NCBI GenBank assembly: GCA_963787125.1
Contig: CAWBBV010000001.1
Coordinates: 416,001 to 480,000 of the forward strand
DNA length: 64,000 bases
Source: an uncultured delta proteobacterium
GTDB lineage: Bacteria; Desulfobacterota; Desulfuromonadia; Geobacterales; DSM-12255
Reading direction: 5' to 3'
Shown here: positions 1 through 64,000 of the stretch, piece by piece
Position numbering within the stretch: position 1 is the stretch's first letter
How the letters are laid out: every line of letters starts with the position of its first letter
Position numbers and translations under genes: made by a program
Notes under the pieces: generated by a model
What the model was told of the DNA's origin: nothing
Databases searched by the model: none
What the model saw: only the letters and a program-made list of their open reading frames with translations

Positions 1-832
1 AACACACAGCGTTGTCTGGATCATCGGAGTTGGCGGCATCGTCACCGGCCGGCGCAGACTGCTGAGCTATTTCAGTGAGCGAAACAGGGCTGAAAAAGAG
101 AAGCTGGCGCTGGAGTTGCGTCTACAGCAGGGGCAGAAACTGGAAAGCCTGGGTGTATTGGCCGGCGGGATCGCCCATGATTTTAACAACATCCTGGCAA
201 CGATCATCGGCCACTGCGGTATTTTGCAGCTCAGGCCGGAAAAGGTTGCGAAATGTGTCCCGGAGATCGAGAGCGCTGCCGAGCGTGCCGCGGCACTCTG
301 CCGTCAGATGCTGGCCTATGCCGGCAAGAGCCAAACTGTTATGTCCCGGTTCGATATGACAATTCTGGTGGCTGAGATGGTTGCAATGCTGAAAGCGACC
401 ACCCCGCAGAATGTGGTCATTAACACAAATCTTGCGACTGATGTTTTGCTGGTTAAAGGCGATAGTGAACAGTTCAGGCAGATTATCATCAATCTGCTCA
501 CGAATGCTGCCGAGGCGATCGGTGCAGCAGAGGGAGAGATACGGGTATCACTGACAAAAACAGAAATAATGGCAGGAGATTTGGTTAAGGATCATCTTGG
601 CAGGATCATTCCGGCGGGTAGCTATGCCTGTCTTGAGGTAACTGACACCGGCTGCGGCATGGATGCTGAAACCAGCAGCAGGATTTTCGAACCATTTTAC
701 ACCACCAGGTTTTTTGGCCGCGGCCTGGGGTTGCCCGCGACTCTCGGCATCATTACCGCCCATAAGGGGGCGGTGCAGCTACACAGTCAGCCGGGACAGG
801 GAACGACGGTCAAGGTCTTTCTGCCCGTATAG
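1..832 (+). CDS. Membrane-bound sensor histidine kinase, 5'-truncated by the window edge (HisKA + HATPase)
   Basis: Frame is open from nt 2 (THSVVWIIGVGGI, hydrophobic). H-box AGGIAHDFNNIL, N-box NLLTNA, G-boxes DTGCGM and GRGLGL. Confidence 0.9.
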   Translation, partial: THSVVWIIGVGGIVTGRRRLLSYFSERNRAEKEKLALELRLQQGQKLESLGVLAGGIAHDFNNILATIIGHCGILQLRPEKVAKCVPEIESAAERAAALCRQMLAYAGKSQTVMSRFDMTILVAEMVAMLKATTPQNVVINTNLATDVLLVKGDSEQFRQIIINLLTNAAEAIGAAEGEIRVSLTKTEIMAGDLVKDHLGRIIPAGSYACLEVTDTGCGMDAETSSRIFEPFYTTRFFGRGLGLPATLGIITAHKGAVQLHSQPGQGTTVKVFLPV

Positions 833-854
833 ACCAGTAAACGCCCGCCGTGAT

Positions 855-2438
855 TCAGCCTGCCAATACCGCTCTGATTTTTATCGCCAGATCGCTGATG
901 GAGCACGGTTTCTGGATAAATTGCACCCCTTCTTCCAGCACCCCATGATGGGCGATGACGTCGGCTGTATAGCCTGAGGTGAAAAGGCACTTCATCGCCG
1001 CTCTGGTTGGTCTCAGCTTCTCAGCCAGCGTTCTGCCGTTCATCCCCGGCATCACCACATCAGTTATCAGCAGGTGTATCTCGCCGGGGTGCTCAGCGCA
1101 AAGGTGGATCGCTTTGTCCGGGGAGTCGGCTGCCAGCACCTGATACTCGAGCATTTCCAGAATCTCACAGGTCATCTGTAACAGCGACGGTTCGTCCTCC
1201 ACCAGTAGAACTGTCTCACCACAGCTTTTTGGGACCGCTCTTGAAGCTGTTTCCTCTGCGGCGGGAACCTGCCCCGGATGCCGCGGCAGGTAAATTCTGA
1301 AGGTTGTCCCCTGTCCCGGCTCGCTGTAGACATTGATGAAGCCGTTGTTCTGCTTGACGATGCCGTACACCGTGGCAAGTCCGAGGCCAGTACCTTGTCC
1401 AACCTCTTTAGTGGTAAAGAACGGTTCAAAAATCTTTTCCTGTGTCTCCTTGTCCATGCCACAGCCGGAATCGCTTATGGCAAGCATTACATACTCTCCC
1501 GGAACAAGTTCAGCATGCTTTGCGCAGTCAGCCTCGTTAAAAACAGTATTACCTGTCTCGATAATGAGTTTGCCGACATCAGGAATGGCATCGCGGGCGT
1601 TGACACAGAGATTGGCAAGGATCTGATCTTCCTGGGAAGGATCCAGCTTGACCGGCCAGAGGCCCGCTCCGGGCAGCCAGGTGAGCTCGATGTTTTCACC
1701 GATCAGACGCCGGAGGATTTTCAGCATCGCTTCCACGGTCTCGTTCAGATCAAGTACCTTGGGGACAACTGTCTGTTTTCTGGCAAAAGCCAGCAACTGT
1801 CTGGTGATGCCGGCTGCCCGTTCGGCAGCGTTACTTATGCCGCGCAGCTCTTTTTGCAGCGGGTGATCCGGCGCAATTTTCCGCGTGGCCAGATCGACAT
1901 TCCCCAGAATCACTCCAAGCATATTATTGAAGTCGTGGGCCACACCACCGGCAAGCCGGCCGATTGATTCCATCTTTTGCGCCTGAATAAGCTTGGCTTC
2001 GAGCAAGGCCTTCTCTTCCTCTGCCAACCGGTGTGCAGTCCGCTCCTTGACTTCACTGAGCGCCCGCTCAATCACCATCGAAAGCTTGTCGAGCCGCTCC
2101 TTGGGGAGGTAGTCAGTCGCCCCCTCTTTCAGGAGCTGCACCGCTTTTTCTTCACCAATAGCGCCGGAAACACAGATGAACGGTACTCCGGGGCAGAGCG
2201 ACTTCGTCAGCCGCAGCGCCTCCGTACCCTCGATACCGGGAAGGTGGAAGTCGGCAAGAACCAGGTCGTAGCCGCCGCTATGCAAAAATGCGGTAAACTG
2301 CTGCTCGTTGGCAGCCCAGTCAAGCTGGCAAGAAAAGCCGGCGTCGGTCAGCCGCTCCCTGATAATTTCCGCGTCAAGCGGTGAATCTTCAAGATGCAGA
2401 ATCTTCAGCGAGTTGAGGGCGTCAGTTTCAGCGATCAT
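855..2438 (-). CDS. Hybrid response regulator/histidine kinase (REC-HisKA-HATPase-REC)
   Basis: N-terminal REC (LHLEDSPLD...LADF), [15 protein letters not shown]-terminal REC (LLVEDE...ITDVVMP). ATG at 2438 overlaps the upstream stop. Confidence 0.93.
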
Positions 2439-2886
2439 GCGTTGAACCCCCTTGTGGCGGCAGTTCATTCAGCACGGCCCAGAAAACGCCGACATGCCTC
2501 ACCGCCTCGACAAATTCCGAGAATTTGACCGGTTTGACCACATAGGCATTGACCCCCAGATCGTAACTGCGGATCAGATCATGCTCTTCCCGTGAAGAAG
2601 TCAGCATCACCACCGGGATCATTTTCAGCGTTTCATCAGTACGAATTGCCCGCAGAACATCGATGCCGTCCATGCGCGGCATTTTGATGTCCAGAATCAC
2701 CACTGCCGGGTTGCCGGGCTTGCGTCCGCTGTATTTCCCTTCGCAGCGCAGATACTCCATCGCCTCCACGCCGTCCTTGACGTGGGTGACCAGATTGGCC
2801 AGGTTGTTATCGGCCAGGGCCTCCAGAGTCAGTTCGACATCACTGGGGTTGTCTTCTGCAAACAGAATCGGTTTCAGTTCAGTCAT
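2428..2886 (-). CDS. Single-domain response regulator (Rcp1-like)
   Basis: [31 protein letters not shown] motif. Confidence 0.93.
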
Positions 2887-5800
2887 GGTTTTCTCCTTGT
2901 ATTTTAGGCAATGTGAAGTAAAAACTGGCCCCGCGGTTCAGTTCGGCCTCAGCCCAGATCCGGCCACCATGACGGGCAACGATCCGCTGGACGGTGGCCA
3001 GACCGATACCGGTCCCCTCAAATTCTTCCAGTGTGTGCAGCCGCTGAAAGACGCCAAAGAGTTTGTCGACGTACTTCATATCAAAGCCGACGCCGTTATC
3101 GGCAACGGTGAAGACAATTTCACCGTTCTCCTCGCGGGCGCTGACCTCAATGCGGGCAGACTCTTTTGTCCGGGTATATTTAACCGCATTATCCAGAAGG
3201 TTGACCCAGACCTGGCGAAGCAGGGCGTAATCGCCCCGGACAGACGGCAACTCCCCGATGACCCATTCGATGGCGCGATCTGAATGACTCGCTTTTAGCG
3301 GCGTCAGCACTTCCTGCAGTGACTGGTTCATGTCCAGAGCTTGCCGCCGCATTTCCGCCCGTCCGGTGCGGGAAAACTGCAGCAGGTCGTCAATCAGCAC
3401 CCCCATCTGGCGAGCGGCAGAAGCAATGGTGTCCAGATAGTGCAGCCCTTTATCGCTGAGACCGGCGCGGCAGCGGGAAATCAGCAGCTCCACATAACCG
3501 TCAATATGCCGCAAGGGGGCGCGCAGATCGTGGGAGACGGAGTAGCAAAACGCTTCCAGCTCCTTGTTGGCAGTTTCCAGCTGACCTGTTCGCTCGATAA
3601 CCCGTTTTTCCAGTTCGGCGTTCAAACGGTGGATTTCTGTCTCGGCTTTTTTCCGTTCGCTAATTTCTGCCTTGAGTGATTCGTTGGCAACTTCCAGCTC
3701 TTCCGTTCGCTCTTTTACCCGATGCTCCACCTCGTCATAGGCTTTTTGCAATTCTCCCTGGGTGCGCTCCAGCTTCTCCTTCTCCCGTTGCAGTTCAGTG
3801 TTGACCAGTTGCAGCTGCTGAGGACTGGGGATAGAGAGGAGCCTGGGGAGTACGGGCCAGACAACGATTGCTGTTGCCAGTGAAACCAGGGCAGTGAGAG
3901 TGTCTACGGCTGCCTGCCACCAGTCAACCGGCCACCAGAGACCGACCACATGGACAAGATGGGTCGTACCGCAGGCAAGAATGAAAAGTCCGAAGAGGAC
4001 AATAATCCAGGAAAACGGCAGGTCTTTCCGTTTTCTGACAAACACCACCAGGAAAAAGGGGATGGTCGCGTAGGAGACGGCGATCAAAGCATTGGCAATG
4101 GCCATGGTCATCATCAGAAGCGGGGGCATGGTACCGGCCTTTGCTCCCTGGATTTCCATGGTGCCCGGCATGAAGACCATCGGCGCTATAATGAGAATAG
4201 CCAGAGCGGCTGCCGGGGCGATGACTCTCGGCACAAGTTCCAGCGTTTGCCTTAAAAGAGATTTGGGCGGGGCAAAGGTCTGCACTTTGTAAGCCCGTAA
4301 GCGGAGGCTGTTGGTCACCACGAAAATCGAGCTGAACGCCATGGCTCCGGCAGCGAACATCGGGATGAGCAGGCCATAGGCAGCAACCGGGATGAGGGCA
4401 ATGTTGTAGAACAGGGCCCAGATCAGATTCTGGACAATGGTCTGGGATGTTGCCCGGGAGAGTGAAATAGCCCGGCCGACGCCGGCGAGATCACCGCTGA
4501 TAAGGGTGATGCCGGCAGCGGCCATGGCTATGTCGGTACCGGTGCCGATGGCAATGCCGACATCAGCCTGAGCCAGTGCCGGAGCATCATTGATGCCGTC
4601 ACCGACCATCGCCACGGTAGGCCGGGCAAAATTGCCAAGGCTGCTCACAGCCTGTAACTGTTTTATCGCTTCGGCTTTTTCGCCGGGCAATACTTCGGCC
4701 ACGACCCGGGTTATCCCGACCTGAGCGGCGATCGCGTCAGCAGTGCTCTGGTTGTCACCGGTCAGCATGACAATGTCGAGACCAAGTTGGCGTAGATCGG
4801 CAATTGCTTCCCTGGCGCCCGGTTTCACCGTGTCTGCAACTGCGATCAACCCTATCGGCCTGGCAGGTTCATTGCCCTCCACCCGGCTGACGGCGACGAT
4901 CATGGCGGTCTTGCCTTCGGCTTGCAGTCTCATGATGTCAGTCTGCAGCTTATCTACAGCGATCCCTTCATTTTGCATCATCCGCGGATTGCCGATGATC
5001 ACGGCTGTATCCGCCACTATCGCCCTGATGCCAAAACCGCCGAAAGCACGGAACTGTTCCGGAGAGCCAAGCGCCAAACCCTTATCCTGTCCGGCCTTGA
5101 CGATGCAGCGCCCTAATGGATGTTCCGAGCCAAGTTCAGCGCTGGCCGCCAGGCGGAGAACTTCGTCGGCAGGCAGATCATGGGTAGGGATAATATCGGT
5201 AAGAGCCGGTTCTCCCCGGGTGATGGTGCCGGTTTTATCAAATACAACGATATTGACGCGGCCGGCCCGTTCGAGGATTTCGCTGCTTTTGAAGAGAATC
5301 CCGCTTTGAGCCCCTCTGGAGGTGCCGACCATGATGGCAGTCGGTGTTGCCAGGCCGATGGCGCAGGGGCAGGCGATAACGAGAACCGCAATGGCATTTA
5401 TCATCGCACCGGTCCAGGGGATATGGACGACATAAAGCCAGCCGAAGAAGGTAGCCAGGGCAATAGCGATGATGATCGGCACGAAATATTTGCCGATTTC
5501 GTCGGTCAGCTTCTGGATAGGTGCTTTGCTCCCCTGGGCTTCCTGCACCAGTTTTGCTATCTGTGCCAGGGTACTGTTCTTGCCGACCTTGGTGGCTTCG
5601 AATCTGATCAAGCCTTCGCGGTTGATCGTAGCGCCGATGACTTCATCGCCGGGACCTTTGCTGACAGGCATCGACTCACCGGTGATCATTGCTTCATCAA
5701 AGGCCGAGCGGCCTTCACTGATGATGCCGTCAACAGGGACTTTTTCGCCGGGGCGGACGACCACGCTATCGCCGACCAGAACCTGTTCAACGCTGATCAC

Positions 5801-6715
5801 AGTTTCAACGCCGTTCCGCACTACGCAGGCTGTCTTGGCGCGCAGTCCCATCAACGCCTTCAAGGCCGCCGATGTTTTACCTTTAGCGCGGGTTTCCAGG
5901 TATTTGCCGAGCTTGATGAGAGTGATGATGGCCGCGCCGGTTTCGTAATAAACATTGGGACTGCTGATGATGCCGATGGTAACGAGCAGGCTGGAAAAAT
6001 AGGCGGCCGAAGAGCCCATGGCGATGAGCACATCCATGTTGGCACTACCGAAACGGAGGCTCTTCCAGGCGCCGACGTAAAATTGCCAGCCGACGATAAA
6101 TTGGACGACAGTCGCCGCCAGGAGCATGATAACTTGATCGTATTTAAAAGCGACGCTGATAAAGTCCCGCGCCATGCTGAAGATGATGAGCGGTATCGTA
6201 AAAATGAGCCCGATTATCAGTAAACGCCCCTGTTTTTCCAGTTCGGCGGCGCGCAGTTGAGCTTCTACGTCTTCTACCTCTTCGGATTCACCCGCCTGGA
6301 CAAGATCAAAGCCGGCGCTGCGGATGATTGCGGCCAGTTCGGCAACCGAGGTCACGCCGGGGATATACTCAAGCGCTGCCCGCTCGACACCGTAGCTGAC
6401 AGTGGCGACAAGGACTCCGTTTTGCTTGGCCAGGAGTTTTTCCAGCGTCAAGGCATCGGTATGATCCTGTAACCCGGTAATCGGCAGAGTTATCTTGCCG
6501 GTGGCAACGGCATAGCCGATCTTTTTGACATGGGCAATGATATCGGTTTCGCTCAGCTGGAGCGGGTCAAAACTGATATTCAGTTTTTCACTGGCAAAAT
6601 CGACACTCGCGTCGCTAATACCCGGCAATTTACGCAGATTAGACTCGATTCTCAGGGCGCAGTTGGCACAGGTCATGCCGGTAACAGGCATGGTGGTGCT
6701 CTCGGAAGGGGTCAT
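2879..6715 (-). CDS. Fusion: Cu(I)-translocating P1B-type ATPase + ethylene-receptor (ETR1-type) membrane sensor domain + histidine kinase
   Basis: ATPase: GMTCANC, TGES, CPC(449-451), DKTGT(D493), SEHP, GDGIND, YN, MAFSS. Sensor: [12 protein letters not shown]...FILACGTTH...TALVSLATA. Kinase: [11 protein letters not shown](H1062), NLLDNA, DNGVGF, GTGIGL. One uninterrupted ORF with RBS GAGG. Confidence 0.92.
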
Positions 6716-6752
6716 TCTTACCTCTTGAAATTTCTATGGTGCAGCAAATTAT

Positions 6753-8864
6753 TTAAGCCGTCAGGTGAACTGCGTCACTCCCCAGCAACTCATGCACCTT
6801 GGTCGCCAGAGCCTGTAACGTGTAAGGTTTCTGAATGAAATGCACCCCTGTATCCAGCACGCCATTGTGGGCGATTATGTCGGCCGTATATCCCGACATG
6901 AACAGACATTTCATTTCAGGCCTGAGCGGGCGGATTTTTTCGGCCAGATCCCGACCGTTCATGCCCGGCATCACCACGTCGGTCATCAGCAGGTGAATCA
7001 CCCCCGGATGTTCTGTTGCAATCCGGAGTGCCTCGAACGGGCTGTTTGCGGGTAGTACTACATAGTTATTAAATTCCAGAATCTCCCTGGTCATTTCCAG
7101 GAGTGTCGGCTCATCCTCAACTAAAAGCACAATCTCGCCGTGTCCCATGGCGGCTTCTGCTGCAGCCGGTTCCAAGAGCGTTGCGCCATGGACAGTATGC
7201 CTGGGCAGATAGATGTTGAACGTCGTTCCCTGTCCCGGCTCGCTATAGACATTTATAAAGCCTTTGTTCTGCTTGACGGCGCCATAAACCGTGGCGAGTC
7301 CCAGGCCGGTTCCCTTGCCGGTCTCCTTGGTAGTAAAAAATGGTTCGAAGATATGGGCCAGTGTTTCCCTGTCCATACCGTAGCCGTTGTCGCCGACAGT
7401 CAGCCGCACATACTCTCCGGGGACAAAGTCCGGGTCCTGGGGGGTGTAAAACTGGTCGAAGCTGCTGTTGCCGGTTTCAATGATAATCTTGCCGACGCCG
7501 GAGATCGCATCCCTGGCATTAACACAGAGATTGGCAAGGATCTGATCGATCTGGGACGGATCTGCCATCACCGGCCAGAGCTTTGCGGCCGGCTGCCAAC
7601 TGAGTTGAATGTCTTCGCCGATAAGTCGCTGCAGCATTTTGAGTGTGCTTGCTACCGCGTCATTCAGATCGAGATTTTTCGGGACAATGGTTTGTTTGCG
7701 GGCAAAGGCCAGCAGTTGCCGGGTGAGGTCGGCGGAGTGTCTGGCGGCGGTGCGGATTTCTTCCAGGTCAGCACGCAGAGGCTGGGACGGCTCCAGCTTC
7801 ATTAGCGCCAGATCAGCACGGCCTATAATGACAGTCAGCATGTTGTTGAAGTCATGGGCAACTCCGCCTGCCAATCGACCCACTGATTCCATTTTCTGCG
7901 CCTGCAGCAGCTGGGATTCGAGTTTAGTCCTCTCCTCCTCGGCACGTTTGCGTGCGGTGATATCCTGGATGAAAGCCACTATCTGTCCGTTTTCATCTGA
8001 GCGGTACTGGGCGCTGACTTCGACGTCAAAAACGGTGCCATCCTTGCGGCGCTGCCGCGATTCAAAGCGATCCGCTCCCCGTTCCCTGACTAAGCGGATG
8101 TGAGCAGCTGTTCCTTCGGGCGACTCTTCAATTTCGATATCACTGATACTCATGGACAACAGCTCTGCCATGCTGTAGCCGCTCATCCGGCAATAGGTCA
8201 TATTGACCTCGATAAAGTGCCCCTGGGTGTCTACCAGCCAGATTCCATCCATGGCTGTCTGCAGGATAGTCCGGTGGTGTTCTTCGCTCTTGCGAAGTTC
8301 AGCGGTACGCTCCTCCACCCGCTGCTCCAGTTTCTGCGACTGTTGCTCAATCTGCCGAAAGGCGAGCGAGTTTTTGAGCGCCAGGGTGATCGGCGGGGCA
8401 AGCAGAGTGATGATCCGGTCTGTTTCGCCAATCCGCTCCAATTCCGGCAGATCGAAGAGTAGCAGCATGCCGACCAGTTCACCACCCACCCGCAACGGAT
8501 AGCGTGCCATTGACTTGATGCCGGCCCGCAACAGCTGGCTACGCAAAGGATGATTCAGAGTCAGCTCTTCCGGATAAAACGGTAGCGCTTCGGGACTTGT
8601 TTCAGGACAAAACGTATTCAGTTCAAGTGGGGAAAAGAGCGTGGCTCGCCTTGCCGGGCTGACATTCAACAGTTCGTCTGTTTCAGTTTCTGCGTGGTGG
8701 GCAATAACCATAACTGTTCTGGCTCCGGTCAGTTCGCGCAGATGTTCTGTCAACGCCACGCCCAGTTCATACGGTGAGGTGGAAACCAGCAGTTGCGAGA
8801 TCACCTCGATGGCCATCAACTGGGCAGCAGGTGAGAACTTCTGTTCGTTTTCAAATGCTTTCAT
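6753..8864 (-). CDS. Hybrid sensor histidine kinase (GAF-like, PAS, HisKA, HATPase, REC)
   Basis: N-terminal GAF-like fold ([15 protein letters not shown]), PAS ([10 protein letters not shown]...RRKDGT), AHDFNNML, C-terminal REC. ATG at 8864 forms an ATGA overlap with the DUF1638 stop. Confidence 0.9.
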
Positions 8865-9469
8865 GGCGTCTCCCCGGCAACCCTGCAAAATTTTGCCTCG
8901 GCTCGGGCTGCCAGCAGTGCTGTCAGCATACTGTCCAGTGTTACCGTTTCAACCCGCCAGGGGAGCCCGCTGTAGGTCGAAAATTCTGTCAGCTGCAGTT
9001 CAGGAACCGGCAGCAGGCCGGTATCAAGATATACCAGCACCCTCCGGTTTTCTCCCATGAGCCCCTGCGCAACCTCTTTGTTCAGCCCCAGTTCGCTCTT
9101 CATGATATATTCCCAGCGCCGGGCCCATTCCGGCAGAACCAGAAAGGCCTCTTCACGCATCAGTTGGCGATAGCGATCCCGTCCCAGCAGCAGCTGCGCA
9201 CAGTTGATAACATTGACCCGACCCACCTGAAAACGGCGCACCAGGTCGAGCATCCGGGCGGTGCAATCGCCATAGACGAGCACCAGGCAGCCGGTCTCGT
9301 CAGTTCTCTCAGTAAGCGCTGTGTGCAGCTTCGCTTCGAGTTTCGGGGGGTCCATATGCAGCATAGAGTCGAGAAAAAGCAGTTTGCCGCCGATAAGCCG
9401 GCGGCGGTGCAGCTCCTCCATCTCTGCCCGTACTACGCCGCAACTGAGCCAGACAGTACGCTCCGTCAC
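8861..9469 (-). CDS. DUF1638-family protein
   Basis: SCGVVRAE, LDSMLHMDPPKL, VYGDC, NCAQLLLG pattern. GTG at 9469 forms a GTGA overlap with the upstream stop. Confidence 0.75.
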   Translation of the reverse strand: MTERTVWLSCGVVRAEMEELHRRRLIGGKLLFLDSMLHMDPPKLEAKLHTALTERTDETGCLVLVYGDCTARMLDLVRRFQVGRVNVINCAQLLLGRDRYRQLMREEAFLVLPEWARRWEYIMKSELGLNKEVAQGLMGENRRVLVYLDTGLLPVPELQLTEFSTYSGLPWRVETVTLDSMLTALLAARAEAKFCRVAGETP

Positions 9470-10500
9470 TTCCCGCACCCCATCTCCCCGGAATAGTCGG
9501 CAGCGGCAGCCTGCATGGCGCGCAGATTTCCGGGTGGCGTTGCCTGTGGCATATCGGCGCCTGCATTGGCCAGAATGTAGTGCCCGGAAGGCGCAGCCGT
9601 CCGCAGGCATGCCATGCTCAGCGCATACACCTGTTCGGGAGTGGCCGTCGGCATGGTCAGATTGTCCAGGTTGCCGATAATGGTCAGGTCAGGCCCAAGT
9701 AACTGTCTGGCTTCGGCCAGATCATCCTTTGAACCGGCAATAATCCCGACCAGGCCGTCTGTTCCGGGGAGCAGGTCAAGGACGTGATTCATGCGGCCGC
9801 CGGTGCTGCTGATGACTTTGGGGCCATTTATCCGGGTAAAAACAGCCTGGAGGTGCGGCAGGAACTGATCGACAAAGATGCTGCGCGGGGCTACTGCCGA
9901 CGTTGCCATCCCTTCGGTAATGACCAGGCAGTCGGCGCCCGCGTCAAGCAGGGCATTAGCCCAGGCGATTAAAAATGGCGACGTATACTCCAGCAGGCTC
10001 TGAGCCAGCTCTTTATCAAAGAGGACCGCTTCCATCCACTGTTCAATGCCGACAAGCAGAGACGGGAGAATGCCGGGTCCGGGAAGAACGCTGATGATCG
10101 GCGCTTGCCCCTTGTACAGCTCCGCCAGCTGCCGGTTTGTCTCAAGTATCATGGGCAGACGACCGGTGCATAGGATATCCGGAAGCGGTAATGAAAGGGC
10201 GTCAACAGCCTTTCTCGCTGCCGGTCGTTTCATGTTGGGAACCTGATCAGCAGACCAGGCCACCTCGCCCCCAAACGCTTCCGCAATGGCGCTGTAGTCA
10301 AAAGCAGTCATCACCAGATCAAAGCCGAACTCCTTTTGGAGCGCTTTTTGACCGGCCACGTAGGCGGTTGCATCGCTGTACAGAGTCCGCAAATCGGTGT
10401 TTGTCAGCTTGCCACCGTAAGCGCCGAGAACGGCAAAGACCGGCAACCTGTCAACCGGTTGCCCGGAAAGAGTATTCATGACCCGTTGATATGAATTCAT
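9466..10500 (-). CDS. UroD/MtaA-CmuA family methyltransferase-fold protein
   Basis: PVDRLPV start, AEAFGGEV, IIGNLD, TPPGNLRAM end. Adjacent to a corrinoid protein; no HemE RQAGR motif. Confidence 0.85.
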   Translation of the reverse strand: MNSYQRVMNTLSGQPVDRLPVFAVLGAYGGKLTNTDLRTLYSDATAYVAGQKALQKEFGFDLVMTAFDYSAIAEAFGGEVAWSADQVPNMKRPAARKAVDALSLPLPDILCTGRLPMILETNRQLAELYKGQAPIISVLPGPGILPSLLVGIEQWMEAVLFDKELAQSLLEYTSPFLIAWANALLDAGADCLVITEGMATSAVAPRSIFVDQFLPHLQAVFTRINGPKVISSTGGRMNHVLDLLPGTDGLVGIIAGSKDDLAEARQLLGPDLTIIGNLDNLTMPTATPEQVYALSMACLRTAAPSGHYILANAGADMPQATPPGNLRAMQAAAADYSGEMGCGK

Positions 10501-11165
10501 GATAGCACCTCTTGCCGGGCTTCACGCTGTAGCCGCATGAAAAGTTCATCGGCGGCAACGGCATTATGGGCGCTGCCATCACCACCTACTTCCGCCACCA
10601 GCTCCGGACGCCAGTTGAAGACTGCACCGCCGACCGCCAATTTAATCCGGCCACTTAATCCTCTGGCGTTGATCAGTTCACGCAGTTTGCAGATGTTCAG
10701 GGCAGTGGTCTGCATCATGGCAGAAGCGCCGATCACACAGGCATTGACCTCAAGCGCCTTTTCCAGAAACTGCTCGGCCGGCACGTCATTGCCCAGGTCG
10801 TAAACATCCCAGCCTGCTGCAGCCAGAAAGAGACCCACGGTTTTGCGGCCAAGACTGTGAAAATCATCCTCGATGTTGCCGATCACAACTGCGCCTTTGC
10901 TGTGACGGTCAGAACTATTATCCGGGACACAGCGAAGCAGAGTGTCTTCCGCAATTTTTGAGGCAACAAAGTTCTGCGCTAACGACATGGTCTCTTCTTC
11001 CCACATCTTGCCGAGTTCGATGATAGCCGGGTCGAGGATACTTTCAATGACCTGCACGGAATCAAGCCCTGTGGCAAGCGCGTTTTCAATAATCCCTTTA
11101 GCACCGGCGCGATCAGCATTTATCATGGCGGTAAGCAACTGTTCACTGAAATCGGCAGGCTTCAT
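10497..11165 (-). CDS. Cobalamin (corrinoid)-binding protein (cap domain + B12-binding Rossmann domain)
   Basis: DFHSLG (DxHxxG), DLGNDVP, GASAMM, AVGGA. RBS AGGAG. Confidence 0.92.
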   Translation of the reverse strand: MKPADFSEQLLTAMINADRAGAKGIIENALATGLDSVQVIESILDPAIIELGKMWEEETMSLAQNFVASKIAEDTLLRCVPDNSSDRHSKGAVVIGNIEDDFHSLGRKTVGLFLAAAGWDVYDLGNDVPAEQFLEKALEVNACVIGASAMMQTTALNICKLRELINARGLSGRIKLAVGGAVFNWRPELVAEVGGDGSAHNAVAADELFMRLQREARQEVLS

Positions 11166-11356
11166 ACGGCAGACTCCTTAATCTAAGGGAAGAAATAATG
11201 GTTAATCTTGTTCGTCTTTAATCTTAGCAATTTTTTTTTAAAATGTAAGAAGTATTGCTTAACTTTACCCGCTAGATCCATTTTAGTCATTACAATGCCT
11301 GAGGCGAACGGCAAGCAGGCATACTGTTTTATTTACTCCGCATTTCATGCTATTGT

Positions 11357-12544
11357 TTGCGATATTTCTTACAGGAGACCATTGTGCGCACATTATTCTG
11401 CTGTCTGTTTGCCTGGCTGTTTTTTACAGTTTTGCATGTATCTGCTGAAGAGGCGGTGCCGCTTGCTGAAAAAGAGGGCAAATGGTCTTTTTCCATGAGT
11501 GACGATAGTAAAGTCCTGAGCAAGGAGCGCTTTAAAAAGCAGCAGAACTCGCTGCGGGATATCTCCGCCATTATCACTGCATCAGCGGCGATGAATCCTC
11601 CCAAAGGGTTCGAAGCCAGATTCTGGGGGTCAGTCACCGCCAAAGACAGATATGATGCGTGCAGCGGGAAAAAATGTCCGCCGTCACGGCCGACTGCCAC
11701 TCTGGCAATGATGCTGGGCCGCTATGAAGAGAACAACGGCAAGGTCAAAGCGGCCTTTAACACACCAGCAACAATGGATATTTCCATCAACAACCTGGGG
11801 CACCTCTTTGCCAACCTTCCCGTCCTTTTCAAAGATGCGGAAGGGTATCTGCTGCCGGAACCAAAGCCGGACGGTGAGCGTGCCGGGATGCGTACCTACG
11901 CGAACAATGGCCATGCCGTTGCTGTCATGACCAGCAATGACAAACCTCTGTGGCAACCTGTCAGCCGGGAAAGATACCTGAAAGCCGCCATTGCAGCTGC
12001 AGCTAAAAGTGCGGGGATGCCGCCGAAGCCGGTTAAAAAGGGTAAAAAGCAGAAGGCTGTCGAGATCAGCGGCAATCCGGTGATGATAGAAGAGAGCAGG
12101 AGCTGGATCGATCCGGCCGAGGAGAAGCGGTGGGTAGAAAGCAGCCGCTCACTTGCCTTTGAGATGAAGGAGTCGGTTGAGGTGCTGCAAGCCAGGTTGC
12201 AAAAGCTTCAGGCTGAGCTCGAGGCAATGCCGGCGGAACAAAGGAAAATGCCGGCAAGAGTGGAGTTCATCACCGCTGCCGATGGGGAAAGCGCGTCACT
12301 CCTGGCTGCTGACAGCAGCGCAGGGGTTGCTGTTGTAACCCCTGATTTCAGATACTTCAACCAGAAGCTGCCATTTGAGGTAATTCAACTTCTGGTTGTC
12401 CAATGGAAATTTGAGGGTAATCAGCTTTATGACCCTGACAAGCCAGGCATTACCGAAACCCTTAACAATAAAAAACTCCTGGAAACCTACAAGAGTATGG
12501 ATTGGCAGAAACTGCGCAGCAAGGTCACTCGAACTGGGCCTTGA
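11357..12544 (+). CDS. Hypothetical exported protein
   Basis: 395-aa ORF with an N-terminal hydrophobic signal-like segment; no recognised motif. Confidence 0.7.
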   Translation: MRYFLQETIVRTLFCCLFAWLFFTVLHVSAEEAVPLAEKEGKWSFSMSDDSKVLSKERFKKQQNSLRDISAIITASAAMNPPKGFEARFWGSVTAKDRYDACSGKKCPPSRPTATLAMMLGRYEENNGKVKAAFNTPATMDISINNLGHLFANLPVLFKDAEGYLLPEPKPDGERAGMRTYANNGHAVAVMTSNDKPLWQPVSRERYLKAAIAAAAKSAGMPPKPVKKGKKQKAVEISGNPVMIEESRSWIDPAEEKRWVESSRSLAFEMKESVEVLQARLQKLQAELEAMPAEQRKMPARVEFITAADGESASLLAADSSAGVAVVTPDFRYFNQKLPFEVIQLLVVQWKFEGNQLYDPDKPGITETLNNKKLLETYKSMDWQKLRSKVTRTGP

Positions 12545-13178
12545 ACGCCTCCATGGTCTCCTTTAAAAGAGCAACTTCATCTTTCAGGGCCGCAACCTCT
12601 GCCTCCAGCGCTGCCATTCGTTCATCTTCAGCCATGACCTTTACCCTGGCAGCTTCAGGAGAAGCTTGCCGCTCCTGAAGCTGCAACTTTGGCTCTCCGG
12701 AAAGCAGATGGGCATAGCGCTGCTCTTTTTGACCCGGCTGACGGGGCAGCAGCATCACCAGTTGCAGTTCAAACTTCTGCAGATCGTTCAACACTTCTTC
12801 AACTGCCGCTATATCAGCGAAAGCTGACATCCGCTCGCATCTCGTCCGCAGCTCACCCAGCGTCTGCGGCCCGCGGAGCAGCAGCTCGGCAATGACTGCC
12901 AGCTCCGGCGGCGGCAGTTTTTCCCCCAGTGAGTGACAATATTTCGGGACTCGCCCGCTTTCTCCGGACAGCCTGGCAAAGCCTTTCATCCGGAGTTTGT
13001 CGAGTCCGCGGACAACATCCTCATCCTGGAGCGTCATGGTCGGCTCACGGTTCGATTTCTGGTTACAGGCGTTTGTAAGCGCATTAAGCGTCAGCGGATA
13101 GTATTCCGGGGTGGTCAACTCTTTTTCTATCAGTGCTCCGAGGATCCGCGCCTCTACCTCGTTAATCGGCATAGTCAT
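12525..13178 (-). CDS. YceH/DUF480 family protein
   Basis: EARILGALIEKELTTPEYYPLTLNALTNACNQKSNREP, LLLRGPQT. Start chosen from the GGAGA RBS. Confidence 0.9.
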   Translation of the reverse strand: MTMPINEVEARILGALIEKELTTPEYYPLTLNALTNACNQKSNREPTMTLQDEDVVRGLDKLRMKGFARLSGESGRVPKYCHSLGEKLPPPELAVIAELLLRGPQTLGELRTRCERMSAFADIAAVEEVLNDLQKFELQLVMLLPRQPGQKEQRYAHLLSGEPKLQLQERQASPEAARVKVMAEDERMAALEAEVAALKDEVALLKETMEAFKAQFE

Positions 13179-13302
13179 AGGTGTCTCCATGATTAATGTT
13201 GTCGTTACCGCAGAATTCGTATATTCTGTCTTACTTTGCTGAGAGTCAACAGATTTTCTCGGCAACGGCTATAGCCGAATTAAACAAAGAAAGGTGAAAC
13301 AA

Positions 13303-13815
13303 ATGGCAATTGCAAAAAAAGGTGATTCAGTTCTATTCAACTATACCGGAACTCTTGAAGACGGCACCGTTTTCGATTCTACTTTCGAAGAAGAAGGTTC
13401 CAGTGAAGAGTGCGATGTAGAAGGCTGCGACAGCGGCGAGTGCGACTCGGATGACTGCGGTTGCGGTCATGAAACCGGGCCGATGAAGATCGTGATCGGT
13501 TCGGGAGAATTTTTTCCGCAGATTGAGGAAGCGCTTGCCGGGATGAGCAAAGGGGAGAAGAAGACCGTTCTGATCCCTGCGGCGGAGGCTTTTGGCGAGT
13601 TTGACGACAGTAAGCTCTTTACCGTTCCGGTTGCGGATCTGCCGGAGGATTTCGAGGCCGAGGAGGGTGATGAGCTGATTCTCTCCGGCGAGGATGATGA
13701 AGAGATGGGGGTCACAGTCGTTGAGAAAACTGCTGAAGAGATCACTTTTGATGCCAATCATCCGCTGGCCGGCAATGATCTGACTTTTGAGCTGGAGCTG
13801 GTGGAGATTCTCTAG
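13303..13815 (+). CDS. FKBP-type peptidyl-prolyl isomerase (SlyD-like)
   Basis: YTGTLEDGTVFDS, EEALAGM, DANHPLAG. Confidence 0.9.
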   Translation: MAIAKKGDSVLFNYTGTLEDGTVFDSTFEEEGSSEECDVEGCDSGECDSDDCGCGHETGPMKIVIGSGEFFPQIEEALAGMSKGEKKTVLIPAAEAFGEFDDSKLFTVPVADLPEDFEAEEGDELILSGEDDEEMGVTVVEKTAEEITFDANHPLAGNDLTFELELVEIL

Positions 13816-13838
13816 AAAGCTCTTCCATAGCAACTGCA

Positions 13839-13877
13839 TAAAAAAAGAGGCGGCCACTTATTGGTCGCCTCTTTTTT
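13839..13877. terminator. Bidirectional rho-independent terminator
   Basis: aaaaaaagaggcggcca-cttat-tggtcgcctctttttt between convergent genes. Confidence 0.85.
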
Positions 13878-13892
13878 GTGAATTTCACCTTG

Positions 13893-15374
13893 TCAGGGGA
13901 GTTCCGTCGTCCCCATCAGGTAGCGGTCACACTCCCGGGCTGCGCCGCGCCCTTCATTGAAGGCCCAGACAACCAGGCTCTGCCCGCGGCGACAGTCGCC
14001 GGCGGCGAAAATACCGGGGCTGCTGGTAGCGTAGCGGTCGAAATCCGCCTTGATGTTACTGCGGGGGTCGCGTTCCAGTTTCAGTGCTTCCGGCAGCGAC
14101 TGCTCCGGGCCGAGAAAGCCCATGGCCAGCAGCACCAGGCTTGCCGGGCGGGTCTGTTCGGTACCGGCAACCGGCGTCGGCACAAACTGTCCCTTGTCAT
14201 TCTTTTCCCAGGAAACTTCCACCGTCTGCACGGCGGTGACATTGCCGTCGCTGTCACTGTCAAAGCTGGTTGCCGTAGTCAGATAAACCCGGGGGTCGGC
14301 GCCGAACTTCGCGGCAGCCTCTTCCTGACCGTAATCCATTTTGTGGACTTTGGGCCATTCGGGCCAGGGGTTGTCCGTTGCGCGTTCCTCCGGTGACCGG
14401 GGCATGATCTCCAGCTGGAGAACCGATTTGCAGCCGTGGCGCAGAGAGGTGCCGACACAGTCGGTGCCGGTGTCGCCGCCGCCGATAATGACCACGTCTT
14501 TGCCGGCTGCAGAAATGAACTCTGCCCCTGCGTTCAAGAGCGCTTTGGTGTTGGCAGCCAGAAAATCCATGGCAAAGTGAATCCCTGTGAGCGAACGGCC
14601 GGTAATGGGGAGATCCCGCGGCAGGGTCGCTCCGGTTGCGACAATCACGGCGTCGAAAGCCTGGCGGAGTTTCTCTGCCGGATAGTCGGCCCCGCCAACT
14701 TCAGTGTTGCAGACAAAACGAACCCCTTCCGCCTCCAGAAGCTTGATACGGCGCAGTACCACTGCACGCTTGTCCAGCTTCATGTTGGGGATGCCATACA
14801 TGAGCAGTCCGCCGGGGAGATCCGCACGTTCGAAGACCGTGACGCTGTGACCGGCTTTATTGAGCTGGGCGGCGGCAGACAGCCCGGCAGGGCCGGAACC
14901 GACGACGGCTACCTTTTTGCCGGTGCTGGTAGTTGGCGGCACCGGAACAATCCAGCCTTCCTCCCAGCCGCGCTCAACTATGCTGACTTCAATATTCTTG
15001 ATGGTTACGGGCGGATCGTTGATACCGAGAGTACAGGAGCCTTCGCACGGGGCCGGACAGACGCGGCCGGTGAATTCGGGGAAATTGTTGGTGCGATGGA
15101 GACGCTCCAGCGCCTGTCGCCAGTGACCACGGTAGAGCAGATCATTCCACTCCGGGATCAGGTTGTTGATCGGGCAGCCGCAGGCCATGCCGCTGAGCAG
15201 CACACCGGTGTGACAGAACGGGATGCCGCAGTCCATGCAACGCGCCCCCTGCTCCCGGAGTTTGTCCTCCGGCATATGGAGGTGAAATTCGTTCCAGTCG
15301 TTAATACGCTCCTGCGGTTCCCGGTCATTCGGGATTTCGCGGCTGTATTCCATAAATCCGGTAGTTTTTCCCAT
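13893..15374 (-). CDS. gltD: Glutamate synthase small subunit
   Basis: [38 protein letters not shown]. Confidence 0.97.
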
Positions 15375-15447
15375 AGTCGTTTCCTATATCAATATTCTTG
15401 AGGTAATCATGAGTTAACCAATTCTGAATTAAAGCGCCATCTACAAG

Positions 15448-18400
15448 CTAACTACCACAAAGGCGGGCTGCTTCATGGGCGTTCTCCTCAAAAGCCGCAT
15501 TGAGTGCCTCGTCACCGGTAAGTCCGGCAGCTTTGGCCCGTGCCAGCGCCAGCAGTACCCGTTTGTAATCCATCGGCATGACTTTGACAAAGCTGTTCGA
15601 GTACACATTCCAGTTTGCCAGGACAATCGTTGCCCGGGCGCTTTTGGTATACTCTTCATGCTTCTCGATCATGGCCTTGAGGAGAGCTTTGTCAGTGTCA
15701 TCAAGCTGTTCAATGGCGACCATCTGGGTATTACAGTTGGCCGTGAACTCACCGAGAGTGTCAAGAACATAGGCCGTGCCGCCGCTCATGCCGGCTGCAA
15801 AGTTACGGCCGGTGGCGCCGAGAATGACAACCGTCCCGCCGGTCATATATTCGCAGCCGTGATCACCGACCCCTTCAACAACGGCATCAGCACCGGAGTT
15901 CCGGACGCAGAAACGTTCGCCGGCCATGCCGCGGATATAGGCAGTCCCGCTGGTGGCGCCGTACAGGGTCACGTTGCCGACAATGATGTTCTCCTCGGCC
16001 TTGAAGTTGGAGCCGGCCGGGGGGTAAAGGATGATTGTGCCGCCGCTCAGGCCTTTCCCCAGGTAGTCGTTGGCATCGCCGGACAACTCCAGAGTCATCC
16101 CTTTGGGGATAAAGGCGCCAAAACTCTGCCCTGCCGAGCCAAGGAAGCGGAGGCTTACTGTGCCGTCCGGGAGTCCTGCCGGGCCGTGGCTGCGGGTAAT
16201 CTCGTTGCCGACAATGGTGCCGACAACCCGATCAACGTTGGTGATGGGGAGCTCTGCGCTTACCCGCTCGCCCCGCTTGATTGCCGGTTCGCAGATATCC
16301 AGCAGCCGGGTCATATCAATGGATTTATCCAGGCCGTGGTCCTGGGCTTCGGTACAGTAGCGACCGACATGGATGCCAACTTCCGGACGGTAAAGAATGC
16401 TGGAGAAATCAAGACCTTTTGCTTTCCAGTGGGCGATGGCTTTTTTCGGTTCCAGGACGTTGGCGCGGCCGATCATCTCGTTGAAAGTACGTACGCCCAG
16501 CTGGGCCATGATCTCCCTGACCTCCTGGGCCACAAAGCGCATGAAATTGACCACATATTCCGGCTTGCCGGCAAATCTGGCCCGCAGGGCCGGATCCTGG
16601 GTGGCGACCCCTGCCGGGCAGGTGTTGCTATGGCAGACGCGCATCATGATACAGCCGAGGGTTACCAGCGGTGCGGTGGCAAAGCCGAACTCTTCTGCCC
16701 CAAGCAGGGCGGCAATGGCGACATCACGGCCGGTTTTCAGCTGACCGTCGACTTCGATAACGATTCTGCTCCGCAGGTTGTTCAGCAGCAGTGTCTGGTG
16801 GGTTTCAGCAAGGCCCAGCTCCCAGGGGAGACCGGCATGTTTGATGCTGGAAATGGGTGACGCTCCGGTGCCGCCGTCATAGCCGCTGATCAGCACCACG
16901 TCGGCGTGTGCCTTGGCAACCCCGGCGGCAATGGTGCCGACACCGACTTCGGAAACCAGTTTGACACTGATGCGGGCGCGGCGGTTGGCGTTTTTCAGAT
17001 CGTGGATCAATTCGGCCAGATCCTCGATGGAGTAAATGTCGTGGTGCGGCGGCGGGGAAACCAGCCCCACTCCGGGGGTGGTGTGGCGGGTTTTGGCAAT
17101 CCAGGGGAATACCTTGGTGCCGGGGAGTTCGCCCCCTTCACCCGGCTTGGCGCCCTGGGCCATCTTGATCTGAATTTCACCGGCATTGGACAGGTAGTCG
17201 CTGGTGACGCCGAAACGGCCGGACGCAACCTGCTTGATGGCGCTGTTTTTGGAATCCCCCAGCTCGTTGGTCCAGGTGAACCGCTCAGGATCTTCGCCCC
17301 CTTCGCCGGTATTGGACTTGCCGCCGATGCGGTTCATGGCGATGGCCAACGCTTCATGGGCTTCCTGACTGATGGAGCCGTAGGACATGGCACCGGTCTT
17401 GAAGCGTTTCATGATCTCCTCGACCGGTTCAACCTCATCAATGGAGATGGGAACATACTCCTTGAAATCCAGCATGCCGCGCAGGGTGTAGTGTCTGCTG
17501 CTCTGCTCATCGATCAGAGCGGAGAAGACCTTAAACTCCTGGTAATCGCCGGTTCTGGTCGCTTTTTGCAGCGATTGAATGGTGAGAGGGTTGAAGAGGT
17601 GCTCCTCGCCATCCTTGCGCCACTGGTACTGACCGCCCGGATCCAGGGTCGGCTCGGCAACGGTTCGCTGCGGATAAGCCTTGCGGTGGCGGACAAGCAG
17701 TTCGGTGGCAATGCCGTTCAGATCGGTCCCTTCGATACGGGAGGGTGTCCAGGTAAAGTATTTGTCGATAACGGAATGATGCAGACCGACTGCTTCGAAG
17801 ATCTGCGCGCCCCGATAGCTCTGAATCGTCGAGATGCCCATCTTGGCCATGGTCTTGACGACCCCCTTGATGGAGGCCTTGAGAAAGTTTTTCACTGCTT
17901 TCTTGTGGTCGAGACCGGGCAGCATCCCCTGCTCGATCATGTCGTCAATGGATTCAAAAGCCAGGTACGGATTAATGGCGGTGACGCCGTAGCCGAGCAG
18001 CGTGGCAAAGTGATGCACTTCGCGGGGTTCACCTGATTCCAGTATCAACGAAACGCGGGTCCGGGTGGCGGTCCGGATCAGGTGATGATGAAGGCCGGCT
18101 ACTGCCAGGAGGGCCGGGATGGCGGTAAACTCTGCGTTCACCCCCCGGTCGGACAGGATAAGAATGGTCGAGCCGGTTTCAATGAACCTGATGGCAGCAT
18201 TGAACAGGCTTTCCAGGGCTTTTTCCATCCCTTCGGGACCGTCGGCCGCCTTGAAAAGCAAGGAGAGGGTGGTGGTCTTGAAGCCGGACTGGTCAAGATT
18301 ACGCAGTTTTTCAAACTCTTCATTGGAAAGGATCGGCTGCTCCAGCCTGATCACCCGGGCACTGGCGGCCGAAGGTTTGAGCAGGTTGGCCTCGGCGCCG

Positions 18401-20037
18401 ATGCGGACCAGGGTCGAGGTTATGATCTCTTCGCGGATCGGGTCAATGGGAGGATTGGTTACCTGGGCAAACAGCTGCTTGAAGTAGTTGTACAGCAGTT
18501 GGGGCTGATCCGACAAGACTGCCAGCGGGGTGTCGGTTCCCATTGATCCCAGCGGCTGCATGCCGTCAACGGCCATGGGGCCGAGAATGACCCGCTGGTC
18601 TTCAAAAGTGTAGCCGAAAGCCTGCTGTCTTTGCAGTACGGTAAAATGATCGGCTTCATGGGCCAGGGGCGCGTCCGGCAGCTCTTCGAGAAGGAGATGA
18701 TTGTCCTTCAGCCACGCTGCATATGGTTTGGCAGCGGAAAGCTCCTGCTTGATCTCTTCATCGGGGATAATCCGCCCCTGCTCCGTGTCCACGAGGAACA
18801 TTTTGCCCGGTTGCAGGCGCCCTTTCTGCAGTATTTTTTCGGCCGGCACCTGCAAAACGCCGGCTTCGGAGGCCATAATGACCAAGCCATCGTCGGTAAT
18901 GTAGTAGCGGCAGGGCCGCAGGCCGTTCCGGTCCAGTACGGCGCCGATACAGCGCCCGTCGGTAAAGGCGACCGCTGCCGGCCCGTCCCACGGTTCCATC
19001 AGGCAGGAGTGGTATTCGTAGAAAGCCCGCTTATCCTTGTCCATCCCTTCGTGGCTTTCCCACGGCTCCGGCACCATCATCATGATTGCATGGGGGAGAG
19101 AACGGCCGGACATAACCAGTAGTTCCAGACAGTTGTCGAACATGGCCGAATCGGAGCCGTTGGTGTTGATGACCGGCAGTACTTTCTTGATGTCGTCACC
19201 GAACAGTTCACTGGCAAAGAGCGATTGGCGGGCATGCATCCAGTTGACGTTGCCCCGCAGGGTATTGATTTCACCGTTATGGGCAAGGAAGTGGTACGGG
19301 TGGGCCCGATCCCAGCTGGGGAAGGTGTTGGTGGAAAAACGGGAATGCACCAGGGCAATGGCCGATACCATGGCCGGATCACGCAGGTCGGGAAAGTAGC
19401 GGTCCACCTGCACCGGCATCAGCATCCCCTTGTAGATAATGGTGCGGGTGGAAATACTGGAAACATACCAGTACGGATCAACTTCCGCATCACGGATTTC
19501 GTGGATTGCCCGTTGGTTGACAATGTACAGCTTGCGGTTGAACGCCTGCTCGTCGCCGCCGCTGCCGTTCCACTGGAGAAACAGCTGGCGTACCATCGGC
19601 TCGCCCGCTTTGGCCGTATCACCCAAAGAAGAGTTGTCCGTCGGCACAACGCGCCAACCGAGAATCGTCAGCCCCTCTTCCCGCACAATCCGTTCGAGGA
19701 CGTGGCGAGCGCTGGAGCGGTCCGGCGCTTCCGGGGAGGTGAAGACCATGGCAACGCCGTAGCAGCCGGACGCGGGGAGTTCAATTCCCAGCGGAGCACA
19801 GACCTGGCGGAAGAAAGCGTCCGGCATCTGCAGCAGAATGCCGGCGCCGTCACCGGTATTGGGCTCACTGCCGACCGCGCCGCGGTGGTCAAGGTTCTCC
19901 AGGATTGTCAGTCCCTGGCGGATGATCTCATGGGATTTTACCCCTTTGATATTGGCAACGAATCCGACACCGCAGGCATCATGTTCAAATTGAGGATCGT
20001 ACAGTCCCTGTTTCTTTGGCAAACCGATATTTTTCAT
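15448..20037 (-). CDS. gltB: Glutamate synthase large subunit
   Basis: [44 protein letters not shown]. Confidence 0.98.
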
Positions 20038-20232
20038 GTTGCAACCTTTATCTGTAGCTGATTGAGCTTTAATCCAAGGAGAAACCTGTAGGCTAATGGA
20101 AATTCGTCAGTAAGTCAAGATGGATACTTAATAGTACGAAACGGGAGTGACGGTTTTTATCCGCCTCCGTTGTTGACTAAGGTGGCAAAAAGATGGAATA
20201 TGGCGAAAACCAAGAAGAAAGGCGCCTAAAAT

Positions 20233-21444
20233 ATGTCTGTAATTAAAATGGTTGTCAGCCCTGAGTCGGTCAGGATGGTGGAGCTCGGTCACCCCTGGAT
20301 TATTGCCGATGGTTGTACGAAGCAGTGGCCGGTCAGCAAGCCGGGCGATTTGCTTGAATTGACAGATCTAAAGGGGCGCTTTCTCGGGATAGCACTCGCG
20401 GATCCCGGCGAGCGGATTGTTGCCAGAATCATCTCCCGCCGGAAGATCCGCTTTAATCTGCAATGGCTCAAGCAGCGCCTGCAGGCAGCAATCAATCTCC
20501 GCCCTAACTATATCAATCAGGAGGATACAAACGTTTTTCGGCTGGTAAACGGCGAAGGTGATTATCTGCCGGGACTCACGATTGACCGGTATGCTGATTA
20601 CCTCATGGTGCAACTTTACGGCAACGTCTGGCGACCGCATCTGCAGCTGCTTGTCCAGGCGTTGAACGAACTTCTTCAGCCGGCAGGTATTTATGAAAAA
20701 TCCCGGCCCCAGAGTACCCGTGAGCTTGAGGCGACAACTGAAAGTAAGAGCTACGGACGGCTTCTTGCCGGGAGAGCTGCTGCTGCCAGGCTTGAAGTTG
20801 CAGAGAATGGTCTGAATTTCCTTGTCAGCCTGGAAAAAGGGCTTGATGCCGGCCTCTTTATGGATCAGCGGCAGAATCGCGCCGAGCTCATGAAAATGAC
20901 GGCCGGGAAGCGTCTCCTCAATCTTTTCTCCTATACCGGCGCATTTTCTGTCGCCGCGGCGGCTGCAGGGGCGGCCAAGGTTACGAGCGTCGATGTCTCG
21001 GCGGCTTACATGGAGTGGGCCAGGGTGAATTTCGGCGCCAACCGGCTCAATCCCAAGCGCCATGAGTTTATTGTAGGGGACTGTTTTGATGCCCTGGCGG
21101 GCTTTGGAAAAGAGGGGCGACGCTATGATATAATCCTGATGGATCCGCCTTCTTTTTCCACTACCACCAAAAGCCGCTTCACGACCCTGGGCGGCACCTC
21201 AGGGCTGGTGGCGGCAGCGCTGGCACTGCTTGAGGATGGGGGCGTCCTGATCTGCTCCTCGAATCATCAGAAAGTCGACACAGCCGATTACCTCAAAGAA
21301 CTCCGCCGGGGGGCGCTGCAGGCCGGCTGCGGACTTCAGGTTATATCTTTATCAGGGCAGCCGGCAGACTATCCATATCCGGTAACCTTTCCCGAGGGAC
21401 GCTATCTCAAATATGCGACCTGTATCAAACGAGCGGAGGTGTGA
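20233..21444 (+). CDS. RlmI/RlmK-like class I SAM-dependent rRNA methyltransferase
   Basis: GHPWI, NGEGDYLPGL, GLFMDQR, LNLFSYTG, MDPPSF. Confidence 0.88.
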   Translation: MSVIKMVVSPESVRMVELGHPWIIADGCTKQWPVSKPGDLLELTDLKGRFLGIALADPGERIVARIISRRKIRFNLQWLKQRLQAAINLRPNYINQEDTNVFRLVNGEGDYLPGLTIDRYADYLMVQLYGNVWRPHLQLLVQALNELLQPAGIYEKSRPQSTRELEATTESKSYGRLLAGRAAAARLEVAENGLNFLVSLEKGLDAGLFMDQRQNRAELMKMTAGKRLLNLFSYTGAFSVAAAAAGAAKVTSVDVSAAYMEWARVNFGANRLNPKRHEFIVGDCFDALAGFGKEGRRYDIILMDPPSFSTTTKSRFTTLGGTSGLVAAALALLEDGGVLICSSNHQKVDTADYLKELRRGALQAGCGLQVISLSGQPADYPYPVTFPEGRYLKYATCIKRAEV

Positions 21445-21445
21445 G

Positions 21446-22297
21446 ATGAAGGAGAAACTGGTTGCTGAAGTTGTCAGATTTATAACTGAAGCCGCTGCCA
21501 ACCGGCTGCCTGACGGCAGCGCGCCTTTTTTTGACACCCCCCTCGTCGGTTTTGCCGCTCTGGACGACCCCCTGTTCACCGCCTACAAAGAGATTATCGG
21601 CGATTTTCATCTGACCCCCGGCGAGCTGTTTGCCGGTGAATTCGGCACGGCGCCTGCTGCCGGCACGGTCATCAGCTGGATTCTGCCGATAACTTTGCCG
21701 GTTCGCACCAGCAACCGCTCCGAGACTGAGTACCCCTCAAAATGGTGGGCGCAGACTCGTAACTTTGGTGAAGGGGTGAACAGCGAGCTGCGCCGCCATC
21801 TGGTCCAGTGGTTAAAATCTCAGGGCTATCAAGGGGCGGCACCACAGCTCACCTCTCAATGGCAGGAGTTTGCCGAAACGCCCAAAGGGCGGGCATCCAC
21901 CTGGTCGGAGCGTCATGCAGCCTATGCTGCCGGGCTCGGAACGTTCAGCTTGAATGATGCGTTGATAACGGCAAAGGGAATCGCCCACCGGTGCGGCAGC
22001 GTCATTACCGACCTCGTCATTGAGCCATCAGAGCGGATTGACAAAGGCTATGCCGACAACTGCCTTTACTACCGGGATGGCAGCTGCGGCGCCTGTATCG
22101 GGCGTTGTCCGGTCGGGGCAATTTCCTTTTCCGGCCATGACAAAGTTCGCTGCTGCGATTATGTGTATACGACTTTGCCGCCTCTGGTTGCCGAAAAATT
22201 TGGAGTGAAAGCGACCGGTTGTGGTCTTTGCCAGACAAGAGTTCCGTGCGAAAGCGGCATCCCGCGGGGCAGAAGGGGAGGGTCAGAACATGGATAA
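21446..22297 (+). CDS. QueG-like 4Fe-4S protein
   Basis: SERHAAYAAGLG, GSVITDL, CGACIGRCP, CGLCQTRVPC. Confidence 0.75.
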   Translation: MKEKLVAEVVRFITEAAANRLPDGSAPFFDTPLVGFAALDDPLFTAYKEIIGDFHLTPGELFAGEFGTAPAAGTVISWILPITLPVRTSNRSETEYPSKWWAQTRNFGEGVNSELRRHLVQWLKSQGYQGAAPQLTSQWQEFAETPKGRASTWSERHAAYAAGLGTFSLNDALITAKGIAHRCGSVITDLVIEPSERIDKGYADNCLYYRDGSCGACIGRCPVGAISFSGHDKVRCCDYVYTTLPPLVAEKFGVKATGCGLCQTRVPCESGIPRGRRGGSEHG

Positions 22298-22739
22298 CAA
22301 TATAGTGCTGCTGCTCAAGGTATTTTTCTTCAGTGATCTTTCGCCGGACGAACTGCTGGCTATCATGGCGGTAACCAGGCGGGAGCGCTACACCATGGGG
22401 CAGAAAGTTTTCGAGGCGGGTAGCCCCAGTGACTCGCTTTACATCATAAAAAGCGGCTCGATGATGATCAAGAACGGACCGCTTGTGCTGGCAACACTCG
22501 CTATCGGCGATACCATCGGCGAAATGTCGTTTGTGGACAGGGGGAACCGCTCGGCAACTGTTGCTGCAATCGAGGAGACTGAACTGTTAAAGGTCTCATT
22601 CAGCGTGCTTGAGGAGCTTTTTGAGCAGCACCCCCGGATGGCGGTTAAAATATACCGGGCGCTGGTGAAAGTACTCAGCCAAAGACTCCGCGAGATGGAC
22701 GAAAATATCCGGACAAAGTACCAGCCGGTCAAGTTCTGA
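22290..22739 (+). CDS. Stand-alone cyclic-nucleotide-binding domain protein
   Basis: FFSDLS, LYIIKSG, GEMSF...RSATV. Confidence 0.88.
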   Translation: MDNNIVLLLKVFFFSDLSPDELLAIMAVTRRERYTMGQKVFEAGSPSDSLYIIKSGSMMIKNGPLVLATLAIGDTIGEMSFVDRGNRSATVAAIEETELLKVSFSVLEELFEQHPRMAVKIYRALVKVLSQRLREMDENIRTKYQPVKF

Positions 22740-22799
22740 AGACCGGTCATTCCCTCAAAACCGGGGCTTTAACCTGAAACGTGTACTAATCTGCGAAGT

Positions 22800-25496
22800 T
22801 TATTCGTTTTCCCGAATCTTCCGCTCAAGCTGTTGCTCAACACTGCGCCCCTGCTCGTCCTCCTGCACCGCCATGAGATAAAGAAAGCGCTCAGCACAGG
22901 ACTGTTCCCACTGATAACCAACCTGGTTCTTTTCCCGGGAATCATCATTGGTTTTGTAGATTTCACCCTTATACTCAACCACTAAGACGCGGCCATCAGC
23001 CAGTTCACAGACGAAATCAGGATAAAAGTAGTCGGTTGCTGTCGGCAGCCAGAAAGAGAAGCGGTCTTCCTTCTCCACATTGCGTACCCACTGCTTCACA
23101 GCCGGATTGCGGTCAATAGCCTGCGCACAGATAAATTCCTCGGCAGGTTTTCCCTTCGGTGTTTTTTCGTGGAGATCGTGAATGACCGGGTAGTAATGCT
23201 TTCTGAAACGATAGCGCCCTGAATATACCGGCGGCTTGGCCGGGTAATGGGTCGGATGGAAAGTAAAGGCGTAGAGAAAGCTGCTTTCGCGCGGGGGCGC
23301 CGCCAGAAAACCGGGGAGAGATTTCTGAAAACCTGCTTTGATGGCAGTTTTCCGACGGCGCTCGATTTCCCGCCGGATTGCTTCCGCCAGGGGGTATTTA
23401 GTCCGCACCAGCGCAGTGAGAGACATGCCACGGTCTGCCTGTAGATGGCGCATCAAGGCCAGCAGCCACTTGTTGAGAATAGGCCTGCCCACATCTCGCT
23501 GCCGACATTCCCGGTTCAGCCAGTGAACCAGGTCGTTTTCAGAGGTGTGAGAAACGACTTCGTTCAGATGCAGCTGGCCGCTGTCAGCTTCTCCATAGAC
23601 AACTTTACCCCCTTCAACATCGATCTCGAAAGCTGCGCCCCGCTCCACCAGAGAAAACCCGGCCAGGCTGATGGCTTCAGCAAAAAGATCGAAATCTCCC
23701 AAATCGGAAAGGAGCTGCTTTTCAACCGGCTGCAGTTCCCCCTCCCAGTTAAGACAGAGCTGTGGTAGCGGCGCAAACAGTTCACCCCGCGCTGAAGGGG
23801 CCAACAGTGCCGCCTGGCGGCTGCGTTCAATATCAATTGCGTCCTTCACCCCCTGCTGTTGACGGGCATTACAGGCTGACAGCAGGAACTCTTCCACCTC
23901 CTCAGACAGCTCACCGCGCACAATCGCCGTTGCCCCGGAAGTTGTCGGGCGGATTTCCAGAGTCTCTCTCAATGTCTCCGGAATCGGCCCGGCCGGAACT
24001 GCCGGCAGGGAGATAACCGCTTCGGCAGGGCGTGGGCGGGGCTGCTCGCCGTTACCCGGCAGGGGGAGAACGTTCTGCACCGGCGCTATCGCCTGGGCAG
24101 CTTCAAAAGCTTCAAAGCCCATGTTATTCACCAGCCGGTCGGCCAGCTGATCCGCCACCCGCGCAAAACCTTGCGCCACGATGTGGGCATAAGCTTTGCT
24201 CAACTCTATCTGTTGGCGCGGCTTGGCATAAGGCATGCGCAGCACCCGCCCCAGAAGCTGCTCCACGTCTTTGGCGCTCCTGGCATCCTGCAGACTGCAG
24301 AGCACATAGGCGAACGGGCAGTCCCACCCCTCTTTCAGCGCTTCAATGGTGATGACAAAACGGATCGGACAGAGCGGGTCTGCGATGACAACGCCGTCCA
24401 ACTCCTTCTGCTCGCCGGTTGCCACGGCAATCTGTTTTCGTTCCAGCTTTTCACCGTCCGGGCTGATTAAATGCTCCAGCAGCTTTTCTACCGTCACCTC
24501 ACCATTTTTCGCTTCAGCCTGAAACAGCAGCACCGGGCGAATATAATCCGGTTCCCGCGCTGCCAGAATCTCCAGGCGGTCACGGGTCAGGATGGCATCA
24601 CGCACGGCGTCTTTCCAGCCGGTAGGATGCTCCATCAGCACGATTGGCAGCTTGATCATATCTTCCCGCTGCAGGGCACTGGCGCCGACATGATAGATCA
24701 CGTTGCTGCTGGCGGCCGGGGTGGCGGTCATTTCGATCACACAGGCAGGGTGCAGGTTTTTCAAGGTGCGGAACGCCTGATCGGTGCGGTTGTTGTGGGC
24801 CTCATCCACCACGACAATCGGCCGATTGAGGGTCAACCAGTTGGCCAGCGAACTCTTGACCCGGCCAATATCGGCAGCAGTCAGGTAAGGCTGAGCAACA
24901 ATGTCCGCCTCAGTCACCCGGTCAAGCCGCGCTTCCTGCTGCGGAGTCAAACCCTGAAAGTGGCGGTCAAAACTTTCATCAAAAGAATAGACAGTCCGCT
25001 GACTCTTCTCCTTGACGTTGAAAGACTGGATCGTCGCCACGACGATAATAGCCGCTTGTCCCACTTCCTGCGGCCCCACTGTCGCCAGATCATCCAGAGC
25101 ACAAACCCGGACCCGTTCGCCGAAATAGCTGGTGAGCGCCTCGCGGCCCGGCTGGCGCGGCGTGGAAAGCACCGCCAGGGTCTGACTGCGAATAGCGTCG
25201 GACGGCACCAGCCAGAGCGCCACCGGCGCTTCACTGTCCAATAAGGTTTTCCCTACCCGCGCCACCGCATGGGCCGCCAGAAAAGTCTTGCCGCCGCCGG
25301 TCGGGATGCGCACGCAGACAGCCGGGGTATCCCCCAGCGCTTCGGCATTGTAAGCCGCTTGACTGATTTGCCCCTGTTTTTCCAGCTGCGGAGCGCATGC
25401 CTGCCACGCCCCGGCCAGACCGGACAGGCGCAGCTGTCTAAAAAAACCGTCGAGGGCAACCAGCGACTTTTCCTGATAATCCTTGAGTGTGAACAT
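22800..25496 (-). CDS. res: Type III restriction enzyme Res subunit (DEAD-like helicase + PD-(D/E)xK nuclease)
   Basis: LKDYQ, PTGGGKT, VDEAH, TAT, LKEGWD, QLLGRVLR, YPDF...VEYKG. RBS AGGAG before ATG 25496. Confidence 0.9.
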   Translation of the reverse strand: MFTLKDYQEKSLVALDGFFRQLRLSGLAGAWQACAPQLEKQGQISQAAYNAEALGDTPAVCVRIPTGGGKTFLAAHAVARVGKTLLDSEAPVALWLVPSDAIRSQTLAVLSTPRQPGREALTSYFGERVRVCALDDLATVGPQEVGQAAIIVVATIQSFNVKEKSQRTVYSFDESFDRHFQGLTPQQEARLDRVTEADIVAQPYLTAADIGRVKSSLANWLTLNRPIVVVDEAHNNRTDQAFRTLKNLHPACVIEMTATPAASSNVIYHVGASALQREDMIKLPIVLMEHPTGWKDAVRDAILTRDRLEILAAREPDYIRPVLLFQAEAKNGEVTVEKLLEHLISPDGEKLERKQIAVATGEQKELDGVVIADPLCPIRFVITIEALKEGWDCPFAYVLCSLQDARSAKDVEQLLGRVLRMPYAKPRQQIELSKAYAHIVAQGFARVADQLADRLVNNMGFEAFEAAQAIAPVQNVLPLPGNGEQPRPRPAEAVISLPAVPAGPIPETLRETLEIRPTTSGATAIVRGELSEEVEEFLLSACNARQQQGVKDAIDIERSRQAALLAPSARGELFAPLPQLCLNWEGELQPVEKQLLSDLGDFDLFAEAISLAGFSLVERGAAFEIDVEGGKVVYGEADSGQLHLNEVVSHTSENDLVHWLNRECRQRDVGRPILNKWLLALMRHLQADRGMSLTALVRTKYPLAEAIRREIERRRKTAIKAGFQKSLPGFLAAPPRESSFLYAFTFHPTHYPAKPPVYSGRYRFRKHYYPVIHDLHEKTPKGKPAEEFICAQAIDRNPAVKQWVRNVEKEDRFSFWLPTATDYFYPDFVCELADGRVLVVEYKGEIYKTNDDSREKNQVGYQWEQSCAERFLYLMAVQEDEQGRSVEQQLERKIRENE

Positions 25497-25667
25497 AATA
25501 GTGAGGCTCCTAAAATGAATCAATTGCGACTTAACTGGATGATCGGTTATCGAGATTTGTCATCTCTTCACGCCTCGCTAATAAATCCCGTAAATGTAAC
25601 ATTAATTGACCGCAATAAGACAATTCGGAACGCACTGCGTTCCCATTTGGATAGGCATCAGTGAACT

Positions 25668-26714
25668 TTATGGTTCGCCACCCAGTTCCCGTTCAATCTG
25701 CTCAATGCTGGGGAGACTGGTCTGCAAATCCTTGGGCAAAGCGGCAACCAGCTGGTATTCAGCCACGCCGATCGGTTTGTGAGAATCACGCAACGTATAT
25801 TCAGCCACTACCCGGTTTTTGGTTTTGCAGAGCAGCAGCCCAATGGTTGGGTTGTCGCTTTCCGCCTTCATCTGTGCATCCACCGCGCTCAGGTAAAACC
25901 CCAGTTTGCCGGTGTATTCGGGTTTGAACGCCCCGGCTTTCAGTTCAATCACCACATAGCAATGCAGCTTAAGATGATAAAAGAGTAGATCCATGAAGAA
26001 ATCGTCGCCACCCACCTCAAGATGCACCTGCCGCCCGACGAAAGCAAACCCGGCGCCAAGTTCGAGCAGGAAGCGGGTAATGTGCTGGACAATTGCTGAC
26101 TCGATTTCCCGTTCGTCAGCTTCTTTGCCAACACCCAGAAAGTCAAAAATATAGGGGTCCTTCAGAGTATTTCGGGCAAGGTCGGAATGCGGCGCAGGCA
26201 GATTTGCCACAAAATTCGTCACCGCCTGCCCTTTGCGGCCCAACAGCCTCGTTTCGATATTAATATTGAGCACATTTCGCGACCAGCCATGCTCAATAGC
26301 GCTTTCAGCGTAACTTCGGCGGGAATCAGAATCTTTCAGCCTTGTCAGAAGCACTAGATTGTGCCCCCAGGGTAATCGTCCAACAAGCTGTTGGACAATT
26401 ACGGCATCCGGCCATGCCTCGGCAAAGGCGCGCATATAAAGCAGATTGGCGCGAGAAAAACCTTTCATCTCCGGAAAAGCGATACGCAGGTCGTGGGCCA
26501 AACGCTCGATCACCTTGGAACCCCAGCCTTCATTGGCCTGCCGCTCCAGAATGTCACGCCCGATCTGCCAGTAGAGCAGTACCAATTCGCGGTTCACCGC
26601 CAGGCTTGCCCGCTGCTGGGCGGTATGGATGCGGCCTTTCAGCTCCGCCAGCCAGGAACTGTAGCCGCTTGGGGGCTCGGTAAGGGAGACGGGGATTTCG
26701 TTGTCGTTGCTCAT
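25668..26714 (-). CDS. YhcG/DUF1016 PD-(D/E)xK nuclease-family protein
   Basis: VNRELVLLYWQIG, LPWGHN, KDPYIFDFL, DLLFYH, VIELK. Confidence 0.92.
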   Translation of the reverse strand: MSNDNEIPVSLTEPPSGYSSWLAELKGRIHTAQQRASLAVNRELVLLYWQIGRDILERQANEGWGSKVIERLAHDLRIAFPEMKGFSRANLLYMRAFAEAWPDAVIVQQLVGRLPWGHNLVLLTRLKDSDSRRSYAESAIEHGWSRNVLNINIETRLLGRKGQAVTNFVANLPAPHSDLARNTLKDPYIFDFLGVGKEADEREIESAIVQHITRFLLELGAGFAFVGRQVHLEVGGDDFFMDLLFYHLKLHCYVVIELKAGAFKPEYTGKLGFYLSAVDAQMKAESDNPTIGLLLCKTKNRVVAEYTLRDSHKPIGVAEYQLVAALPKDLQTSLPSIEQIERELGGEP

Positions 26715-26744
26715 GCGTGCCTCTGATCGCGACTTTATGAAAAA

Positions 26745-28379
26745 TCAACGCGCCTTGATATCGTAAGGTATCTGTTTGAAGGTGATGCCGGCCTCCCGCA
26801 AGCGGGCTTCACCCAGGCGGGTGGTTTCACCGTAGATGGTCCGCGGGCCGTGGTGCGGAAAGGACTGCTCCAGATACGCCAGAATGGCGGCGGTGAGCAC
26901 ATTGCCACCTTGGGGCCGCCGGTCGCCGAGAATGCCGTTGTAGAGGAGATAGTAGGCAGTGTTGTTGTGAATGCCGAGAAGAGGGGTGGCTATGTTCCCT
27001 TCGACTCCGCTCAGGGAACGGTGGGTGAGCGGAGTCGAACCCCACGGTTCTCCCGTCTCGAAATGCCAGAGATACCCCGCCAGCGCGGCAAAGCGGACAT
27101 TGGGATGAATGCCGCCGTCGGCGTCAAATACCGGCTCGCCCAGAGTATGAAAGCGGAAGCCGCCGCCCCCTTGCCACTCCAGCGCCTTGGAAATTCCTCC
27201 CTGTTCACCGCCGACAACCTTTTCCAGACGCGGCAGGCAGTGAGTAACGGCGTGCTCACCCATTTCAATCCCAATCCAGCGCCGCCCCATTTTATGGGCC
27301 ACGGCAGCGGTGGTGCCGGAGCCGAGGAAGGAGTCGAGGACGAGGTCGTTGAGGTTAGTGGCGATGTGAATTATTCTTTGAATCAGGGCCTCAGGTTTTG
27401 GGGTTCCAAATGGCTCATCATCAGGTGACAGAGCAAGGCTTTCTTTTTTGGAAATCTCAGTGTCGCCGACCTCCGAGGCAAGCCACAATGTCATCGGGAC
27501 AAGTCCCTTTACCTGTTCAGGAAATTGCTTGATTCTCGGCTTACCATCACCCCCTTTTGGGAAGTACACCATTCCCGCAGAAAGATATTTTAAATACTCC
27601 GGTTCGGTGGCACCCCAACACCTTGCTTTTGGTGGAAATACTGTTTTCCCTGTTGGAGTTTCAATACCGTACATCTGATTCGGTCTGTACCCTTGCGCGG
27701 AAAAAGGGATTGAACGCCAAGGCCCTCTTGGATCGTTATCAGGGTTTGAATAGCCTTTCTCTGTTGCAAGTAATAAGTTTCGGGTCTCTTTCCACGCAAC
27801 AGCCCCACACTTGGTGTAAAGCAGGATATGATCGTGCGAGGTGCCTATGGAAGCACGGTTTTCGCGAGATGTTCGTTTCTGCCAAACAACATTCGCCACA
27901 AAATTCCCCCGCCCAAACACCTCATCCATCAGCACCTTCAGATAATGCGCCTCCCGGTCATCAATGGAAACCCAGATACTGCCATTCTCCGCCAGCAACT
28001 CCCGCAGCATCACCAGTCGGGGATACATCAACGAGAGCCACTGGGAATGCTCCAGCTTGTCGTCGTAGTGGGTAAAGGCCGATTGAGTGTTGTAGGGTGG
28101 GTCGATGTAGATGCACTTCACCTGCCCCCGGTAGAACGGGAGCAGAGCTTTCAGCGCCAGGAGGTTGTCCCCTTGAATGAGGAGGTTGTCGTAAACCTTC
28201 CCTTCGGCTCCGCTCAGGGAACTTTCTTTTGGTGGCGCAAAGCCTGGTAGCTGAGGGGACTCGCTTGGTGGCTGAGCGGAGTCGAAGTCATGGGCGGATT
28301 GGAATTGCAGCAGGTGGTAGGGAACAGTAGCGGCGATGTTAGTAGCCTGGCTTTTGTTCACCCAATCAAGAAAAGGCAT
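26745..28379 (-). CDS. mod: Type III R-M DNA methyltransferase (Mod)
   Basis: IQGDNL, YIDPPYN, TPKPEAL, LDSFLGSGTT. Lower-GC central target-recognition region. Confidence 0.92.
   Translation of the reverse strand: MPFLDWVNKSQATNIAATVPYHLLQFQSAHDFDSAQPPSESPQLPGFAPPKESSLSGAEGKVYDNLLIQGDNLLALKALLPFYRGQVKCIYIDPPYNTQSAFTHYDDKLEHSQWLSLMYPRLVMLRELLAENGSIWVSIDDREAHYLKVLMDEVFGRGNFVANVVWQKRTSRENRASIGTSHDHILLYTKCGAVAWKETRNLLLATEKGYSNPDNDPRGPWRSIPFSAQGYRPNQMYGIETPTGKTVFPPKARCWGATEPEYLKYLSAGMVYFPKGGDGKPRIKQFPEQVKGLVPMTLWLASEVGDTEISKKESLALSPDDEPFGTPKPEALIQRIIHIATNLNDLVLDSFLGSGTTAAVAHKMGRRWIGIEMGEHAVTHCLPRLEKVVGGEQGGISKALEWQGGGGFRFHTLGEPVFDADGGIHPNVRFAALAGYLWHFETGEPWGSTPLTHRSLSGVEGNIATPLLGIHNNTAYYLLYNGILGDRRPQGGNVLTAAILAYLEQSFPHHGPRTIYGETTRLGEARLREAGITFKQIPYDIKAR
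26995..27039. repeat. REP-like palindrome, copy 1 (inside mod)
   Basis: TTCGACTCCGCTCA (27000-27013) and TGAGCGGAGTCGAA (27026-27039): perfect 14-bp stem. Confidence 0.85.
28198..28287. repeat. REP-like palindrome, copy 2 (inside mod)
   Basis: CTTCGGCTCCGCTCAG (28202-28217) and CTGAGCGGAGTCGAAG (28272-28287). The 25-nt left arm matches copy 1 at 24/25. Confidence 0.85.
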
Positions 28380-28449
28380 GAGCTATCCTTGTGACGAATA
28401 ATCAGGTAGGGTAGTTGCGGCACGAAATTTCATGGGGAGACGGGTTAAA

Positions 28450-28692
28450 TCATCCCGAAAATGGTTCAGATTTCTCGTAAAGCGTTTCAGGATCAATATC
28501 AATATTTCCAGGCCAGGCCACAGTGCCATTTTCAATAAACGCCCGCTGGAAAAGCGGCTCGGGTTTGAGACGCACCCATGGTTTTTGATCTATGTACGGA
28601 GCCATGTTGAAACGGCGCTTTTCGCCATTCTCGAACTCAATCATCAGGGTATAGGTTGGACCTGGCTGTACATTAACAATATCAAGTAACAT
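28450..28692 (-). CDS. DUF2442-family small protein (putative antitoxin)
   Basis: LMIEFENGEKRRF...GTVAWPGNIDIDPETLY. Confidence 0.8.
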   Translation of the reverse strand: MLLDIVNVQPGPTYTLMIEFENGEKRRFNMAPYIDQKPWVRLKPEPLFQRAFIENGTVAWPGNIDIDPETLYEKSEPFSG

Positions 28693-28749
28693 TACACGTC
28701 TCCTTACTTGAGATGCAGTATACCTTAAATTTACATTCAGCCAACAGAG

Positions 28750-28775
28750 CAGAATTCCGGCCGGCCGGAATTCTG
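28750..28775. repeat. Perfect 26-bp palindrome
   Basis: CAGAATTCCGGCCGGCCGGAATTCTG equals its own reverse complement. Confidence 0.9.
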
Positions 28776-28877
28776 TAACATCACGATATCATATAGTATA
28801 GTATTTAAATTTTTGCTTTTCAGCACTCAGCTACGAACCAATGATGGCTGCTTGCCAGCGGACTTTCTACAGTGATT

Positions 28878-29975
28878 TTACTGATACCCTCCATACCTGT
28901 AGGCCGCCGCACAGCTCCCTTCACTGGAAACCATGCAGGCGCCGACCGGATTCTCCGGGGTGCAGAGCTTGCCAAAGAGGGGACAGTCACTTGGCTCTAT
29001 CTTTCCTTTGAGGATCTCGCCGCATGAGCAGCCGGGGTGCTCTCTGGTCGGCTCCACCGTAACCGGCAGCATCTTCAGGGCGTCGAAAGCGCGATACTCC
29101 TCCCGTATTGCCAGCCCGCTCCCCGGAATAACCCCCACGCCTCGCCAGACGGCGTCGTACGGGGTGAACAGCTGCTCCAGAAGCGCTTGCGCTTTCGGGT
29201 TCCCTTCTGGCCGGACAACCCGGCTGTACTGAATTTCCACTCGGCTTTCGCCCTTAAGCAGCTGGCTTGCCAGCATCAAAATCCCTTGCAGCATGTCAGC
29301 AGGTTCAAAACCGGTAATGACGCACGGGGTATGACACTCCTCTGCCAACGGGTTATAGGCGGCAGCACCGATGATGGCGCTGACATGGGCCGGGCAGATA
29401 TAGCCGTCTATGGCCAGTTCCGGATCGGCAGCGAGCACCTGCATCGGTATGGGTATCGTTTTGTTCGCCGCCAGAACAAAGTAGTTGGTCAGCCCCTGCG
29501 CCTGCGCTGCCAGGATGCTGGCGGCAACTGTCGGCGCGGTCGTTTCAAAGCCCACCCCGAGAAATACCACTTTCCTGCCCGGATTTTTTGCCGCAATCGC
29601 CACTGCGTCAAGGGGAGAGTAAACGATCCGGATATCCGCCCCCTTGGCCCGCTCCACCAGGAGCGAAGAGGAGGAGCCGGGTACCCGCATCATGTCGCCA
29701 AATGTCGTGGTGATGACTTCCGGCAGCCTGCAGAGGGCTATGGCCCGATCAAGATAGTCGTTCGGCGTGACACAGACCGGACAGCCGGGCCCGGAAACCA
29801 GCTTAATCTCTGCCGGCAGCAACGATCTGAGTCCGAAGCGGTAGATCGCCATGGTATGGGTGCCGCAGACCTCCATGAAGGTCATATTCCTGCCGCAGCC
29901 GCTTACCAGCCGGCGAAGCCGCTCTGCAATCCCCTGGACCAGCTCTTTCTGTCTGAAATCATCCTGGTAGTTCAT
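28878..29975 (-). CDS. hypD: Hydrogenase maturation protein HypD
   Basis: MEVCGTHT, GPGCPVC, GFETT, PAHVS, CMVSSEGSC. Confidence 0.97.
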   Translation of the reverse strand: MNYQDDFRQKELVQGIAERLRRLVSGCGRNMTFMEVCGTHTMAIYRFGLRSLLPAEIKLVSGPGCPVCVTPNDYLDRAIALCRLPEVITTTFGDMMRVPGSSSSLLVERAKGADIRIVYSPLDAVAIAAKNPGRKVVFLGVGFETTAPTVAASILAAQAQGLTNYFVLAANKTIPIPMQVLAADPELAIDGYICPAHVSAIIGAAAYNPLAEECHTPCVITGFEPADMLQGILMLASQLLKGESRVEIQYSRVVRPEGNPKAQALLEQLFTPYDAVWRGVGVIPGSGLAIREEYRAFDALKMLPVTVEPTREHPGCSCGEILKGKIEPSDCPLFGKLCTPENPVGACMVSSEGSCAAAYRYGGYQ

Positions 29976-29990
29976 CTTTCCTCCGTTCAG

Positions 29991-30108
29991 TAAGCGCGGA
30001 TTTTTCGCAAGATCAAGGCGCTCAAGGGATGACGCGGAGACGTAGCAACGCTACGTCGCACAAGGAATCACACAGAGCAACGCTGAGATTGCGGAAAAGT
30101 CGCGCTTA
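29991..30108. mobile_element. About 118-bp MITE-like intergenic palindromic element
   Basis: Imperfect terminal inverted repeats TAAGCGCGGATTTTTCGCAA / TTGCGGAAAAGTCGCGCTTA, TA at both ends, internal hairpin GACGTAGC-AAC-GCTACGTC. Confidence 0.6.
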
Positions 30109-30336
30109 CGCCATGTCCTCTTCGGTAAAGACCTCTTTCATCATCCGGATAGTCTCGATGGCTTCTTCTTCATCCAGCTTGGAAATGGCAAAGCCGGCAT
30201 GAATGATGAGATAGTCGCCTATCTTGACTTCATCCCCAAGGATCATCAGGCTGGCGCTGCGCCTGACTCCGTCAACTTCGGCAACGATATCATCGCCGTC
30301 AATGCTTACAACCTGCATCGGCACACCTACACACAT
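30106..30336 (-). CDS. hypC: Hydrogenase maturation chaperone HypC
   Basis: MCVGVP start, IHAGFAI. Confidence 0.96.
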   Translation of the reverse strand: MCVGVPMQVVSIDGDDIVAEVDGVRRSASLMILGDEVKIGDYLIIHAGFAISKLDEEEAIETIRMMKEVFTEEDMA

Positions 30337-32599
30337 AATAAACTCCTTCCGGCAATCATTGCCTGTCCCAGCGCCAGCCCGCCGTCGTTAGGGGGGACCA
30401 GCCTGTGAGTATATACCCTGAAGCCGTCAGCTTCGAGCAGGGTCACCACCGCTTCACTTAATAGCCTGTTCTGGAAAACTCCACCTGACAGAACAACCCT
30501 GTCAAGACCGCTCATGTTACGGATTTCCCGGCAGACGGCAGCTGCGGCAGCAGCCAGCGACTGATGGAAAGTTGCTGCGATGACAGCTCGTGGCGAGCCG
30601 GCCAACAGTTCTGTTACAATGGCTTGCAGCGCCGGGCGCCAGTCAACTGTCAGCATGCCGTCACAGCTGTCGATCGTGAACGGGTAGTTCTTGCCCGGCT
30701 CCGCCTGCTCCGCCAGCCCTTCAAGCTCTATGGCCGCCTGCCCTTCGTAGCTCATACTGTTTCTCAGCCCGAGCAGTGCGGCAACAGCATCAAAGAGCCG
30801 ACCGCAACTTGAGGTCAGTGGTGAATTTATACCCTTTTGCAGCATCAGGAGAAAGAGCTTTCGCGACTCAGGCGGTATATCTTTTAAAAAAGCCAGCGGC
30901 AGCTCGAAAAGTTCAGCGCCAGCCAGCTGATACAGGAGCGCGAGAGCCATCCTGTATGGCTCCCTGGCGGCTGCATCACCGCCGGGCATGGCCATCTGCC
31001 GCAGATGACCGGCTCGGGTAAAACCGGTGTAGCCGCCGGTCAGAAACTCCCCGCCCCAGATCGTTCCGTCAGCGCCATAGCCGGCGCCATCGAAGATAAT
31101 GCCGATTACCTCGCCCTCAAGGCGGTTCTCAGCCATACATGATGCCAGGTGGGCGTGGTGGTGCTGCACCGGCAGTTTGCTGATATCAGGCAACTGGTTC
31201 GCGAAATTAGCTGAGTGATAGTCGGGATGGAGGTCGTGAGCAACAATTGTGGGGATGATGCCGCTGTTATTTTGTAACGTGGAGATGCTGTCAGCAAAGG
31301 CTGCCATTGTGGCCGCACTCTTTAAGTCACCGAGATGACGGCTTAAAAAAGCCTGATCGCCACTTGCCAGGCAGACAGCAGCTTTCAGCTCGCCACCGGT
31401 TGCCAGGACGCATCCTATCGATTGCCGGGATCAGTGACCGGGCTGGGGACATAGCCTCTGGAGCGCCGCATCATCAGCGGGTGCGTCCGGAAGACCCTGA
31501 TGACCGAGTCGTCAGAGGGTGCGTGGATCTCCCGGTTATGGGTGAGGTAATAGTCTGCAATCCCGGAAAGTTGTTGCAGCGCGTCTGCATCATTGAAGAT
31601 GATCGGCTCATCGGAGATATTGGCGCTGGTCATCACCAGCGCAGTGAAATTATCACGGAGCAGCAGATAGTGGAGCGGCGCAGCAGGGAGCATGACGCCG
31701 AAATAGTCATTGGCAGGGGCAACTTCAGGGGCGATCAGGGTGCCCGGCAGTTTTTTCAGAAGCATTATCGGACGTTCCGGTCCGCCAAGGAGCAGCTCTT
31801 CGCTCCGGCTGATCCGGGCGAAACTTCTTGCGGCTTCAATTGACGCAGTCATGAGGGCAAAAGGTTTTTCATCGCGGCGCTTTCTTCGGCGCAGCTCCAT
31901 GACTGCAGCAGAATTACATGGATCTACCGCCAGATGGTAGCCGCCTACCCCTTTAACCGCAACTATCGACCCTTGACGCAGTTTCATGATCGCCGTCTCC
32001 AGGGGCGGACCAGAAAGTCTTTTCCCGGTTGCGTCCAAAAAGTCCAGTTCGGGCCCGCAGGCAGGGCAGGCAACCGGCTGGGCATGGAAGCGGCGGTCTG
32101 TCGGCTCGCTGTACTCCCGCGTGCAGTCAGGGCAGAGAGGGAAAGCTGCCATAGTGGTGTTGGGCCGGTCATAGGGGGTGGCGGTGATGATGGAATAGCG
32201 GGGGCCGCAGTTGGTGCAGTTGATGAATGGATAACGGTAGCGACGATCACCCGGATCGAAAAGCTCCAGAAGACAGTCCGGGCAGACATCACTGTCAGGG
32301 GGGATAAGGGTGCTGCCGCCGCTGTTACTGCTGGCGATGATCTTGAAGTCGTTAGCAGGAATTGCCGGAACTGCAACTGTTTCTATGGATGTTATCCGCG
32401 CCAGAGGTGGCGCTTCAGCCTCCAGAAGCTGAAGAAACCCGGTCAGCCGGGTCTCATCGCCCTGAGCCTCAATCAGCACCCCTTCAGCGCCGTTCTGCAC
32501 CCAGCCTGTCAGCTTGAGCCTGAGGGCAAGCCGGTACACGAAAGGGCGAAAACCGACTCCCTGGACGATGCCGGCTATTTTTATGCGGGTGCGTTTGAT
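30327..32599 (-). pseudogene. hypF: Carbamoyltransferase HypF, frameshifted near 31415-31435 and without a canonical start codon
   Basis: GIVQGVGFRPFVY, CPDC, CTNCGPR, HDLHPDY, QHHHAH, PPNDGG are split over two frames. AGGAG RBS is followed by ATC. Confidence 0.8.
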
Positions 32600-32637
32600 A
32601 AGCGGCTCCTGACTTTTACCAGGGGTTACTCAAAAGA

Positions 32638-32667
32638 CAAAAAAGCCCCCGGATATTGAGGGCTTTA
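32638..32667 (-). terminator. Probable terminator after pyk
   Basis: aaagccc...gggcttt hairpin followed by a T-run on the minus strand. Confidence 0.6.
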
Positions 32668-32692
32668 TAGAAGAAATCAAGGCCTGCAGCGG

Positions 32693-34129
32693 TTAAACCG
32701 CATGGGAGCCGAGCGTATGGACCTTCATAAGATTTGTTGAACCGTGGCTCCCGAGCGGCACACCCATTGTTATGACAACCACGTCACCTTTTTTGCCGAA
32801 ACCGGTTGCCAGCAGTGTCTGATCGACCAGGGCAATCTGCTGGTCTGAATCGCTCATCGCGCCGACAGGGAGAGATCTTATTCCCCAGTAAAGAGACAGG
32901 CGGCGGCGGATATCCTCTGCCGGGGCAAAGGCTATTATCGGCAGCTGCGGTCGGTTTTTAGCTATCAACGCGGCGGTGCTGCCTGACTGGGTAAAGACGA
33001 CTATTGCCTTGGCCGACACGGCTGCAGCCGCATGACAGGCCGCTTCGGCAACTGCATTAGCTACGCTTCGCTCCTTTGGCAGTGAATCTCTTGAAGGCGT
33101 GCGCCAGAGCCCGCTCTGCTCGACATCCAGAGCGATCTTGACCATTGTTTTCACTGCTTCGATCGGGTAGCCGCCGGAGGCGGTTTCACCTGAAAGCATG
33201 ACGGCATCTGTTCCGTCGATGATGGCATTGGCGACATCAGAAGTCTCGGCGCGGGTCGGGCGCGGGTGAAGAATCATCGACTCAAGCATCTGGGTGGCAG
33301 TTATGACCGGTTTGCCGGCTTCATTGCAGGCTCTGATGATATTTTTCTGGATGAGCGGCACCTTTTCGGCGTTGATCTCCACACCCAGATCGCCACGGGC
33401 AACCATAATCGCATCACTAACCTTGAGAATAGCTTTGAAGTTTTTGATAGCTTCCGGTTTTTCGATCTTGGCTATGATCGGGATGGAGAGGCCGCGCTCG
33501 TGAATTATCCGTTTGATGTCAGTTACATCCTCAGCCTTGCGGACGAAGGAGAGCGCCAGGTAGTCAACACTTTTCAGCAGGCAGAACTCAAGATCAATGC
33601 GGTCCTTATCCGTCAAGGATGGGCTGGAGACGTTGACTCCGGGGAGATTGATCCCTTTAAGATCCTTCAGGATGCCGCCTTCGATAACGATACAGTGGAC
33701 AGTATTGCCTTCAATCGATTGGACTTTGAATTCGATGAGGCCGTCATCAAGCAGGATTCTTGAGCCGGGTTTAACATCGGTAGGCAGCGCTTTGTAGATG
33801 GTCGATATGAGACCGGGGCGTCCCTTCACTTCATCGGTTGTAATGGCGATACTGTCGCCTTTACGCAGGGAGATTGCGCCGTTCTCCATTCTTCCGGTTC
33901 TGATCTTAGGCCCTTGCAGGTCAGCCAGGATGCCGATCGCCTTTTGTTTCCGCTCGGCTACGCTTCTGATAATGTCAATTACTCTGGCTTTATCCTCGTT
34001 TGCCCCGTGGGAAAAGTTGAGCCTGAACAGATCAACACCGGCATCCACCAGTTTTGCTATCTGCTCGGGTTTGGAACTGGAAGGCCCAAGTGTTGCAACT
34101 ATTTTTGTTTTCCTGGTCTGCTTCTCCAT
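32693..34129 (-). CDS. pyk: Pyruvate kinase
   Basis: RKTKIVATLGP, RLNFSHG, DLQGPKIR, MVARGDLG, ATQMLESM. Confidence 0.97.
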   Translation of the reverse strand: MEKQTRKTKIVATLGPSSSKPEQIAKLVDAGVDLFRLNFSHGANEDKARVIDIIRSVAERKQKAIGILADLQGPKIRTGRMENGAISLRKGDSIAITTDEVKGRPGLISTIYKALPTDVKPGSRILLDDGLIEFKVQSIEGNTVHCIVIEGGILKDLKGINLPGVNVSSPSLTDKDRIDLEFCLLKSVDYLALSFVRKAEDVTDIKRIIHERGLSIPIIAKIEKPEAIKNFKAILKVSDAIMVARGDLGVEINAEKVPLIQKNIIRACNEAGKPVITATQMLESMILHPRPTRAETSDVANAIIDGTDAVMLSGETASGGYPIEAVKTMVKIALDVEQSGLWRTPSRDSLPKERSVANAVAEAACHAAAAVSAKAIVVFTQSGSTAALIAKNRPQLPIIAFAPAEDIRRRLSLYWGIRSLPVGAMSDSDQQIALVDQTLLATGFGKKGDVVVITMGVPLGSHGSTNLMKVHTLGSHAV

Positions 34130-34203
34130 ACATCTCCTCGACCTGATTAACAGGATTCGTGCGGTACGAATTAATTGTATGCCGGTAACGGGCAGCAAAT
34201 GGG

Positions 34204-34545
34204 TTAATGGTGGAACTTCCCTTTCATCTCCTTGTGAGACGCATCAGGAGAATTGTGGCATTCAAAACATGAACTTTGCTCGACTTTCTGCTTTTCATGG
34301 CCGGTAATGGGCCGCTCACTCTTTGTTATCAGGCTCTCGGGCGTCTGAAAAGAAACTCTGCCTGTCTCATCTGTAAGGGTAGCAGGTTTGTAGGAGACCT
34401 GCCAGTTAGCCGAAATCGGCACCTTGTGACATTCTTCACACCCTCCCGGTGCCGGAATGGAGCGCCAGGCAGTGAACATTGCGCACGCGGACAGCGTGTA
34501 TAGCATGAGCGCGAATAAAGGTATCATCAATTTCATTTTTTCCAC
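34204..34545 (-). CDS. Small diheme c-type cytochrome, probable lipoprotein
   Basis: CEECH and CFECH; lipobox-like LSAC. Confidence 0.85.
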   Translation of the reverse strand: MEKMKLMIPLFALMLYTLSACAMFTAWRSIPAPGGCEECHKVPISANWQVSYKPATLTDETGRVSFQTPESLITKSERPITGHEKQKVEQSSCFECHNSPDASHKEMKGKFHH

Positions 34546-34624
34546 CTTAGTAAGTTAGAAGTTATTTTCTGCGTTTTTCTGGTAGAAAATAACTTCGTTA
34601 ACGCACTTATCCAGTTTATCTGGG

Positions 34625-35488
34625 CTACCCTCTCCATTTGTACTCCAGATATTTCTTCGTCTGCTCATAGCCCTGCTCATAAAGAAACTGCCTTTCACTG
34701 ACTGCCAAAGAGAAGGTTGACGGAGAAATGGCGGAACAGTAAATGATAATGGTGTCTTTCCATTTACCCCCTTTCACGAATTCCTTTTCCTGGGCGTGCA
34801 TGGAGAAGGTCAGCATTTCATGAAAGTAACGCCTGAAAGAAAGCTGACTGTTTTCAGCCCGTTTCAGGGACCGTTTCGACATCATTTTGATGACCAGCAC
34901 CTTCTGGTTCTTGTCAAGACGCCCTTCTACGACTCCTGTCATCAGCGAGCCGTCAATCAGGGCATATTTTTTGCCATTACAGGTAAGTTTCTTGTAACCG
35001 AAAACCCCTGGAGTGAAGGAAGATGCGGCTGCAACGGTCGAAATTTTCAGGTCTGGAAAACGGTCAGCAGAGAAGATAACCGGACGGTAGTGCAGCATAT
35101 CGGTCGCTACTATTTCCAATGGCATCTTCATTTTTCTTGAAAATGTAGCAGATTCTAACTCCTCATCAATCCATTTTTCAAGGCGTTCGCCGGCATACAT
35201 GCCGTATCTTGTCAACATTGACGTCATACTGGCATCCTTAAACTGCCTCGTATCCAGAGATAGGGCTTTGTCGAGCATCGTTTCGGGTGAAGTCCCGCAC
35301 AGATACATGCTGGCAACGATAGAAGCTGTTGAAGAGGCAATTACTTTGGTGATGTTCAGTCCAAGCTCTTCAAGCGCTTTCAGTGCCCCAATGAATGCCG
35401 GAAAACGGATGCCGCCGCCAACTAGCATCAGAGTTATCGGTTCAGAAGCTCCAGCTAACGGAGAGATCATTTCAGTGCTCATCTGCAT
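34625..35488 (-). CDS. Patatin-like phospholipase family protein
   Basis: GGGIR, divergent nucleophile elbow ASSTA, IDGS. Confidence 0.8.
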   Translation of the reverse strand: MQMSTEMISPLAGASEPITLMLVGGGIRFPAFIGALKALEELGLNITKVIASSTASIVASMYLCGTSPETMLDKALSLDTRQFKDASMTSMLTRYGMYAGERLEKWIDEELESATFSRKMKMPLEIVATDMLHYRPVIFSADRFPDLKISTVAAASSFTPGVFGYKKLTCNGKKYALIDGSLMTGVVEGRLDKNQKVLVIKMMSKRSLKRAENSQLSFRRYFHEMLTFSMHAQEKEFVKGGKWKDTIIIYCSAISPSTFSLAVSERQFLYEQGYEQTKKYLEYKWRG

Positions 35489-35496
35489 AAGAAAAT

Positions 35497-36987
35497 TTAC
35501 TCCACTTTTTTGATTAACACCGCACTGGCACCTTTGTCCACTATACCCGCTTTTTTGACAACTTCCAGCAGCAGCAGCTCTTTACTCTTTTCATCATAAT
35601 AATAGTCGGCGAGATAATTCTGACTCTGTTTTGTATGCCAGAGCTCATCAAGCATCACGCCGTTCCAGGCAAAAGCAAAAACCGAGTTTTTGGAGTAGGA
35701 TCGATTATTGCCGATAACAAAAAAACCGTCATTTTTGGGGACAATTATTTCGCCGCTCTTGTTCACGGTAACCCGCTGTTCAAGGAAAAATTTTCGCTGC
35801 GGTGACCCGGTGACCTGCATATCCGCCAAATCCCCCCGGGAAAAGAACGTTTCAGTGCCACCATACTTGTCGCTGCTTTTCCAGAGGTTCTTCCCTGCTT
35901 CATCATAAATTTGCAGATAGCCATCCTGGTCCATGACAGCAAAACAACTTTTACCGGCTTTGTTCAGAAATATGGCGCTGTTGTAAATATTCGCACCTTT
36001 TGGCAACTTGAGTGGGTTAGTGATGGCGAAAACGGACCCCTTTTTTGTCAATTCATGCATGTCGCCAAAATATACGGCATCTCGTCCGGTTTGTTGGGCA
36101 AAAATCTTTCTGCCCTGACCTTGAAATGATACTGCCCGGAAAAAATAGGGGAGTTTGTCGCCGATTTTCTTCAAGCTGTTTCTCTCAACAGTCCAGACCT
36201 CTGAAACCAGGTCTTCACCGCTCATAATGGTAAGATAAATTTCCTGAATACCGTCGCTGTCCAGATCAGCTGTGTCGATGGCAATAATCTTTTGATATAC
36301 AGGCACGGTAATCTCTGCCATCAGTTTCAGCTCTTTCCCTTGGAGGAAATAGTGGAGGCTGTGTTGCCCGGCGATAAAAACCTCACGCTCATTGTTGCCC
36401 AGACTGCGTCCAATCGCCATCCCGACAAGTTCGCCTTCAAGCTTCTGGCTTATCCAGCCGGATGTGGCAAGTTCGTCGATTGTGGCTGATCGGACAACAT
36501 CTGAAGGCGGTGTCAGTTTTTCAACTTTGGGCGCAGCTGAGTTTATTATAGTTGGGGGGGTAACTGCTGGCGATGCCGGCGCAGCAACATTCTGATAATT
36601 CTTGTCGATGCCGGTGAGCAGTGTTTGTGCCAGCTTGCCAATGGCAAGCAACATATCCTCCTGGCTCTCTCCCTGTTCAAAGGCGCGTACTAAAACCTTG
36701 CCGGAGCTGCTTTTCGCTACCGAGTCGATGCTGAACACCTTGCCGAAGGCAACGTAGCTCCCCTTAATATTGATATCGGCAAGTTCGGCACTTTCAACAG
36801 CTATAACCGTGGCGTTGCCGAGCCGTGACATCAGCAGATTCTGGATAGTACCTTTAAGTTCGGCACTGTTTGCCACACCGGTTACGGCGAACGGCGCAAC
36901 GTACGCTCTGATTTGTTCGGCAGAGCAGTCGCTTGCTGCCAGCAGGAAAACAGCTATGAGAAATAACCAGCGGGATGGATTTTGCAT
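35497..36987 (-). CDS. Exported FG-GAP/VCBS-repeat protein
   Basis: Signal peptide; ADLDSDGIQEI repeat motif. Confidence 0.7.
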   Translation of the reverse strand: MQNPSRWLFLIAVFLLAASDCSAEQIRAYVAPFAVTGVANSAELKGTIQNLLMSRLGNATVIAVESAELADINIKGSYVAFGKVFSIDSVAKSSSGKVLVRAFEQGESQEDMLLAIGKLAQTLLTGIDKNYQNVAAPASPAVTPPTIINSAAPKVEKLTPPSDVVRSATIDELATSGWISQKLEGELVGMAIGRSLGNNEREVFIAGQHSLHYFLQGKELKLMAEITVPVYQKIIAIDTADLDSDGIQEIYLTIMSGEDLVSEVWTVERNSLKKIGDKLPYFFRAVSFQGQGRKIFAQQTGRDAVYFGDMHELTKKGSVFAITNPLKLPKGANIYNSAIFLNKAGKSCFAVMDQDGYLQIYDEAGKNLWKSSDKYGGTETFFSRGDLADMQVTGSPQRKFFLEQRVTVNKSGEIIVPKNDGFFVIGNNRSYSKNSVFAFAWNGVMLDELWHTKQSQNYLADYYYDEKSKELLLLEVVKKAGIVDKGASAVLIKKVE

Positions 36988-37071
36988 GAGGGCTCCTCAA
37001 CCGTGCATTCTTGACGTCATGAGGAGTGTATAATGCCACAATCAGCATGGCCAGTGCAATCAGCATATAAT

Positions 37072-37101
37072 AAAAAACGGGGGAGAGTTGCCTCTCCCCC
37101 G
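37072..37101 (-). terminator. Rho-independent terminator of the porin gene
   Basis: cgggggagag-ttgc-ctctcccccg with a T-run on the minus strand. Confidence 0.85.
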
Positions 37102-37142
37102 AAGTGGTATCTGCTTTCCCTTGCGGGACTGCAAACTGTTAT

Positions 37143-38483
37143 TTAGAACGTGTAGTTCATCATGAGGCCTGTGAGGTACGGATCCTTCACATCGCCCATG
37201 CCAGCCTTGGTGTAACCACCGAGCATAGCAACAGCGCCCTGTACAGTAGCCGTCAGGTTTGGATAGAGCATGTAGTTGAGGTTAACGTTAAACTCTGTAC
37301 CGATATCCTTGCTGGTTGTGGAGTTTTTTGGATTTGCAGCAGTTCCGGTTTGATCTCTCACGGCAACTGAAGCGTTTCCAAGGTTAACTGAAACATTAAA
37401 CTTGTCGTTGACCTTGATATCGGCGCCGAGGAACTTGCCCCACATACCGCGATTGCCGTTGTTGATGCTACCGACCAGGGCATTATCGGAGTCCATGTTG
37501 TATACGTTTCTCATCAGGAGCAGCATCTGGGAAGAGTAGAAGTTGTTGGCCTGACCAACGTAGCCATTAATGCTCTGGAATGCATCTGATTTTGTTGTGT
37601 CTTTGCCATCATCACCGCTTGCGTAAAGATTGGAAAATCTGACAGTAATATTGCCGAAAGTTGCTTTGGGAGCCATCATGAAGGCAAAGGCGCTCAGGTC
37701 CCTACCTGTTCCGTAGGTCTCGTCGCCGGTCTGGTACATTAAGAAGCTGTCCAGATTGACAATGCCTAACTTGGTAGTAACATTAACACCTAAACTATGT
37801 GTCTTCTGTCCCGAGAAAGTCTCATCGTTGTTGACGAGGTAGTAGGAGCCACCGATGGTGGTGTCCTTGTCAAGGGCGAATTTGGCGTCAAGTGCGTAGA
37901 CGTCGACATTCTGCTTGCCAAGAGGAGACGTAGTTCCGGTTCCGGCATAAGCGCCAGCATCCATGAGACGGAGGAACGCTGCGGTAGTTGTCACTGCGCC
38001 GAACTTGGCGGAAGCTACTGCGCCACCCATATCATCGTTTAGGAATACACCTTTGTAGGCGTCAGTGAAAGGCTGCAGACCGACTTTCATGTTGACCGGC
38101 GTTGACGGGAGATTGAAGTCAAGATAAACGCTCTTGGTTTCGATATTGACTGTGTCGCCACCAACACCTGCACCAGTACCTCTTGTGCCACCGGCTTTAT
38201 TGGCGCCAGTATCACCCCAAGATGAGTCAATTTCAAAGTGGGTTACCAGTTTGAGATCGTCGCTTGCCTTTGCAATGTACTGAATCCGGGCTCTCTGCTC
38301 GAAAACTGTGGTGTCGCGGGTGGAATCTGGAGCCAGAAGAGGCGCAATGCCTGCATTTTGGAAGTTGGTCATGTTGGCCCTGAGCCGGTACATGCCATGG
38401 AACTCGTTCTCAAATGCGAGTGCCGGTACTGCTGCTGCAATTGTCAGTGCTGCAGCACTAAGAACTACTAAACGTTTTTTCAT
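37143..38483 (-). CDS. ompJ: Major outer-membrane porin, OmpJ-like
   Basis: Signal peptide then FENEFHGMYR, EQRARIQY, VTHFEID; C-terminal NYTF beta-barrel signature. Confidence 0.75.
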   Translation of the reverse strand: MKKRLVVLSAAALTIAAAVPALAFENEFHGMYRLRANMTNFQNAGIAPLLAPDSTRDTTVFEQRARIQYIAKASDDLKLVTHFEIDSSWGDTGANKAGGTRGTGAGVGGDTVNIETKSVYLDFNLPSTPVNMKVGLQPFTDAYKGVFLNDDMGGAVASAKFGAVTTTAAFLRLMDAGAYAGTGTTSPLGKQNVDVYALDAKFALDKDTTIGGSYYLVNNDETFSGQKTHSLGVNVTTKLGIVNLDSFLMYQTGDETYGTGRDLSAFAFMMAPKATFGNITVRFSNLYASGDDGKDTTKSDAFQSINGYVGQANNFYSSQMLLLMRNVYNMDSDNALVGSINNGNRGMWGKFLGADIKVNDKFNVSVNLGNASVAVRDQTGTAANPKNSTTSKDIGTEFNVNLNYMLYPNLTATVQGAVAMLGGYTKAGMGDVKDPYLTGLMMNYTF

Positions 38484-38724
38484 TGTTCTTCCTCCCTTTT
38501 ATGGTTGATGTTAAATAAACTGAATTTACGGTTTTGATTGCGACTTCTAACTACGCTCCCATCACCACCTTTCAGATAAATTTTAACTCCCGACTGATTT
38601 TAAAAACGCAAAAACCCGTACGCGTGCTCTAAATACGCAGCACACTCAGGATTTTAAGTATCTAACAGACTTTGTAAGTAGTATCCACCTATCCGCATTG
38701 ACACCCTTTAAGAAATTTGACTGT

Positions 38725-38753
38725 AAATTACAGAGTGGACTACCCATTGTCAA
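38725..38753 (-). promoter_or_regulatory. Sigma70-type promoter for the porin gene
   Basis: TTGACA-17 nt-TAATTT on the minus strand. Confidence 0.6.
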
Positions 38754-38894
38754 GTCTGTAATTCTGAAACTGAAAAAACCAGGTCGCGTAACCCCTTGAG
38801 CAGCACATCAGGAGAGAGGTTGTTCTATATTGTTTGATGCATATTACAAATTTTCAAACTTATGTCAACAAAATTTTCAAACAACGTTACAGAT

Positions 38895-39299
38895 TTAATG
38901 GGTGACCTGACAAAGTTCTGTCAGTACACCATGACTGCTTTTAGGATGTATAAACGCAATGAGTGCTCCGTGAGCACCGTGGCGCGGTTTTTCATCAATC
39001 ATCCGTGCCCCTTCGGCAGTCATTTCAGCTATTGCTCCGGCTATATCTGCAACTTCGTATGCTATATGGTGAATTCCCTGGCCGTTTTTCTCCAGAAACT
39101 TCGCAACAGGGCTATCCGCTGAGGTCGGCTCAAGCAGTTCTATCTTGGATTCGCCGACAACCAGCATCGCCACCTTGACCTTCTGCTCGGGTACCTCTTC
39201 ACAGCCGAGAAACTTCATACCGAGTCGATCGCGGTAGAAGGGGATTACAGCATCGATAGATTGCACGGCGATGCCAATATGGTTAATTTTGCGTGTCAT
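38895..39299 (-). CDS. mce: Methylmalonyl-CoA epimerase
   Basis: INHIGIAV, IELLEP, GIHHIAY, FIHPK, GVLTEL. Confidence 0.95.
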   Translation of the reverse strand: MTRKINHIGIAVQSIDAVIPFYRDRLGMKFLGCEEVPEQKVKVAMLVVGESKIELLEPTSADSPVAKFLEKNGQGIHHIAYEVADIAGAIAEMTAEGARMIDEKPRHGAHGALIAFIHPKSSHGVLTELCQVTH

Positions 39300-39314
39300 T
39301 GTAACTCCCTAATT

Positions 39315-39750
39315 GAAACACAGAGCAACGGAGCAACGGAAAAAATCAACAAATAATTCGCTTGATGCCTTCCCTCAAAAGCTTTGTGTAAAAGTTTATC
39401 AAAAGACCGACTCTTTTGTTTGACAGCTTTAAATAGGTGAAGAGCTGAGCTTCATGAATCGGCAGTATTTTTTCAACACATTTCAATTCGACAATAATTC
39501 TATTTTCCACCAAAAGATCAAGACGGAATCCTTCATCAAGAGTTGTTCCTTTGTACTTAACCGGCAAATGCTTTTGCCGCTCTACCCTTAAATCTGACTT
39601 TAATAATTCAAAAGCAAGGCAAGCTTCGTATACTGATTCCAGCAGTCCTGGACCAAGAGTATTATGGACCTGAATTGCACACCCGATTATCGTCTCAGTT
39701 AATTCCGCATCAGGATAGCTTTTCTCAGTTGCTCTGTTGCTCTGTGTTTC
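39315..39750. mobile_element. GxxExxY cassette bounded by 31-bp inverted repeats
   Basis: 39315-39345 versus the reverse complement of 39720-39750: 28/31 identical. Confidence 0.65.
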
Positions 39751-39756
39751 CATCAT
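39346..39756 (-). CDS. GxxExxY family PD-(D/E)xK protein
   Basis: LGPGLLESVYE, RLDLLVE, IVELK, GLLINF. Confidence 0.92.
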   Translation of the reverse strand: MMETQSNRATEKSYPDAELTETIIGCAIQVHNTLGPGLLESVYEACLAFELLKSDLRVERQKHLPVKYKGTTLDEGFRLDLLVENRIIVELKCVEKILPIHEAQLFTYLKLSNKRVGLLINFYTKLLREGIKRIIC

Positions 39757-39760
39757 GCCT

Positions 39761-41419
39761 TTATAGAACCACTGTCTCAGTATGTTTCCCGAATACCCCT
39801 CTGAATACATCGGCAATTTCACCAAGAGTTGCATAGGTGTTAACTGCTGCCAGAATATGCGGCATCAGGTTCTCACTCCCCTTGGCAACTTCTGTGAGTT
39901 TAACCAAAGCAGCTTTAACGGCTGTTTCGTCCCTACCGGCTTTCATTGCGGCAAGGCTTTTTTTCTGGGAGATTTCAACCTCTTCCTTGACCTTGAGCAG
40001 ACCTGTTGGTGGTGGTTCCTTGACTGTGAACTTATTGACCCCGACGATAATCAGTTCATCCTTTTCAATCGATTTCTGGTAGGCGTAGGCCGAGTCCTGA
40101 ATCTCTTTTTGCTGAAATCCCCGGGAAATAGCTTCTACCGCGCCGCCAAGTTTGTCGATTTTCTCGATATATTCTGTTGCGGCCTTTTCGATCTGATCTG
40201 TGAGGGATTCAATCAGAAACGAGCCTGCCAGTGGGTCCACAGAATCGGCTACGCCGGATTCGTAGGCAATCACCTGTTGGGTGCGCAAGGCGATTCGGAC
40301 TGAGTCTTCTGTCGGCAGAGCCAGTGCTTCGTCACGGGAGTTGGTGTGGAGTGACTGGGTGCCACCCAGAACAGCAGCCAACGCCTGCATGGTGACCCTC
40401 ATAATGTTGTTGTCGGGCTGCTGGGCGGTCAGAGTGCAGCCTGCAGTCTGGGTGTGAAAACGAAGCATCTGGGATTTAGGATCCTTTGCCTTGAACCGCT
40501 CTTTCATAATTCTTGCCCACATCCGCCGGGCAGCACGGAATTTGGCAACCTCTTCAAAAAGGTTATTGTGGGCGTTGAAGAAGAACGCCAGCCGGGGCGC
40601 AAACTCGTCAACATCGAGACCGGCCTTGATGGCCGCATCAACATAGGCGATACCGTCAGCCAGGGTGAAAGCTACCTCTTGAACCGCACTGGAGCCGGCC
40701 TCACGAATATGGTAGCCGGAGATGGAGATCGTGTTCCATTTGGGGACATGATCCTTGCAGTAGGCGAAAATGTCGGTGATGATCCGCATCGACTCTTTCG
40801 GCGGATATATGTATGTCCCCCGCGCCATGTACTCCTTGAGAATATCATTCTGGATTGTTCCGGAGATCTTGTCGGCTGAAACACCCTGTTTCTCGGCAAC
40901 GGCGATGTACATGCAAAGAAGGATAGCAGCAGTTGAGTTGATCGTCATGGAGGTGGAGACTTTATCGAGCGGTATCCCTCCGAACAGGATCTCCATGTCA
41001 GCAAGAGAGTCAATGGCAACACCAACCTTGCCCACTTCTCCCTGGCTCATGCCGTGATCTGAGTCATACCCCATCTGGGTTGGCAGGTCAAAAGCTACTG
41101 ACAGCCCGGTCTGACCGGCAGAGAGCAGATATTTGTAACGTTCGTTCGACTCCTTGGCCGTGCCGAAACCGGCATACTGGCGCATTGTCCAGAAGCGGCC
41201 ACGGTACATCGTCGGTTGTACGCCGCGGGTATAGGGATAGTCACCGGGAAAACCGAGCTCACTCTCGTAGTCGGGGTAGTCAAACTCGGGAGTGAAGCAG
41301 CGTTCCATCTCGATATTGGAGCTGGTGGGAAAGCCGGCTCTACGCTCGGGCGATCTGGCAATGTTCTTTGCCACGGTGCCCTCACTCCAGAGCTTTTTCT
41401 TGTCTTTGATAGTTGTCAT
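39761..41419 (-). CDS. Methylmalonyl-CoA mutase, substrate-binding (large) subunit
   Basis: [40 protein letters not shown]; no B12-binding domain. Confidence 0.93.
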
Positions 41420-41457
41420 AAATACTCTCCTTACCGGTTACATTAAACCAGCTGCTC

Positions 41458-42093
41458 TTAGAGAATCCCCTTAACCAGCGCCAGTGCCTCTGCTACGTAA
41501 TCATCCTGATCTCTGGTCGCTGAAGCGTCAACTCTGACACCATGCCATCTGCCAAGTTCTTTCAGGTAGAACTCACGCATCTGCTGATAATACTCAAGGC
41601 CACCTTCATGATGAATCTGAAGGATATCTTCAATCCGCTCGCATGCTTCTTCAGCCGGAACGTCAAAGAAAATAGTCAGGTCAGGGAATATTTCATCACC
41701 AAAGAGAAAACCCCTTGAAATCTTGTCAAGATGGCGCAACACGTCGAACTGCCGCGAGGTGCCGTTTACCCAGGCATTGGCAAGGGAAGATATGCTCGAC
41801 TGCTTGCAAAGGACGATCTTGTCCTCGTCAAGTGCCGGGCGGACTACCTGCTGGAAAATCTCTGTGCGGACCGCCCCTTCAAAGAAGAAGTCTGCTCTGG
41901 TATCTTCACCGAATGGCCAGTTAAGTAGATTGGCAATCCCAAGCTCCTGCGCTCGCCCTGAATCCGGGTTGGAACATTCGACAACATTATAGCCAAGCTC
42001 AACGAGCGCCTTATGGAGGCCTACTATCCCGGCCTTTACCTGCTGCCCGGAACCGCTGATCCCTTCAATGACAATAAGTTTACCTTTTCTCAC
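41458..42093 (-). CDS. Thymidylate-kinase-like protein with degenerate P-loop
   Basis: KGKLIVIEGISGSGQQ, VVRPAL, PDLTIFFDVP. GTG start with GGGAGG RBS. Confidence 0.7.
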   Translation of the reverse strand: MRKGKLIVIEGISGSGQQVKAGIVGLHKALVELGYNVVECSNPDSGRAQELGIANLLNWPFGEDTRADFFFEGAVRTEIFQQVVRPALDEDKIVLCKQSSISSLANAWVNGTSRQFDVLRHLDKISRGFLFGDEIFPDLTIFFDVPAEEACERIEDILQIHHEGGLEYYQQMREFYLKELGRWHGVRVDASATRDQDDYVAEALALVKGIL

Positions 42094-42201
42094 ACTAACC
42101 TCCCGTATCGTAGTATTGACTGCTGACAACGATTGACCCCGCCTTTTCGGGCAGGGTCAGTCGGTACTACATCAAAAATAGCGGCTGAATCCCAAACAAT
42201 T

Positions 42202-45081
42202 TTAGAGAACCGCCTTGAGATATTCTGCAGTTTTCTCCCGCTTCTCTTTTTCGATCTCTTTTGAGTCGATTTCGACAAATTTCTCATCAGGTGAAACCTT
42301 GAAGAGCGGCTGCCCTTTCTGAACGATGGAGCCATCAGCCCCCTGCATGATAATTTTGTCGATTGTTCCGGAAAAAGTGGCCCGGACGGTGTTGAACATC
42401 TTCATGACTTCGATAATGTAAAGCGCCTGTCCCTTTTCGAAGTGCATCCCCTCTGAAACAAACGAAGGCAGGCCTGGGCCTTCCTGGCCGTAGTACATGC
42501 CGCCGCAGATGGAAACAATTTCGTCTGCTTTTGTTGCCGGTGGTGGCACCAGAATTTTTTTCATTTTAACCTGCAGCTCAGAATCATGGAGATACGCAGG
42601 GATGGTGACTTCCAGATCCTCTTCAACTTTGAAATCCCAGAAGTTAAGGTTGCTGGCAAGAACAAAGAGTATTCCCAGCAGTTCAAGACCTGCTTCAAAG
42701 CCGAAATGGGCAGACTGTATCTGATTCCATTCGTCGGCGCTGTAACCGCCTTGCGGTTTATCTTTTGCAAGAATAGCGGTCAGCTTGTAGAACTCGTGCA
42801 ACCCGAGTTTGAAGTTTTCAGAAAGCGTCGTATAAAACCGGAGCCCTTTCTGGAGCAGTTCATTATCATGGCTCCAGATGACCTCTGCGGCTGGCGCCTT
42901 GGGATCAAAGGACATATTCAGATACTCGTAAGTGTCTGCAAGAATGACGAACGGGTTGTCACGCAGCACAATCTTGCCGCTTTCAATGGCAAAATTATTT
43001 CTGTTCAGCGAGAGCCAACCTGACAGCATATGTGGGTCTTCCAGTAGCTTGTCCATGGGACGCGTAACGAGTGTCCCCTTGCGATCAAGAATCGCCGCCA
43101 TATCCTTGGCAGGTTTGGGATCATCCGGAAACTGCTCTGTCATCTTCTTGGCATAGGCTTTCTTCATCTGAATAAAGGCGTAGACTGTATCAATCTTTGC
43201 CGCCTCATCTTTTAGGAGGCCCATAAGTGTCAGATAAGGGACAACAAAACGGGTTGTCGGTTTTGCCATAACATTCTGGCCGCGGAACCAGTTGACCAGG
43301 CCGTAATGAAACTCAAGGTTGGTGGCCAGATCAACACCACGCAGGGTTGTCTTGCCGAGAACTTTTGAAAGGTGATTGTAACTGGCTAACCGGTCTTCAC
43401 CTTTTGTTAAAAGGAGCGCAATGTTTGAATCATAGGCACCGGCAACCTTGTAGCGCATGAACATGCCGGTATCAGGGTTTACCAGACTGATCCCCTGATC
43501 ATCGCGAATCTCGCCTTCAATCGGCTTGGACCAGAAGCGGATCATGCCACCGGCGTGGGGAGAGAGTGAGGCGTCAGTAGCATTGAGTCGTGCTTCGGCT
43601 GCAGCGCCGAAACGCGGAATCCTTTCAGGCTTTGGCAAGCGCTTCTTGTGGCGGGCAAGCAACGCCATTGCCTCGACCAGCGATTCGACGATGAAAAAAT
43701 CATTTTTGTTCTTTGGATTAGTGAATTTGAGGCTGTAGCAGAGCTCGGAAACGCGGTGCTCTACCTGAATCCGGGTATTCACTTCCATGAAAAAGTAGCG
43801 GTCACGGTCAACGATGCACTCGAAGGTTGACGCAGAATCGAGTCCCACGGCGACTCCAAACTTGGTGGAATCTTCTTCCATCCTTTTGAGAACCTTGAGA
43901 TCGCTCTCCAACGCCGTTACTTCAGCCTTTTTGCCAGCCTTTTTAGCCTTTTCAATGGCGAGCGCAAGGCTCTCCTGGGTCACAGATATTTCCAGCAGCT
44001 TCTGCTCGTGCATCTGCAAGGAGCAATCACGACCGCCGAGCGAAACGCACCACTCGCCATTGCCAAGCAGCTGAATTTCGTTGTGACGTGTCTGCTCGAT
44101 ATTGAGTTCAACGAGAACATTCTTGTTGTCGCCGACCCCGTTCGCCTTGACCTCGTTTAATATTTCCCTGACAAGAGTTGGCGTTTCAACGGCAGCGTCT
44201 TTTATCTGTTTCTCAGTCGCTTTTTTCAGTGTAAGCAGCTCAGCCCCAAGGATTCTCTGGCCTTTGCCGCCTCCGCCACCGATCGCTTTCAAGCGGATGC
44301 GGCTTTGCGGATACTCTTTGAACATGGTGACAACGTCATCCTGGACCTGAGCAGAGAGCTCATCAACCGTGTAGAGGTCAAGTCCTTTTTCATATGACGC
44401 ATAAAGTATCTGGTCAGCCAGGTCTTCCAGTGAGAGCTTTTTGTCTTCAAGAGTTTTAGCGCTAACTTCAAGTTCGTGAATCTTGACCAGTCCGAGAAGT
44501 TTTTCCCGGGTTCCATACTTCTTTACCAGGGTTCGTGCGGTCGCATTATTAATGCCAGGAGTAACACTGACGCCAACTTGAAGGGCGGTACGTTTTGCTT
44601 CATCTTTTTTGCCGGCATCAGCCTGGGTACGGGAATTCGGACCGATAAATTTCAGACCGGCCTTTTCGACGGAGGCAACAAACTCTTCATCTTCAGCCAT
44701 AAAACCGTAGCCGGCGAAAATTGAGTCGTAACCGTTATCATGGGCTATTTTGGTGATCTGATTAATCCGCTCGACCCTCTCTTCCTTGCTGGCGCCGGTA
44801 TAGTCAGGTACGCGATGAACACGGTTAGAATCAGTAAGCTGACGCAACTCGGGAGCAAGTGCGTTTGCGTAGACTATGGAATCTTTTTCCGAGAGAAGAA
44901 TGCCGAAGTGACTCATTCCCATCTCTTCAAAAACATCCATCGCTTCCTTTCTTATCGGCCCGCGGCAGACTATCAGCGGTTTTAGATCCTCACTGGCAAA
45001 GGAGCTAACCCACTCGGAGTCGGACTTGCCCAGCCTTCGATCACGGTGAATCAGCGGGTTGTTCATGTAGAGGTCATTCAT
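42202..45081 (-). CDS. Acyl-CoA carboxylase alpha subunit (biotin carboxylase + biotin carrier)
   Basis: GYGFMAE, GGGGKG, RDCSLQ, EVNTRIQVEH, EVMKM. Confidence 0.92.
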   Translation of the reverse strand: MNDLYMNNPLIHRDRRLGKSDSEWVSSFASEDLKPLIVCRGPIRKEAMDVFEEMGMSHFGILLSEKDSIVYANALAPELRQLTDSNRVHRVPDYTGASKEERVERINQITKIAHDNGYDSIFAGYGFMAEDEEFVASVEKAGLKFIGPNSRTQADAGKKDEAKRTALQVGVSVTPGINNATARTLVKKYGTREKLLGLVKIHELEVSAKTLEDKKLSLEDLADQILYASYEKGLDLYTVDELSAQVQDDVVTMFKEYPQSRIRLKAIGGGGGKGQRILGAELLTLKKATEKQIKDAAVETPTLVREILNEVKANGVGDNKNVLVELNIEQTRHNEIQLLGNGEWCVSLGGRDCSLQMHEQKLLEISVTQESLALAIEKAKKAGKKAEVTALESDLKVLKRMEEDSTKFGVAVGLDSASTFECIVDRDRYFFMEVNTRIQVEHRVSELCYSLKFTNPKNKNDFFIVESLVEAMALLARHKKRLPKPERIPRFGAAAEARLNATDASLSPHAGGMIRFWSKPIEGEIRDDQGISLVNPDTGMFMRYKVAGAYDSNIALLLTKGEDRLASYNHLSKVLGKTTLRGVDLATNLEFHYGLVNWFRGQNVMAKPTTRFVVPYLTLMGLLKDEAAKIDTVYAFIQMKKAYAKKMTEQFPDDPKPAKDMAAILDRKGTLVTRPMDKLLEDPHMLSGWLSLNRNNFAIESGKIVLRDNPFVILADTYEYLNMSFDPKAPAAEVIWSHDNELLQKGLRFYTTLSENFKLGLHEFYKLTAILAKDKPQGGYSADEWNQIQSAHFGFEAGLELLGILFVLASNLNFWDFKVEEDLEVTIPAYLHDSELQVKMKKILVPPPATKADEIVSICGGMYYGQEGPGLPSFVSEGMHFEKGQALYIIEVMKMFNTVRATFSGTIDKIIMQGADGSIVQKGQPLFKVSPDEKFVEIDSKEIEKEKREKTAEYLKAVL

Positions 45082-45197
45082 TGGTCTCTATCTCCAAAAG
45101 TATATTTATTGAAACAGTATTCAGAAGTCAGTATGAAGGAGTCAGTAGAAAATCCAGGTTTATGCTCAGCCCTGACCGCTTAATACTGACCCTGCTT

Positions 45198-46922
45198 TTA
45201 GTGAAACTCCCTCTGCGGACCGCCCATAGGGGCCGGTTTGTAGTGACGCAGGAAGAAGTTCATGTTTTCGCCGAGCACTTTGCGCAGATCAGTCGGCATA
45301 ACTATTGACGAGATCGAACCGAGGGCAAGGCCCTCCTTCGGGTTCATAAGCTCTTTTTCATAGCGAAGGTTAAGCGCCGCTTCCTGGCCTTTGAGCCACT
45401 CGGCAGCTTCTTTCTCGGCATCTTTCTTGGCTGCAGCACCGTCCATACCGGCAACGATACGCTCCTCCGTCCCTTTCTTCACCATCTCGGCGGCAGCAGA
45501 ACGCATTTTGCGAACCTCGTCCTTATAGACAAACTCCTTGCCTGCAGGCCCCATAACAGCAAGGCGGGTGGTAGGCAGGGCAAGGACAAGGTCGGCACCG
45601 GTAGGATAGTTATTGTAGGAAGCGTAAGCCCCGCCATAGGCGTTGCGCAGGATCAGCAGTATGCGTGGCGTACGGACGTCGACGATGGAGTCGAGCATTG
45701 AACGGCCAGCCTGAACGATGCCGCGTGCTTCCTGCTCACGACCCGGCAAAAAGCCGGTCGTGTCTTCCATGAAGATGATCGGAATGTTATAAATGTTGCA
45801 GAAGCGGACAAAACGGGCAATTTTGACGGCAGAGTCACAGTCAATCTGCCCGGAAGAGACTGCAGAGTTGTTGGCAACAAAACCTACAACGTTGCCGCCA
45901 AGACGACCGAAAGCAGTGACAACCTCTTTGGCACGTTCCGGCTGAAGCTCAAAGTAGTCACCATGATCACAGATCTGCTGAATGACAATGGAGACATCAA
46001 ACGGGGTGTTGAACCCGGTCGGCGAATTAAATGCCTTTTTCAGCAGGGTGTTTATCTCCCAGGTCTTTCTGTCAAGGGGATCGCTGGTTTCCTGAAAAGG
46101 TGGAGCGACACTGTTGTTGTCGGGCAGGTAGGAGAGCAGACGGACGGCAGTCCGGAGCGCTGCAACCTCATCGGTAACAGTAAGGTCAGCGACGCCGGTT
46201 TTGCCGTGAACTTTTGGACCGCCGAGTTCTTCAGGGGTGACATCCTCGCCGAGTACCGACTTGACGACACCTGGTCCGGTAAGACCAAAGAAAGTATCGT
46301 TGGGCTGGATGACAAAACTTCCCTGGCGGGGGAGGTAGCTGCCGCCACCGGCATTGAAGCCGAACATGCACATGATGGAGGGAACGACGCCGCTCATCTT
46401 GCGCAGCGCGGTGAATGCCTCGGCATAACCGTCAAGACCGCCGACACCAGCAGGCACAAAAGCCCCGGCAGAGTCATTCATTCCAATGACCGGAATACCC
46501 TTGGCAGCGGCAAGGTTGAAGAGCTTGGCGAGTTTGCTGCCATTGGTTGCATCAATAGAACCGGCGCGGACAGTAAAGTCATGCCCGTAAACAGCGACAT
46601 CACGGCCGCCAATATTCAGAATCGCAGTTACCAGCGAGGCACCGTCAAGATTCTTGCCCCAGTTCTGATAAAGAACATTTGGAGCTTCGCCGGAGAGAAC
46701 CGCCAAGCGTTCCCAGACAGTCATCCGCTTTTTGAAATGCTGTTTTTCGATCTGGTCAATCTTCACTGATTTGATGGGGCGCTGGATAAGGTCGTAACCT
46801 TCCTTCATCGCCTCTTCATAGCCGCCTGTTGTCCGGGATATCTCCCCAGGAATAGTGAACTCGACCTTCTCGGGTGGATCAAACGGGTTTTTCAGTAGTG
46901 GTTTCATAGCTGCCTTTGACAT
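45198..46922 (-). CDS. Acyl-CoA (propionyl-CoA) carboxylase carboxyltransferase subunit
   Basis: [34 protein letters not shown]. Confidence 0.92.
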
Positions 46923-46976
46923 CTCTTCACCCTTCCATAAGTTGGATTTGTTACTGACTTTGTTGGGAATAACTGA

Positions 46977-47540
46977 TTAGCGGGTTACCACCGCAAGAAC
47001 CCTGACCTCTTTACCATCCTTTGAAAGGAGGCGGTGACGCAGGGATGAATCAAAATAGACGCAGTCCTCTTCCTCCAGAAGAATCCGCTCGTCTTCAAGC
47101 AAAAGCTCTGCAGTCCCTTTCATCACGTAGAGAAACTCCTCGCCGTCATGACTATAGGTATTCTCTTCGGCAACTCTTTCAGTAACCGAAAGGAGGAACG
47201 GTTCCATCTTCTTGTTCTGCTTCCTAAAGGAGAGCGACTCGTATGAGTACCCCTGACTCGTGCCGGCACGAGAGATAACCCTTGGGATCTGTTTTCTTTC
47301 GCTTCTGCGCACAACTTCGTAGCGGCATTCCTCTTCATCCTCAGTAAAGAACACTCCGATCTTTACGTCAAAGAATTTGGCAATCTTCGAGAGAGTGGCG
47401 ATTGGCGGCGAAACATTATTATTCTCGATCTGGGAGATGAGTGCCGGTGAAAAACCGGTCTCTCTTGCAACTGCTTGCAGAGTGAGCTTTTTAGCCAGCC
47501 TGAGTTTCTTTATTTTTGAGCCGATATTGTATTCGGACAT
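46977..47540 (-). CDS. XRE-family HTH + cupin transcriptional regulator
   Basis: IGSKIKKLR...ISQIENN; HDGEEF; YFDSSLRH. Confidence 0.92.
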   Translation of the reverse strand: MSEYNIGSKIKKLRLAKKLTLQAVARETGFSPALISQIENNNVSPPIATLSKIAKFFDVKIGVFFTEDEEECRYEVVRRSERKQIPRVISRAGTSQGYSYESLSFRKQNKKMEPFLLSVTERVAEENTYSHDGEEFLYVMKGTAELLLEDERILLEEEDCVYFDSSLRHRLLSKDGKEVRVLAVVTR

Positions 47541-47780
47541 AGGATATTGAACCACCATGGACACCAAGAATAAAACCAGTTTTTATTGCGGCTAAAAATA
47601 CTGATTTACTGCGTCGCTGTCAATAATTATTTGACTAGTGAGCGTGACTGTAAACATTAATGTGGTTGTCCGGGTCGGGTTGCAGGATTAAAGGGGATTT
47701 TAGGTCAGGGAATTGTGGCAGGGTTTTCGTGTAAACAGTAATATAGCTTGCCGTTATGAAAGCTTATCTGTTGGACGGCA

Positions 47781-47817
47781 CAAAAAAGAGGGCGCCTGAT
47801 GGCGCCCTCTTTTTTTG
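47781..47817 (-). terminator. Rho-independent terminator after atpE
   Basis: aaaaaagagggcgcc-tgat-ggcgccctctttttt. Confidence 0.88.
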
Positions 47818-47835
47818 TTTCGATAAAAGCGGGAA

Positions 47836-48111
47836 TTACTTGGCAACTGTCTCAGCAAGCTTCAGCGCGATATCTTTGTAAGGGTTTGCGAAGAGGATGA
47901 TGAGGCAGACAACGAGAGCGTAGATTGCGAGAGACTCGATCATGGCGAGACCGATCATCATGGTGGTGAGGATCTTGCCAGAAGCGCCGGGATTACGGGA
48001 AACGCCTTCAACTGCACGTGCTACAGCCATACCCTGACCGATACCGGTGCCGAGTGTTCCGAGTGCCATGCCGATGCCTGCTGCCAGTACACACATTGTA
48101 AAAAAGCCCAT
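47836..48111 (-). CDS. atpE: ATP synthase Fo subunit c
   Basis: GTGIGQG, SRNP, MIESLAIY. Confidence 0.97.
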   Translation of the reverse strand: MGFFTMCVLAAGIGMALGTLGTGIGQGMAVARAVEGVSRNPGASGKILTTMMIGLAMIESLAIYALVVCLIILFANPYKDIALKLAETVAK

Positions 48112-48210
48112 TTTATTCTCCTTTGTTGCTTGGTTTATATTTCCTAAATTGTATAGGAATAATGCGTTAGTTATGTAATTGCGGCGCGATACTTTATTGT
48201 AGCCTGGCTT

Positions 48211-48900
48211 TTAATGCGCGTGCTCAAGAGAGCCCTGAATGTAAATCATCGCCAGCAGCATGAAGACGAATGCCTGGATAAAGGAGACCAGAACCCCCAT
48301 CATCATCATCGGTAGCGGTACGAGGAAAGGGGCCAGGCCGAAGAAGATCATGAGAACAAGTTCGTGACCGTTCATGTTGCCGAAAAGCCGCAAGGTAAGG
48401 GAGATAACGCGGCTGAAGTGACCAATAACCTCGATGAAGAACATCATCGGTGCAAGCCAGAGAATCGGGCCCATGAAGTGCTTGATGTACTTGAAGCCGT
48501 GCTCTTTGACGCCGACTACGTGAGTGGTGACAAAAACGACGACTGCACAGGCTGCGGTGGTGTTAATGTTTGCGGTCGGCGGGAAGAACCCGGGAACGAG
48601 GCCGATAAGGTTTGACACAAGAACAAAAATCGCAAGGGTTGCAATCAGCGGGAAGAATGGCCGGCCATGCTCACCCATTGTTTCGACGACCATGTTTTCG
48701 ATGCCGCCGATAACTACTTCCATAAAGTTCTGCAGCCCGCCGGGAACGGCAGTAAGTGCTTTTGTTGCTATTACGGAGAGCAGTGCCAGAACGACAATGA
48801 TCAGCCAGGTGTAGGCAATTGCATCTGCTCCGGCAGCGGAGATATGGAGCGGCGCCAGGAGCTGTCTGAAAAACTGTAGAAAGAGTATGGGATGAATCAT
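48211..48900 (-). CDS. atpB: ATP synthase Fo subunit a
   Basis: [24 protein letters not shown]. Confidence 0.97.
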
Positions 48901-49292
48901 GGTGATTGTTCTCCTTTATCTGACAGAGACAGAAAAACTGAAACTGTTGTTATCGTAATTACAAGGGTCGAAAGTCCGACAAGCAGCCCGGCGATGTTGA
49001 TGCCGAATTTCAACAGGACTACTATGATGATTCCTGAAATCGTAAGGCGCAGTATATAACGGATAACTGCATACTGTCTGGCGTCACTGCGCTGCTGAAT
49101 GAGTATCCGTTCAAGAATCGAGCGCAGCCAGAAATTGTTGCCAAGAGCAATCAACCCGCCGGCAGCTACTCCCAGACCGAAATTAACCGAGCCGATCAGG
49201 GAGCTGATAATCGTGAGCCCAGCCAGCATCAGCCAGCTCCACCTCGTAACCATGGAGAGGATATCTCCGTCAACTACCCTGATTATCGTCAT
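48897..49292 (-). CDS. atpI: ATP synthase protein I
   Basis: Four hydrophobic segments, position upstream of atpB. Confidence 0.8.
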
Positions 49293-49515
49293 CCCGCCTT
49301 ATTTCTTTGCCGGCCATTATGTAGATATTTCTAAAACCGGCCACAATTCCGAAGAATAGAAAGATGAAGAAGAACCATGGCGCCGTGCCAAGCCATTTAT
49401 CAAGCTGGAGGCCAACATAAACACCGATTGCAATAGCGATGACAACCGATATTCCGATGGTGGAGAGCGTCCCCAGGGTAAGCAACAGCCCTCTCTTTTC
49501 CTCACCTTTTGCCAT
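49270..49515 (-). CDS. AtpZ/AtpI-family membrane protein
   Basis: GVYVGLQLDKWLGTAPW...GIVAGFRN. Confidence 0.85.
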   Translation of the reverse strand: MAKGEEKRGLLLTLGTLSTIGISVVIAIAIGVYVGLQLDKWLGTAPWFFFIFLFFGIVAGFRNIYIMAGKEIRRDDDNQGS

Positions 49516-49635
49516 GTTGGCCTATAAAAGCTGCTTTTAGTAAGGAATAAAACTCAAACTACATAACACACTCTCCGCAACTGTGTCAACACGGTTTTAC
49601 GGGACGTTATGAAATGCTGTTGAGTAAAACTTTTG

Positions 49636-49679
49636 TTGACAGCGTCGCAGCAGATTCGTATATTGATTATCATTATCAA
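49636..49679 (+). promoter_or_regulatory. fur promoter with overlapping Fur box
   Basis: TTGACA-17 nt-TATATT; TGATTAT-C-ATTATCA (49664-49678), one mismatch to the 7-1-7 Fur consensus. Confidence 0.85.
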
Positions 49680-49690
49680 CAGGTGGATCG

Positions 49691-50122
49691 ATGAAGCTTT
49701 CAAAAAAACAGACATTTCTTAACTTTGCAGCCGCAAAGGGTCTTAAGTCAACCAGACAGCGGGAGATCATTCTTGACTGTTTTCTCTCTACCCACCAGCA
49801 CCTTACCACAGAAGAACTCTACCTCAAGCTTAAAGAGAACCATCCGGGAATCGGGTTTGCCACTGTCTACCGGACATTAAAACTGTTTGCCGAATCCGGC
49901 ATTGCCAGGGAGATCCAGTTTGGCGACGGCCAGACACGTTATGAACATCTGCATGCCGGAGAACATCATGACCATCTCGTCTGCACTGCTTGCGGAGCTA
50001 TTGTAGAATTCGAGAATGAAACAATAGAGAAGCTTCAGAGCCAGGTTGCCAGTCAGCACGGTTTCACCATTTTGAACCACAAACTTGAGCTTTACGGTTT
50101 CTGCGCAAAATGTCATAGCTGA
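49691..50122 (+). CDS. fur: Ferric uptake regulator
   Basis: TRQREII, ATVYRTL, HHDHLVCTACG, CAKC. Confidence 0.95.
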   Translation: MKLSKKQTFLNFAAAKGLKSTRQREIILDCFLSTHQHLTTEELYLKLKENHPGIGFATVYRTLKLFAESGIAREIQFGDGQTRYEHLHAGEHHDHLVCTACGAIVEFENETIEKLQSQVASQHGFTILNHKLELYGFCAKCHS

Positions 50123-50140
50123 TTTTTTTTACTGTACGGA

Positions 50141-50155
50141 TGATAATGAATATCA
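50141..50155 (+). promoter_or_regulatory. Fur box upstream of feoB
   Basis: TGATAAT-G-AATATCA. Confidence 0.8.
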
Positions 50156-50222
50156 AAAGCAGTAATGTTGTTTTAGCAAGTTAGCAGTTATCCTGTTGAT
50201 CAGGATCAGGAGATCATTTTCC

Positions 50223-52202
50223 ATGAGCAGTGAATCGAAAGTAAGTCCACAGGGTGAAAGACATAACGTGCGCAGGGTTGCCCTGGTGGGAAATCCCAAT
50301 GTCGGCAAGAGTGTCCTTTTTAACGCTCTTACCGGTGCCTACGTAACCGTCTCCAACTATCCCGGCACCTCAGTCGAAGTTTCACGCGGCTTTGCGACTA
50401 TTGACGGGGTGCAGTGCGAAATCATCGATACACCCGGAATGTATGCCCTGCTGCCGATTACCGAGGAGGAACGGGTTGCCAGGGAGATACTGCTTAACGA
50501 GTCCCCGGACCTGATTATCCATGTTCTTGATGCCAGAAATCTTGAGCGAATGTTGACCATGACGCTGCAGTTGATTGAAGCCGGTCTGCCGGTTCTCCTG
50601 GTCGTCAACATTATGGATGAGGCTGAGAGGCTGGGAATCGGGATCGATATCCCCATGCTTCAGGATAAGCTGGGAATACCAGTAATCGGCGCTGCTACTG
50701 CCAAAAAAAGGGGTGTGCCGGAGATTCGGCAAGCGATCATCGCCTCGACGGGCAAGCCGCGCACCGCCTTCATCTATTCCCGGCGGCTTGAAAACGATAT
50801 AGATGAAATTGCCTCCGCGTTGACCGGCAGCTATCGCCTTTCCAACAAGGCTTTGGCGCTGTTGTTGCTGCAAAGGGATGATGAAGTCGCAGAACTGGTG
50901 GGTAAAAACGAAGGAGCAGGGGCTGGAGCTGTCAGCGAGAAGGTAAAAGCGAAAAGATTTGAGCGCCGTGAGTCTTTTCATATGGATCTCTCTCTGGAGC
51001 GAAAAGCGCTGGTGCAAGCGCTCACCGCCGGGGTGCTGACGCTCCCTGACAGGCGGCGCGTGACTCTGGCTGAAAGGCTTTCAACCCTTTCTGTCCGCCC
51101 TTTGACAGGAGTTCCTTTGCTGTTGATTGTGCTCTATTTTGGACTATACAAATTTGTCGGTGATTTCGGTGCAGGCACTCTTGTTGATCTACTGGAGAAA
51201 AAGCTGTTCGAGGAGAATTTCAGCCCATGGGCAATAAAAGCTGTAAAAGCAGTTGTGCCGTGGGAGATAATTCAGGAACTTTTCGTTGGTGAATACGGGA
51301 TTATTACTTTAGGCCTGCGCTACGCCGTCGGCATTATTTTGCCGATCGTCGCGACATTTTTCCTCTTTTTTTCCATTTTGGAAGATAGTGGCTATTTCCC
51401 GCGACTGGCACTTCTGGTTGACAGGATCTTCAAAAAAATCGGGCTCACCGGTCGGGCGGTCATTCCCATGGTGCTCGGTTTTGGCTGCTCCACCATGGCG
51501 ACCATGGTGACACGAACTCTTGAAACGGTTCGGGAGCGGATTATAGCTACACTGCTCCTGGCTCTGGCCATCCCTTGTTCCGCCCAGCTCGGTGTCATCC
51601 TGGCGCTGCTTTCCCGGGCGCCGGGAGCCCTGCTTGTCTGGAGCGTCTGTCTGCTGCTGATTTTCCTTGTGGTCGGCTTCCTCACTGCAAAGCTGATGCC
51701 GGGTGAAACGCCGATGTTCTACATGGAGCTGCCACCGATGAGAATACCGCAGCTTTCCAACATTCTCACCAAGACGTATACCAGGATGCAGTGGTATTTT
51801 CTGGAGATACTGCCGCTCTTTATCTTTGCTTCCGTGCTCCTCTGGATCGGGAAGCTGACGCACTTCTTTGAAAAGGCGGTCAACGGCCTGAGCCCGCTGA
51901 TGGCGGCTTTGGGGCTGCCAAAAGAGGTAGCTGTTGCTTTTATCTTTGGTTTCTTCCGCCGTGATTACGGTGCTGCCGGACTTTATGACCTGCAGACCAA
52001 AGGGGGACTTGATGCCCGTCAGTTGACAGTCGCGGCTGTTACCCTGACTCTGTTCGTCCCCTGTGTTGCCCAGTTCCTGATAATGAAGAAAGAGCGGGGC
52101 TGGAAAGTAGCGGGTGCCATCGGTATCTTTATCAGTGGGCTTGCCTTTGGCAGCGGTTACCTGCTCAATAAATTTCTGCTGGTAAGTGGCCTGTTGTCAT
52201 GA
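50223..52202 (+). CDS. feoB: Ferrous iron transporter FeoB
   Basis: GNPNVGKS, NYPGT, DTPG, EDSGY, GFGC, PCSAQL. Confidence 0.96.
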   Translation: MSSESKVSPQGERHNVRRVALVGNPNVGKSVLFNALTGAYVTVSNYPGTSVEVSRGFATIDGVQCEIIDTPGMYALLPITEEERVAREILLNESPDLIIHVLDARNLERMLTMTLQLIEAGLPVLLVVNIMDEAERLGIGIDIPMLQDKLGIPVIGAATAKKRGVPEIRQAIIASTGKPRTAFIYSRRLENDIDEIASALTGSYRLSNKALALLLLQRDDEVAELVGKNEGAGAGAVSEKVKAKRFERRESFHMDLSLERKALVQALTAGVLTLPDRRRVTLAERLSTLSVRPLTGVPLLLIVLYFGLYKFVGDFGAGTLVDLLEKKLFEENFSPWAIKAVKAVVPWEIIQELFVGEYGIITLGLRYAVGIILPIVATFFLFFSILEDSGYFPRLALLVDRIFKKIGLTGRAVIPMVLGFGCSTMATMVTRTLETVRERIIATLLLALAIPCSAQLGVILALLSRAPGALLVWSVCLLLIFLVVGFLTAKLMPGETPMFYMELPPMRIPQLSNILTKTYTRMQWYFLEILPLFIFASVLLWIGKLTHFFEKAVNGLSPLMAALGLPKEVAVAFIFGFFRRDYGAAGLYDLQTKGGLDARQLTVAAVTLTLFVPCVAQFLIMKKERGWKVAGAIGIFISGLAFGSGYLLNKFLLVSGLLS

Positions 52203-52390
52203 TCTGCAGCTACTGCGGTCATGAGTTTGCTGAAGAGGCGGGCAGCAAGGGGTGCGGCAACTGTCCCGGCGGCTGTCACAATGTTCATTGCCCGCGCTGT
52301 AACTACAAAAACCCGCTGGAGCCGGCGGTTGTCAAAAAACTAAGAACGCTCTTTGGAAAGAATTTGCACGTTAAAGGGGGGAAGGAATGA
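52199..52390 (+). CDS. Small Cys-rich protein
   Basis: CSYC, CGNC, C-x4-CPRC; ATGA overlaps at both ends. Confidence 0.75.
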   Translation: MICSYCGHEFAEEAGSKGCGNCPGGCHNVHCPRCNYKNPLEPAVVKKLRTLFGKNLHVKGGKE

Positions 52391-53031
52391 AGCTGACCGA
52401 CCATGCAGAAGAGATACTTGAATCAATGTGGATTGCGATAGAAGAAGAGGGGCGCGGTTTTGCCGATATCGACTCACTTGGATTAACAGCAGCTGATCCG
52501 GCGCTCAAAGAGCTTGTCGGCCATGCATTTATAGAGCTCAAGGGTGAAAGGCTGCATTTCCGCCCGGATGGACGGCAAGAGGGGGAGAAGACGATCCGTC
52601 GTCATCGCCTGGCGGAGCGGCTGATGATGGACGTCCTTAACATCCGTGGCGACAGCGCTGAAATCAAGGCCTGCCAGTTCGAGCACCTCCTCAACGAAGG
52701 GGTCGATAACAAGGTCTGTACGATGCTCAATCATCCCACAACCTGTCCGCACGGTAAAAGAATCCCGCCCGGTGACTGCTGCGATGAAGCCCGCAGTAGC
52801 GGTGATCTCGGCGTAGTTCCGCTGACGGAGCTGAAGTCAGGGGAAGAAGGGGAGATCGCCTACATTCTTACCGAGGATAACAAGAAGATGCAGAAGCTGA
52901 TGGCCATGGGGGTGCTGCCGGGTAACCGCATCGTCCTGATGCAGTCATTTCCGTCATACATTTTCCGGGTCGGTTATTCGGAGTTTGCCATTGATACGGC
53001 CATGGCCAAAGAGATCTTTGTGCGGAGGTAG
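52387..53031 (+). CDS. ideR: DtxR/IdeR-family metal-dependent regulator with C-terminal FeoA domain
   Basis: RRHRLAERL, ACQFEH, PTTCPHGKRIP, KLMAMGVLPG. Confidence 0.85.
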   Translation: MKLTDHAEEILESMWIAIEEEGRGFADIDSLGLTAADPALKELVGHAFIELKGERLHFRPDGRQEGEKTIRRHRLAERLMMDVLNIRGDSAEIKACQFEHLLNEGVDNKVCTMLNHPTTCPHGKRIPPGDCCDEARSSGDLGVVPLTELKSGEEGEIAYILTEDNKKMQKLMAMGVLPGNRIVLMQSFPSYIFRVGYSEFAIDTAMAKEIFVRR

Positions 53032-53034
53032 GAT

Positions 53035-53793
53035 TTAACTACTCACCGGTCTCTCCGCCACTGCAAACACTGAAGTGCCGAAGGGGACTGCTGACTTGAG
53101 CACCAGCCGGTTCTCCTGTCTGGCAGCCCAGAGCAGCAGCCGGTTTACGAGCGGCTGGGGTGAAGTCACATCTGAAGTCACGGAGTGCGGATCGGACGCA
53201 AAGTTCAGCGTTTTTTTCACCAATCTGAAAGCGGCAATCGGTCCGAAAAGAAAGCTGATTCTGTAACTGGCAACCCTGACCTTGAAGCCGCAACTCTCAA
53301 GGAGCGCAACAACCTCCCTGCGGGTGTAGCGCTTTCTGGTATGAACAGCTAAGTCATGGGTGCTGCGAAGGAATTCATGGGCTACCAGGTTCAGGATCAG
53401 CACGCCGCCAGGCTTAAGCGCGTTCAGGAATTTTTTCAGCACGGCTTTATCATCAGTGATGGCCAGATGATAAAGGGTGTCGATGGAAGTGATGACATCG
53501 TAGTGGGCTGAGTGCAGCGAAACCGTGTTGAGGTCAGCCTGGAACAGCCCTTTTAAGCCCCGTTTGCGGCAAAGTTCAAGAGCCTGCGCCGAGATGTCGC
53601 AGCCGGAAACCGCTCCATGATCTTGAAGGAGTTGGCAGAGCCTACCGGTACCGCAACCGGCGTCAAGGATTTGTAACGCTTCTCCCTTTGCGGTTCTCGT
53701 TGGGATTGCAGCCAAAATCAGTTCATGCAGGGCAACATACCACCAGTGAAAGTCTTCCACCGCGAACATCTGCCCGTATTCACGCGGATTCAT
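53035..53793 (-). CDS. Class I SAM-dependent methyltransferase
   Basis: EDFHWWY, ILDAGCGTG, LKPGG. Confidence 0.88.
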   Translation of the reverse strand: MNPREYGQMFAVEDFHWWYVALHELILAAIPTRTAKGEALQILDAGCGTGRLCQLLQDHGAVSGCDISAQALELCRKRGLKGLFQADLNTVSLHSAHYDVITSIDTLYHLAITDDKAVLKKFLNALKPGGVLILNLVAHEFLRSTHDLAVHTRKRYTRREVVALLESCGFKVRVASYRISFLFGPIAAFRLVKKTLNFASDPHSVTSDVTSPQPLVNRLLLWAARQENRLVLKSAVPFGTSVFAVAERPVSS

Positions 53794-54941
53794 GGCGTTC
53801 TTTGCCCATCAAAAAAACTTCTGATCACCGCAATGACTCTTTCCAGATGTTCCGGAGGGAGCGCGCCGTACATCGGCAAAGAAAGAATTTCACCGGCAAG
53901 TTGCTCGGTTACCGGCAGACTCCCCGCTTGGTAGCCGAGAAAAGCGTAGCCCCGCATCAGGTGAACCGGATGGGGATAGTTGATCCTTGTTTCAATGCCG
54001 TACTCGCCCAGATATCTTTTCAGCTCATCACGGTAGCCGGTTCTGAGGGTGTAGAGATAAAAGCGGTGATCTCTGTCCGGACGGGTGACCGGCAGTACGA
54101 GATCACCGACAGTTGCCAGTTGCCGGTTATATTGCCTGGCTATGCCCTGTCTTTTCCTGACCTCTTCCTCAACTTTTGGCAGCATAAAATCAAGGAGGGC
54201 GGCATGGAGCTCGTCAAGCCTTGAGTTGTACCCCTCCTCTTCGGCGTAATACTCCCCCTGCATCCCGTAAAAGCGGAGCCGTTTGAGGCGCTCGGCAAGC
54301 GCTGTCGAAGAAGTCGTCAGCATCCCGGCGTCGCCGAACGTGCCGAGAATCTTGGTTGGATAGAAAGAGAACGCGCCGATATTGCCGAGACTGCCGACTC
54401 TCTGGCCCTGATAGCTCGCCCCTGCTGCCTGAGCGCAGTCTTCCACAACCGCCAGACCGTGCTGGGCGGCGAGGCGGTTGATTGGCGCCATGGACGCTGC
54501 CTGCCCGCAAAGGTGTACCGGCAGCAGGCAGCGTGTCCTCTCAGTCAGCAATGACTCGATAACATCGGTATCCATCAAATATGTGTCTGCTTCGACATCA
54601 GCGAACACCGGTCTGGCGCCGGTCGCCCTGATGGCGGCAACCGTCGGTACGGCAGTATTGGCAACCGTGATGACTTCATCTCCCGCCCCTATATCGAGAG
54701 CTTTCAGCGCCAGGAAAAGAGCATCTGTACAGGAGTTGACCCCGATCCCGAATCCCGCGCCGCAGTAGTTGGCGAAGTTTTTTTCAAAACTGTCGACCCT
54801 GCTGCCGAGGATCAGGCGCCCTGACGAAAAAACTTCATCGGTTATCCGTAGAATTTCGTCGCGATTGCGGACATAGTCCGGCAGGTAGTCCCAGTATTTA
54901 ATCGGGTCAGCTGCCTGGTGACGGGTTTTATTGTGAGGCAT
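53790..54941 (-). CDS. DegT/DnrJ/EryC1 sugar aminotransferase
   Basis: VEDCAQA, SFYPTKILG, GYNSRLDE. Confidence 0.93.
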   Translation of the reverse strand: MPHNKTRHQAADPIKYWDYLPDYVRNRDEILRITDEVFSSGRLILGSRVDSFEKNFANYCGAGFGIGVNSCTDALFLALKALDIGAGDEVITVANTAVPTVAAIRATGARPVFADVEADTYLMDTDVIESLLTERTRCLLPVHLCGQAASMAPINRLAAQHGLAVVEDCAQAAGASYQGQRVGSLGNIGAFSFYPTKILGTFGDAGMLTTSSTALAERLKRLRFYGMQGEYYAEEEGYNSRLDELHAALLDFMLPKVEEEVRKRQGIARQYNRQLATVGDLVLPVTRPDRDHRFYLYTLRTGYRDELKRYLGEYGIETRINYPHPVHLMRGYAFLGYQAGSLPVTEQLAGEILSLPMYGALPPEHLERVIAVIRSFFDGQRTP

Positions 54942-55953
54942 ATTTATTCTCCATGCAGCCTTGTGCCATGTTGTCTGCCAGTCTGGCCATTGTTGCCGCC
55001 TGCCTGTTGAGATGTGAGAAGTCGCTGCCGGTCCGGATAAGGAGACAGATGTTTTCAAGCATGAGTCTGAAGTGATCGGCAGCAGGGATGACAGTTTCGG
55101 TTACGGTATCAGCGCTGCTGAGAAATATGCTGTTTGTGTAGTCTTCCGGCGTGGTATAGGCCCGTTCAAGCCGGATGCTGCCGGTTTCACCGATGACTTC
55201 ATAGCGTGCTTCGTAGCTCCGACCAAAAGCGATGGAGAAGGTGAATAGTTCATTGCCGGCGGTTATGGCCGTACCGGTGACGCCGCTGTTAAGTGTACCC
55301 AGCCAGGTTGAGTGCCCAGAGAAATTCTGTGGCTCGGCGCTGAGCAGATAATTCGCAATGCCGAGCGGGTAGCGGGCCAGATCAAGAAAGGCGCCGCCTC
55401 CCTGGCGCGGGTCGAGCCTGAAACTGTCCGTTTTCGGGAAGGGAAAGCCGAAAAAACTGCGCAACTCCTTAATCGTGCCGATTGTCCCCGCCGCCAGCAT
55501 TGATTTGACAACAGCGTGCTGCGGATGAAACAGGAACATCTGGTTTTCGTAGATAAGCCGGTTGTTGCTTGTGGCGCAGGCAAGAATCTTCTCTGCTGAA
55601 GTCAGTGAAGTGGCGAGTGGCTTTTCGCAAATGAGATGCTTGCCCGCCTTAAGAGCATTCAGCGACCACTCTTCATGGAGATGATTCGGCAAAGAGAGAT
55701 ACACAAGATCGATGTCGGCTGAAGCCAACAGCTCGGTAGCGGTCATAGCACGGCAGGAATGAGCATGGGCGTAAGCGGCTGTTCTGGCCGCGTCCCTGCC
55801 CGCAACAGCTGCCAGCGAGGCAGCGGCGCAGTGGCGGAGCGCCGGGATGAATTTACGTCGAGCAATATCCGAGCAGCCGAGAACACCTACCCGCAGCAAA
55901 TCACCACTTTCAAGCGGCGTGCTCCGCTCAGCTCGGCTGCGGCTCAAGCTCAT
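54928..55953 (-). CDS. Gfo/Idh/MocA oxidoreductase (NDP-sugar 3-ketoreductase-like)
   Basis: GVLGCSDIARR, CEKPL, GGGAFLDLARY. Confidence 0.88.
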   Translation of the reverse strand: MSLSRSRAERSTPLESGDLLRVGVLGCSDIARRKFIPALRHCAAASLAAVAGRDAARTAAYAHAHSCRAMTATELLASADIDLVYLSLPNHLHEEWSLNALKAGKHLICEKPLATSLTSAEKILACATSNNRLIYENQMFLFHPQHAVVKSMLAAGTIGTIKELRSFFGFPFPKTDSFRLDPRQGGGAFLDLARYPLGIANYLLSAEPQNFSGHSTWLGTLNSGVTGTAITAGNELFTFSIAFGRSYEARYEVIGETGSIRLERAYTTPEDYTNSIFLSSADTVTETVIPAADHFRLMLENICLLIRTGSDFSHLNRQAATMARLADNMAQGCMENKYASQ

Positions 55954-57649
55954 AAACCACTACTCCGATACTCTTTGGGTCGGTGTACAGCAAAAATGGC
56001 CGTAATCCCTGCACCCGGTAATTGGGATCTGTATTGAAAAATCTGCCGGGTGGCTGGTTTAGACCCACAAGCGGGTCAAAAATCTCTGTTCCCAGTTTCG
56101 GTCGATTACTGTAAAGAACCCCATCGGCAATAAAGAAGCGCACGCCGTTTTCCCGTGCCAGTTGAATTACCCCGGCAAGTTCTGTTTCCGCAGGGATATT
56201 CACATAGTCCCGTTCGGCGTAAAATGCAATTCTGGCCCAGCGGGTCATTATCTTTCCCGGCGGCAGGGACTCTTTCAACAGCAGCCCGATATGTTTTTCG
56301 GCCCGGCGATAGTTATCCGACTCCGGGATGTACTCTGCGTCGGAGATATCCGCGTGTATCTGGGGGACGAAAACAGTTGTTGCATAAATAAGTACAGCTA
56401 CAAGCAGGAGTGGCGTGCGCCGGAGCAGTTGCTGCTGTGCTGCTGACAAGACGGCGGCAGATTTAATTTTAAGCTTTTCTTCTATAGTTGTGAATCCGGC
56501 TGCGGCAAAGAGAAACATGATCGGCATATACGCTTCAACATAACCACTGTTTATATAGTAAAAAGTGATCAGTACCCCAATCGGGGTAAAGCTTGAGAGC
56601 AGAAAGAGCCGGATGGTGTTTTTATCCCGGTCAAACCCTCCGGAAAAAACCCCGATAGTAAAAAGTAGCCAGAGTCCGGGTGGCAGCAGAGTGCTCCACG
56701 TCGCTTTGAGGTTTTTTAGCGAGTTTACCCAGATGAACGCCGGGTGATCCCGTAAAATATCCAGGTAACCTTTTGGTTTGAAGCCGGGAACATAGCTCAT
56801 ATCGGTGATGTTGAGGTAGTAACTGAGGGCATCATTAAGAGCACTGTCAGTTTTGGCGGAGAGTTGCCAATGACCGGAAATATGATGCACCAGCAACAGG
56901 TTGACACTGAAGAGCAGGAGAAAACCGCCGCAGTAGGCGGCGATAAGACCCAACTGACTCCGGAGGTGGCGATAGTGGTAGACGCCCAGTGCCAGAGGCA
57001 TGACGACAAAAAGAGCAATCCCTTCCGGGCGGGTGAGGAATGTCAGCCCCATGAAAAACCCGGCAAGGGTGCCGTTCAGCAGCGAAGGTTTTGTAAACGC
57101 CCGCCAGAGGAGCAAAACTGCTGTAAGCTGAAGAGTTGTATGGGTTGACTGGGTGATCACCTCGCAGGAAGAGTTAACCAGGCAAGGCCAGACTACGCTT
57201 AAAAGTGCCGCGGCAATGGCAACTTTTCTTGAAAAAACGGCTTTCCCCAAAAGGTAGAGCGGCACGACCAGCAGTGAACCCGTAATAATTGAAGTGATTC
57301 TCCCCGCGGTTTCAAGATCACTGATGAACAAATTTGTCACAGCAATAAGTACCGGATAGAGCCCGTAGGTGCCGATGCCGTGAAAATCACCCCCTGCCAA
57401 AGCACGGGCCGTAAGGGCGTAGCTTGTGCCGTCCGTTGCAATAACATGAAAAAATTGTAGTGAGTAGAGGCGAACGCCCAAAGCTGCCAGAATCAGCGCC
57501 ATAATGGTGTAGAGATCTTTGTTGCCGGCGGACGTAGCTGAGCGGGTGTTTTTCTGCGGGCACGATTCAGGGGTGGGGATCATTTCTAGGCATGTTGCAG
57601 AATAAACTGTGTCGGTGTCATCCTGAAGTGGAGCGGTGCCGTAGCTCAT
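55928..57649 (-). CDS. ArnT/PMT-like (GT-C fold) membrane glycosyltransferase
   Basis: Many TM segments; DGTSY, GLYP, LTRPEG. Confidence 0.8.
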   Translation of the reverse strand: MSYGTAPLQDDTDTVYSATCLEMIPTPESCPQKNTRSATSAGNKDLYTIMALILAALGVRLYSLQFFHVIATDGTSYALTARALAGGDFHGIGTYGLYPVLIAVTNLFISDLETAGRITSIITGSLLVVPLYLLGKAVFSRKVAIAAALLSVVWPCLVNSSCEVITQSTHTTLQLTAVLLLWRAFTKPSLLNGTLAGFFMGLTFLTRPEGIALFVVMPLALGVYHYRHLRSQLGLIAAYCGGFLLLFSVNLLLVHHISGHWQLSAKTDSALNDALSYYLNITDMSYVPGFKPKGYLDILRDHPAFIWVNSLKNLKATWSTLLPPGLWLLFTIGVFSGGFDRDKNTIRLFLLSSFTPIGVLITFYYINSGYVEAYMPIMFLFAAAGFTTIEEKLKIKSAAVLSAAQQQLLRRTPLLLVAVLIYATTVFVPQIHADISDAEYIPESDNYRRAEKHIGLLLKESLPPGKIMTRWARIAFYAERDYVNIPAETELAGVIQLARENGVRFFIADGVLYSNRPKLGTEIFDPLVGLNQPPGRFFNTDPNYRVQGLRPFLLYTDPKSIGVVVYELEPQPS

Positions 57650-59121
57650 TATCCGGCACCGTTGCTGAGCATCGTGGCGAAAACGCTTCTGGCGCAGGAA
57701 TTGACGCTCTCGCCCATATTGATGAAGAAGTTAAGCTCAGATTGCGATAGCCAGCAAAAGTCAGCAGGAATTGGCAGCTCTTCAGTTGCAGGTAGATTTA
57801 GAATCCGATGGCTGTGAACTTCATTGTAAAATCTGGCCCCCTCTTCGCTCTGGATACTCTGCAGCAGAAGCGGAAAGCGTCCCGGTTTGTAAAATTCTTC
57901 AAAAAGAAAAGGTTTCCGGAGCCTTTCGTTGCCGATGTAGTTATTCGGAGTGAACTGCACCGTTGGTCCGAGTTGGACCAACCCCCTGTTACCGAACTCT
58001 GCTTTTGCCTGCATCAGGAAGAAGCGCTCATTGCCGCTGACTTTGGTCAGCAGCCCGATGATTCCAACCCCGGGATTGTCAAGGATCGGCTGATTCCAGA
58101 CGGCAACTTCCCGTTCGGTTGTTGTTACATCCAGGCCGATAACCCGGAAAAACCGGCCATGCTCATGGGAAAAAGAGCCGTCACGATCCATTCCCCACTC
58201 TTTGAGGCTGTTTAGCGGAGTTCTTTTTACCCAGAAATGATTGACTGCTTTCCGGTCGTCCAGCCACTGGACTTTTGCCGCCAGAGCGCTGCCGTCTGGG
58301 CTGTCTGCAGCATCTTGGCGGCGGCTTGACGCTTTGGGAGAGATGACGCTGTCACTGAAAACCAGTGCCGAAAGGATACTTCTGGTGCAGGCGTGGAGCA
58401 GATTGTCGCGCTTTATCAGCTGGCCGATCTGCCTTAACGTCATCCAGATGAAGTTGTCCGGCAACTGCGTTAATTCAGATTCAGCAACTTTTACAATCAT
58501 ATTCCGGTTTGACTTGTAGAGGAATCTCCCGCCGTCTTCAGTCTGGAGCTTTGCATAGATGATCCGCCCTTTGGCCGGATCAATAAAATATTCAACAAAC
58601 TTCGGCGGGGTGCCGCCATGCACTTGGGTATAATTGCTGTAAGTTGCCTGCAGTGTTGGCGAAAGCTGCACAGAATTGATGTTGCCAGGCTCTTCTTTTG
58701 CTTGCAGGCAGAAGTGGAGTACGCCAAGGATCTCTTTTGCCACTATTCCCAGTATGCCGACTTCCGGCTGATCAATGATAGGCTGATCCCACTCGATTTC
58801 AACTGAGTCTGAGCGGTGCTTTATGACTGCACCGGTAATAGTGAAAAATCTGCCCGTATCATGGCAGATATTCCCTGTTTCCGGGCTGACGCCCCAGCCC
58901 TGCATCTCATTGAGAGAGATAGTCTGTATCTTCAACTTTGGGGTCAGCAGCTGAGAAGTGATCCATTTGTCAAGCTGTCTGTCGGAATGAAGCGAGGTTT
59001 TCAGATCTCGGGAGCGGTTGATATCCCGGCAATCTTCCGGACTGAGCCAGCTGGGCAGGTTGCCGGGATTACGAGTATTATCGCTCCCGGAAACCTGAGA
59101 AGATGTTTTTTTAGTCAACAT
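57649..59121 (-). CDS. NDP-hexose 2,3-dehydratase (EvaA-like, duplicated domain)
   Basis: GRFF, WDQPIIDQPEVGILG, QAKEEPGN, LSPTLQAT, SEEGARFY. Confidence 0.9.
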   Translation of the reverse strand: MLTKKTSSQVSGSDNTRNPGNLPSWLSPEDCRDINRSRDLKTSLHSDRQLDKWITSQLLTPKLKIQTISLNEMQGWGVSPETGNICHDTGRFFTITGAVIKHRSDSVEIEWDQPIIDQPEVGILGIVAKEILGVLHFCLQAKEEPGNINSVQLSPTLQATYSNYTQVHGGTPPKFVEYFIDPAKGRIIYAKLQTEDGGRFLYKSNRNMIVKVAESELTQLPDNFIWMTLRQIGQLIKRDNLLHACTRSILSALVFSDSVISPKASSRRQDAADSPDGSALAAKVQWLDDRKAVNHFWVKRTPLNSLKEWGMDRDGSFSHEHGRFFRVIGLDVTTTEREVAVWNQPILDNPGVGIIGLLTKVSGNERFFLMQAKAEFGNRGLVQLGPTVQFTPNNYIGNERLRKPFLFEEFYKPGRFPLLLQSIQSEEGARFYNEVHSHRILNLPATEELPIPADFCWLSQSELNFFINMGESVNSCARSVFATMLSNGAG

Positions 59122-60095
59122 TTATAGAGACTCCTGATCTTTAGAGGCGATTGAATCTCTGCCTCGTTGCGCGCCAAAAACTTTTCTCTGATTACGAACT
59201 GGGGATCCCTGTTCAGCGACAGGTAAATTCTGCCGACATATTCACCGACAACACTGACTGCCAGCATCTGTATCCCACGGAAAAAAGTTGTAACGGCTGT
59301 AAGGGTCTCTATTTCAGTAGGATCGACCCGGCTTGGCATGAACTGGTCAAACAGGGCAAATCCGGCAACGTATATGCCGACGAGGGTCATTATCATGCCG
59401 ACAAAGCCGAGAATTCTCAACGGGATGAGGGAGTAGCTGAGAATCATGTTGCCCCAGAGAGAGACGAGCTTCCCGAAAGAATATCCCGAGCGTCCGTGTC
59501 GGCGTTTGTCATGGCGCACCTCTACGCTGCCGATATTGGCGGTGCTGCGTAAGATGATGGCGTCAATATAGGGGTCAGGTCCGGAATATTTGATGACTTC
59601 GCTAACCAGAAAGCGGTTCATAATCTTGAAGCTGGAAAGATAAAGACCAGCTGGTTTGTGCAGGATCAGATTCGCCATCCTGTCATTAAAGAGACTGCCC
59701 ATGTTTCTGAACAGGCCATCATTCTTTTCGAGGTATTTCGTATAAACAACGTCGAAGCCCTTTTCAATTTCGCATACCAGACTTGCAACCTCTTCGGGAG
59801 GATTCTGAAAATCGTCATCCATAATAACGCACAAGTCTCCCCGGGCGCAGTTAAGACCGGCCATTACGGCATTATGCTCACTGAAGTTGCGGGCAAGCTT
59901 TATATAGGTAATGGTTTCGCCATGCAGGTCATGGAGCCTTCGACAGATAATGTCCGTGTTATCACGACTGTTATCATTTACGAGCACAATCTCCAGACGA
60001 TAGCAACTTGCATACAGGCCTAAAAGTTCATTGCAAAGAGGTTCAATGGTCTGTTCAGCGTTATATACCGGAATAACAATTGATAAAGCTGTCAT
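59115..60095 (-). CDS. GT2 polyprenol-phosphate glycosyltransferase (ArnC/GtrB-like)
   Basis: SIVIPVYN, RNFSEHNA, MDDDFQNPP, two C-terminal TMs, GEYVGRIY. Confidence 0.9.
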   Translation of the reverse strand: MTALSIVIPVYNAEQTIEPLCNELLGLYASCYRLEIVLVNDNSRDNTDIICRRLHDLHGETITYIKLARNFSEHNAVMAGLNCARGDLCVIMDDDFQNPPEEVASLVCEIEKGFDVVYTKYLEKNDGLFRNMGSLFNDRMANLILHKPAGLYLSSFKIMNRFLVSEVIKYSGPDPYIDAIILRSTANIGSVEVRHDKRRHGRSGYSFGKLVSLWGNMILSYSLIPLRILGFVGMIMTLVGIYVAGFALFDQFMPSRVDPTEIETLTAVTTFFRGIQMLAVSVVGEYVGRIYLSLNRDPQFVIREKFLARNEAEIQSPLKIRSLYKC

Positions 60096-60166
60096 GTCTG
60101 CACCTCGGCAGTCATCAGTAATTTGACGGTGTATTCAGCGAGTGCTGGGGGTAATTCAGGCAGTTG

Positions 60167-60535
60167 TCAACAAGAAGGCTGTGGTGGCGCGCGGGAAAGT
60201 TTGGTCAGAAGCGGTGAAGAGGAATCAACATGAATGGCGTGGAAGTGAGGTCTGACAGTGCTTTGATCTGTTCTGGAGGCAAGTATGGATTCCGGCAGAA
60301 CCGGGTCGGCTGAAAAAGACTTGAGGATCTGTTTACAGGTTTTGATCTGATTCTGAGTGACTGCTTTAGGGCGGGGCTTGATTTTTCCGGAGGATATTCC
60401 GATTCCCCACTGGAGGCGGATTCCCATAAAAATAAGGCTGATAGTGAGTATTGCAAGGAGAAGTAGAGTGCTTTTGCGGCCGACTGAACTGTTGCGGAAA
60501 ATGAAATGCTGAGAATTGCCCGTGAACATGTACAA
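60167..60535 (-). CDS. Small membrane-anchored protein ending in a RAPP motif
   Basis: Hydrophobic TLLLLAILTISLIFMGI; C-terminal LSRAPPQPSC. Confidence 0.6.
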   Translation of the reverse strand: MYMFTGNSQHFIFRNSSVGRKSTLLLLAILTISLIFMGIRLQWGIGISSGKIKPRPKAVTQNQIKTCKQILKSFSADPVLPESILASRTDQSTVRPHFHAIHVDSSSPLLTKLSRAPPQPSC

Positions 60536-60690
60536 AAAATATTCCCATTATATTAAAAGTGCAAGTATTTTTAATTTTTAGCGAGGATAGTGTGGAACTG
60601 TTTTCCCACTGGAACTGAGTGAAAGTTTGAAAACCTGCGTTGAATTTATGAAAAGAATAGGTTATAAGGATGGCTCGTACAAATTGACAC

Positions 60691-60778
60691 GGAGAGGTGT
60701 CCGAGTGGTCGATGGTGCCTGACTCGAAATCAGGTGTACGGCAACGTACCTAGGGTTCGAATCCCTACCTCTCCGCCA
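60691..60778 (+). tRNA. tRNA-Ser (anticodon CGA)
   Basis: GGAGAGG/CCTCTCC acceptor stem, CCTGA-CTCGAAA-TCAGG anticodon arm, long variable arm, GTTCGAATC, encoded CCA. Confidence 0.97.
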
Positions 60779-60809
60779 GTTTAAAAACCGGTAACGTCCG
60801 GTAAAGACC

Positions 60810-60841
60810 AAAAAGCCATTGACTTATCAATGGCTTTTTTT
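60810..60841 (+). terminator. Terminator after tRNA-Ser
   Basis: aaaagccattga-ctta-tcaatggctttttt. Confidence 0.85.
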
Positions 60842-60898
60842 GGTTCATACCTGCCCTTAAAATTAAGAAAATCCACCTGCCAACATGGATACTAACCC

Positions 60899-62455
60899 AT
60901 GATCGAAGATATCAAAAAAACTCTCTGGGCCACCGCCGACAAGCTGCGGGCCAACATGGACGCTGCCGAATACAAGCATGTCGTGCTTGGTCTGATTTTC
61001 CTCAAATTCATCTCCGACACCTTCCAGACCCGCAGCAACGAGCTGACGGAGCGCTTTGCCGATCCTGAAGACGAGTATTACATTCAGGACGCAGACTCTG
61101 CTGGATTGGTTTCAGAGCTTGAAGACCGGGACTACTACCGGGAGGTCAACGTCTTTTGGGTGCCGGAAGCGGCGCGTTGGGAAAACCTGCGGGCACAGGC
61201 CAAGCAGCCGGACATTGGCAAGCGCATTGATGATGCCCTGACCCTGATCGAGACCGAAAACCCCAAGCTGAAAGGTATCCTCGACAAACGTTATGCACGC
61301 GTGCAGCTCCCGGATGGCAAGCTGGGGGAGTTAGTGGATATGGTCTCCACCATCGGCTTTGGCACCACCGGGCAGAGTGCCCGCGACCTGCTCGGCCAGG
61401 TGTATGAATATTTCCTCGGCCAGTTCGCCAGTGCAGAAGGCAAGCGGGGCGGACAGTTCTACACTCCCGCCAGTATTGTTAAGACGCTGGTGGCGATACT
61501 CGCTCCACATCAAGGCCAGGTCTATGACCCCTGCTGCGGCTCGGGCGGGATGTTTGTTCAATCTGAAAAGTTCATCGAAGCGCACGGCGGCAAGATCGGT
61601 GATGTTTCCATCTACGGTCAGGAATCCAACCCTACCACCTGGCGACTGGCGGCGATGAACCTGGCCATTCGGGGCATCGACTTCAACCTGGGCAAAGAAC
61701 CTGCCGACACCTTTGTCCGCAACCAACACCCTGACCTACGTGCTGACTTCGTGCTGGCAAACCCCCCTTTCAATATCTCCGACTGGTGGCACGCCAGCCT
61801 GGAAGGCGACCCGCGCTGGGTGTATGGTACGCCTCCGCAAGGCAACGCCAACTACGCCTGGCTGCAACATATCCTCTATCACTTAAAACCTGCGGGGAGA
61901 GGCGGTATCGTGCTGGCCAACGGCTCCATGTCCTCCAGCCAAAACTCTGAGGGTGACATCCGCCGGGCCATGGTCGAGGCTGACAAGGTGGAAGTCATGG
62001 TGGCCATGCCGGGCCAACTGTTCTTTAACACCCAGATCCCCGCCTGCCTCTGGTTTCTGGTCAAACAGAAGAGCAGGCGTCAGGGTGAGGTGCTGTTCAT
62101 CGACGCCCGCAAGCTTGGCACCATGATCAGCCGGGTGCAGATCGAGTTTACCGACGCCGATATTCAGCGCATTGCCGACACCGTGCATGCCTGGCGTGGT
62201 GATGGGGAAACAATAGCAGAGTATGCCGATGTGGCTGGTTTCTGCCGCAGTGTCACGCTTGCCGAGATCGCCGAACATGGTCATGTGCTGACGCCGGGGC
62301 GCTATGTCGGCGCGGAAGCGGTGGAGGATGACGATGAAGCATTTGCAGAGAAGATGCAGCGGCTGACGGGAGTGCTGGGTGAGCAGATGGCCAGGGGGGC
62401 GGAACTGGACAGGCTGATCCGGCAGAAGCTGGGAGGGTTGGGGTATGAGTTCTGA
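60899..62455 (+). CDS. hsdM: Type I R-M methyltransferase subunit
   Basis: [30 protein letters not shown]. Confidence 0.96.
62415..62455 (+). repeat. 41-bp direct repeat, copy 1 (hsdM end)
   Basis: 39/41 identical to 63827-63867. Confidence 0.9.
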
Positions 62456-63860
62456 ACTGGAGGATAAATTGCGCGAAAGCGAAACCATCGAACTCAAGAA
62501 AAGCCTGGGAGAGTTGAAGCAAGGTTTGGTTTCGATGGTCGCCATTCTCAACAAGCATGGCGGTGGCGAGCTCTGGTTTGGGGTTGCCCATGACGGGCGT
62601 ATAGTTGGCCTGGAAGCAAACGAAAAGACCCTGCGTGATGTTTCACAAACCATCGGCGCACATGTCGAACCGCGTATTTACCCACGCGTTGAGATTGCAT
62701 CACGCAACCACAAAACCTGCCTGCGCATCACTTTTGCCGGACAGGATGCGCCCTATTTCGTCTATGGCCGCTCCTACATGCGGGTGGCGGATGAAGACCG
62801 CCAACTGAGTGCTCGTGAACTGGAAAATCTCATCCTCCACAAGAACAAGGAAGCGCTACGTTGGGATAATCAACACTGCGAACCGGGAACAATTTCACTC
62901 GAAACACTTGATATTGGAAAATTAAGACGTTTTGTCGAAAAGGCCGAATTGACGTGGGACAGTCCGGAAAACACTCTGGATAAACTGGCATTACGCAAGA
63001 AGGGCCAACTGCTCAATGCCGTCAAGCTGTTCTTTGCCAGCCAGCCCCCGTTGCAACTGCGTTGTGCCGTGTTCGCCACAACCGATAGCGCCACCATTAT
63101 CGACCGCCACGATTTCGACGGCGACATTCTGGAACTGGTGGAGGAAGCGCAAAAATACATCCTAAAGAACATTCACATCGGCATGAGGCTGGACGGACTC
63201 TATCGTGTAGATGTCCCGGAAATCTCCATGGATGCCCTGCGTGAGGCAATCATCAACGCTTTTTGTCACCGCGATTACCGCGACCCGGATTACATCCAGA
63301 TTGCCGTATTCAAAAACCGGGTTGAGATTCGCAGTCCCGGTGGGCTGTATGATGGTCTGACCATGGAAGAGATGCGCGGTGGTAACGTCTCTCGGCGCCG
63401 TAATCCGCTGATTGCTGACCTTTTCCGTCGTATCCACATGGTTGAAGGGTGGGGGCGCGGCATGCCGCTGATTCTGGAGAATGCACCCAACGTCCAGTTC
63501 CGTCAGATAGCCGGGCTGTTTATCGCCAGCTTTGAAAGGCCGTCTTTTCTTGAGGATACTAACCAAGAAACTACCCAAGAAGTTATCGACACTACAGGAA
63601 AGACTACAGGAAAGAAAAAAACTACAGGAAAGACTGCAGGAAAGAGTGCTGTTTTGCTGGAACGTGTGCGCCTACAGCCTCAGACCACCATATCCGAACT
63701 GGCAGAGCTGCTTGGTCTGACGGAAGATGGCGTGAACTACCACCTGCGCAGACTGCAAAAAGATGGGCTGTTACAGCGAGTGGGCGGCAGAAAGTCTGGG
63801 CATTGGGAGGTGCTGGTCCCGGTGGTTGATCCGGCAGAAGTTGGGAGGGCTGGGGTATGA
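62445..63860 (+). CDS. AlbA_2 (Schlafen-like) + RecG-C/HATPase_c_4 + wHTH protein
   Basis: [62 protein letters not shown]. Confidence 0.85.
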
Positions 63861-63867
63861 GTTCTGA
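63827..63867 (+). repeat. 41-bp direct repeat, copy 2 (hsdS start)
   Basis: 39/41 identical to 62415-62455. Confidence 0.9.
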
Positions 63868-64000
63868 GTGGCAAAACCTTACGTTTGGTGACTTTGTCTC
63901 AATCCAGCGTGGTCACGATCTCCCAGATCAAGATAGGCGAAAAGGCACTGTTCCCATATTAGGGTCGTTTGGGATCACCGGATACCATGATTCTGCCAAA
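63857..64000 (+). CDS. hsdS: Type I R-M specificity subunit, N-terminus (3'-truncated by the window edge)
   Basis: [23 protein letters not shown]...VPILGSFGITGYH. Confidence 0.85.
   Translation, partial: MSSEWQNLTFGDFVSIQRGHDLPDQDRRKGTVPILGSFGITGYHDSAK

Follow-up and report, generated by a model that had tools for sequence, protein, structure and literature searches.

A copper pump-receptor-kinase fusion beside a corrinoid gene cassette: a probable recent join of two signalling units in an uncultured delta proteobacterium

The window analysed here is a 64,000-nucleotide stretch of an uncultured delta proteobacterium of the Geobacterales (assembly GCA_963787125.1, contig CAWBBV010000001.1, positions 416,001 to 480,000). 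Between positions 855 and 11165 it carries a string of seven genes, g1 to g7, all on the minus strand in an open reading frame check of the window, and the features discussed below, each given with its basis, are as follows.

11166..11340, minus strand: AT-rich region 5' of g1; AAGGAG ribosome site ahead of its start codon ATG (sequence)
10497..11165, minus strand: g1, corrinoid (B12-binding) protein, 222 aa, cap and Rossmann domains (PF02607, PF02310)
9466..10500, minus strand: g2, MtaA/CmuA-like protein of URO-D fold, 344 aa (PF01208, 1.6e-47)
8861..9469, minus strand: g3, DUF1638 protein, 202 aa from its GTG (PF07796)
6753..8864, minus strand: g4, hybrid kinase, GAF-PAS-HisKA-HATPase-REC, 703 aa (Pfam)
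8280..8864, minus strand: N-terminal GAF domain of g4 (g4N), cassette-specific, residues 1-195 (GAF fold in the predicted model)
6716..6752, minus strand: g4-g5 spacer of 37 nt, the seam of the two cassettes
2879..6715, minus strand: g5, fusion protein, 1278 aa (Pfam, motifs, hydropathy)
4286..6238, minus strand: ATPase core of g5, residues ~160-810 (motifs)
4138..4225, minus strand: extra membrane helix of g5 (residues 831-849) and Met-rich loop (hydropathy, Met count)
3830..4117, minus strand: ethylene-binding domain of g5, residues 867-962 (PF25487)
2903..3553, minus strand: kinase core of g5, HisKA (H-box SHDLR at residue 1061) and HATPase (Pfam, motif)
2428..2886, minus strand: g6, single-domain REC of the phytochrome-regulator (Rcp) type, 152 aa (Pfam, solved relatives)
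855..2438, minus strand: g7, REC-HisKA-HATPase-REC, 527 aa (Pfam)
6729..11340, minus strand: segment missing from a same-genus relative, comprising cassette A (g1-g4) and its own upstream region (blastn of the relative's locus against the window)

The gene string is as a first-pass annotation had read it, with junctions that prove exact in the reading frames and the sequence: ATGA at 10497-10500 (g1/g2), GTGA at 9466-9469 (g2/g3), ATGA at 8861-8864 (g3/g4), an 8-nt overlap at 2879-2886 (g5/g6) and an 11-nt overlap at 2428-2438 (g6/g7). Its domain order from g1 to g7 was reproduced by Pfam, which also found no DNA-binding domain in any of the seven proteins, in keeping with the claim that the string lacks a DNA-binding output. 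The longest g3 frame extends to 9610, and the GTG start is supported because the conserved N-terminus of the orthologues begins there, overlapping the g2 stop by 4 nt; g4 starts at an ATG, with its longest frame beginning at TTG 8888, and a further ATG for g7 lies at 2468.

Structurally, the most unusual product is g5, in which Pfam recovers, in order, HMA, E1-E2_ATPase, HAD, ETR1_N, HisKA and HATPase domains, bearing out the earlier description of a copper ATPase, an ethylene-receptor domain and a kinase in one protein; its parts run from the HMA domain and a P1B-1 Cu(I) ATPase through a linker membrane helix and the ETR1_N domain to a coiled coil, HisKA and HATPase. Pumps of the P1B-1 class carry an HMA CxxC, TGE, CPC, DKTGT, HP and GDGxND, together with YN and MxxSS in the last two helices. 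All of the ATPase motifs of g5 are intact (C16ANC, TGE345, CPC449-451, D493KTGT, SEHP530, GDGIND705, YN770 and MAFSS792), and we take them to be those of the Cu(I) P1B-1 class; the protein also scores above the family cut-offs of TIGR01511 (565.9 bits against 397) and TIGR01525 (622.2 bits against 346). By these motifs g5 contains a complete CopA-type Cu(I) pump, with transport predicted, and like CopA it bears a single HMA domain, N-terminal and with CxxC, and the full set of catalytic and membrane metal-site motifs, but it differs in adding about 470 C-terminal residues, made up of linker helix, receptor domain and kinase. Hydropathy gives 8 + 1 + 3 helices, the odd linker helix being the one that the topology calls for. 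A Met-rich loop, with seven Met within residues 846-871, connects the pump to the receptor domain, and its Met positions are kept in the fused rows of the alignment. In the present genome and in a same-genus relative (G012) the fusion is the sole CopA-class pump above the family cut-off, so in the present genome it would also have to serve, or could mainly serve, copper export; a standalone CopA (747-761 aa) accompanies the fusion in four of the six fusion genomes checked.

The receptor domain of g5 matches PF25487 over profile positions 2-97 of 97 (108.9 bits, gathering score 27), and its key residues are Asn875, Tyr882, Cys915, His919 and Asp938. The copper ligands Cys65 and His69 and the Tyr32 of ETR1 correspond to Cys915, His919 and Tyr882, in register in all 121 fused proteins examined, and a second alignment has the Cys and His in every one of its 26 in-frame fused rows. 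At the positions of Asp25 and Lys91, the fused proteins have Asn and Asp (121/121 examined, and again 26/26 aligned fused rows), and unfused relatives of the same order retain Asp and Lys in 9 of 9. This register was set by spacings, with 40 residues from the Asp25 to the Cys65 position and a further 19 separating His from Lys, the latter being also the spacing given for AzoEtr1 (PMC11819568). According to PMC10266040, Asp25 in helix 1 partners Lys91 in helix 3, 93.55% of 1,221 sequences have Asp at position 25 and 3.67% have Asn, and an ETR1 D25N variant has weakened, only minimal copper binding in vitro; for the Arabidopsis D25N receptor, PMC11971883 gives a drop in ethylene affinity of about 100-fold. 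Because Asp25 and Lys91 are replaced by Asn and Asp and the D25N change impairs ETR1, the ligand of g5, by analogy, may not be ethylene.

Among known systems, ETR1, SynEtr1 and AzoEtr1 share with g5 the three-helix ETR1_N domain, the copper-binding Cys and His, the Tyr and the histidine kinase that follows, but their domain is N-terminal, whereas that of g5 is internal and comes after nine helices. The N-terminal Cys/His-bearing segment of unfused receptors is replaced in g5 by the Met-rich loop, Asn and Asp stand for the Asp25 and Lys91 of ETR1, and any ethylene binding by g5 is a prediction. Copper supply by a P1B-type ATPase would be common to both designs, the plant pump RAN1 (HMA7) being reported to interact with ETR receptors (PMC6656775), and in g5 pump and receptor form a single polypeptide.

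Downstream, g6 had been called Rcp1-like, and its closest solved relatives are indeed phytochrome response regulators (5brj, 1.8e-51; 5ic5, 1.3e-50; RcpA 1k68, 1.6e-31; Rcp1 1i3c, 5.6e-23), with CheY at about 1e-11. As in Cph1-Rcp1 and bacteriophytochrome pairs, a kinase core with a 12-residue H-box stretch is followed by an Rcp-type receiver, but the bilin-binding photosensory module is absent from g5-g6. The g5 kinase and g7 also resemble the Leptospira LvrA and LvrB models, with scores far under the cut-offs (252.9 bits against 1200 for g5 in the LvrA model NF047465), so both are non-members. The kinase-receiver cores of g4 and g7 are 64% identical over 396 aa, a likeness that is not specific to their pairing, since cassette-A kinases in genomes lacking g5-g7 have the same core at 59-66% identity to g7.

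Searching with g5 residues 800-1000 at E <= 1e-3 returned 367 proteins; among the 120 matches listed, precomputed Pfam assignments give E1-E2_ATPase and ETR1_N together in 112, DKTGT is present in 113, and the kinase ATPase domain is absent from about 24 fusion proteins, some of them cut by contig ends. An assembly artefact was ruled out as the origin of the fusion, because several family members are carried on contigs of 4-5.8 Mb. The fusion is found at 30 genome loci in about eight phyla (phyla taken from record titles). Its receptor domains group in a single clade (support 100/98), with identities of 62-98% among themselves and 28-48% to unfused domains, and its pump part, at 54-84% identity, is unusually conserved across phyla. 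Downstream of the fusion, 18 of the 30 loci have a g6-like REC (E <= 1e-30), and in most loci with enough flank Pfam shows a REC followed by REC-(PAS)-HisKA-HATPase(-REC), so that the relay without DNA-binding output proposed for g5-g6-g7 is conserved across the fusion loci. On this conservation g5-g7, here called cassette B, is a self-contained signalling cassette. Its upstream neighbours (48 proteins) are heterogeneous, with no conserved copper-resistance gene or DNA-binding copper regulator beside the fusion; DsbD_2 proteins occur just upstream in three loci, with HMA or cupredoxin domains in two (L003, L014) and plain in the other (L013). Our literature searches found no description of a CopA-receptor-kinase fusion.

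The genes g1-g4 form a different unit. The corrinoid protein g1 (B12-binding_2 and B12-binding in Pfam) has a DxHxxG motif (D101-F-H103-S-L-G106) that is unchanged across 30 aligned orthologues, and scores 111.1 bits against TIGR02370, under the NCBIfam cut-off of 215.3. Membership of g2 in the MtaA/CmuA group is satisfied only by the fold-level Pfam URO-D model, its scores falling under the cut-offs of TIGR01463 (123.3 bits against 235.4) and NF004889 (147.6 bits against 244). The Zn site of MtaA is presumably His-x-Cys ... Cys; at the positions given by alignment to 4ay7, g2 lacks all three ligands, with S, T and A instead, and the consensus of 29 orthologues is His-x-Thr with no Cys at the third position. 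In g3 (82.3 bits against PF07796, gathering score 27) Cys10, His38, Cys69 and Cys90 are invariant in the orthologue alignment, and an AlphaFold model (pLDDT 89.9) found no convincing match in the PDB. DUF1638 has been linked genetically to B12 reactivation, and in Phaeobacter it is described as needed with a split methionine synthase (PMC5764234). The fold of g4N is GAF in the predicted model.

Evolutionarily, this unit, cassette A, is by its gene order a separate and independently conserved four-gene cassette. It occurs in 29 of the 239 genomes of the order, with g4N directly after DUF1638, and g1, g2, g3 and g4N follow in the same order at 27 of 30 loci, the exceptions being a truncated contig, a g2 match with a stop codon and a g3 match at 84% coverage. 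The cassette always ends with the dedicated-GAF kinase; gene maps of the 30 loci show no substrate-specific MT1, MtrH-type enzyme or activase, and no cognate DNA-binding regulator is conserved. With MtaABC, MtgABC and CmuA it shares a corrinoid protein with cap and DxHxxG and a URO-D-fold, MtaA/CmuA-like partner, but it differs from these systems and from mec in lacking the g2 Zn ligands, MT1, MtrH and activase, and in always having DUF1638 and the dedicated GAF kinase. The anaerobic dichloromethane mec cassette, as described in bioRxiv 10.1101/2021.08.30.458270, combines a PocR kinase (MecA), a corrinoid protein and an MtaA/CmuA enzyme, and is thus alike in encoding a sensor kinase alongside; in one cassette-A genome (G001) a PocR kinase immediately precedes g1. 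In the split methionine synthase of Phaeobacter inhibens (RamA-like, DUF1638), DUF1638 likewise adjoins a B12-binding cap and domain protein (PMC5764234), but the MetH methyltransferase pieces are absent here, and a RACo-type homologue, with an in-frame TAA, lies elsewhere in the present genome.

How the two cassettes met is visible in the same-genus relative. Its locus (L001) has the same flanking genes as the window, with DUF480, an unknown gene and then g5 directly, and a g7 orthologue at 67% identity (L001/L074), and it has only about 78 bp where the window has 6729-11340 (blastn aligns L001 6070-6734 with window 11993-11341 and L001 6813-7100 with window 6728-6441). Neither DUF1638 nor g4N, and so no cassette A, is found anywhere in that genome, and cassette A is present in none of the seven other genomes of the genus. 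Since the relative has g5-g7 and the same flanks but not cassette A, window 6729-11340 is an insertion. Cassette B would thus be the older resident, with cassette A inserted downstream of the g5 promoter region and ahead of the g5 start codon; in the spacer, homology to the g5 leader of the relative is confined to the final ~13 nt next to the g5 ATG. With that placement g5-g7 are now probably transcribed from the promoter of cassette A, and the region 11166-11340 (GC 0.489 over 11001-12000) is likely to be the promoter region of the whole string. The 37-nt gap has neither a terminator-like nor a sigma-70-like site in a consensus scan, the whole region having 12 terminator-like sites against 11.2 in shuffles, no excess. 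Co-transcription of all seven genes is therefore plausible from the sequence, given the short gap, the lack of a visible terminator and the replacement of the ancestral g5 promoter region.

Taken together, we consider it rather probable that the string arose when two cassettes, each self-contained, were recently joined, that it is not one conserved two-metal machine, and that g5 is a self-metallating Cu(I) receptor. The last helix of the pump runs on into the extra membrane helix and the methionine-rich outer loop, and we posit that the pump would load Cu(I) into its own three-helix receptor domain, much as RAN1 supplies ETR1 in plants but within one polypeptide. Ethylene or a comparable small unsaturated compound, bound on that Cu(I), would then change the kinase output. 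The Rcp-type receiver g6 and the N-terminal receiver of g7 would take up the signal, and g7, itself a kinase, may hand it on to partners encoded elsewhere. In cassette A, the His-on corrinoid g1, the Zn-less MtaA-like g2 and the DUF1638 protein g3 may serve to set the state of a protein-bound cobamide or to report it, and the dedicated GAF domain of g4 would read that state. Any coupling of the two signals here would come from co-expression, and perhaps also from the near identity of g4 and g7 in their kinase-receiver cores.

The first-pass annotation had instead proposed a single two-metal sensor, in which cobalamin and Cu(I) branches converge on one phosphorelay to sense volatile C1/C2 compounds; the signals it named (ethene, methyl halides, methyl sulfides) are speculative candidates. 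Its string, junctions and domains were correct, but its conserved unit was not recovered: in the synteny survey the corrinoid genes and the fusion largely do not co-occur elsewhere, with g1, g2 or g3 at none of the 30 fusion loci (22 of which extend 7.4 kb or more upstream of the match), cassette B alone in the same-genus relative, and no ETR1_N domain in 21 of the 29 cassette-A genomes; in the eight genomes with both, the two lie on different contigs in six, two of these assemblies being fragmented. The co-oriented genes, the coupled junctions, the spacer without a terminator-like site and the probable dependence of g5-g7 on the cassette A promoter do speak for integration, as does the 64% likeness of g4 to g7, which is however also seen in genomes without cassette B. 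In G001, 4-nt overlaps link a whole series of genes, namely those for an unfused ETR1_N kinase and a PocR kinase, g1-g3, the g4N kinase gene and one REC gene, a weak hint at a real link between the ethylene domain and cassette A that argues against full independence, and adjacency was seen once against about 0.06 expected in the seven other genomes with both elements, a rough estimate that omits the discovery case and uses 70-135 HisKA genes per genome. On this evidence we judge a single integrated sensor improbable. We find it similarly unlikely that g1-g4 make up a commonplace corrinoid methyltransferase operon, catabolic or biosynthetic, acting for example on a methylated substrate or in methionine synthesis, with g4 only the kinase of a transcriptional regulator and not a sensor probing through the corrinoid. 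The resemblance of g1 and g2 to methyltransferase corrinoid proteins and MtaA/CmuA enzymes, the Phaeobacter requirement for DUF1638 and the similar parts of mec favour such an operon, but both proteins fall under the NCBIfam cut-offs, g2 lacks the Zn ligands, MT1, MtrH-type enzyme and activase are missing from the cassette in all 30 loci by their gene maps, and the GAF kinase is always last, with no conserved cognate DNA-binding regulator.

A further reading concerns g5 itself, as a copper 'transceptor' in which the signal is the filling of the receptor site by Cu(I) that leaves the pump, so that what the relay conveys is copper load or export flux and not a gas. The invariant Asn/Asp substitution would fit, as the minimal copper binding given for ETR1 D25N (PMC10266040) suggests a weaker, reversible site that would suit a metal sensor. 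Some family members lack the kinase altogether, DsbD_2 proteins stand upstream at three loci, and the fusion is the only CopA-class pump of two genomes. The Met-rich loop also resembles what we take to be periplasmic Cu(I) relay motifs. Set against these points, the heterogeneous neighbours include no conserved copper-resistance gene or copper regulator, what is conserved beside the fusion is an Rcp-type REC with a REC-kinase, unlike CusRS and CopRS systems, and the separate housekeeping CopA in four of six genomes suggests a fused pump dedicated to its receptor. We hold the transceptor to be rather unlikely and prefer the self-metallating receptor; the widespread fusion may show how ethylene-type receptors obtain copper.

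The seven genes occupy the minus strand between window positions 855 and 11165, and comprise a corrinoid cassette (cassette A, g1 to g4) followed by a copper-receptor cassette (cassette B, g5 to g7).

Genes of the string with their Pfam domains
g1: minus strand; corrinoid protein, B12-binding_2 and B12-binding
g2: minus strand; MtaA-like protein, URO-D
g3: 8861-9469, minus strand; DUF1638
g4: minus strand; hybrid kinase, GAF-PAS-HisKA-HATPase-REC
g5: 2879-6715, minus strand; pump-receptor-kinase fusion, HMA-E1E2_ATPase-HAD-ETR1_N-HisKA-HATPase
g6: minus strand; single receiver, REC
g7: minus strand; REC-HisKA-HATPase-REC

Reading of the strand reproduced the junctions claimed in the first-pass annotation, with ATGA at 10497-10500 (g1/g2), GTGA at 9466-9469 (g2/g3) and ATGA at 8861-8864 (g3/g4), a 37-nt spacer at 6716-6752 (g4/g5), and overlaps of 8 nt at 2879-2886 (g5/g6) and 11 nt at 2428-2438 (g6/g7). 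Pfam likewise returned the domain order it had described and, as it had stated, no DNA-binding output domain in g1-g7, and its "Rcp1-like" label for g6 holds, with phytochrome response regulators as the closest solved relatives. A consensus scan of the g4/g5 spacer found neither a terminator-like nor a promoter-like site, and a sequencing-run search listed no RNA run with the window sequence and one sediment DNA run with a small share of its words. Beyond g7, a further histidine kinase gene (HisKA and HATPase; window 2-832, plus strand, open at the window start) converges on its end, with only 22 nt separating the two stop codons.

At the center of cassette B is g5, a 1278-aa protein that joins a copper-pump ATPase to an ethylene-receptor-type domain and a kinase. 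It scored 565.9 bits against the model for copper-translocating P1B-1 ATPases (TIGR01511; curated cut-off, 397) and carries C16xxC, TGE345, CPC449, D493KTGT, SEHP530, GDGIND705, YN770 and MAFSS792, a motif set that we take to be defining for the Cu(I) class of P1B ATPases. By hydropathy, the pump helices lead into an additional helix (residues 831-849). A Met-rich loop comes next (7 Met among the 26 residues 846-871), and behind it lie the three helices of the ethylene-binding domain (ETR1_N, PF25487). For a receptor domain to be N-out behind a pump with a cytoplasmic end, the number of linker helices must be odd, and g5 has one. With residues 800-1000 as query, 367 proteins were matched at E ≤ 1e-3; among the best 120 of these, 112 carried both E1-E2_ATPase and ETR1_N (manual count of the Pfam column), and 113 contained DKTGT. 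An assembly chimera was ruled out as the origin of g5, as the identical frame occurs in more than 100 independent records. The fusion is thus real and widespread. Because the source names of the listed fusion proteins read only "heavy metal translocating P-type ATPase" or "Cu+-exporting ATPase", the sensory half of the family is invisible in annotation.

Genome searches with g5 recovered 30 loci. Two of them are partial (L028 and L029), and L030, with a match confined to the final 23 residues of the query, does not represent a fusion. Judged by their record titles, the loci belong to Geobacter, Desulfuromonadales, Syntrophobacter, Bacteroidota, Ignavibacteriota, Chlorobiota, Lentisphaerota, Acidobacteriota, Sumerlaeota and one bin labelled Clostridiaceae. 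Within the order of the window's genome (G000), the fused frame of ~1285 aa was found in G000 and its congener G012 only, all remaining ETR1_N genes being unfused. A Prolixibacteraceae MAG (L027:7604-12282) encodes instead an 863-aa pump ORF and a 696-aa ETR1_N-PAS-GAF-kinase ORF overlapping by 4 nt; the split may be natural or may reflect an assembly frameshift.

The receptor domains of these fusions constitute a distinct subtype. In an alignment of 26 in-frame fused domains with nine unfused ETR1_N domains from same-order genomes, the copper-site Cys and His and the helix 1 Tyr were kept in all 26 fused rows, whereas the Asp25 position held Asn in 26/26 fused and 0/9 unfused rows (Asp there), and the Lys91 position held Asp in 26/26 fused and 0/9 unfused rows (Lys there). 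The corresponding residues in g5 are Asn875, Tyr882, Cys915, His919 and Asp938, and the register (Asn 40 and Tyr 33 residues before Cys, Asp 19 residues after His) was the same in 121/121 sequences, i.e., g5 and the best 120 of its 367 matches. Evolutionarily, the fused domains form a single clade on a long branch (support 100/98), with 62-98% identity among themselves versus 28-48% to unfused domains. According to one survey of 1,221 sequences, Asp25 is present in 93.55% and Asn in 3.67%, Asp25 and Lys91 behave as a coupled pair, and D25N leaves minimal copper binding in vitro (PMC10266040); a 100-fold loss of ethylene affinity has been reported for the same substitution (PMC11971883). Given Asn at the Asp25 and Asp at the Lys91 position, the fused class departs from the canonical site in two features, and we infer that the site chemistry may be preserved, with helix 3 supplying the carboxylate in place of helix 1. 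The universal Asn/Asp swap offers a natural experiment on residues proposed for ethylene affinity and signal transmission.

Cassette B is conserved around the fusion, and the corrinoid genes lie outside it. A g6-like REC (tblastn, E ≤ 1e-30) followed the match in 18 of the 30 loci, and Pfam annotation of 59 downstream ORFs revealed a recurring pattern of a single REC of ~145 aa and then a REC-(PAS)-HisKA-HATPase(-REC) protein (L001, L005, L007, L009, L012, L017, L019, L020, L022, L024 and L027, with variants in L004, L008, L010, L018, L021 and L028). The first-pass annotation had placed the corrinoid genes and the fusion in one two-metal sensing system, but g1, g2 and g3 were found in 0/30 loci (tblastn, E ≤ 1e-5). 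In 22 of these loci, the sequence upstream of the match extends for 7.4 kb or more, a length that would accommodate cassette A as spaced in the window. Upstream neighbors were mixed (48 ORFs scanned); a DsbD_2 membrane protein directly precedes the fusion in three loci only (L003:6401-7444, L013:6641-7480 and L014:6106-7329). This protein, fused to HMA in L003 and to a cupredoxin-like domain in L014, may have an accessory role in copper handling. A PocR kinase sits beside an ethylene-domain gene at two unrelated loci, one a Bacteroidota fusion locus (L012:12551-14293) and the other in a genome of the window's order, G001 (L072:8199-10589).

How the two cassettes came together is visible in G012, where the fusion (L001/L074), its pump part 84% identical to g5, is followed by orthologues of g6 (77%) and g7 (67%). 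By blastn, L001 4892-5659 corresponds to window 13165-12398 and L001 6070-6734 to window 11993-11341, stretches that comprise a DUF480 gene and an unknown 395-aa gene, and L001 6813-7100 corresponds to window 6728-6441, the ribosome site and start of g5. Between them, window 6729-11340, i.e., cassette A with its own upstream region, has no blastn counterpart, L001 having ~78 bp there. Neither DUF1638 nor the N-terminal GAF domain of g4 (residues 1-195, hereafter g4N) was found anywhere in G012 or in the other six genomes of the genus. The simplest reading of these alignments is that cassette A was inserted in the G000 lineage. Since such an insertion would have replaced the former leader of g5, read-through is now the probable source of g5-g7 expression. 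The seven-gene "two-metal" operon of the first-pass annotation is accordingly better described as a lineage-specific join, given fusion loci without g1-g3 and a congener with cassette B alone. The 395-aa ORF (window 11357-12544, plus strand; L001:5513-6688) has no Pfam match, adjoins the DUF480 gene in both genomes and is divergent from the signaling genes.

Cassette A is a conserved unit in its own right. Residues 1-195 of g4 were matched in 29/239 genomes of the order (E ≤ 1e-30), and in a first sample of 151 genomes g4N directly followed the DUF1638 gene in 19/19 matches. Across 28 other genomes and two metagenome contigs, the latter from a metagenome scan with g3 that yielded two loci, the order g1, g2, g3, g4N was found in 27 of 30 loci; the exceptions are a contig that begins at g4N (L083), a g2 match with a stop codon (L098) and a g3 match of 84% coverage (L099). 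For both cassettes, tblastn coordinates were preferred where greedy ORF picking mis-called genes (e.g., the REC of L026 and g1-g3 of L081). On one metagenome contig, two multicopper-oxidase-domain ORFs come after cassette A in the same direction (L077:12966-15619), a further neighbor of this cassette with a link to copper. In G083, an 871-aa P-type ATPase of the type-II cation class (Cation_ATPase_N/C; L091:869-3484) lies directly upstream in the same orientation.

Functionally, orthologue alignments show DxHxxG invariant in g1, and g2 has Ser, Thr and Ala at the zinc positions (His-x-Cys and Cys) of MtaA (4ay7), with no Cys at these positions in a 29-sequence consensus; both proteins fell below NCBIfam cut-offs. 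Four invariant residues of g3 (Cys10, His38, Cys69 and Cys90) are potential metal ligands, a hint that DUF1638 proteins hold a metal or Fe-S site. The g3 model (pLDDT 89.9) had no convincing relative among PDB folds, the best Foldseek matches being two-lobed periplasmic-binding/LacI-type proteins (E of 4e-4 at best, TM ≤ 0.44), and so no function was assigned from fold. For g4N, the model (pLDDT 85.9) shows a GAF fold that ends in a long helix; bilin-binding GAFs topped its fold search (TM about 0.6), with other GAFs scoring alike, and covalent tetrapyrrole binding was rejected because an alignment of 31 sequences contains no invariant Cys or His. Complex prediction of g1, g2 and g3 with g4N as partner reached a best score of 0.21 against a mark of 0.32. 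Cassette A is without an MT1, an MtrH-type enzyme or an activase. The only RACo/RamA-type activase homologue of G000 lies elsewhere (C7:239934-240698, L111; PF14574, E 2.1e-53) and has one in-frame TAA within the matched frame. DUF1638 has been linked genetically to the reactivation of B12 for a split methionine synthase, with no specific role assigned to it (PMC5764234; PMC12478193). We propose that cassette A would act as a sensor, reporting the state of a protein-bound cobamide to the GAF kinase. It resembles corrinoid methyltransferase systems and the mec dichloromethane cassette with its PocR kinase (bioRxiv 10.1101/2021.08.30.458270). Literature searches gave no description of a corrinoid/DUF1638/GAF-kinase cassette. 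These four genes are a conserved, undescribed candidate for signaling via protein-bound cobamide, and would give DUF1638 a second, non-metabolic context.

Might the two systems nonetheless be drawn together? Among the 239 genomes of the order, 36 carry ETR1_N and 29 carry cassette A, with both in eight (G000, G001, G083, G100, G118, G145, G601 and G602) versus 4.4 expected if independent; the elements lie on different contigs in six of the eight. For two of those six, G601 and G602, the assembly is fragmented, and the elements could still be adjacent. A phylum-wide search found ETR1_N in 4/401 genomes, too sparse for an adjacency test. In G001 (L072), an unfused ETR1_N kinase of the canonical Asp/Lys type (7087-8202) is followed by a PocR-PAS kinase (8199-10589), genes g1-g3, a kinase with g4N and a single REC; 4-nt overlaps make up most of the junctions. 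As gene order and receptor subtype are unlike those of the window, this string looks like an independent event. HisKA matches number 70 in G000 and 135 in G001, and a rough estimate gives ~0.06 chance adjacencies in the seven other two-element genomes, the discovery case left out, versus one seen; this is suggestive of a real link rather than proof, related genomes not being independent. The kinase-receiver cores of g4 and g7 share 64% identity over 396 aa, which could mean that the two proteins have a downstream partner in common. However, the core also occurs in cassette-A kinases of genomes without cassette B and is thus not specific to the pairing.

What g5 reports is a separate question, as its relay could signal copper rather than gas. 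This alternative, which we regard as unlikely, is kept alive by the genus of the window, where the fused pump is the only one of CopA class: g5 is the sole match above the TIGR01511 cut-off in G000 (99.96% complete), the fused protein (C123:7450-9246) is the sole P-type ATPase above the copper-ATPase cut-off in G012, and other P-type ATPases in both score ≤ 102 bits. Four other fusion genomes (G631-G634) encode a standalone CopA of 747-761 aa besides the fusion, from which we conclude that the fused pump is an extra copy in most hosts. A more far-reaching form of the gas-sensing reading can be put as one joint proposition, doubtful as a whole: that the fusion of CopA and receptor arose once, as a gas receptor that metallates itself, with its site carboxylate now on helix 3 instead of helix 1 (Asn875/Asp938); that it was transferred among anaerobes of ~eight phyla where copper is scarce; that an ethylene-domain kinase and a cobamide-based GAF kinase share one operon in at least two Geobacter-like lineages; and that it provides a natural "Rosetta stone" for how copper passes from RAN1 to ETR1 in plants.

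Two parts merit follow-up: the family of fusions that share the Asn/Asp site, and the cassette of corrinoid genes and GAF kinase. The fusion recalls CopA, RAN1-ETR1 copper delivery in plants (PMC6656775) and the bacterial receptors AzoEtr1 and SynEtr1 (PMC11819568), and its kinase and REC partners recall phytochrome kinase-Rcp pairs. No description of a pump-receptor fusion was found in the literature, where supplementary homologue lists could already include such proteins. How ethylene receptors acquire and hold Cu(I) is still unsettled; the bacterial cytoplasm is described as unfavorable to spontaneous Cu(I) insertion (PMC12643061), and the ethylene-binding domain as lacking a solved structure after unsuccessful crystallization attempts (PMC10968091). 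With a complete pump and receptor domain in a single polypeptide, the copper delivery step becomes testable by point mutants, and at ~140 kDa the fusion is a more tractable cryo-EM target. Were the joint proposition true, the cell would sense ethylene jointly with a C1 compound that alkylates the corrinoid. Anaerobic methylthio-alkane metabolism yields ethylene and a methylthio compound, and the signals could be these paired products.

Follow-up and report, generated by a model that had tools for sequence, protein, structure and literature searches.

A copper pump may be dedicated to the loading of a client, as CcoI is for the cbb3 oxidase, and in the literature searched no CopA is known that carries its own client in one chain. 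According to the available text of two reports on plants, ETR1 requires Cu(I), RAN1 is held to supply it, and the link between both proteins is genetic and by protein interaction (PMC6656775, PMC12586476), the copper route itself being debated between a lumenal one and one through a cytosolic chaperone (PMC12586476). In bacteria, AzoEtr1 of Azospirillum brasilense and SynEtr1 of Synechocystis are proven receptors, which in the accessible part of PMC11819568 combine an ethylene-binding domain with a histidine kinase and a small regulator gene overlapping the receptor stop codon, that of AzoEtr1 encoding 135 aa. The window (the whole stretch of 64,000 nucleotides analyzed) holds a locus with the same three elements. 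However, the domain of AzoEtr1 and SynEtr1 is N-terminal, without a pump and with an Asp/Lys pair, whereas that of the window protein has Asn/Asp and follows a complete copper ATPase. Likewise, the window protein resembles Arabidopsis RAN1 (HMA7) and ETR1 in having an HMA-bearing P1B-1 pump and a three-helix Cys/His Cu(I) domain followed by a histidine-kinase-type transmitter, but it is one polypeptide, in which a further helix and a loop rich in Met make the join, and its setting is the bacterial inner membrane instead of the ER.

The gene (P0001; 2879..6715, minus strand) was delimited from the list of open reading frames and the translation, and its product annotated with Pfam and NCBIfam. 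It starts with an ATG, 5' of which an AGAGG Shine-Dalgarno-like motif is found, and encodes 1278 aa in the order HMA domain, second HMA-like domain, P1B-1 ATPase, ninth transmembrane helix (TM9), Met-rich loop, ethylene-binding domain, coiled coil, HisKA and HATPase. A preliminary description had read this stretch as one open reading frame and as a Rosetta-stone fusion of an architecture unknown to its author, and for the function it had offered two options, a gas receptor that metallates itself and a pump that reports its flux. The single frame was borne out, and the interpretation of its product as a genuine fusion of a RAN1-like Cu(I) pump, an ETR1-like domain and a predicted kinase is supported by the profile matches, by a Foldseek match to solved Cu(I) P1B ATPases and by the preservation of the junction in independent contigs of four phyla. 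No prior description of a fusion of pump, ethylene domain and kinase was found in the open-access literature, a coverage outside which some key reviews fall, and the combination is apparently new.

In a homologue search with residues 790-1000, 526 of 7593 candidates matched at E<=1e-3, and the 120 listed matches were aligned with the window protein (121 rows). ATPase residues precede the sensor domain in all 121 rows, with DKTGT in 114, CPC in 113, both in 113 and GDGxND in 119; the remaining eight rows are N-terminally cut frames in which the M6 motif is still visible. Homologues spanning the junction, which the preliminary description had proposed to look for in independent genomes, therefore exist: the same fusion occurs in at least 23 named genome contigs of Bacteroidota, Thermodesulfobacteriota, Acidobacteriota and Verrucomicrobiota, and in 23 genome contigs the ATPase motifs lie upstream of the sensor domain in one frame. 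Judged from these sequences, the window protein is no isolated case, and its architecture is widespread. Every carrier that can be named is a MAG; among the named records a Geobacter sp. MAG comes closest, at 87% over the junction region, and has a frame of 1278 aa, and a genome of the same genus has an open frame of 1286 aa. These near-equal frames, together with the recurrence of the one-frame fusion and of the upstream ATPase residues, make it exceedingly improbable that the fusion is a chimera of the assembly or two genes read through as one; the window frame itself contains no stop or frameshift, and its GC content is unremarkable. The fusion may have had a single origin followed by horizontal spread among mostly uncultured bacteria of the four phyla. 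The names under which carriers are recorded, Geobacter and Syntrophobacter among them, hint at anoxic habitats, and an anaerobic host is plausible for the window gene.

The pump half begins with an HMA domain (aa 9-68; 6512..6691, minus; Pfam HMA, 7.6e-19), whose Cu(I) site, C16-x-x-C19, is kept in 24 of 24 fused rows (the window and 23 genome loci). Pfam delimits two HMA stretches, and the second, HMA-like one (aa ~75-140; 6296..6493, minus) is degenerate and without the Cys pair; among the 24 fused rows its motif is Cys-free in all 22 that have the segment, which is missing from both Acidobacteriota rows. The P1B-1 core (aa 150-812; 4280..6268, minus) comprises MA, MB, M1-M6 and the A, P and N domains, and the motifs of this half stand at residues 16 (CANC), 345 (TGES), 449 (CPC), 493 (DKTGT), 532 (HP), 705 (GDGIND), 770 (YN) and 792 (MAFSS). 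Selectivity for Cu(I) in P1B-1 pumps is marked by CPC in M4, YN in M5 and MxxSS in M6, a signature that the fused protein carries whole (C449PC, Y770N, M792AFSS). Pfam recognizes E1-E2_ATPase at 291-470 (1.1e-58) and Hydrolase at 488-718 (1.9e-36), and in NCBIfam the protein scores 565.9 bits with the Cu ATPase model TIGR01511 (cut-off 397) and 622.2 bits with TIGR01525 (cut-off 346.25). The earlier assignment to a full P1B-1 Cu(I) ATPase thus holds, with every motif at the residue given for it, and the half is a P1B-1 Cu(I) pump, complete in catalytic and selectivity motifs, for which transport is predicted. The E. coli CopA model NF007952 was also considered, and a score of 553.7, below the cut-off of 1316, makes the protein a member of the P1B-1 family and not an equivalog of E. 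coli CopA.

The fused pump shares fold and motifs with stand-alone CopA (Legionella CopA, PDB 3rfu/4bbj) and with CopA2/CcoI, the paralogues that load cuproproteins. The best PDB matches of the structure model were the Cu P1B ATPases 7r0g, 4bbj and 3rfu (42-44% identity, E 1e-42 to 1e-46), Foldseek placing 7r0g_A on top (E 1.5e-46, 44% identity) and ATP7B also among the top matches. The TM-scores against solved Cu(I) pumps are only 0.38-0.52, because the model is of moderate quality and poses the domains differently. The model ends at aa 1009, with a mean pLDDT of 67.8, a pTM of 0.54 and values of ~40-68 in the sensor helices, and the packing of sensor against pump in it is unreliable.

The pump is joined to the sensor by TM9 (aa ~828-852; 4160..4234, minus), which appears as a hydropathy segment at 824-856 and as a helix in the model (residues 670-698, corresponding to aa 820-848), and which is predicted to take the chain across the membrane, from where M6 ends in the cytoplasm to the outer face; its residues P834, L841, P845 and M849 are invariant in the 121 aligned rows. 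Such a ninth helix would be needed for the topology of the fused protein, predicted as eight pump helices plus one plus three, i.e. 12 helices, under which, by hydropathy and model, the kinase is cytoplasmic and the RKRK894-897 loop faces inwards. TM9 is followed by a Met-rich outer loop that includes the start of sensor helix 1 (aa 849-871; 4103..4171, minus), containing M849, M852, M856, M863, M868, M869 and M871. All 24 fused rows have six or seven Met in this 28-residue span, and positions 863, 868, 869 and 871 are Met in 24-28 of 35 fused-type representatives but mostly W, L, W and H, respectively, in 115 classical ones. The Met ladder begins where helix 1 reaches the outer face, which is also the side of Cu release by the pump, and from this arrangement we infer a transfer of Cu(I) from pump to sensor. 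In the debate on plants, the topology of the fused protein fits a trans-side copper route.

The sensor is an ETR1-type ethylene-binding domain of three helices (aa 867-962; 3830..4117, minus; PF25487, E 1.6e-31). The preliminary description had aligned aa 870-960 by eye with the first two helices of ETR1; the likeness stands, since the ETR1_N profile PF25487 matches at 867-962 with 108.9 bits (cut-off 27; 115.5 bits for the fused protein in a whole-genome scan), but the two-helix extent does not, the match covering profile positions 2-97 of 97 and all three helices (aa 865-895, 902-924 and 932-959 in the model). Y882, I885/P886, C915 and H919, the stretches TALVSLATA (941) and LLSIPSP (959) and H1062 of the kinase are each where that description had put them, and to the key residues we add N875, I912, H922 and D938. 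The domain has the highest mean pairwise identity of all regions in the 24 fused rows (0.77, against 0.72 for the ATPase core), and it starts after nine helices, whereas in classical representatives it starts at residues ~24-30.

Seven residues serve ethylene binding in ETR1, namely D25, Y32, I35, P36, I62, C65 and H69, and six of them are kept in the window protein (Y882, I885, P886, I912, C915 and H919), the equivalent of Asp25 being Asn875. These six are conserved in the fused-type and classical sets alike. C915 and H919, the counterparts of Cys65 and His69, which hold Cu(I) on helix 2, occur in each of the 121 aligned rows; among representatives, the Cys is found in 35/35 and the His in 33/35 of the fused type, and both in 115/115 of the classical type. 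The Cu ligands lie closer to the outer ends of their helices. "Seven conserved amino acids" for ethylene binding are stated in the available text of PMC11819568 and PMC6944256, and our ETR1 numbering is based on AzoEtr1 equivalences printed in the former and on spacing, Asp35-Cys75-His79-Lys98 of AzoEtr1 being spaced exactly as N875-C915-H919-D938 (40, 4, 19). Compared with ETR1, the window sensor has Asn for Asp25, Asp for Lys91 and a third His, and is without GAF. The Asp25 equivalent is Asn in 33 of 35 fused-type representatives versus 15 of 115 classical ones, and the helix 3 equivalent of Lys91, Asp938, is Asp in 35/35 versus 11/115, with Lys in 99/115 classical sequences; among the latter the pair covaries (D-K 97, N-D 11). 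The additional His922 occurs in 34 of 35 fused-type representatives, and the whole Asn/Asp/His second shell in 32 of 35 and in 121/121 aligned rows. The added His could complete the coordination of Cu(I), and with it and the Asn and Asp the sensor is a sub-type of its own and not a plain ETR1 site, its second shell being unlike that of any receptor proven to bind ethylene.

On balance, we consider it somewhat more probable than not that the fused protein both exports Cu(I) and signals as a histidine kinase dependent on Cu(I), supplying its sensor with the metal itself and responding to ethylene or some comparable small molecule. As known for the pump family, cytoplasmic Cu(I) would be bound by the N-terminal CxxC HMA domain and moved across the membrane by the P1B-1 core via CPC, YN and MxxSS, with phosphorylation of D493. 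With the ninth helix leading to the outer face, the Met-rich loop (M849-M871) would take the released Cu(I) and pass it to C915/H919, with H922 near, where the ethylene-binding domain lies in the outer leaflet; the receptor would thus be loaded in cis. The Cu(I) site would then bind a small unsaturated ligand, and the change would reach H1062 by way of helix 3 of the sensor and of the coiled coil. Phosphate would pass from H1062 to a single-domain response regulator, the gene of which would be translationally coupled, and to a relay of hybrid kinases.

Among candidate ligands ethylene comes first, though the assignment is tentative. An Asp25Asn substitution leaves ETR1 functional and responsive to ethylene, with an off-rate at least 100-fold faster, and loss of the basic character of Lys91 lowers ethylene binding to 1-6% (PMC10266040); the Asn875/Asp938 pair would accordingly be expected to bind more weakly and faster than plant ETR1. 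A self-loading Cu(I) sensor for another ligand, such as acetylene, other alkenes, CO or sulfide/organosulfur, is distinctly unlikely: the fixed Asn/Asp/His second shell would suit it, as would the anoxic habitats suggested by the carrier labels and the parallel drawn between the ETR1 site and an olfactory Cu(I) receptor that responds to organosulfur odorants (PMC10266040), but the ETR1 Asn variant still responds to ethylene, and all tested members of the domain family (ETR1, SynEtr1 and AzoEtr1) bind it, as far as the accessible part of PMC11819568 states. The more specific proposal of a natural RAN1-ETR1 fusion, present in at least four phyla, that receives Cu(I) directly on the trans side via the Met ladder and with which bacteria of anoxic habitats would sense ethylene or alkenes with a fast off-rate (Asn/Asp type) is possible yet somewhat doubtful. 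If true, it would settle the copper supply route of ethylene receptors, and ethylene-type gas sensing would be old and widespread in bacteria beyond the plant-associated and photosynthetic lineages.

The signal might also be copper itself, the Met loop and the Cys/His/His site filling on pump discharge and the kinase reporting load or turnover, with no gas involved. We regard such a copper-status or flux sensor as rather unlikely. His and Met clusters are typical of Cu(I) ligands, and this clade alone has gained both His922 and the Met cluster, in a site in which the Asp25 and Lys91 equivalents are both altered. In the window's own genome (99.96% complete) no P1B Cu ATPase other than the fused one exceeds the cut-off, the fused product is the only HMA-domain protein found, CsoR was not found and no CueR match reached the cut-off; hence the pump may here be a plain housekeeping exporter. 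These findings also favor a copper signal, and so does the gene immediately upstream at 4 of 23 related loci, which is of the HMA-DsbD_2 or the DsbD_2-cupredoxin kind. Nevertheless, each of the five other carrier genomes searched encodes one or more unfused P1B-1 ATPases that exceed the cut-off (frames of ~695-770 aa). In a pump tree (quick search, midpoint-rooted, with long stand-alone branches), the 24 fused cores lie on one side of a branch (SH-aLRT 99) and nine stand-alone pumps of these five genomes on the other, so that the fused pumps appear as one clade, to which none of these stand-alone copper pumps belongs, and would be dedicated paralogues. Furthermore, the six ethylene-binding residues kept extend beyond the Cu ligands themselves, no cus/cue/copZ-type neighbors occur in the 23 related loci, and no copper-resistance gene or DNA-binding regulator adjoins the fused gene in these loci or in the window. 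CusS/CopS-type kinases sense Cu via a periplasmic domain between two helices, and the fused protein resembles them as a membrane histidine kinase predicted to receive a signal involving Cu(I). A sensor of that type was considered and rejected: the protein has no such Pfam domain, the outer loops of its sensor are short (aa 853-866 and 925-931, at most 14 residues), and the metal site is within the membrane.

The signaling half agrees with the coiled coil and kinase modules proposed earlier. A long helical, coiled-coil linker (aa 963-1050; 3566..3829, minus), of charged, heptad-like sequence and with a model helix at aa 965-1009, leads to HisKA (aa 1055-1116; 3368..3553, minus; Pfam 9.9e-12), with H1062 in SHDLR (1061), and to HATPase_c (aa 1161-1271; 2903..3235, minus; Pfam 1.1e-25), with the N box NLLDNAVKY at 1172, G1 DNGVGF at 1206 and G2 GTGIGL at 1234. 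Based on the H, N, G1 and G2 boxes and on an adjoining receiver gene, the C-terminal half is a predicted HisKA-class sensor histidine kinase. A profile search found no PAS or GAF domain between sensor and kinase in the window protein, while most family members have PAS/GAF arrays inserted there, as in multi-input signaling, which again speaks against a copper sensor.

The receiver gene (2428..2886, minus; 152 aa; Pfam Response_reg, 4.9e-20) encodes a single-domain response regulator; it begins with an ATG inside the fused gene, 8 nt short of the end of the latter, and so overlaps the stop codon, and an AAGGAG motif is found for it within the fused gene 3' end. It is followed by a REC-HisKA-HATPase-REC hybrid kinase (855..2468, minus; 537 aa; Pfam), which overlaps its end. 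Among 20 related loci with downstream sequence, nine have a similar small REC gene and 11 have REC and/or hybrid-kinase partners, a REC-PAS-HK-REC hybrid following the small REC in L007, L008, L011, L014 and L020. This conserved external partner argues against a signal-gated pump, in which sensor and kinase would act on the ATPase and the fusion would regulate copper export. Such gating is very unlikely: the covalent link would suit it, as would the conserved 54-residue linker (mean identity of 0.59 in the 24 fused rows, biased upwards because the row set was chosen through that very region), but the variable PAS/GAF/REC tails of the family point to outward signaling, and pump-less derivatives retain sensor and kinase (P0140, P0149 and P0151). 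On the other side of the fused gene, a PAS-HisKA-HATPase-REC hybrid kinase (6753..8888, minus; 711 aa; Pfam) ends 37 nt before it, and would be linked to it by position only.

The fused gene (window 2879..6715, minus strand) is an uninterrupted open reading frame of 1278 codons with an ATG start, as seen in the ORF list and translation; its coordinates and length are those given in the preliminary description. From the N-terminus onwards, Pfam recognizes HMA in two stretches (the best at aa 9-68), E1-E2_ATPase (aa 291-470, 1.1e-58), a HAD-type hydrolase domain (aa 488-718), ETR1_N (PF25487, aa 867-962), HisKA (aa 1055-1116) and HATPase_c (aa 1161-1271). Residues 209-807 belong to the copper P1B-1 subfamily (NCBIfam TIGR01511, 565.9 bits, cut-off 397), and the best PDB matches of a structure model are the Cu(I) pumps 7r0g, 4bbj, 3rfu and ATP7B (39-44% identity, E 1e-41 to 1e-46), in agreement with the initial reading of a full P1B-1 Cu(I) ATPase. 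Every motif named in that reading was found at the residue given, and the segment likened to the plant ethylene receptor ETR1 matched PF25487 with an E-value of 1.6e-31 and 108.9 bits against a gathering score of 27, over positions 2-97 of the 97 in the profile. The N, G1 and G2 boxes of the kinase are intact. Among the fused rows from the window and 23 genome loci, the first HMA displays CxxC in 24/24 and the second is degenerate in all 22 that have this segment. Across phyla, the 24 rows have an average pairwise identity of 0.77 in the sensor domain and 0.76 in the pump helices; because the set was chosen by way of the junction region, the figures for sensor and linker are inflated.

With residues 790-1000 as query, a word-indexed search retrieved 526 proteins at E<=1e-3 among 7593 candidates, and the window protein was aligned with the best 120 of them. 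DKTGT and CPC are both kept in 113 of these 121 rows, the other eight being N-terminally cut ORFs that still present the pump M6 motif; ATPase residues are present in 121/121 rows, as are C915, H919, N875, D938 and H922. Scanning one genome for each prokaryote species gave 28 loci, and the check for junction-spanning homologues in independent genomes, proposed in the preliminary description, yielded 23 with ATPase motifs and sensor match in a single frame (22 of them complete, with ORFs of 1231-2451 aa, and one that is cut by a contig end). The remaining loci comprise one cut at its 5' end with GDGxND kept (L005), one starting within the sensor domain (L026) and three ordinary unfused forms, from Trinickia, a Rhodospirillales MAG and Candidatus Acidoferrum. 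All carrier records are MAGs, labeled Bacteroidales, Prolixibacteraceae and Rikenellaceae within the Bacteroidota, and Geobacter sp., Desulfuromonadales, Syntrophobacter, Deltaproteobacteria, Bryobacteraceae, Acidobacteriota, Holophagales and Verrucomicrobiae elsewhere. The nearest carrier, a Geobacter sp. MAG, holds a 1278-aa ORF with 87% identity both in the junction region and in the ATPase core, and a genome of the same genus has an open frame of 1286 aa. That the frame is a chimera joined during assembly is very unlikely because of this much independent support, namely the many separate carriers with one-frame loci, the same-genus frame and the ATPase residues kept throughout the alignment. 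The source databases call members of this family only "heavy metal translocating P-type ATPase" or "Cu+-exporting ATPase".

The structure model, covering aa 151-1010 and based on a 54-row alignment, is of moderate quality (mean pLDDT 67.8, pTM 0.54); it served solely to count helices and to match the CopA fold, and no conclusion on sensor-pump packing was drawn from it. Predicted docking of the pump (aa 150-815) against the sensor (aa 822-972), run without controls, gave a score of 0.00 (mark 0.32) and speaks neither for nor against an interaction. A PDB sequence search with aa 801-965 returned 0 matches at E<=1, and no experimental structure of an ethylene-binding domain was found by it. The chain of a P1B pump finishes on the cytoplasmic side and an ethylene-binding domain begins its first helix outside, and therefore an odd number of extra helices is required between them. 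Hydropathy reveals a ninth hydrophobic helix (aa ~828-852) between pump M6 and the sensor domain, which is also a helix in the model. A count of 8 + 1 + 3 = 12 helices is consistent with this one extra helix, and the 12-helix topology is consistent with an inside position of the RKRK894-897 loop and a cytoplasmic coiled coil and kinase. Met residues are frequent in the short outer loop and where sensor helix 1 begins (M849, M852, M856, M863, M868, M869 and M871), and 6-7 Met occur over this stretch of 28 residues in all 24 fused rows. The Cu ligands C915 and H919, as well as their partners N875 and D938, lie closer to the outer ends of their helices, and the outer side of the membrane is the side where a P1B pump releases Cu(I).

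When 1.84 billion cluster representatives were searched exhaustively with aa 856-970 (HMMER), 7199 matched at E<=1e-3, 4298 at E<=1e-10 and only 35 at E<=1e-30, beyond which the scores fall to a plateau of proteins that are ~50% identical and have the domain at residues ~24-129. These 35 representatives (fused-type) were compared with 115 representatives of ordinary ethylene-binding domains (classical), and Y882, I885, P886, I912, C915 and H919 are conserved in both. In contrast, position 875, equivalent to Asp25 of ETR1, is Asn in 33/35 fused-type and Asp in 99/115 classical representatives (Asn in 15/115), position 938, equivalent to Lys91, is Asp in 35/35 against Lys in 99/115 (Asp in 11/115), position 922 is His in 34/35 and variable in the classical set, and positions 863/868/869/871 are Met in 24-28 of 35 where classical domains mostly have W/L/W/H. 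In the alignment of the 150 representatives the 875/938 pair covaries, being D-K in 97 and N-D in 11 of the 115 classical domains, and the combination N-D-H at 875/938/922 is found in 32 of the 35 fused-type ones; in the window the codons of D938 and N875 occupy 3902-3904 and 4091-4093, respectively, on the minus strand. The ETR1 equivalences derive from the numbering of AzoEtr1, the proven ethylene receptor of Azospirillum brasilense, and from residue spacing, not from a direct alignment with the plant sequence: the available text of PMC11819568 equates D35, C75, H79 and K98 of AzoEtr1 with D25, C65, H69 and K91 of ETR1, and the spacing of 40, 4 and 19 residues is identical in AzoEtr1 and the fused protein. 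According to the accessible portion of PMC10266040, 1,221 ETR1-like sequences have Asp in 93.55% and Asn in 3.67%, Asp25 and Lys91 show strong evolutionary coupling, an Asp25Asn receptor is functional with an off-rate increased at least 100-fold, and loss of basic character at Lys91 lowers ethylene binding to 1-6%; the Asn/Asp pairing is not discussed in that portion. The covariation of D-K versus N-D lends independent support to the published Asp25-Lys91 contact. Judging from these alignments, N-D is a second, charge-shifted state of the pair, fixed in the fused clade, and the fused-type sensor domain is a distinct sub-type.

The pump M6 motif region (AGAM.FSS-type) lies just upstream of the domain in 25/35 fused-type representatives, and in P0135 DKTGT and CPC are found farther upstream. 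Two more, P0126 and P0140, are variants derived from the pump. No ATPase sequence occurs in the upstream stretch examined of 13 others of this type, among them fragments, two HMA-stub forms and five proteins (P0143, P0145, P0147, P0152 and P0153) that possess only an N-terminal hydrophobic stretch of their own. The proteins with no ATPase sequence upstream hint at a four-helix ancestor, which may have made the fusion topologically easy. Pump-less or cut-down derivatives also exist among the cluster representatives: P0140 (734 aa) combines HMA, linker helix, fused-type sensor, PAS and kinase in the absence of an ATPase core, the N-terminus of P0149 (1415 aa) is the linker helix, P0148 and P0151 join an HMA stub of 35 residues to the sensor domain, and P0126 lacks an internal segment that reaches from M4 to the linker helix. 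Such forms may be natural experiments on the need of the sensor for pump parts, or artefacts of gene calling or assembly.

A single-domain response regulator of 152 aa starts, behind an AAGGAG motif, with an ATG 8 nt before the end of the fused gene, the end of its own gene is overlapped by that of a REC-HisKA-HATPase-REC hybrid kinase, and on the upstream side 37 nt separate the fused gene from the end of a PAS-kinase-REC hybrid. The same arrangement of a sensor kinase and an overlapping small regulator is described for AzoEtr1 in the available text of PMC11819568. Downstream sequence is present in 20 of the 23 related loci, and a small REC gene lies within the next three ORFs in nine of them (L007, L008, L009, L011, L014, L018, L019, L020 and L022), followed by a REC-PAS-HK-REC hybrid in five; such a hybrid is directly downstream of the fusion in L012 and L013, and the neighbors are unrelated or unannotated in the other nine. 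Promoter and terminator scans of window 1-11500 gave nothing usable (10 promoter-like sites versus 5.1 +/- 2.6 expected, and 11 terminator-like sites versus 11.1). Just upstream of the kinase cluster, genes for DUF1638, URO-D/MtaA-like and B12-binding-domain proteins (window 8861-11165, minus strand) form what looks like a corrinoid-dependent methyltransferase set, and farther on a 395-aa ORF with no Pfam match (window 11357-12544, plus strand) adjoins a DUF480 protein (window 12525-13265, minus strand). The same pair, there a 390-aa unknown and the DUF480 gene, directly adjoins the fusion at the syntenic locus L007 of the Geobacter MAG, where the corrinoid-type trio is missing.

Gene fusion is a classic genomic sign of two proteins acting together physically. 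At this locus the pump is complete, the Cu(I)-type sensor conserved, the kinase intact, the regulator coupled and the topology consistent, and both halves of the fusion are strongly conserved. We hypothesize that the fused protein is a self-loading ligand sensor, a prediction to which we give slightly better than even chances. The pump would load the sensor in cis via a Met ladder at the outer membrane face, ethylene or a related ligand would bind to the Cu(I) site, presumably with lower affinity or faster exchange than in plant ETR1, and the signal would pass from sensor helix 3 through the coiled coil to the kinase and on to the REC/hybrid-kinase relay. That ethylene itself is the ligand of such a sensor is, overall, a tentative proposal standing somewhat short of even chances. 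The reverse arrangement, in which the sensor regulates the pump, is improbable.

A protein reporting purely on copper status is a further reading, unlikely on balance, and the copper household of the carriers bears on it. In the genome of the window (4.21 Mb, 99.96% complete) TIGR01511 matches above cut-off at the fused gene alone, which also holds the sole HMA domain found; two type-II pumps and KdpB make up the rest of the P-type ATPases, no CsoR was found, and three MerR-type matches to CueR all fall below cut-off. By these searches for P1B Cu ATPases, HMA, CsoR and CueR, the genome appears to have a minimal copper toolkit, in which the fused pump may also serve as housekeeping exporter. 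At least one separate P1B-1 pump above cut-off (open frames of ~695-770 aa) was found in 5/5 other carrier genomes searched, and therefore the fused pump usually comes as an additional paralogue. None of the 23 related loci has genes of the cus, cue or copZ type, or a gene for a DNA-binding regulator, next to the fusion. Directly upstream, three Bacteroidales loci have an N-terminal HMA-DsbD_2 membrane protein on the same strand (L004:4323-5363, L021:1106-2134 and L022:4105-5172) and one has a DsbD_2-cupredoxin protein (L017:4028-5248), and this DsbD_2 membrane protein may be another copper-handling partner.

How plant receptors obtain Cu(I) is still argued, lumenal pumping being set against direct hand-over by cytosolic metal-binding domains in the available part of PMC12586476, and the fixed topology and Met-rich loop of the pump-receptor fusion suggest a specific, mutable route. 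A bacterial protein loading its own cofactor could also be a practical target for cryo-EM and biosensor design. Each module belongs to a known family and the combination appears to be new: in a search of 8.1 million open-access papers and 0.36 million preprints, with matches judged mostly by title and abstract and key architecture reviews outside its reach, no bacterial fusion of an ethylene-binding domain with a P-type ATPase was found described, in keeping with the preliminary description, which knew of none. Literature naming ETR1_N, PF25487 or IPR058544 was judged unrelated by its titles and abstracts, the word "ATPase" is absent from the main text of PMC11819568, PMC10266040, PMC7700396 and PMC6682694, and "fused" and "bacteria" are absent from PMC12586476.

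Through the fusion, the range of ethylene-type sensors comes to include Bacteroidota, Acidobacteriota, Verrucomicrobiota and relatives of Geobacter. In a sample, not a census, of 301 genomes from the class of the window's genome, PF25487 is present in 28, with three frames of fusion length (1284, 1286 and 1423 aa) and the others spanning 103-918 aa; bacteria related to Geobacter thus seldom carry the fusion, whereas ordinary unfused sensors are common in them. In an equally sized sample from the order of a Bacteroidota carrier (G001), the domain exceeds cut-off in seven genomes, and all six complete domain-bearing frames are of fusion length (1282-1663 aa), the seventh lying at a contig edge. 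A quick maximum-likelihood tree of ATPase cores, rooted at the midpoint, comprised the 24 fused rows and nine stand-alone P1B pumps from five carrier genomes, L045 being left out since its longest ORF is not an ATPase. The fused rows fall on one side of a branch with SH-aLRT 99 and the stand-alone pumps on the other, and the group made up of the window, Geobacter and Desulfuromonadales rows (support 98) sits inside the Bacteroidota rows, a pattern that fits one origin of the fusion and later horizontal spread. We name no donor, because the tree is quick and midpoint-rooted and several of its stand-alone branches are long. GC content is 0.53-0.575 across the fused gene and 0.49-0.61 in its flanks, with no compositional sign of recent transfer. 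Among the best 120 of the 526 homologues the tail after the sensor domain is highly variable, from none, in listed proteins of ~1030-1215 aa with no kinase domains, to several PAS/GAF domains, HisKA or HisKA_2 kinases and receivers in proteins of up to 2082 aa (2451 aa in L013); the member in the window is the shortest complete version, in which the coiled coil leads directly into the kinase.

Follow-up and report, generated by a model that had tools for sequence, protein, structure and literature searches.

We describe a four-gene cassette in which a corrinoid protein, a zinc-less homologue of the methyltransferase MtaA and a DUF1638 protein are encoded directly ahead of a hybrid histidine kinase. 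The genes form a fixed, autonomous cassette and travel together. Since they always do so, we favour, with a probability of roughly 0.58, a reading in which the first three proteins are one input device for the signalling protein and act as a corrinoid-state sensor. The cassette probably constitutes a sensor, as yet undescribed, that converts the chemistry of B12 into signalling within the cell; we found no account of it in the published literature.

Organisation of the cassette

The window is the whole 64-kb stretch of DNA that was analysed (C1:416001-480000 of the source genome, which is 99.96% complete). At 6753-11165, on the minus strand, it encodes a corrinoid protein, a URO-D/MtaA-like protein, a DUF1638 protein and a GAF-PAS hybrid histidine kinase. 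These are the four genes named in a preliminary description of this DNA; all are there, each with a Pfam match:

11166..11340, minus: non-coding leader and promoter region of the cassette (sequence reading)
10497..11165, minus: corrinoid protein, 222 aa, with a B12-binding_2 cap and a B12-binding Rossmann domain (Pfam)
9466..10500, minus: URO-D-fold MtaA/CmuA-like methyltransferase homologue, 344 aa, without the MtaA His-x-Cys...Cys zinc site (PF01208)
8861..9469, minus: DUF1638 protein, 202 aa (PF07796, 82.3 bits)
6753..8864, minus: hybrid histidine kinase, 703 aa (Pfam and NCBIfam)
8355..8864, minus: cassette-specific N-terminal GAF domain of the kinase, residues 1-170, followed by a long signalling helix (AF2, Foldseek, VIA)
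7953..8279, minus: PAS domain of the kinase (PF00989, 53.6 bits)
7200..7880, minus: HisKA and HATPase_c catalytic core (Pfam)
6795..7130, minus: receiver domain of the hybrid kinase (PF00072, 64.1 bits)

The same description had the module running directly into the kinase, which is borne out by 4-nt start/stop overlaps joining all four genes. The corrinoid and URO-D genes overlap at 10497-10500. The DUF1638 ORF was called at 8861-9610 and its likeliest start is the GTG at 9469, giving 202 aa, where the URO-D gene ends in an overlapping GTGA. Similarly, the kinase ORF, called at 6753-8888, most likely begins at the ATG at 8864 (703 aa), where ATGA overlaps the DUF1638 stop. Across 17 orthologous loci the three junctions show the 4-nt overlap in 16/17, 16/17 and 14/17 cases. 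A Shine-Dalgarno sequence, TAAGGAG, lies at 11174-11180, 8 nt ahead of the corrinoid-gene ATG, and the leader matched no Rfam family at threshold, cobalamin riboswitch included.

The four genes travel together

The order corrinoid protein, URO-D, DUF1638 and kinase is retained in all 17 orthologous loci. Orthologues of at least 59% identity occur in 5 of 60 relatives, with the cassette order intact in each of the five. When the GAF domain alone was used for searching, 15 loci were recovered and the corrinoid, URO-D and DUF1638 genes lay directly upstream in every one. This GAF type was found only behind these proteins, both in the 15/15 loci and at 5/5 distant loci of a 401-genome phylum sample; at the latter, URO-D and DUF1638 genes were upstream at all five places examined, and the corrinoid gene was present in 3/3 contigs long enough to show it. 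Enlarged paralogous loci also keep the order (4/4), all four ending in kinases. Geobacterales carry several paralogous cassettes per genome, each with its own signalling protein, and in one relative a full RACo gene lies directly upstream of a paralogous cassette.

Natural fusions join URO-D to DUF1638 (four proteins) and DUF1638 to the GAF-kinase (two proteins), with a domain order that matches the gene order. At locus L055 the corrinoid and URO-D proteins are followed by a DUF1638-GAF-PAS-PAS-HD-GYP protein, in which HD-GYP replaces the kinase. Set against a same-genus genome, G006, the cassette is a discrete 4.6-kb indel, missing in G006, and the leader falls inside it. The reading of the four genes as an autonomous unit rests on their flanks, which differ between the 17 orthologous loci.

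Kinase genes are plentiful here, with many genome-wide and three more within 6 kb of the cassette, which speaks for a chance meeting of four genes of unrelated function. We reject this explanation, whose likelihood is negligible. The arrangement is far beyond chance because the same order recurs in every related locus examined; 17 orthologous, 5 distant and 4 paralogous loci repeat both the order and the 4-nt overlaps, and this conserved synteny, together with the fusions, refutes chance.

Downstream of the cassette lie further signalling genes:

2879..6715, minus: fusion of a CopA-type P1B ATPase, an ethylene-binding domain (ETR1_N) and a histidine kinase, 1278 aa (Pfam)
2428..2886, minus: stand-alone receiver protein, 152 aa, candidate phosphorelay partner (Pfam)
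855..2468, minus: REC-HisKA-HATPase_c-REC hybrid kinase, 537 aa, candidate phosphorelay partner (Pfam)

The P1B ATPase-kinase gene starts 37 nt downstream of the cassette and is probably co-transcribed with it. The gene is found without the cassette in G006, and belongs to an older local operon outside the cassette. A lone receiver paired with a REC-kinase also follows paralogous cassettes at L063 and L065, and at L037 the cassette is followed by a lone receiver. The core of the 855..2468 kinase shares 59-66% protein identity with the cores of orthologous cassette kinases, and the DNA of the cassette kinase core (7200..7880) is ~69% identical to the G006 orthologue of this downstream kinase.

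Corrinoid, MtaA-like and DUF1638 proteins

The corrinoid protein matches B12-binding_2 (43.3 bits) and B12-binding (72.8 bits), and scores 111.1 bits against NCBIfam TIGR02370, under the 215.3 cut-off. Its DxHxxG motif, D101-F-H103-S-L-G106, is invariant in 18/18 orthologues and is also retained at three distant loci. The genome encodes a second stand-alone B12-binding protein, which likewise comes after a kinase cluster, with no methyltransferase present.

The URO-D protein scores 162.6 bits against PF01208 and 123.3 bits against TIGR01463, under the 235.4 cut-off. Among solved structures its best relative is MtaA (4AY7), at E 4.7e-18, improving to 1.8e-24 when a profile is used. In the alignment to 4AY7, the H-I-C of MtaA lies opposite S-S-T and its G-C-G opposite A-G-A, and none of 23 cassette methyltransferases (18 orthologues and 5 distant members) has a cysteine at the MtaA zinc-ligand positions. 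With 80 invariant columns among 18 sequences, the protein is conserved like a working enzyme.

The DUF1638 gene is the only one in the source genome. Residues C10, H38, C69 and C90 are invariant in a 52-sequence alignment and, in an AF2 model of alpha/beta fold (pLDDT 93.4), come after strands 1-4, forming a probable Cys3-His metal site. No specific relative of DUF1638 was found among solved structures.

The kinase and its GAF domain

Pfam matches in the kinase comprise GAF (22.7 bits; cut-off 22.4), PAS, HisKA, HATPase_c and Response_reg, with the phospho-acceptor His337 at 7854-7856 and the receiver Asp629 at 6978-6980. The N-terminal domain, previously called GAF-like, has a genuine GAF fold (AF2 pLDDT 92.7, Foldseek probability 1.00, VIA Z about 15). 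It is 61-73% identical among five orthologues, and the kinase sequence diverges past residue 190. A representative search with the domain gave 71 clusters at E<=1e-30, and in nearly all the matches listed within that E-value range the match begins in the first 20 residues; the best 69 representatives include 57 kinases, 2 HD-GYP proteins and 1 GGDEF+EAL protein.

The sensor proper could instead be the corrinoid protein, responding to B12 supply, to light via alkyl-cobalamin photolysis or to oxygen/redox, with the URO-D protein as a non-catalytic scaffold or re-setting enzyme; or the trio could make a tetrapyrrole-type ligand or load it into the GAF domain. The lost zinc site would suit such a role, as would the second B12-binding protein behind kinases, and the corrinoid protein matches the CarH model, albeit weakly at 36.3 bits and far under the 400-bit cut-off. 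The best Foldseek E-values for the GAF model are to bilin-binding GAFs (e.g. 6OAP) and phytochromes; however, cNMP-binding, PtsP-type and bilin-binding GAFs are tied by VIA Z-scores of 13.7-15.2, so that the ligand class is not readable from the fold, and the single cysteine of the GAF insert is found in only 48 of 79 relatives. Moreover, the URO-D-like protein is in every cassette, and its strong conservation, together with the RACo gene beside one paralogous cassette, indicates working Co(I) methyl chemistry. We regard both versions of this explanation as improbable.

Methyl-transfer partners

The preliminary description had used missing partners to argue for a sensor, noting no methyl-THF methyltransferase and no corrinoid activator in the window. 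That observation holds, as all Pterin_bind and RACo_C_ter matches lie on contig C7. Pterin_bind matches only at C7:111215 (MetH, without a reactivation domain and on a different contig from the cassette) and C7:313934 (a 285-aa frame, putative FolP). The proposed genome-wide search found no MtrH, MTTB (MttB) or MtaB in the whole source genome, nor any coenzyme M metabolism, but it did find a RamA-like activator away from the cassette, the single RACo_C_ter match (C7:239934). There are also two stand-alone homocysteine-S-methyltransferase-family (S-methyl_trans) genes. The missing-partner argument, against which the RACo gene ahead of one paralogous cassette also counts, is thus weaker than stated: the RamA-like activator and S-methyl_trans genes would allow a metabolic route for the methyl group, and the absence of an acceptor stays unproven because single MtaA-family enzymes such as MtsA can reportedly run both half-reactions.

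These genes count in favour of the main rival, in which the cassette is one half of a conventional methyl-transfer route and the kinase is that route's regulator. Here the URO-D protein would be a substrate:corrinoid methyltransferase (MT1), and the corrinoid protein would deliver its methyl to an acceptor enzyme whose gene lies elsewhere, for instance a stand-alone S-methyl_trans protein, as in split methionine synthases; the GAF kinase would sense the substrate and induce the operon, as proposed for MecA of the mec cassette. Published accounts offer precedents. The mec (methylene chloride catabolism) cassette of anaerobic dichloromethane degraders is reported to unite a PocR kinase, a response regulator, a corrinoid protein, an MtaA/CmuA-family enzyme, MecG and RACo. 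Methionine synthesis in Phaeobacter inhibens is reported to require DUF1638 and a RamA-like protein, and zinc-free URO-D-fold MT1 enzymes such as CdmB are described as active. Consistent with this, an S-methyl_trans gene adjoins the cassette at L042 (1/17 orthologous loci).

Against this, the 83 ORFs flanking the 17 loci include no Pterin_bind, MtrH, MTTB or RACo, and these loci share no neighbouring gene for an acceptor methyltransferase, an activator or a DNA-binding regulator. Both S-methyl_trans genes of the source genome sit amid toxin-antitoxin and transposase genes, far from B12 genes. Some fusions place DUF1638 within the signalling protein, which is unexpected for a cofactor-repair helper; the outputs are not kinases alone, but HD-GYP and GGDEF-EAL too; and each of the multiple paralogous Geobacterales cassettes is paired with its own signalling protein. 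Together these data make the pathway explanation unlikely.

A model for corrinoid-state sensing

The proposal that the module is sensory gains from the fixed autonomous cassette, the specificity of the GAF domain, the fusions and the HD-GYP output, and loses part of its missing-partner support. In our model of a corrinoid-state sensor, the MtaA-like TIM barrel would dock the corrinoid protein and set its cobalt state by reversible methyl transfer from a small methyl donor, with a RamA-type activator encoded elsewhere keeping the cobalt reducible. DUF1638, placed between the methyltransferase and the GAF domain, would relay methyl-Co(III) versus Co(I)/Co(II), and the GAF domain would switch the kinase through the signalling helix. 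Phosphate would pass to the kinase's own receiver, and probably also to the lone receiver and REC-kinase downstream. We identified no final output for the cassette, including a DNA-binding response regulator.

What the data show are the fixed unit, its translational coupling, the fusions, the varied outputs, the lost thiol-activating zinc site and the want of a second conserved methyltransferase; we infer the physical complex, which cobalt state the kinase reads and what the signal is. As the signal we favour a methyl donor over pure redox sensing, given how strongly the methyltransferase is conserved and the RACo activator that accompanies one paralogous cassette. Two cautions apply: the methyltransferase shows the conservation of a functioning enzyme, and zinc-free members of its fold (CdmB) can be fully active; and the GAF domain could bind a small ligand on its own.

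Comparison with known systems

As in the MtaA/MtaC, MtbA/MtbC and MtsA/MtsB methylcobamide:coenzyme M systems of Methanosarcina, the gene for a URO-D-fold TIM-barrel enzyme adjoins that for a small cap-plus-Rossmann DxHxxG corrinoid protein. In contrast to those systems, all NCBIfam scores of the cassette proteins are under cut-off, the thiol-activating His-x-Cys...Cys zinc site of MtaA is missing, the genome has neither coenzyme M metabolism nor an MT1 partner (MtaB, MttB), and the genes are firmly tied to those for DUF1638 and a signalling protein.

MsmS and RdmS of Methanosarcina acetivorans are GAF sensor kinases genetically linked to methyl-sulfide corrinoid methyltransferase genes; they sense redox through a covalently bound GAF haem and regulate transcription of fused corrinoid/methyltransferase genes. 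By comparison, the GAF cysteine of the cassette is not conserved and the kinase is co-translated with the module. CarH/LitR and AerR/PpaA resemble the proposed role in using a B12-binding domain as a sensor controlling gene expression. They depend on light-driven change in the cofactor, or on a change in its ligand state, and act directly on DNA or a repressor; none is known to involve a methyltransferase, DUF1638 or two-component kinase.

CdmB belongs to CdmBCA, the chloromethane dehalogenase/methyltransferase of Acetobacterium dehalogenans, and is reported to methylate its corrinoid protein efficiently. Its sequence match to the cassette URO-D protein is marginal (E 0.05 with a profile), and the Cdm system is described as catabolic, with a methyl-folate MT2 (CdmA).

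The DUF1638 protein of P. inhibens (PGA1_c13340) is reported to be required for methionine synthesis with a split MetH and, as in the cassette, its gene adjoins one for a stand-alone B12-binding protein; in alpha-proteobacteria, DUF1638 presence is reported to track a RamA-like activator. The source genome likewise combines a MetH without reactivation domain with a RamA-like gene. As described, however, the P. inhibens protein serves a metabolic enzyme of pterin-binding, homocysteine-binding and B12 pieces, whereas the cassette DUF1638 partners an MtaA-like protein and a kinase.

The mec cluster shares with the cassette a sensor histidine kinase (MecA), a corrinoid protein (MecB), an MtaA/CmuA-family protein (MecE) and MecG, which appears to be a DUF1638 protein. 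According to the published description it adds an MtrH-type methyl-folate enzyme (MecF), further methyltransferases, a RACo activator (MecH), a DNA-binding response regulator (MecD) and a transporter, none of which is conserved beside the cassette in the 17 loci. Its proteins are reported to rank with the most abundant ones in cells growing on the substrate, and its kinase to sense via a PocR domain, whereas the cassette kinase carries its own type of GAF domain.

A co-translated cassette of four genes

The preliminary description had placed four genes at window positions 6753-11165, and Pfam searches together with a reading of the gene junctions confirmed both the genes and their coordinates. 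From 5' to 3' the cassette consists of:

10497-11165, minus: corrinoid protein, 222 aa (Pfam B12-binding_2 and B12-binding)
9466-10500, minus: URO-D-family protein, 344 aa (Pfam)
8861-9469, minus: DUF1638 protein, 202 aa, its start set at a GTG overlapping the URO-D stop
6753-8864, minus: hybrid histidine kinase, 703 aa (GAF, PAS, HisKA, HATPase_c and receiver domains)

The corrinoid and URO-D genes share a 4-nt overlap. At the next two junctions, GTGA (9466-9469) combines the URO-D stop with the GTG start of the DUF1638 gene, and ATGA (8861-8864) combines the DUF1638 stop with the ATG start of the kinase. These overlaps place the two starts at 9469 and 8864, and after this refinement the DUF1638 protein and the kinase are most likely 202 aa and 703 aa long. 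The sequence TAAGGAG stands ahead of the corrinoid gene, the first of the cassette, and 37 nt separate the kinase stop from the start of the next gene. Between positions 600 and 11600 there are 10 promoter-like sites (5.0 +/- 2.4 expected), none at the 5' end of the cassette, and terminator-like sites occur at chance level. An Rfam scan of the whole window gave no riboswitch above threshold, its sole match being a tRNA at 60691-60775.

Conservation and local history of the cassette

Orthologues of the URO-D protein were found in 5 of 60 relatives (59-69% identity; the next best match reaches only 31%), with the gene order of the window cassette unchanged at all five loci. Seven genomes of the same genus, 78-99% complete, gave no URO-D orthologue. 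Conservation of the kinase is confined to its first ~190 residues (61-73% identity), beyond which the domain content differs. A search with this N-terminal domain only, using one genome per species, returned 15 loci from Geobacter, Geomonas, Geomesophilobacter, Desulfuromonadaceae bins and one Terracidiphilus bin; at every one the other three genes lie immediately upstream, their order unchanged. As three of these 15 contigs were already among the earlier five, the set compared with the window comprised 17 distinct orthologous loci. The three junctions carry 4-nt overlaps at 16, 16 and 14 of the 17 loci, respectively; with the conserved order, and with the fusions described below, chance adjacency of the genes is excluded.

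The surroundings of the cassette are not conserved: the 83 ORFs flanking the 17 cassettes have nothing in common, and none of them is a Pterin_bind, MtrH, MttB or RACo protein. At a single locus of the 17 (L042) a stand-alone S-methyl_trans gene (8426-9388) adjoins the cassette, and at another (L037) kinases with ETR1_N, PocR and PAS domains lie upstream and a lone receiver downstream. The Terracidiphilus sp. bin, named as an acidobacterium, holds the whole cassette (L048), with the first three proteins 63-73% identical to those of the window; the four-gene unit was either transferred laterally or binned in error.

In a genome of the same genus (G006; locus L066 on G006:C123) the sequence to either side of window 6729-11340 is collinear but that segment is absent, and there the gene for a CopA-ETR1_N-kinase abuts the divergent upstream gene. 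The cassette is thus a clean indel of 4.6 kb, bounded by the CopA-ETR1_N-kinase gene and the divergent gene at 11357-12544. The window/G006 junction alignment shows no flanking repeats, and the GC content of the cassette (0.561) matches that of its surroundings (0.557 and 0.565). At the DNA level, the core of the cassette kinase shares ~69% identity with the REC-kinase of G006 that is orthologous to the one at 855-2468. The divergent gene itself (11357-12544, plus) is an ORF of 395 aa with ~70% DNA identity to its G006 counterpart and no Pfam or NCBIfam match.

A corrinoid protein beside an MtaA homologue without the zinc cysteines

The corrinoid protein combines a B12-binding_2 cap with a B12-binding Rossmann domain carrying DxHxxG (Pfam). 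The residues D101-x-H103-x-x-G106 are invariant in 18 of 18 orthologues and are kept in distant loci too. The score for TIGR02370, the MtaC/MtbC/MtgC type, lies below its curated cut-off (111.1 vs 215.3 bits), and so do those for all named equivalogs. Nor is this a CarH-type regulator by profile (NF052513, 36.3 vs 400 bits), and the Pfam scan found no DNA-binding HTH domain.

The URO-D TIM-barrel domain (PF01208, 162.6 bits vs a cut-off of 23.9) spans residues 5-335, the whole length of its protein. The closest solved relative is the methylcobamide:coenzyme M methyltransferase MtaA (PDB 4AY7; E 4.7e-18), and the scores lie under all NCBIfam cut-offs (among them TIGR01463, 123.3 vs 235.4; PRK06252, 147.6 vs 244; MtaA_Meth, 116 vs 400). 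In the alignment to 4AY7, H-I-C and G-C-G of MtaA, which we take to be the His-x-Cys...Cys zinc ligands for thiol activation, stand opposite S-S-T and A-G-A. The first motif reads LHHTGG in 11 of 18 orthologues, ISSTGG in five (IISSTGG in one) and LHQTGG, FHHTGG and MHSTGG once each. No cysteine occupies either zinc position in these 18 or in five distant members, and the protein is strongly conserved elsewhere, with 80 invariant columns. The URO-D-fold first methyltransferase CdmB, of the chloromethane system of Acetobacterium dehalogenans, is reported to function without zinc (PMC13222342).

Methyl transfer between the URO-D protein and its cognate corrinoid protein is putative, the argument for it being the adjacent, translationally coupled corrinoid gene. 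A role in B12, light, redox or cofactor loading, with a URO-D protein that is not a methyltransferase, we rate as improbable.

Partner enzymes elsewhere in the genome

That the window holds neither an acceptor enzyme nor an activator, as the preliminary description had it, is borne out. Extended to the whole genome, which is 99.96% complete, the absence stands for MtrH, MTTB and MtaB, none of which was found, but fails for the activator, since a RamA-like gene lies elsewhere, and a thiol-type acceptor is possible. The sole RamA-like gene, which is also the sole RACo_C_ter match (C7:239403-240683, locus L053; 426 aa), has no ferredoxin domain and is flanked on contig C7 by purM-like and purH-like genes. 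Pterin_bind has only two matches, a 285-aa frame that we take to be FolP and a MetH of 805 aa that lacks a reactivation domain (C7:110237-112654, locus L054). A MetH without this domain together with a RamA-like gene is an arrangement that has been tied to MetH reactivation in Desulfovibrio (Price et al., PMC5764234).

S-methyl_trans has four matches. Besides MetH they are a protein of 630 aa and two stand-alone genes on contig C14 (L060:4125-5087 and L061:4185-5192) that sit amid toxin-antitoxin and transposase genes. These two and the gene at L042 encode proteins of the homocysteine-S-methyltransferase family of ~320-335 aa. The cassette holds the only DUF1638 gene of the genome and one of its two URO-D genes, the other being a 340-aa frame (463.9 bits) that we take to be hemE.

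In a metabolic reading, for which the dichloromethane-catabolism cassette mec and split MetH are the models, the cassette would be half of a pathway and carry its own regulator kinase. In Phaeobacter inhibens a DUF1638 protein (PGA1_c13340) and a RamA-like protein are required for methionine synthesis by split MetH; DUF1638 thus has a genetic phenotype, and the authors propose no specific function for it (PMC5764234). In a later paper the Ruegeria homologue is predicted to help with reductive recharging (PMC12478193). Against this reading, a second methyltransferase acting on folate, coenzyme M or another carrier is found neither in the cassette nor among the 83 flanking ORFs of the 17 loci, and an activator is likewise missing from those flanks, although one paralogous cassette (L065) has one. 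We consider a half-pathway unlikely, if less so than a cofactor-loading role.

DUF1638 and the GAF domain of the kinase

DUF1638 (PF07796, 82.3 bits vs a gathering score of 27) is modelled as an alpha/beta domain (pLDDT 93.4). Residues C10, H38, C69 and C90 are invariant in 52 DUF1638 sequences, down to 39% identity, and in the model each comes after one of the first four strands. This arrangement suggests a Cys3-His metal or iron-sulfur site. No specific solved relative emerged: a PDB sequence search found nothing, Foldseek gave one match at E<=0.001 (TM 0.29), and the best hits of a wide VIA search, to receiver- and flavodoxin-like folds, cover ~100 of 202 residues at a Z of up to 8.3, which is within the tool's common range. 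Matches in the ESM Atlas were to DUF1638 clusters only.

The Pfam score for GAF is borderline (22.7 vs 22.4 bits). The model (AF2 pLDDT 92.7) matches GAF domains with a Foldseek probability of 1.00 and TM of 0.5-0.65, and VIA gives Z 13.7-15.2 over 143-191 aligned residues; as modelled, the kinase N-terminus is a GAF fold. By VIA Z, GAFs of the cNMP, bilin and PtsP types score alike, which singles out no ligand class for a ligand that may or may not be bound. Among 79 relatives, His56 is present in 61 and Cys86 in just 48, and a covalent haem- or bilin-type cofactor on the GAF cysteine was rejected as a general feature on the latter count. The remainder of the protein is that of a hybrid kinase (Pfam HisKA, HATPase_c and receiver), with phospho-acceptor His337 in 'AHDFNN' and receiver Asp629 in 'MTDVVMPG'. 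A four-chain complex prediction (corrinoid protein, URO-D, DUF1638 and GAF residues 1-170 as partner), run without controls, gave a score of 0.00 and a mark of 0.32 and counts neither way.

Fusions, interchangeable outputs and paralogous cassettes

A search for longer DUF1638 proteins gave six fusions, in which domain order equals the gene order of the operon: four URO-D-DUF1638 proteins (534-544 aa) and two DUF1638-kinases in which the cassette GAF domain is recognisable after DUF1638. Searched against 1.84 billion representatives, the GAF profile matched 1967 proteins at E<=0.001, 243 at E<=1e-10 and 71 at E<=1e-30. Nearly all of the E<=1e-30 matches listed begin within 20 residues of the N-terminus; the exceptions among them include fragments and one protein (P0184) whose match starts at 212, after a DUF1638 domain. 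Domain scans of the 69 of these 71 proteins that were within the size limit gave 57 histidine kinases, one GGDEF+EAL protein, two HD-GYP proteins, four with PAS domains only and five, mostly fragments, with nothing further.

Of 401 genomes sampled evenly across the phylum, at least seven have a GAF match at E<=1e-8, a lower bound as no more than eight candidates were scored per genome. Five places in four genomes were inspected, leaving out the two weakest, partial matches: URO-D and DUF1638 lie upstream at all five, and the corrinoid gene in all three contigs that reach far enough. One such locus encodes the corrinoid protein, URO-D and then a single DUF1638-GAF-PAS-PAS-HD-GYP protein. The 61 Geobacterales genomes hold 41 DUF1638 matches (11 of them in open frames of 432-1198 aa), with a URO-D-family gene within 500 nt of 30 and within 5 kb of 35. 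Around distant URO-D paralogues the triad lies within 1.5 kb at 18 of 24 loci, and all four of these that were enlarged have the gene order of the window cassette. One has a full RACo gene (L065:958-2556; Fer2, Raco_middle, RACo_C_ter) immediately ahead of the corrinoid gene, and another has a MEDS-PAS protein (L063:1728-3026) in that place; in two of the four, a lone receiver and a REC-kinase come after, as in the window.

A signalling input module is the reading that best fits the fixed four-gene unit and its co-translation, the fusions found to either side of DUF1638, the exchange of one output for another and the absence of any conserved enzyme downstream; we give it a probability of roughly 0.58. 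As its signal we favour a methyl donor over pure redox, given that no cassette lacks the methyltransferase and that one paralogue is accompanied by an activator of its own.

Neighbouring kinases and a second B12-binding protein

Next to the cassette, a 1278-aa ORF (2879-6715, minus) joins a CopA-type copper P1B ATPase (HMA, E1-E2_ATPase, Hydrolase), an extra predicted membrane helix, the ethylene-binding domain ETR1_N and HisKA/HATPase_c. The second helix of ETR1_N (108.9 bits) carries a 'CGTTH' motif. Plants have the copper pump RAN1 and the receptor ETR1 as a pair, of which this protein is the one-chain bacterial counterpart. A search across the CopA-ETR1_N junction gave at least 120 matches (69-89% identical), nearly all with both parts and, among those listed, from Bacteroidetes and Deltaproteobacteria bins; the fusion is common. 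No description of a bacterial CopA-ethylene-domain fusion was found in the literature searched.

ETR1_N occurs in just 6 of 61 Geobacterales genomes, and in two of the six with an orthologous cassette, that of the window and G023. Each of these two has an ETR1_N kinase gene no more than ~4 kb away from the cassette; in the window it is fused to CopA and lies downstream, and in L037 it stands alone upstream (2186-3301). This proximity hints that corrinoid and ethylene-domain inputs feed one relay.

The genome of the window also encodes a second stand-alone B12-binding protein (C1:120996-121661; L052:7997-8662) of 221 aa, 27% identical to that of the cassette and with ExHxxG where the latter has DxHxxG. 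It comes after an SBP-kinase, a MASE1-PAS-kinase, a lone receiver and a REC-kinase-REC; the last of these shares 36% identity with the window protein at 855-2468. Neither a methyltransferase nor DUF1638 lies beside it.

A possible mechanism and comparison with known systems

A more far-reaching proposal, which we hold less likely than not, is that the triad is a new kind of chemoreceptor, with the corrinoid protein as a signalling intermediate, not a catalytic methyl carrier, and DUF1638 as the relay to GAF-driven outputs. The zinc-less MtaA-like enzyme would reversibly set the methyl-Co(III)/Co(I) ratio of the corrinoid protein, and through this ratio would encode how available a methyl donor is in the environment (a methyl halide, for example, or a methoxy or methylated sulfur compound). 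DUF1638, as a putative Cys3-His metal protein, would be an adaptor or even an Ada-like methyl acceptor. It would pass the state of the corrinoid protein on to the dedicated GAF domain, whose outputs in many anaerobes would be kinases, HD-GYP or GGDEF-EAL proteins, and in this genome and one other the module might belong to the same phosphorelay as an ethylene-binding-domain kinase.

Among known systems, the mec cassette unites a corrinoid protein and an MtaA-like enzyme with a PocR kinase, a regulator, an MtrH enzyme, RACo and MecG (10.1101/2021.08.30.458270, PMC9768040). We infer that MecG is DUF1638, because it is described as a domain of unknown function with a citation of Price 2018. No description of the present cassette was found in the literature searched, a search that left most subscription journals outside its scope.

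If the proposal is true, DUF1638 gains a testable role. The natural fusions indicate which cassette proteins should contact each other, so the idea is directly testable with four soluble proteins. Geobacter-type metal reducers would then feed an unrecognised environmental cue into a multi-kinase relay. To our knowledge, corrinoid methyltransferase systems have so far been known solely as metabolic machines, and B12-based sensing solely from riboswitches and CarH/AerR-type proteins. The cassette would add a third way of sensing by B12 chemistry, in which a corrinoid protein and a methyltransferase homologue are coupled to signalling outputs: histidine kinases, HD-GYP in relatives and, with the same GAF domain, also a GGDEF-EAL protein.
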